Below, one piece after another: positions 1 to 10,773 of a stretch of DNA of 10,773 nt. The notes under the pieces are model-generated. The model did not search any database. It was given only the letters and a program-made list of their open reading frames with translations, and was not told where the DNA came from. Source of the DNA: an uncultured archaeon (lineage in GTDB: Archaea > Asgardarchaeota > Lokiarchaeia > Sigyniarchaeales > SOKP01); NCBI GenBank assembly GCA_964508365.1, contig CAZDTP010000092.1:1-10773 (forward strand). The letters are read 5' to 3'. Positions within the stretch are counted from its first letter, which is position 1. The number at the start of each line of letters is the position of its first letter. Made by a program: the position numbers and the translations under genes.

Positions 1-171
1 CGTTTCTTATACTCTAAGAGCCATCTTATTAAAATATTTAATCACTTTACTTCTATTGGAGTTTTAATAAGTTATTTGCGATTATTTATTTTTATATAAA
101 ATGTATAAATTAAAATAAAAGTTCTAAAATTAGTTATTCAATACGAATTAAAAAGGATTAAGATTCCAATC

Positions 172-1026
172 TTGTCATTTAGTCGCGATAACATAAAACT
201 TGAAGAAAGTGACATTGAATTTGCATTACAGTCATTAGGATTTACGAAAAACGATTCAAAAGTTTTGTTAGCTCTTGCAAAATATAATATATTGAGTCCA
301 GCAGATATAGCAAAATTTTCTGATGTTGATCGTGCTAGGGTATATGATAGTCTTAATCGATTAATTGAAAAAGGATTTATCCAAAAAGAACCAGTAAAAA
401 GGGGTGCAAATTACCAAGTGATCCCCCTTACTAGGATTTTTAAAACGATTAGAGAGGAATATAAAAAAAAAATTGACGATACTCTAACTATTGAGAAAGC
501 AATTGCTGAATTGGAAATTGATACGGAAGAAATCGAGCCAAGGGTATGGGCGATTAATTCAAGAGAAAAAATTAGAAAGAAAATAAAAGATTTAATTAGT
601 ACGTCTCAAAACCGAATATATTTCATAATTACGCCTGATTTGTTGATTAAAGAATTAGGTGGTCACGAGTGGATATTAAAAGAAATTTGGAGTAAAAAGT
701 TCTCATTAGATATGGAAATCGTAATTGCCTTGAAATATTTCGAAGAACTTAAGGAAGAAGTCAAAAAATTATTAAAAATTTCAGTAAAAATCCATTCAAT
801 TGAGGGAGATAATGTCATTCCGTTCGGATTGTTAATCGCAGATAATGGATTTTTGTTAACTACTTTAGATCAGGTAAAAGAAGCTCCCGAATACACATCT
901 GGTTTATGGTTGGAAAATGGAAAACAGAATCAAATAGTAGGCTACGAGCATTTGTTTAGACATTTTATTAGCTCAGAAACGAAAGAAATACAGTTAACTC
1001 CAGTAAAATTACCATATCCTGTTTAA
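172..1026 (+). CDS. TrmB-family transcriptional regulator (N-terminal winged HTH, C-terminal putative effector-binding domain), 284 aa
   Basis: N-terminus LQSLGFTKNDSKVLLALAKYNILSPADIAKFSDVDRARVYDSLNRLIEKGFI fits the TrmB HTH pattern (LGL..YE..VY..L ... A++A..S.+.R..VY..L..L..KG.+). TTG start at 172, AGGA at 154-157, TAA stop. Exact start uncertain (in-frame ATC at 169). Confidence 0.88.
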   Translation: MSFSRDNIKLEESDIEFALQSLGFTKNDSKVLLALAKYNILSPADIAKFSDVDRARVYDSLNRLIEKGFIQKEPVKRGANYQVIPLTRIFKTIREEYKKKIDDTLTIEKAIAELEIDTEEIEPRVWAINSREKIRKKIKDLISTSQNRIYFIITPDLLIKELGGHEWILKEIWSKKFSLDMEIVIALKYFEELKEEVKKLLKISVKIHSIEGDNVIPFGLLIADNGFLLTTLDQVKEAPEYTSGLWLENGKQNQIVGYEHLFRHFISSETKEIQLTPVKLPYPV

Positions 1027-1201
1027 ATTATTTTAAATAAATCAAATCTTCAAACAAAAATTAAGCTAGGTTAATAGAATTAAAACGGAATAACAAAAAT
1101 AAAATTAAATTTAAATTAAAGTATTTAATGATAAACATATAGATAAAAAATCATGGGGATAAATACTACGTGGTATTATAATTGTTTAATAAAAACTAGA
1201 A

Positions 1202-1206
1202 GAGGT
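1202..1206 (+). promoter_or_regulatory. Shine-Dalgarno-like GAGGT upstream of the proposed ATT start of the GTPase
   Basis: GAGGT is a sub-string of the archaeal SD consensus GGAGGTGA and lies 9 nt before ATT at 1216. The same motif lies 11 nt before the mvhD ATG. Confidence 0.6.
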
Positions 1207-1215
1207 CGATAGGTA

Positions 1216-1773
1216 ATTTCATACCGTGGTAAAGTTATACTCTGTGGTAACCCAGCTGTAGGAAAAACAAGTTTGCTTGCCCGATATGTCGATGGCAAAT
1301 TTCAAGAGGATTCAGCGCCAACGATAGGTGCTAATTTCTTGATAAAAGAAATTGATTTAAGTAAGATTGTTGATAAGTTAAACTTAGATAAACCTGAACT
1401 AAAGCAGGATATAAAGGAAAAAGGATTTAAGTTGTATTTTTGGGATCTTGGAGGGCAACACGATAAATTATACAGCACGGAATACTATTTTGTTCAAGCT
1501 GTTGGAGCTATGATCGTTTTTAACTTAAACGATTTATCGACGTTCAATGATATAAATTTTTGGTTAACTAAATTAAAAGATTTAAGTGGGGATGTTCCTT
1601 ACATTCTAGTTGGAAACAAAAAAGACTTAGATAGAAATGTAGATAAATCGCTAGTTGAAGCAGAAGTAAAGAAACTAGGTATTCAATATTTTGAGACTTC
1701 TGCGAAACTTAATGAAAACGTTGATTTGGCTTTTGAAAGTTTATCTATTCAAATTTTAAATAATCTTAAATAA
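1216..1773 (+). CDS. Ras-superfamily (Rab-like) small GTPase, about 185 aa, probable non-canonical ATT start
   Basis: The reading frame extends upstream of the track start (1273) to include the P-loop: (M)SYRGKVILCGNPAVGKTSLLARY. Other motifs: G2 PTIG, G3 WDLGGQ, G4 NKKD, G5 ETSAK. An in-frame TAG lies at 1210-1212, and no ATG/GTG/TTG occurs between it and the P-loop. Confidence 0.9.
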   Translation: MSYRGKVILCGNPAVGKTSLLARYVDGKFQEDSAPTIGANFLIKEIDLSKIVDKLNLDKPELKQDIKEKGFKLYFWDLGGQHDKLYSTEYYFVQAVGAMIVFNLNDLSTFNDINFWLTKLKDLSGDVPYILVGNKKDLDRNVDKSLVEAEVKKLGIQYFETSAKLNENVDLAFESLSIQILNNLK

Positions 1774-1779
1774 TTTTTT
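1774..1779 (+). terminator. Possible archaeal oligo-T terminator after the GTPase
   Basis: T6 run immediately after the TAA stop. Weak evidence in an AT-rich genome. Confidence 0.3.
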
Positions 1780-1799
1780 AAAATACTAATTTTGGGATG

Positions 1800-1807
1800 T
1801 TTTAAAT
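1800..1807 (+). promoter_or_regulatory. Putative TATA box for a leaderless cofC transcript
   Basis: TTTTAAAT is centred about 27 nt upstream of the cofC ATG (1831), and there is no SD motif before the ATG. Confidence 0.3.
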
Positions 1808-1830
1808 TATAACTTTGCCTAAGTTTTATA

Positions 1831-2559
1831 ATGAGCGTTCTTTTAATTCCTATTGCTCCTTTATCAAGGACAAAATCTCGTCTTAGGGATTGTTTTCCAA
1901 AAGGATTACTCAAGGATTTAACTATAGCCATGTTTAAAGACTTGGCAAAAAAAGTCCAGAATGTTGATTTTTTCGACTATACGATAGTTTATTGTCATAA
2001 CGAAGAGATTTTAGAACTAGCAGAAGAGTTTGGATTAATTGGCATCAAAGAAAAACTCACTTCTCCACGTAAATCGTTTGATTTAGTAATTAATGACCTG
2101 AACAATATTGCAATTAAAGATTATAATGCGACTAGTACTATTTTTACTTTTTTGGATGTAATTTTAATATCCGAGAATAATTTAATGGAAATCAGTAATT
2201 TAACGAAATTAAACCAGCTTGTGGTTTGCCCTGCAATTCACTCCGCAGGAATCTCTATATTCGGAAGAAATCCTCCCGATGTTCTACCTACCCATTTTTC
2301 AAACCCAAGCATTCCTTCGTTTGTTGCCTTAATAAAAGATGCTCAAAACCGCAACTTAAAACTCTCAATATATGATTCTTTTCGAGCGGGATTCGATATT
2401 GATATTAAACAAGACTTATTGTTAGGATTCGAGTATCTTAAAATCTTCGAATTAACTGAAACTGAGACATTTAAATTTTTAAATACTAATTTGAAATTAG
2501 TACTACAGAAAAGAAGTATAAAGAATAACAGAGATTTTAAGATTAGTAAAATTAAATAA
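1831..2559 (+). CDS. cofC: CofC-like guanylyltransferase of coenzyme F420 biosynthesis (2-phospho-L-lactate/PEP guanylyltransferase family), 242 aa
   Basis: N-terminal LLIPIAPLSRTKSRL matches CofC (++P+K.+..AKSRL), followed by LTIAMFKDL (AM+.D+). C-terminal GFDIDIKQDL matches the D+D...DL motif. Confidence 0.8.
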   Translation: MSVLLIPIAPLSRTKSRLRDCFPKGLLKDLTIAMFKDLAKKVQNVDFFDYTIVYCHNEEILELAEEFGLIGIKEKLTSPRKSFDLVINDLNNIAIKDYNATSTIFTFLDVILISENNLMEISNLTKLNQLVVCPAIHSAGISIFGRNPPDVLPTHFSNPSIPSFVALIKDAQNRNLKLSIYDSFRAGFDIDIKQDLLLGFEYLKIFELTETETFKFLNTNLKLVLQKRSIKNNRDFKISKIK

Positions 2560-2566
2560 TTTTTTA

Positions 2567-3799
2567 TTAGAAATTAAAAGTAATATTTAATTTAACTTCC
2601 TGATTTATAGCATCCTTTATTGACTTTTGGACCCCCTCTCTTTCATTTTTAAGAGAAGATAAGTATCTTAGATAATCCTTGTTTTTTCTATCAAGATCGT
2701 TTTCTAAATGCTCTAATTTTGCGGTATTCAACGAAATTTTATGTTTAATTTCTTCTCTCTTGACTGCTAATCCTTCATGTTCTATCTTATTTTTCATATC
2801 GTTAATTTCAGAGCGGATTATTTTGATATTGTCTATTTCATTTTGAATGGTCTTCTCGTCGAAAATAGCGTTAATTTGTTGAATTGTTTTATCTTTTACA
2901 TCAGATTTAAGGTTAAGTTTATTATCTTCTAATATATGCCGTAATTGGATGAGTAATGCTGAAAATTTAGGTAGTTCTCTACTTTCATTAACTAAAGAAT
3001 TAATTGGGTTCTTTAAAAAGTCTCTTAAGAAATAAATATTAATGTTTGGATTCTTAATTGTATCTTTTTCTAGTTCAAATTTCAACTTTTTAAGAGCTTT
3101 TTTAAATCCGAACTGATTGTTAATATTCATTCTTAAATGACCTAACTTAGCTTCTAGCTGATCTAATTCTTTAAAAAACTCATTTTTTTCGATTTTTTTG
3201 AGTGCTTCTGTTAAATTTTCTTGCTCCGCTTGTCTATCTTCTAACTCTTTTTCGAACGACTCTAAGTCAGATTTAGCATTTTCAATATTTTCTTTCAGAG
3301 CAAACAATTTCGGTATTTTTTTTAATAGATATTCTGCATCCTTTACATCCGTATATTTTTTTCTTAGAAATACGTCTAAAATCTTTTGCTTGTTACCTAA
3401 TTTGCGCGTGATATAACTCAATTCTTTAATTTCTGACTGTAACTCTTTTTGAAATTTAGGGATGGATTTTTTTGCTATGTCGTTGATGCTAGTAAACAGT
3501 TTTTTAATCGAGTTTAAGAGATTATACAGAGCATCATATGTGATATCTTCTTCAGGTACTCCAACCTCATCGATTTCCTTTCTTATTTTATCAGAAAAGA
3601 AGTGTAAAGATTTAAGAGCTTTTTCATCTATTTTTCCTTCTCCAGCTTCTATAAAATGATCTGTACAGACCTTAATTTCAAGTAAGCTCTCTTTGATATC
3701 AGATAATTGCTTTTTAACAGCTTTTTTTACCTTAAAAAACTGTGATTCAAGCTGTTCTTTGTAATAATCTTCAAATTCTTCTAATGAAATTTCAATCAT
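2567..3799 (-). CDS. Hypothetical long alpha-helical/coiled-coil protein, 410 aa
   Basis: Long uninterrupted ORF with ATG start, 17 nt downstream of the serS stop. K/E/L-rich heptad-like segments at about aa 160-230 and 320-395. No catalytic motif recognised. Confidence 0.85.
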   Translation of the reverse strand: MIEISLEEFEDYYKEQLESQFFKVKKAVKKQLSDIKESLLEIKVCTDHFIEAGEGKIDEKALKSLHFFSDKIRKEIDEVGVPEEDITYDALYNLLNSIKKLFTSINDIAKKSIPKFQKELQSEIKELSYITRKLGNKQKILDVFLRKKYTDVKDAEYLLKKIPKLFALKENIENAKSDLESFEKELEDRQAEQENLTEALKKIEKNEFFKELDQLEAKLGHLRMNINNQFGFKKALKKLKFELEKDTIKNPNINIYFLRDFLKNPINSLVNESRELPKFSALLIQLRHILEDNKLNLKSDVKDKTIQQINAIFDEKTIQNEIDNIKIIRSEINDMKNKIEHEGLAVKREEIKHKISLNTAKLEHLENDLDRKNKDYLRYLSSLKNEREGVQKSIKDAINQEVKLNITFNF

Positions 3800-3816
3800 A
3801 TTTGATCAATTTTAAT

Positions 3817-5100
3817 TTATGAGTTTAAGACTTTTTTCCCATTCATATATTTTTGAAGGACTTTAGGTATAGATACTGTCCCATCTTTATTTTGAAAATT
3901 TTCTAAAATGCAACAAATTGTACGCTCTGTAGCAATCGCGGTGCAGTTAAGAGTATGTGCTATTTCTTTCTTTTGAGTAGAACCTACTTTACCGATACGT
4001 ACTTTTAACTTCCTCGCTTGATAATCTAAACAATTACTACAAGAAACTAGTTCTCGATAGTTACCCGTTGATGGGAACCACGCTTCGAGATCATACTTTT
4101 GAGCAGCGTTGTCGTTTAATTCACCAGATGCGATGTTAACAATTCGATATGGAATTTCTAACTCTCTAAAAAGTTCCTCTGCATTCGATATTAATTCATC
4201 AAACATTACCCAAGAGTTTTCAGGTTTACAAAAAATGTATTGCTCAACCTTTTCAAATTGGTGTACTCGAAATATACCCAGGGTATCTTTACCATGTGAA
4301 CCTGCTTCTCTCCTAAAGCAAGAGGAGACTCCTGCATATTTTAAGGGGAGTAGTTCGGGATCGATTATTTCATCGTAATGATATGCGGCTAGAGTCTGTT
4401 CTGAAGTAGCAATCATGAAAATATCTTCGTCATGAATTTTATATAATTGTTCCTCAAAATCTGCTAATTCTGCGGCAGCCTTCATTACTTCGTGTTTAAT
4501 AAAAAAAGGTGTCCATAAAGGTTCATACCCTTTACTAATTAATTTATCTAAAGCAAATCTAATAAGTGCCAAATTAAGTAAAACGATATCACCTTTTAAG
4601 TAATAAAATCGAGATCCTACGACCTCAGAAGCTTTCTTTGTGTCAGCGCCATTTATATCGTGAATAATATTAACATGGGAGGATGGTTTAAAGTCAAATT
4701 TGGGGATCTTACCATATTCCCTAATAATCGCGTTACTTTCTTCTGTTTCTCCAATTGGAACGGATTTATGTAAATCGTTTCCGATCATATATCTAAATTT
4801 TTCACGTTCCTCAAGGTAATCAATCTTTTTCTTTTCAAGTTCATCGATTGTTTCTTTAATTTGTTTTGAGTGAACTATAACATCAGTAGCTTCTTCCTCA
4901 TCTCCCGATTTCTTATATTCGCTAATTCGGTGGGAGAGTTCATTTCTTTCTTGTCTCAAGTCTTCTAGTTGTTGTAAGACACTTCTCCATAATTTATCAA
5001 ATTCCAAAACTTTTTCAGCGTTCTTTGGATCTTTGAACCTTTTTTCCTCAGTTTCAATAATTTTTTCCAGGTTAGTTCTAAATTCTTCGATGTCTCGCAA
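3817..5100 (-). CDS. serS: Seryl-tRNA synthetase (standard type, not methanogen-type), 427 aa
   Basis: N-terminal coiled-coil tRNA-binding arm, ATSEQ (TxE) motif, motif 2 FRREAGSHGKDTLGIFRVHQFEKVEQ, ELVSCSNCLDYQARKL, motif 3 HTLNCTAIATERT. TTG start (MRDIEEFRTN aligns with the usual MLDI...R.N). Confidence 0.97.
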   Translation of the reverse strand: MRDIEEFRTNLEKIIETEEKRFKDPKNAEKVLEFDKLWRSVLQQLEDLRQERNELSHRISEYKKSGDEEEATDVIVHSKQIKETIDELEKKKIDYLEEREKFRYMIGNDLHKSVPIGETEESNAIIREYGKIPKFDFKPSSHVNIIHDINGADTKKASEVVGSRFYYLKGDIVLLNLALIRFALDKLISKGYEPLWTPFFIKHEVMKAAAELADFEEQLYKIHDEDIFMIATSEQTLAAYHYDEIIDPELLPLKYAGVSSCFRREAGSHGKDTLGIFRVHQFEKVEQYIFCKPENSWVMFDELISNAEELFRELEIPYRIVNIASGELNDNAAQKYDLEAWFPSTGNYRELVSCSNCLDYQARKLKVRIGKVGSTQKKEIAHTLNCTAIATERTICCILENFQNKDGTVSIPKVLQKYMNGKKVLNS

Positions 5101-5201
5101 GATTTACTCTCTATATAAAATATAAAATTTCTAATTTCTATTATAAACAATCATTAAATTAATTTATGCAAATAATTTTTGCGTGTTAAGAAATAAAAGA
5201 A

Positions 5202-5387
5202 TTATTCATGGTGAATTCTTTCAGATATTGTTGACCTTAGATAGGCGACTTTTATTTTATCTTTATTATATCCTACTTTATCGATAATGCTCATAATTTT
5301 TATTCTCTTTGCTTTACCTTTCAAACCTTCCTCGGTCATAAATTCTTTAGCGAATTCTTCTTTTTTGTTTTCTTCTTGCTCCACCAT
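5202..5387 (-). CDS. Small hypothetical protein, 61 aa
   Basis: ATG start with AGGT 6 nt upstream, TAA stop and protein-like charged composition. It sits alone in an otherwise non-coding interval. Confidence 0.7.
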   Translation of the reverse strand: MVEQEENKKEEFAKEFMTEEGLKGKAKRIKIMSIIDKVGYNKDKIKVAYLRSTISERIHHE

Positions 5388-5620
5388 AATTAGACCTAAT
5401 GAAAAATCAATAAAAAACTTAATGTGATTAAAAACTTGAAGTAATATTCCTTGATTTAGAATTAAACATTTTTTTAAGTCAATAACAAATTTGATTAGAA
5501 ATTATCAAACCCTAACCAGAAAAAATAAATTAATTCAATAATTTCCAAACAAAATAGGTTTTATTAAATTTAGAAATAGAACTTAAAGCAATTAACTGTT
5601 TTGGTGATGTTGTAACTAAA

Positions 5621-5625
5621 GGTGA
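5621..5625 (+). promoter_or_regulatory. Shine-Dalgarno GGTGA for hdrA
   Basis: GGTGA lies 5 nt before TTG at 5631, which opens the frame encoding the HdrA N-terminal RIGVYVC motif. Confidence 0.75.
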
Positions 5626-5630
5626 ATTAA

Positions 5631-7628
5631 TTGTCTGAAAAACAGACCACTGATAAGATAAGAATTGGAGTTTATGTGTGTAGATGAGGTGTAAATATTG
5701 GAGCCCACCTTGATTGTGATGCTGTCAGAGATTTTGTTGAACCATTACCTAATGTTGTTATCGCTCGGACCAACAATTTCACTTGTAGCGATCCTGGACA
5801 ACAAATAATCAAAAATGACATTCTAGAACTAGATTTGAACCGAATAGTCGTAGCAGCTTGCACTCCTAAGATTCATGAACCTACTTATCGAGCTGTTTTA
5901 CAAGAAGCAGGTTTAAGCCCTTACTTCTTTGAAATGGTAAATCTTAGAGAGCACTGCTCGTTTGTTCATCAAGGTGATAAAACAAACGCAACCGAAAAAG
6001 CAAAACGATTAGTTCACGCCGGTATAAATAGAGCACGGGAATTAGAAAGTGTCCCTTACAAGGAAATACCTGTAGAAAGAGCTGCATTAGTTATAGGAGC
6101 GGGAATTGCCGGAATGAACGCAGCTTTAGACTTAGCGGAACACGGGATACAAGTCTATTTAGTTGAAAAACAAGCAACCGTTGGAGGTAAAATGGCACAG
6201 TTTGATAGGATTTACCCTACAGATGATTGTGGTATATGAGTTCTTGCCCCTATTATGGTTAACGCTTCAAAACATCCTAATATCAAACTTTTCACCTATA
6301 GCGACATTATCGAGTTTAGCGGTATCACGGGAGATTACAATGTTAAGATACGTAAAAATCCAAGGTATGTGAACGAAAGCAAGTGTACCGGATGTGGCTT
6401 ATGTACTACTAAATGTCCTATAAAAGTTCCTAATGAATTTTATAATGGGATTGGTGAAAGAGGTGCAATCTATATACCATTTCCTCAAGCAGTCCCAAAT
6501 TATGCTGTTATGGATAAAAGTGTGTGCATTGATTGTAAAAACTGCGAACGAGTTTGCCCCGCAGAAGCAATAGAATTTGAACAAGTACCCGAAATTGTTG
6601 AGGTTAAGGTAGGGGCTGTTATCGTTGCTACAGGATTCGATGAATATCCAATTATTGAGACTAATGAATACAATTATGGCATTTCTCCAAATGTTATTAC
6701 TCAGATCGAAATAGAGAGTATGCTTAGCCCAATCGGTCCAACTGGAGGACACATATATAGAATCTCAGATGGAAAAACACCTAAAACTGTTGTGATGATA
6801 CAATGCGTTGGTTCTAGATCGCTAAAAGCGAATCCTTATTGTTCATTTGTGTGCTGCAGTGTTGCTCTTAAAAATGCTCAATTACTAAAACAAGAGTATC
6901 CCGAAATGGATGTTGTAATATTCTATATAGACATTAGGACTACTGATAAGGGCAACGAGGAATATTATAGAAAAATTAGAGACGCTGATGTTAGAATGAT
7001 ACGAGGAAAAGTAGGTGAAATAACCGAGGACAAAGATAATAATTTAATAGTACGCGCTTATTCCTCTTTAACGGGGGAACTTATTAAGATTAAAGCTGAT
7101 TTGGTAGTATTATCTACTGGAATGAATCCTTCAAGAGGGACTATGGAAGCCATTGAAGTTTTAGGTTTAAGTAAAGGTCCAAATGGATTTTTAACTGAAA
7201 TTCATGGTTGTTTGAAGCCGCAAGAAACAAATAATCTTGGGATTTATATTTGCGGATGCGCAGCAGGACCCAAAAACATCCCATATTCCGTTTCTACAGC
7301 CCTAGCTGCTGCTAGCAAAGCTGCTGCCTTACTTTCTCATAAAACCATTATTCAAGAATTAATCATTGCTGAAGTCAATGAGACTTTGTGTTTAGGATGT
7401 CATAGATGTGAAAAACTATGCGAATATCAAGCAATAAGCATAGATGACGGAATTGCTCATGTTGATGAATTGAAATGTAAGGGATGCGGAGTTTGTATAT
7501 CATCCTGCCCAGCAAGAGCGATCGATCTTAAATATTATCGAGATAGGCAATTCGAAGCTGAAATCAAAGGAATCGGAATGAGCGAAATAGACAGTATTCA
7601 AAAAGAATCAACTAAAATAGAAAACTAA
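5631..7628 (+). CDS. hdrA: Heterodisulfide reductase subunit A (FAD, multiple [4Fe-4S]), 665 aa, probable selenoprotein with two in-frame UGA (codon 19 at 5685-5687 and codon 203 at 6237-6239)
   Basis: Track ORFs 5835-6239 and 6255-7628 are in the same frame as the TTG at 5631. Read-through gives MSEKQTTDKIRIGVYVCR-U-GVNIGAHLD...CSDPGQ...VVAACTP...NLREHCSFVH...GAGIAG (FAD)...YPTDDCGI-U-VLAPIMVNASKHPNI. It continues with two CxxCxxCxxxC, then QCVGSR...YCSFVCCSVALK, then two C-terminal ferredoxin motifs. Both TGA align with conserved Cys (CHCG and DCxxC+L.P). Confidence 0.93.
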
Positions 7629-7633
7629 AAAAT

Positions 7634-7638
7634 GAGGT
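7634..7638 (+). promoter_or_regulatory. Shine-Dalgarno GAGGT for mvhD
   Basis: Located in the 21-nt hdrA-mvhD gap, 11 nt before ATG 7650. Confidence 0.65.
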
Positions 7639-7649
7639 AGCTTTAATCA

Positions 7650-8060
7650 ATGACAGAAAATATAAATGAGAGAAAAATAATAGCTTTTGGATGCGAAAAA
7701 TGAGGTTACTCTGCAGCCGATTTAACTGGTACTACGAGAAAATCTTATTCCCCTAATTTCCATTTAATACGAGTAAGGTGTACGGGAAGAATAGGAATTC
7801 ATCTAATTATGGAGAGTTTCTTAAATGGAGCTGATGGAGTCGCGATCATTTCTTGAAAAGAGGGAGAATGTGAATTTGGAAATGGAAACATGAATACCTA
7901 CGAACATGTAAAGTTTTTAAAAAGACTATTCAACCATTTAGGTCTAGCTGAAGAAAGAATCCAACAGTATTTTTGTTCTGCAGCGGAAGTTGAAAAATTC
8001 ATCAAATCCGTAGAAGACATCACGAGCAAGGTTGAAAAACTTCCTCCTCTACCAAAATAA
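7650..8060 (+). CDS. mvhD: MvhD/VhuD [2Fe-2S] hydrogenase delta-type subunit, 136 aa, probable selenoprotein with two in-frame UGA (codon 18 at 7701-7703 and codon 69 at 7854-7856). Absent from the ORF track.
   Basis: Manual translation: MTENINERKIIAFGCEK-U-GYSAADLTGTTRKSYSPNFHLIRVRCTGRIGIHLIMESFLNGADGVAIIS-U-KEGECEFGNGNMNTYEHVKFLKRLFNHLGLAEERIQQYFCSAAEVEKFIKSVEDITSKVEKLPPLPK*. It matches the MvhD motifs CxxCxY..AD..G, +RV.C.GR+, GADGV...GC..G.C and G+..ER+....SA.E. Confidence 0.93.
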
Positions 8061-8064
8061 AAAA

Positions 8065-8144
8065 TTAATCCGAATAAGAATGATCCTTCTAAAAAAACCT
8101 AGTTAGGAGGTAACTAACTCCCAGCGAGAGTATTCGGAAATTAA
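8065..8144 (+). promoter_or_regulatory. Candidate SECIS element (structured RNA in the mvhD 3' UTR / mvhD-frhB spacer)
   Basis: Perfect 8-bp basal stem TCCGAATA(8069-8076)/TATTCGGA(8131-8138), extendable by TTAA/TTAA. AUGA at 8080-8083, stem CCUUCU(8085-8090)/AGGAGG(8105-8110) and an apical A7 run (8091-8097). It starts just after the stop of a double-UGA gene. Folded by eye only. Confidence 0.6.
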
Positions 8145-8177
8145 GATATAGATTAAAACAACCAGAGTTTAAATAAA

Positions 8178-9671
8178 ATGAGTTTTGAGCTTAAAATTAC
8201 AAAGGAAGGTTTAAAAGATATAGCCGTTACCGTAGATTCGTATCGGATCCGCGTGTTAATTGATGCCAAACAAGAAATTCTAAATTCTGGTGTCTACAAC
8301 GAGGAACAGTACAATAAAATTTTATTCAAAATGTTTGATGATGAGCTTATTAAATATAAGCTCTACAATTTTCTAACTCGTAAAAAATCTAACGATTTTA
8401 AGGCTTTAAAAAAATTTTCGGATAAAAATTCTATAGAAATCAGTAAAACGCTGAGTTTGTTAGAGTTACTGAAAAATGAGAGTCTGGTTGCAGTGAACGA
8501 AATCTATGACCAAGTTGAAGGAGATGAAAATACTCCCACTGTGACTACTTTTAAGGATTTTGACATAAAAAGCTTCGATATTGATCCTTCAAAAATAAAA
8601 TCAATTTATGAACCTGTTGAAATTATTTTTGAAACTCATAACTGTTCTGGATGTGGTTTATGCGCTGGTATTTGTCCTGTAAATTGTATAGATGTTTACA
8701 ATGGTTTCGGTAAAATTGATGAGCTTAAATGCATAAAATGCGGTCTCTGTTATTATGTTTGTCCACGTACTTACTTACCTGTAAGTGTTTTAAACATGAC
8801 TCAAGAAGGAGCCTCACAGATTAAAAACTATTCTAAAGTAGGATATTTTTTAGAAGCATATTCGGCAAGGACCAAAATTGACGAAATTGCTAAATCTTGC
8901 CAAGACGGAGGAATAACAAGCACTTGTTTGCATTACTTATTTGATGCTAATATTATTGATATAGCATTAGGCGCTAAAATGAGTAAGACTCCGTGGAGAC
9001 CTGAACCAATTATCTTAGAGAATAAAGAAGATATTCTTCTAACCACGGGAACTAAATATGTAAACAACCCAAATTTAAAAAGTTTAAGCGAGCTTAATAA
9101 GAGAAACGCTAACTTGGCAGTGGTTGGAGTTCCTTGCATGATGCAAGCTTTACTCAAATCAGATATCTACAATATTGGCATTCCCGCATTGAATCAAATC
9201 AAATATCGCATCGGGATTTTTTGTATGGAGTCGTTCTCTTACGAATCTTTGCTAAAAATTTGCGAACTACTAAAAGTTGATGTTAATGACATAAAGAAAA
9301 CAGATATAAATAAAGGGAAGTTCTTTGTATACACTAAATCTGGTGATGAATTAACCATACCTATTAAAGAGATAGGGGGCCTAGCCCGAGAGGATTGCGA
9401 AGTCTGCTTTGATTTAACTTCTGAATCCGCTGATATTTCAATTGGCTCTATAGGATCACCTTCAGGGTGGAATACTGTTCTCATCAGAACCGAAGTTGGA
9501 AAAGAACTCTATAATAAACTAATTGAAAACGATTTAATTGAATCAAAAGAACTTTCTGAAGTTAAACCAGGTTTACCACTCCTTGAAAAAATCGCTACAT
9601 CAAAAAAAACTAAATGTAATAAACATATTGATAAAAAAAAAGAAGAAAATCTAAGATTCCCTCGATATTAA
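8178..9671 (+). CDS. FrhB/FdhB-family F420-binding FAD/Fe-S protein with a 2x[4Fe-4S] ferredoxin domain and a ~150-aa N-terminal extension, 497 aa
   Basis: Ferredoxin motifs CSGCGLCAGICP and CIKCGLCYYVCP. FrhB motifs QDGG, GTKY, VGVPCMMQAL, IGIFCMESF and CEVCFDLTSESADISIGSIGSPSGWNTVLIRT. Confidence 0.9.
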   Translation: MSFELKITKEGLKDIAVTVDSYRIRVLIDAKQEILNSGVYNEEQYNKILFKMFDDELIKYKLYNFLTRKKSNDFKALKKFSDKNSIEISKTLSLLELLKNESLVAVNEIYDQVEGDENTPTVTTFKDFDIKSFDIDPSKIKSIYEPVEIIFETHNCSGCGLCAGICPVNCIDVYNGFGKIDELKCIKCGLCYYVCPRTYLPVSVLNMTQEGASQIKNYSKVGYFLEAYSARTKIDEIAKSCQDGGITSTCLHYLFDANIIDIALGAKMSKTPWRPEPIILENKEDILLTTGTKYVNNPNLKSLSELNKRNANLAVVGVPCMMQALLKSDIYNIGIPALNQIKYRIGIFCMESFSYESLLKICELLKVDVNDIKKTDINKGKFFVYTKSGDELTIPIKEIGGLAREDCEVCFDLTSESADISIGSIGSPSGWNTVLIRTEVGKELYNKLIENDLIESKELSEVKPGLPLLEKIATSKKTKCNKHIDKKKEENLRFPRY

Positions 9672-9680
9672 GTAATAAAA

Positions 9681-9697
9681 TTCCTCCCTCTTTTTCT
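9681..9697 (+). terminator. Possible pyrimidine/oligo-T terminator ending the hdrA-mvhD-frhB unit
   Basis: TTCCTCCCTCTTTTTCT lies 9 nt after the frhB-like stop. Confidence 0.35.
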
Positions 9698-9741
9698 CAA
9701 ACAAACCTTCTTTACTACTAAACCAAAAAATTAATATTAAA

Positions 9742-9749
9742 TTTTATAT
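9742..9749 (+). promoter_or_regulatory. Putative TATA box of the rps13-rps4 operon
   Basis: TTTTATAT is about 40 nt upstream of the rps13 ATG, compatible with a short 5' leader. Confidence 0.3.
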
Positions 9750-9786
9750 TAAGAATTATAAGAATAAGAAACATAATATCGGTAAA

Positions 9787-10266
9787 ATGAGTTTAACTAC
9801 TAGACCTAGCAACTTTCGGGAAAAAGTGTTTTTTCGAAAACTCCGATCTCAAGTTGATGGAAACGCAAAAGCAGAATATGGATTAACTCAAATAAGAGGA
9901 ATTGGAAGGAGATTCGCTCAAGCAATTGTAATGATTGCAAAAATCGACCCTAATTTAAGGATTGGTGCCATTACCGAAAAGGATTTAAACAAGATTGAAG
10001 AAATAATCTTAGATCCTATTACACAAGGTATCCCAACTTGGATGGTAAATCGTAAAAATGACCTAGTTACCGGGGAGAGCTTACACATAATCGGAAATCG
10101 ACTCGAATTATCGGTAAGACGAGATATCGATAGAATGAAACGCATCAGAAGTTATAAAGGCGTTCGACACCACCGCGGTCTTAAAGTTCGAGGTCAAAGA
10201 ACTAAAAGCACTGGACGACACGGACTAGTCGTTGGTGTTATGAGAAAAAAGAAAGGACAACCATAA
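9787..10266 (+). CDS. rps13: 30S ribosomal protein uS13 (archaeal S13p), 159 aa
   Basis: GLTQIRGIGRRFA, P.WMVNR..D..TG...H+, DIDRMKRIRSYKGVRHHRGLKVRGQRTKSTGRHG. Confidence 0.98.
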   Translation: MSLTTRPSNFREKVFFRKLRSQVDGNAKAEYGLTQIRGIGRRFAQAIVMIAKIDPNLRIGAITEKDLNKIEEIILDPITQGIPTWMVNRKNDLVTGESLHIIGNRLELSVRRDIDRMKRIRSYKGVRHHRGLKVRGQRTKSTGRHGLVVGVMRKKKGQP

Positions 10267-10271
10267 GGTGA
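10266..10271 (+). promoter_or_regulatory. Shine-Dalgarno AGGTGA for rps4, overlapping the rps13 stop
   Basis: TAAGGTGAATAAACATCGGAGAT: the SD ends 6 nt before ATC 10278. Confidence 0.75.
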
Positions 10272-10277
10272 ATAAAC

Positions 10278-10773
10278 ATCGGAGATCCAAGAAGGTTAAA
10301 GAAAAAATTTAAAAAACCTAAACGCCCCTTTGAAAAAGAAAGACAAGCCGAAGAACTCGAGTTTCTAGGAAGATTCGGTCTTAGAAACAAACGTGAGTTT
10401 TGGAAAATGCGTACCACACTCGGCAATTGGCGGAGTCTTGCGAGACAGTCCAGAACAATGCCTCAAGAAAAAGCTATTGAAGTCCAACAAACTCTAATTA
10501 AAAAGTTAGTTAAACTCGGAGTTTTAGGTTCTGAAGCGGGATTTGAAGATGTATTATTACTTACCGTTGAAGACCTACTAAAACGAAGATTACAAACGCT
10601 TGTTTTTGAGAAAGGTTATGCTAAAACTATCTATCAAGCCCGACAATTCGTCGTTCATGGCCATATTCAAGTAAAGGGCAAAAAAATTAACGCACCTTCT
10701 TACATCGTTAAAAAAGAAGAAGAAGACATGATAGGATATACTCCTAGCAGTCCACTCTCCACAGTTAAAGAAA
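10278..10773 (+). CDS. rps4: 30S ribosomal protein uS4 (archaeal S4p), truncated by the window end, probable non-canonical ATC start. Not in the ORF track.
   Basis: Translation (M)GDPRRLKKKFKKPKRPFEKERQAEELEFLGRFGLRNKREFWK...LTVEDLLKRRLQTLVFEKGYAKTIYQARQFVVHGHIQV...APSYIVKKEEED matches archaeal uS4. It follows rps13 as in the conserved S13-S4-S11-RpoD operon. Confidence 0.96.
   Translation, partial: MGDPRRLKKKFKKPKRPFEKERQAEELEFLGRFGLRNKREFWKMRTTLGNWRSLARQSRTMPQEKAIEVQQTLIKKLVKLGVLGSEAGFEDVLLLTVEDLLKRRLQTLVFEKGYAKTIYQARQFVVHGHIQVKGKKINAPSYIVKKEEEDMIGYTPSSPLSTVKE

Follow-up and report, generated by a model that had tools for sequence, protein, structure and literature searches.

Selenocysteine (Sec) signals of eukaryotic type were described in Lokiarchaeota as the lokiSECIS (Mariotti et al. 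2016, Mol Biol Evol 33:2441, PMC4989117). A lokiSECIS carries an AUGA motif, a 9-bp stem and a loop of approx. 11 nt that starts with five adenines and ends in (A)G; the stem is followed by [G/A]A and then by C (PMC4989117). In HdrA-VhuD tandems, a single element was found downstream of VhuD and none near HdrA, and the spacer between the two genes is very short. HdrA contains several Sec sites, including a canonical one, and its stop codon is never UGA. According to the proposal made there, as many as six UGAs, spread over approx. 2 kb of a single polycistronic mRNA, depend on one element (PMC4989117). Elements with an AUGA_AA core in Lokiarchaeial hdrA/frhD were subsequently classed as Asgard type I eSECIS-like (Huang, Xiao, Zhang 2024, ISME J 18:wrae111, PMC11227280). 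That model comprises a GA_[G/A]A core, an upper stem of 7-15 bp with no more than 2 mismatches, and a loop of 8-20 nt (PMC11227280). The underlying data set includes isolate bin41, for which 19 selenoprotein genes are given (per PMC13188914). As cited in PMC11227280, a natural kink-turn with A.A at the 2b.2n position and the k-junction were treated by Schroeder et al. (2012) and Wang et al. (2014).

The DNA analyzed here (the window) is a 10,773-nt stretch of a contig of an uncultured archaeon of the Lokiarchaeia. A conserved, covarying RNA spans positions 8064-8141 of the window, just 3' of mvhD. In the favored reading, to which we assign a probability of roughly 0.88, this RNA is a lokiSECIS shared by hdrA and mvhD, and all four in-frame UGAs of these genes are read as Sec; the binding partner of the RNA, the co-transcription of the genes, and the action of the element at a distance are what we infer. 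The finding itself is already known, as the signal type, the AUGA_AA core, and the sharing between hdrA and mvhD were published in 2016 and 2024. An earlier note on this DNA, which had offered the AA variant and the cross-cistron sharing as its own inference, had thus been anticipated on both points (PMC4989117, PMC11227280).

The hdrA-mvhD locus

hdrA (5631-7628, + strand) encodes a 665-aa protein resembling heterodisulfide reductase subunit A, with Pfam Fer4 and FAD domains, and terminates with UAA. Its in-frame UGAs lie at 5685-5687 (codon 19) and 6237-6239 (codon 203). Upon alignment with PDB 9sfi_A (E 3.6e-214), U203 falls opposite the X (Sec) of that chain and U19 opposite a Cys. The second gene, mvhD (also vhuD or frhD; 7650-8060, + strand), encodes a 136-aa hydrogenase delta subunit (PF02662 FlpD, E 4.6e-39), likewise with a UAA stop. 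It has in-frame UGAs at 7701-7703 (codon 18) and 7854-7856 (codon 69), and both encoded U residues face X (Sec) residues of PDB 9sfi_K. The two genes are separated by a 21-nt spacer (7629-7649, + strand), which contains a GAGGT Shine-Dalgarno-like motif at 7634-7638. The hdrA-mvhD junction is unstructured (MFE 0 kcal/mol) and has no + strand T5 run.

The same arrangement recurs in orthologous loci. The spacer measures 5-21 nt in 29 of 30 orthologues, and the mvhD start was not resolved in the remaining one. The canonical hdrA UGA is retained in all 30, and hdrA ends in TAA or TAG in each of them, never in TGA; mvhD orthologues carry two TGA codons or, in some cases, only one. This combination of a short gap, a canonical UGA, and a non-UGA hdrA stop corresponds to the argument for sharing put forward by Mariotti and coworkers (PMC4989117).

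Standard ORF calling splits both hdrA and mvhD, as would be expected if the UGAs were true stops, the genes pseudogenes or split genes, and the downstream hairpin irrelevant. However, the frames are open and conserved through the UGAs, which occupy Sec/Cys positions of solved homologues and are kept in dozens of genomes, and this explanation is effectively refuted. Because the UGA sites lie opposite Sec or Cys in solved homologues, hdrA and mvhD are predicted to be intact selenoprotein genes.

Downstream of mvhD, a 117-nt spacer containing the SECIS leads to a gene for an FrhB-family Fe-S/flavin protein (8178-9671, + strand; PF04432 and PF04422). On the + strand, 8061-8177 contains no T5 run, and the first intergenic one, at 9691-9695, lies just past the FrhB-like stop codon. 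Since no such run occurs before 9691, the SECIS is probably intercistronic within a putative three-gene hdrA-mvhD-frhB-like transcript rather than located in a terminal 3' UTR. A Ras-family GTPase is also encoded in the window.

The closest public match to mvhD, 97% identical, lies on a contig of isolate bin41; among public sequences, the locus is most closely related to MAGs titled Promethearchaeota/Promethearchaeia. One public contig (L057, DATKTW010000173.1) with a 96%-identical mvhD and the SECIS bears the title 'Candidatus Nanopelagicaceae bacterium', and further contigs (several of them JBHL entries) at 75-90% identity bear titles of Hermodarchaeota, Hodarchaeota or Odinarchaeota. These MAG contigs, L057 and the JBHL entries, have probably been mis-binned or mislabelled.

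Conservation and fold of the element

The element stands behind mvhD in 30 of 30 orthologues of the genus and in every one of the 60 public Promethearchaeota loci in which the sequence continues 3' of mvhD (61 loci in all; 53-96 bits). A MAFFT alignment (A1) was assembled from 30 sequences, namely the window, one paralogue, and 28 orthologues of the genus, and a three-helix fold with the upper helix lengthened by two A-U pairs was counted on it. In this alignment, 85% of cells are paired and 17 of 24 pairs show changes on both sides; none of 500 shuffles matches this result, and slid controls reach 21-53% paired. RNAalifold, to which no structure was supplied, returns all three helices. The three-helix fold of the earlier note, in which every named base is located as claimed, is thus backed by covariation. 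Among 57 distinct public sequences, both-side changes occur in 7 of 9 upper-stem pairs and in all 5 side-hairpin pairs, in an alignment that was fitted to a covariance model and therefore leans towards the structure.

Folding of the single sequence gives an MFE of -17.7 kcal/mol (z -2.65) with an inner fold that differs from the SECIS fold, so that of the folding checks proposed earlier, the comparative one yields the three helices and the single-sequence one does not. The MFE inner fold was rejected, as its inner helices have 42-80% of cells paired versus 79-93% for those of the SECIS fold; energy models do not score kink-turns.

The basal helix is formed by a 5' strand at 8069-8076 (+ strand), with a CCGAA core at 8070-8074, and a 3' strand at 8131-8138 (+ strand; UAUUCGGA), which is seen in the alignment count, in the RNAalifold result, and in the other SECISes of the genome. 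Pairs 8070-8074/8133-8137 are kept in 27-30 of the 30 aligned sequences. The helix of 8069-8076 with 8131-8138 proposed in the earlier note is therefore present, with its core retained; its outermost pair, 8076/8131, is mostly lost in the alignment. Within orthologues, conservation of the basal helix exceeds covariation, and among 10 SECISes of the genome all 8 positions covary.

Above the basal helix, the bulged strand of the predicted kink-turn (8077-8083, + strand) provides A8077 and G8078 to the C-stem, followed by the bulge A8079-A8080-U8081 and by G8082 and A8083. AUGA (8080-8083), which begins 20 nt past the end of the mvhD stop codon, is invariant together with G8078 in 30 of 30 and in 57 of 57 aligned sequences. 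The non-bulged strand (8112-8115, + strand) places A8112 (2n) opposite A8083 and A8113 (1n) opposite G8082, and completes the C-stem with C8114 and U8115. A8113 and C8114 are invariant among orthologues, and so is the C-stem pair G8078-C8114; A8077-U8115 is kept in 24 of 30 sequences, with two U-A swaps, and the C-stem is as formerly described. Most orthologues carry A at position 8112, and some (e.g., L011, L015, L021, L025, L032) carry G. The A.A second sheared pair noted earlier is thus real, and the alternation between A and G is what would be expected at 2n in a kink-turn compatible with either A.G or A.A. Read from sequence, the kink-turn pattern comprises an R-A-U bulge, the pairs G8082.A8113 and A8083.A8112, and the invariant G8078-C8114.

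The upper stem and apical loop occupy 8084-8111 (+ strand). The stem (8084-8092/8103-8111) has nine positions, U8084.U8111 plus eight standard pairs, and the loop (8093-8102; AAAAACCUAG) is A-rich and ends in AG, with an invariant final G8102. The earlier note had a shorter upper helix and a 14-nt loop. This was a register slip: A8091-U8104 and A8092-U8103 also pair and are A-U in nearly every sequence with bases at those columns, so the loop is 10 nt long. Most orthologues have an 11-nt loop, and 10 nt is the length in the subclade of the window.

The third helix is a side hairpin (8118-8130, + strand), in which CUC (8118-8120) pairs with GAG (8128-8130), C8122 pairs with G8126, and G8124-C8125 lie in the loop. 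The CUC/GAG hairpin had been proposed before, and the 57-sequence comparison is in agreement; in the 30-sequence alignment, its pair 8119/8129 is U-A in 19 sequences and C-G in 8. An alternative register, in which AUGA would face GA at 8128-8129, was rejected because the covariation of these bases places them in the 3' strand of the side hairpin; the pairing is not conserved, and the copy of the element on contig C72 of the same genome has GG there.

The position of the mvhD stop codon relative to the element varies. In many orthologues (loci L013-L032), the stop is UAG directly before (A/G)AUGA, and in L021, L023, L025, and L032, the UGA of AUGA is itself the mvhD stop. With the stop at or next to AUGA, the 5' strand of the basal helix in these orthologues lies inside the coding sequence. 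Some orthologues have two tandem AUGAs (CCGAAUGAGAAUGA).

Relation to described SECIS elements

The element has the features published for the lokiSECIS. AUGA is located 5' of the upper stem, and AA follows the stem and precedes the invariant C8114. The nine-position stem corresponds to the 9 bp of Mariotti and lies within the 7-15 bp with at most 2 mismatches of Huang; the 10-nt loop is one short of Mariotti's 11 nt and inside Huang's 8-20 nt. The element is near the 3' end of a UGA gene and, in the hdrA-mvhD pair, occurs only after mvhD. By all published features of sequence and predicted structure, it is a lokiSECIS, or Asgard type I eSECIS-like element, in line with the eukaryote-like identity suggested in the earlier note. 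Nonetheless, the window differs from the 2016 description in several details. The 3' core is AA here, whereas in the 2016 text AA is given for VhuU alone (PMC4989117); the loop is one nucleotide shorter and the first stem position is U.U; and the side hairpin and basal helix are absent from the text of that paper. The Huang model is a simple internal loop with a lower stem and no third arm, in contrast to the three-armed element of the window.

Like eukaryotic type I SECISes, the element combines a predicted kink-turn core, AUGA opposite purine-A, and unpaired loop adenines, lies downstream of the coding sequence, and is predicted to act at a distance on several UGAs. In contrast to them, its upper helix has only nine positions, a length called shorter than the eukaryotic stem in PMC4989117, its core is A.A rather than A.G, and it has an additional side hairpin and would reside on a prokaryotic polycistronic mRNA. 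Moreover, no counterpart of eukaryotic SBP2 is known in Lokiarchaeota (PMC4989117), and Rfam SECIS_1 has no match here; an Rfam cmscan of the whole window at E up to 10 revealed no SECIS family and no other credible family.

Insofar as the A.A kink-turns and the k-junction are covered by the citations in PMC11227280, the element shares with the former, in sequence, a 3-nt bulge, G.A at 1b.1n, and A.A at 2b.2n, and with the latter a third helix that emerges from the non-bulged strand near the turn. Unlike in the k-junction as cited there, this helix does not start at the turn but below it, separated by two base pairs and two unpaired bases.

The VhuD SECIS of Methanococcales and Methanopyrus has the same upstream gene, and in it, too, AUGA lies opposite [G/A]AC (PMC4989117). 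The euryarchaeal VhuD element is characterized by an extra stem and by an asymmetric GAA_A bulge that separates a GC-rich lower stem from an upper stem of 3 G/C pairs; this bulge and this upper stem are absent here; by inspection, no GAA_A bulge was found in 8064-8141, the CUC/GAG hairpin included. In addition, hdrA of Methanococcales and Methanopyrus has been described with its own SECIS, unlike hdrA in the window.

A probable shared element for two cistrons

Measured to the AUGA at 8080, the UGAs at 5685, 6237, 7701, and 7854 lie 2395, 1843, 379, and 226 nt upstream, in accordance with the approx. 0.2, 0.4, 1.8, and 2.4 kb, and with the 21-nt gap, given in the earlier note. If the element serves mvhD only, the hdrA UGAs would be recoded by a separate, undetected signal, for instance a bacterial-type hairpin within the reading frame or, as known for one methanococcal gene, an element in the 5' UTR. 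In favor of such an arrangement, recoding over 1.8-2.4 kb across a stop and a start codon has never been shown experimentally, and the covariance models applied here (R1 and R2) find only elements resembling the known one. R1, built from A1, scores 89 bits at 8064-8141, which answers the proposal to model mvhD 3' regions with a conserved and covarying element; the next match in the window reaches 12 bits with filters off. Over the hdrA 5' region, coding sequence, and spacer (5380-7650), R1 reveals no second element, the outcome that the earlier note had named as a test of sharing. When the 70 nt after each of the four UGAs were folded, none showed structure beyond that of shuffles; z values after the hdrA UGAs were 0.02 and 0.81. 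No other element emerged from published surveys (PMC4989117), and the non-UGA stops of all 30 hdrA orthologues also argue against a signal confined to mvhD.

The strongest new argument for sharing comes from a natural control in the same genome. Contig C72 carries, at 1655-3765, an hdrA paralogue that is 75% identical, has the same two UGA sites, and lacks mvhD. A 79%-identical copy of the element lies 14 nt past its stop codon, 1448 and 2000 nt downstream of the two UGAs, and is followed by a convergent gene. At least 14 genomes of the genus have a contiguous junction between this hdrA and the element. The last approx. 20 residues of the C72 HdrA resemble the MvhD C-terminus (BLASTP E 1e-4), and the locus looks as if most of mvhD had been lost by an in-frame deletion while the SECIS was retained. 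As no mvhD is present and the downstream gene is convergent, the C72 element can only serve the hdrA UGAs.

The absence of a second model match, the short gap, and the C72 paralogue together support the earlier proposal of one element for two cistrons, which is the best reading of the sequence data. An element restricted to mvhD is unlikely, and it is likely, with good though not complete assurance, that the element in the window also serves hdrA.

Under this shared-element reading, the mRNA would fold into a three-way junction composed of the basal helix, the short side hairpin, and a functional kink-turn arm. The latter would contain the 2-bp C-stem, the AAU bulge, and the two sheared pairs, and would be capped by the nine-position stem and the A-rich loop ending in AG. 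The element would then recruit the Sec-specific elongation factor with Sec-tRNASec, either directly or via a kink-turn-binding protein, and ribosomes would read the mvhD UGAs at 7701 and 7854 as selenocysteine. The hdrA UGAs at 5685 and 6237, on the far side of the cistron boundary, would be read likewise, since hdrA is proposed to be on the same transcript as the element.

Other SECISes and the Sec machinery of the genome

A second covariance model, R2, was built from the genome's own copies of the element. Taken together, R1 and R2 detect 11 elements at E < 1e-5 plus one weak one genome-wide. A loose descriptor (ATGA, a 9-bp stem with up to 2 mismatches, a loop beginning AAA, and [GA]A) returned 88 matches versus 48-60 in shuffles; as it is unspecific in this AT-rich genome, the covariance models were used instead.

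Apart from the element in the window, the matches are mostly located behind UGA genes, as the earlier note had predicted. These include mvhD paralogues with two UGAs (C53 and C46), prxL (C79), and a vhuU-like gene (C8) whose stop codon is the UGA of AUGA. The element at C6:66491-66566 (- strand) lies behind a one-helix membrane ORF of approx. 60 aa, a UxxC micro-protein ending in GGGUPSTCSIFTNVF, and that at C22:21770-21845 (+ strand) behind a protein of approx. 160 aa with adjacent U residues (HADUUADNM). Neither of the C6 and C22 protein families is among the five families named in the 2016 paper (PMC4989117). For the elements at C4:47518-47596 (- strand), C89:6344-6418 (- strand), and C13:24320-24400 (+ strand), no upstream selenoprotein ORF could be named. 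All three are three-armed and score 40-65 bits with R2, and the apical region of the C13 element is longer and type II-like; they may mark unannotated selenoprotein genes.

These data bear on the possibility that the RNA is a generic kink-turn or three-way junction with a role in termination, in RNA processing or stability, or as a translational operator of the frhB-like gene bound by L7Ae, in which case it would be tied to selenoprotein genes only indirectly. The element lies 40 nt before the start of the next gene and is probably intercistronic, and no SBP2 has been found in Lokiarchaeota (PMC4989117), which would also fit a role outside Sec insertion. Against this, the same architecture recurs behind unrelated UGA genes whose downstream neighbours vary and include the convergent gene on C72, no T-run follows the element, and in some orthologues the element overlaps or supplies the mvhD stop codon. 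A generic function of this kind is very unlikely, and the element is, with high probability, a functional SECIS.

The genome also encodes parts of the Sec machinery. SepSecS and a selD with one TGA score above their profile cut-offs, and PSTK-like and SelB-like matches fall below cut-offs that were built for other lineages. A search with RF01852 did not find tRNA-Sec in the genome, and four relaxed aragorn candidates have no Rfam support. The SelB-like GTPase gene (C19:2090-2977) and SepSecS (C19:8273-9574) lie approx. 5 kb apart on one contig and may represent a small Sec-machinery neighbourhood.

The third arm

The side hairpin and basal helix are present in all 10 SECISes of the genome, behind several different gene families. 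In each case, [G/A]AC and a linker of 2-3 nt precede a short hairpin whose loop contains GC or GU, which results in a three-way junction. Compensatory changes among these 10 SECISes occur in 23 of 24 pairs, as counted in a model-fitted alignment. Two other Asgard families yield R2 matches with this three-armed shape as well, and the third arm covaries there too. No description of the third arm was found in the main text of Mariotti 2016, of Huang 2024, or of a 2026 review, or by full-text search.

Published models depict a two-helix 'eukaryote-like' hairpin. In contrast, the functional unit of the Asgard SECIS might be a three-way junction whose third arm docks an archaeal SECIS-recognition factor, a suggestion that is tentative and for which we consider the odds to be slightly less than even. 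The conserved third arm is, in any case, a concrete target for mutagenesis.

Significance

The locus does not change the current understanding of Sec insertion in these archaea. It adds one more well-conserved case to the published claim that a single 3' element serves two cistrons, here over distances of up to 2.4 kb. With respect to annotation, hdrA and mvhD, which gene callers cut up, would be intact selenoprotein genes with four Sec codons, and the 117-nt 'intergenic' stretch is predicted to be a functional RNA. The value of the locus thus lies in this annotation, in the natural control for sharing provided by the mvhD-less hdrA paralogue, and in the targets that it offers for mutagenesis.

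Follow-up and report, generated by a model that had tools for sequence, protein, structure and literature searches.

The window, the whole stretch of 10,773 nucleotides analysed here, comes from the genome of an uncultured archaeon of the Sigyniarchaeales (Lokiarchaeia) and ends inside a ribosomal protein operon. The gene for uS13 (rps13) is followed there by the gene for uS4 (rps4), the reading frame of which has ATC at the position where a start codon is expected. The features of this region are:

9733 to 9752, + strand: AT-rich box (AATATTAAATTTTATATTAA / AATATTAAATTTYAYATTAA), 35-54 nt before the rps13 ATG
9787 to 10266, + strand: rps13 (uS13) coding sequence, opening with ATG and closing with TAA (10264-10266)
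10267 to 10271, + strand: Shine-Dalgarno (SD) motif GGTGA, directly 3' of the rps13 stop
10278 to 10280, + strand: ATC, putative rps4 initiation codon, at the aligned start position in 16 species and at Met1 of solved uS4
10278 to 10773, + strand: rps4 (uS4) coding sequence, interrupted by the contig end, with its last codons on contig C124
10407 to 10409, + strand: ATG codon 44 of rps4, an internal Met and the earliest ATG, GTG or TTG in the rps4 frame

Positions 10264-10289 read TAA-GGTGA-ATAAAC-ATC-GGA-GAT-CCA, with the spacer ATAAAC at 10272-10277 and the codons GGA GAT CCA at 10281-10289. The TGA at 10269-10271, contained within GGTGA, is in frame with rps4 and shuts the frame upstream of the ATC, and between this stop and the conserved N-terminus (ATA AAC ATC GGA) there is not a single canonical start. 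The original prediction, made from the letters of the window, had read the stop, SD, spacer, ATC, in-frame TGA and codon 44 as the first canonical codon correctly throughout. Translation from the ATC gives IGDPRRLKKKFK. In solved ribosomes (Pyrococcus and other archaea), the uS4 chains 4v6u_AD and 9fhl_D begin MGDPK, and their Met1 is matched by the isoleucine of the ATC codon, so that the conserved archaeal MGDP start does have ATC at its Met position, as had been proposed. A phmmer comparison of the rps4 product with 4v6u_AD (E = 6e-43) pairs query residues 3-163 with chain residues 1-161, and Pfam places the S4 domain (PF01479) at residues 105-151 of the product (E = 9e-15). The archaeal operon context rps13-rps4-rps11 is also present: rps13 immediately precedes rps4, and rps11 comes after it, on contig C124 here and as the next gene in relatives. 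By its full-length similarity, including the N-terminal MGDP segment, its S4 domain and its operon context, the product is identified as uS4. The genome, with an estimated completeness of 100%, has one copy of rps4, and contig C124 overlaps at its start with the last 18 codons of the gene. Contig ends fall inside rps4 in nine of 32 metagenome-assembled genomes (MAGs) of the genus, the source genome among them, at differing positions; these breaks are likely due to tangling of the assembly graph at a highly conserved gene shared by co-occurring strains.

The rps4 gene was located in relatives and the codon at the aligned start position was read, 30 genomes of the genus being readable there. The counts are:

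Genus (30 genomes): ATC 16, ATA 3, ATG 11
Other families of the order (10 genomes): ATC 0, ATA 0, ATG 10
Wider scan of GTDB species genomes (overlapping the genus set): ATC 14, ATA 3, ATG 52

Among the Promethearchaeota sampled in the wider scan, ATC and ATA are confined to the genus, and every locus outside it has ATG. Within the genus, ATC is found in the source genome and in 15 sister species at the same aligned position, in assemblies from many different projects and samples. Regardless of whether the start is ATC, ATA or ATG, almost every genus genome retains GGTGA (rarely GGTG or GTGA) 6-7 nt upstream of it, and in all of the genus genomes 2-14 nt separate the rps13 stop from the rps4 start position. 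The rps13 start itself is ATG in every genus relative examined. In a maximum likelihood tree of S13 and S4, 13 of the ATC genomes form one clade (support 100/98) and the other three fall without resolution at the base of the genus, a topology compatible with a single origin of ATC for all 16. The ATA genomes lie in a different clade, adjoining an ATG genome. ATG at the rps4 start has thus been lost at least twice within the genus, the change from ATG to ATA being, on this tree, a second and independent change at the same codon.

What follows the ATC has the signature of coding sequence. In a gap-free alignment of codons 2-45 from the 16 ATC species, codon positions 1, 2 and 3 have on average 1.41, 1.20 and 2.23 alleles, respectively. 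Just 20% of the third positions are without variation; the ATC itself is invariant. The protein segment IGDPRRLKKKFKKPK is unchanged throughout these species, and at the junction the spacer between SD and ATC varies while GGTGA and ATC are constant. This pattern indicates purifying selection in frame from immediately after the ATC. Since about 20% of synonymous third positions are invariant as well, the constancy of ATC is weak evidence of selection on the codon itself, but it may be compatible with selection for a particular expression level via AUC. The central claim of the original prediction, near-cognate initiation at the ATC, is in agreement with these observations: the codon occupies the exact position of the relatives' ATG, 6 nt after a conserved GGTGA, and in-frame selection begins right behind it, all of which points to initiation there. 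The ATA at 10272, which had been offered as an alternative start, does not survive the comparison, as other ATC species have TTA, TTT, CAA or TGT at this codon, which moreover adjoins the SD without a gap. Initiation at the GTG within the SD (10268) followed by a frameshift into the rps4 frame was also considered and rejected: the GTG runs into a stop in one species (GTG ATT TGA in L004), and the ATG species have the identical GGTGA.

Two readings would do without a near-cognate start altogether. Met44 (ATG 10407) is the earliest canonical codon in the frame and the choice of a standard gene finder, and a start there would yield an N-terminally truncated uS4. Residues 1-43 are under purifying selection, however, and align one-to-one with solved archaeal and eukaryotic uS4, so that this start would delete all 43 of them; the earlier warning that conserved residues would be lost was well founded. 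Met44 moreover has no preceding SD, and two of the ATC species, L022 and L041, have Ser or Ala in its place, for which reason it cannot be a conserved start. We regard a Met44 start as extremely improbable. The notion that ATC is a sequencing or assembly error, or that rps4 is a pseudogene, might draw on the fact that the contig stops within rps4, as nine of the 32 genus assemblies do. Against it, ATC at this position in 16 species-level MAGs from different projects excludes an assembly error; the comparison of Asgard genomes that had been suggested as a check found the ATC shared by 16 genomes and so speaks against an error. The frame is intact in a single-copy gene of a genome estimated to be complete, and other genes also show phylogenetically coherent near-cognate starts. 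There is next to no chance that error or gene decay accounts for the ATC.

To assess the occurrence of such starts across the source genome, each codon behind a GGTGA was considered if it opens a reading frame of at least 100 codons without an in-frame canonical start upstream. ATG peaks genome-wide at spacers of 6-7 nt after GGTGA, and the rps4 ATC, at 6 nt, sits at this preferred spacing. At these spacers ATG was found 30 times, TTG 17, GTG 6, ATH 24 and ACG 6, and the remaining 54 codons together 15 times. At control spacers of 12-30 nt, ATH is at background and ACG close to zero (odds ratio 12.5 for spacers 6-7 against control, p = 3e-13). Shortening the motif to GGTG gives, at the optimal spacer, 91 canonical starts as against 51 near-cognate ones (ATT 22, ATA 13, ATC 8, ACG 8), a near-cognate excess of about 44 above background (p = 3e-17). 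CUG (0-1 cases), AAG and AGG are essentially unused as starts after GGTGA. These counts suggest that ATA, ATT, ATC or ACG, preceded by a strong SD, serves as the start codon of at least 40-50 genes of the genome. The enrichment belongs to SDs of the GGTG(A) type and is not seen behind GGAGG, where ATH (8, against 35 for other codons at spacers 7-12) is at about background level.

Protein domains provide a second view of these genes. Twenty near-cognate candidates were submitted to Pfam, and in about a dozen of them the domain begins (at model position 1-9) ahead of the first canonical codon, within residues 1-19 of the protein read from the near-cognate start. The genes supported in this way are a RagA-like GTPase (ATA), two response regulators (ATC and ACG), PheT B1 (ATA), RuBisCO-N (ATT), MGMT (ATA), DsrE (ACG), a DeoC aldolase (ATT), a PIN protein (ATC, first canonical codon 80), AFOR_N (ATT, first canonical codon 43) and subunit C of the A-ATPase (ACG, first canonical codon 41). 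The pheT start is ATA in 12 genus genomes, ATT in six and ATG in six, with ATG in the outgroups, and ATA occurs mostly in genomes that have ATC at rps4. For rps11 (uS11; G000:C124 ~343-735, L031), the source genome has an open frame without a canonical start and ATT where its closest relatives, 96-98% identical, have ATG. The spacer between rps4 and rps11 measures about 290 nt in the source genome, compared with about 10 nt in relatives.

Elsewhere in the window, at 1213-1773 (+ strand), lies a gene for a Ras-family small GTPase, in which position 1 of the Pfam Ras model matches residue 7 of the open frame. Its first canonical start, TTG at codon 21, would delete the P-loop GNPAVGKTS, and the start is likely ATT 1216, after GAGGT at 1202-1206, making this a candidate second near-cognate start in the window. 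A separate departure from ordinary decoding may occur at ~5640-7628 (+ strand), where an HdrA-like flavin/Fe-S protein is encoded in one continuous frame across TGA at 5685-5687 and 6237-6239. The contexts of these codons are VCRUG and DCGIUV, and both are probably selenocysteine codons; selenoproteins in Lokiarchaeota are described in work cited in PMC8211752.

Beyond the source genome, the genome-wide pattern was examined in one other genome of the genus and in one from another family of the order. The counts, each with its p value against the genome's own background, are:

G000 (source genome), whole genome: canonical 91, near-cognate 51, other codons 46, p = 3e-17
G024 (same genus, ATG at rps4 and pheT), 800 kb: canonical 21, near-cognate 6, other codons 7, p = 0.015
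G037 (family f2), 1.6 Mb: canonical 28, near-cognate 5, other codons 12, p = 0.19

The samples are small and the differences between genomes marginal (G000 against G037, p = 0.023), and the near-cognate habit appears to be genus-wide and is perhaps weaker or absent outside the genus. The near-cognate candidates of G024 include gcvT. A literature search of incomplete coverage found no description of near-cognate starts in Asgard archaea or Lokiarchaeota.

The machinery that would read these codons was sought in the source genome. ARAGORN reports 14 tRNAs without its intron mode and 29 with it, and misses the initiator tRNA-Met in both: the intron-free run lists no tRNA-Met at all, and the run allowing introns adds just a CAU tRNA of the elongator type, with a G1-C72 pair. 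A pattern search recovered an initiator tRNA-Met at G000:C25 ~38488-38643 (- strand), with a long intron outside the canonical position. It is canonical in having A1-U72, the GGG/CCC anticodon stem and the anticodon CAU, and an unusual initiator tRNA is therefore ruled out as the cause of near-cognate starts. The same contig encodes the initiation factor aIF1 (SUI1; G000:C25:11566-11904, L135 1426-1764), whose frame lacks a canonical start ahead of the ICPIC zinc knuckle and has ATT instead, 9 nt after GTGA. This ATT is kept in all 18 genus genomes in which the gene was found, including those with ATG at rps4 and pheT; at the same position family f2 has TTG, GTG or ATA and family f4 has ATG.

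We consider it very probable that rps4 is translated from AUC 10278, positioned by GGUGA and decoded by Met-tRNAi, as one instance of a relaxed selection of start codons shared across the genus and not as a device specific to rps4. The ribosome would be placed by the GGUGA SD 6 nt upstream of the AUC, and the ordinary initiator Met-tRNA (anticodon CAU) would read the codon with a third-position mismatch, yielding the usual MGDPRR N-terminus. Under the same relaxed selection, AUA, AUU, AUC and ACG after a strong SD would start many ordinary and essential genes of the genus. This proposal takes the position of the start, its conservation, the coding signature, the genome-wide enrichment and the normal initiator tRNA from comparison of sequences; from these we infer decoding of the AUC by Met-tRNAi, at an efficiency that would be high enough for a stoichiometric ribosomal protein. 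The codons used each depart from AUG by one mismatch, at the second or third position, and SD-positioned initiation by Met-tRNAi with tolerance of the mismatch is therefore the simplest mechanism. In E. coli, AUC initiates at 1-2% of the level of AUG, and near-cognate starts still insert Met (bioRxiv 10.1101/063800). Stoichiometric production of uS4 would accordingly need far more efficient decoding than this, or help from coupling to rps13.

Coupling could in principle carry the whole burden, if the AUC were usable only by ribosomes that end at UAA 10264-10266 and reinitiate 11 nt downstream without a full check of the start codon. The rps13 stop lies within 2-14 nt of the start in all genus genomes, and 17 of 30 near-cognate genes lie directly behind a co-directional open reading frame. 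Species that keep ATG have the identical tight junction, though, so coupling leaves the change from ATG to ATC unexplained, and strict retention of the SD is what SD-directed initiation predicts. The other 13 of the 30 near-cognate genes have no adjacent upstream frame, and the coupled share (17/30) equals that of canonical SD-led genes (24/53, p = 0.37), which gives no support to coupling as a general requirement for near-cognate starts. An obligatory role at rps4 seems to us unlikely, and with the stop only 11 nt upstream rps13 coupling may still assist there. It is highly improbable that initiation instead uses the cognate elongator tRNAs (Ile for AUC, AUU and AUA, and Thr for ACG), so that uS4 would begin with Ile. 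Abundant cognate elongator tRNAs do exist for all the codons used. Yet each of these codons differs from AUG by precisely one mismatch, the genome has a canonical initiator tRNA, and the specificity of aIF2 for Met-tRNAi is established. In E. coli, AUC and ACG starts give N-terminal Met, with trace Thr at an ACG start (bioRxiv 10.1101/063800).

A further reading takes the AUC to be a regulatory device specific to rps4, in which selection preserves a weak start that tunes or autoregulates uS4 synthesis in the manner of the infC AUU or the bacterial alpha operon. The original prediction had raised autoregulation in the S13-S4 operon as a possibility. The ATC is invariant in 16 species although most nearby third positions have changed, and in bacteria S4 is an RNA-binding protein that acts as translational repressor of the alpha (S13-S11-S4) operon, a conserved operon of the same proteins. 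Repression of that kind needs a structured leader at rpsM, whereas neither the rps13 leader nor the rps13-rps4 junction has conserved structure here. For 30 genus sequences of the junction, RNAalifold gives two invariant pairs, no covariation and a consensus energy of -0.66 kcal/mol, and in the rps13 leader the consensus structure of the genus sequences has 0 pairs; an S4 operator of the bacterial type is not apparent at either place. The fold of the single sequence at the junction is unremarkable (z = -1.0), and an Rfam search of the whole window returned zero matches. In the absence of a consensus structure or Rfam match, an rps4-specific regulatory element is without support. Near-cognate starts are moreover found genome-wide, in about 50 unrelated genes, and ATG or ATA suffices at rps4 in sister clades. 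The suggestion of autoregulation at this junction has thus not been borne out, and a dedicated device is improbable. The AT-rich box at 9733-9752 is nearly invariant among 29 genus sequences, with variable flanks, and is probably the promoter of the operon (TATA/BRE-like); a promoter at this position would leave rps13 with a short leader that lacks a strong SD.

Relaxed selection of start codons, which we prefer as the explanation for the rps4 AUC, may itself be connected with aIF1. For Sulfolobus, work cited in PMC8211752 ascribes to aIF1 a discrimination against non-canonical starts. As a hypothesis only, the conserved AUU start of aIF1 might be linked to relaxed stringency in the genus. It is possible, though we put it forward tentatively and would not expect it on balance, that the genus evolved a relaxed, eukaryote-like stringency in which aIF1-AUU forms a feedback loop like those of eIF1 and IF3, allowing turnover from AUG to AUH or ACG even at rps4. 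If true, this would place tunable near-cognate initiation in archaeal relatives of eukaryotes. The initiation core of aIF1, aIF1A and aIF2 that Asgard archaea share with eukaryotes, in combination with the AUU start of aIF1, makes the genus a natural system in which to ask how start-codon stringency is set and by what steps it came to resemble that of eukaryotes. Dependence of essential, stoichiometric uS4 on AUC in 16 species would also imply decoding far above the 1-2% of E. coli. There is a practical consequence too: gene finders limited to ATG, GTG and TTG will truncate or misplace the starts of uS4, PheT, uS11, aIF1, ATPase subunits and dozens more, and will thereby distort protein families and phylogenomic marker alignments in these Asgard genomes.

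NCBI translation table 11 formally lists ATT, ATC and ATA as prokaryotic starts, which keeps the rps4 case within the known code. These entries stand for rare exceptions, however, and standard gene finders, using ATG, GTG and TTG only, would cut rps4 to Met44. The closest bacterial parallels are the AUU starts of infC (encoding IF3) and pcnB in E. coli, where, as is proposed for rps4, the only possible start of a functional gene is an AUH codon behind an SD, read by the initiator tRNA. They are the only two confirmed cases there, with AUH at 1-2% of AUG (bioRxiv 10.1101/063800), whereas in the source genome at least about 44 genes are involved, including those for ribosomal proteins and an aminoacyl-tRNA synthetase. 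The autoregulatory logic of infC is inapplicable to rps4, as rps4 encodes no fidelity factor and uS4 has no known role in start-codon proofreading. It is aIF1, elsewhere in the genome, that shares this feature, being a start-codon fidelity factor with a near-cognate start (ATT) of its own. Among archaea, ribosome profiling of Haloferax volcanii placed about 30% of putative alternative initiation sites at near-cognate codons, although the alternative and novel sites were set aside by the authors to limit false positives (PMC7261190). Unlike the rps4 AUC, those sites did not provide a conserved essential gene with its only start, and leaderless transcripts predominate in Haloferax.

The likeness to eukaryotes lies in the codons and in the factors. 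Non-AUG initiation under the control of eIF1 uses the same single-mismatch codons AUA, AUU, AUC and ACG via Met-tRNAi, and archaeal aIF1, aIF1A and aIF2 are homologous to the eukaryotic core (PMC6412873, PMC5103072). The means of positioning differ, the source genome apparently relying on the SD where eukaryotes use scanning and Kozak context, and CUG, the best eukaryotic near-cognate, is nearly absent from the source genome (0-1 cases). Finally, near-cognate initiation in eukaryotes mostly serves upstream open reading frames and N-terminal extensions, whereas in this archaeon near-cognate codons appear as the only start of the main reading frames of housekeeping genes.
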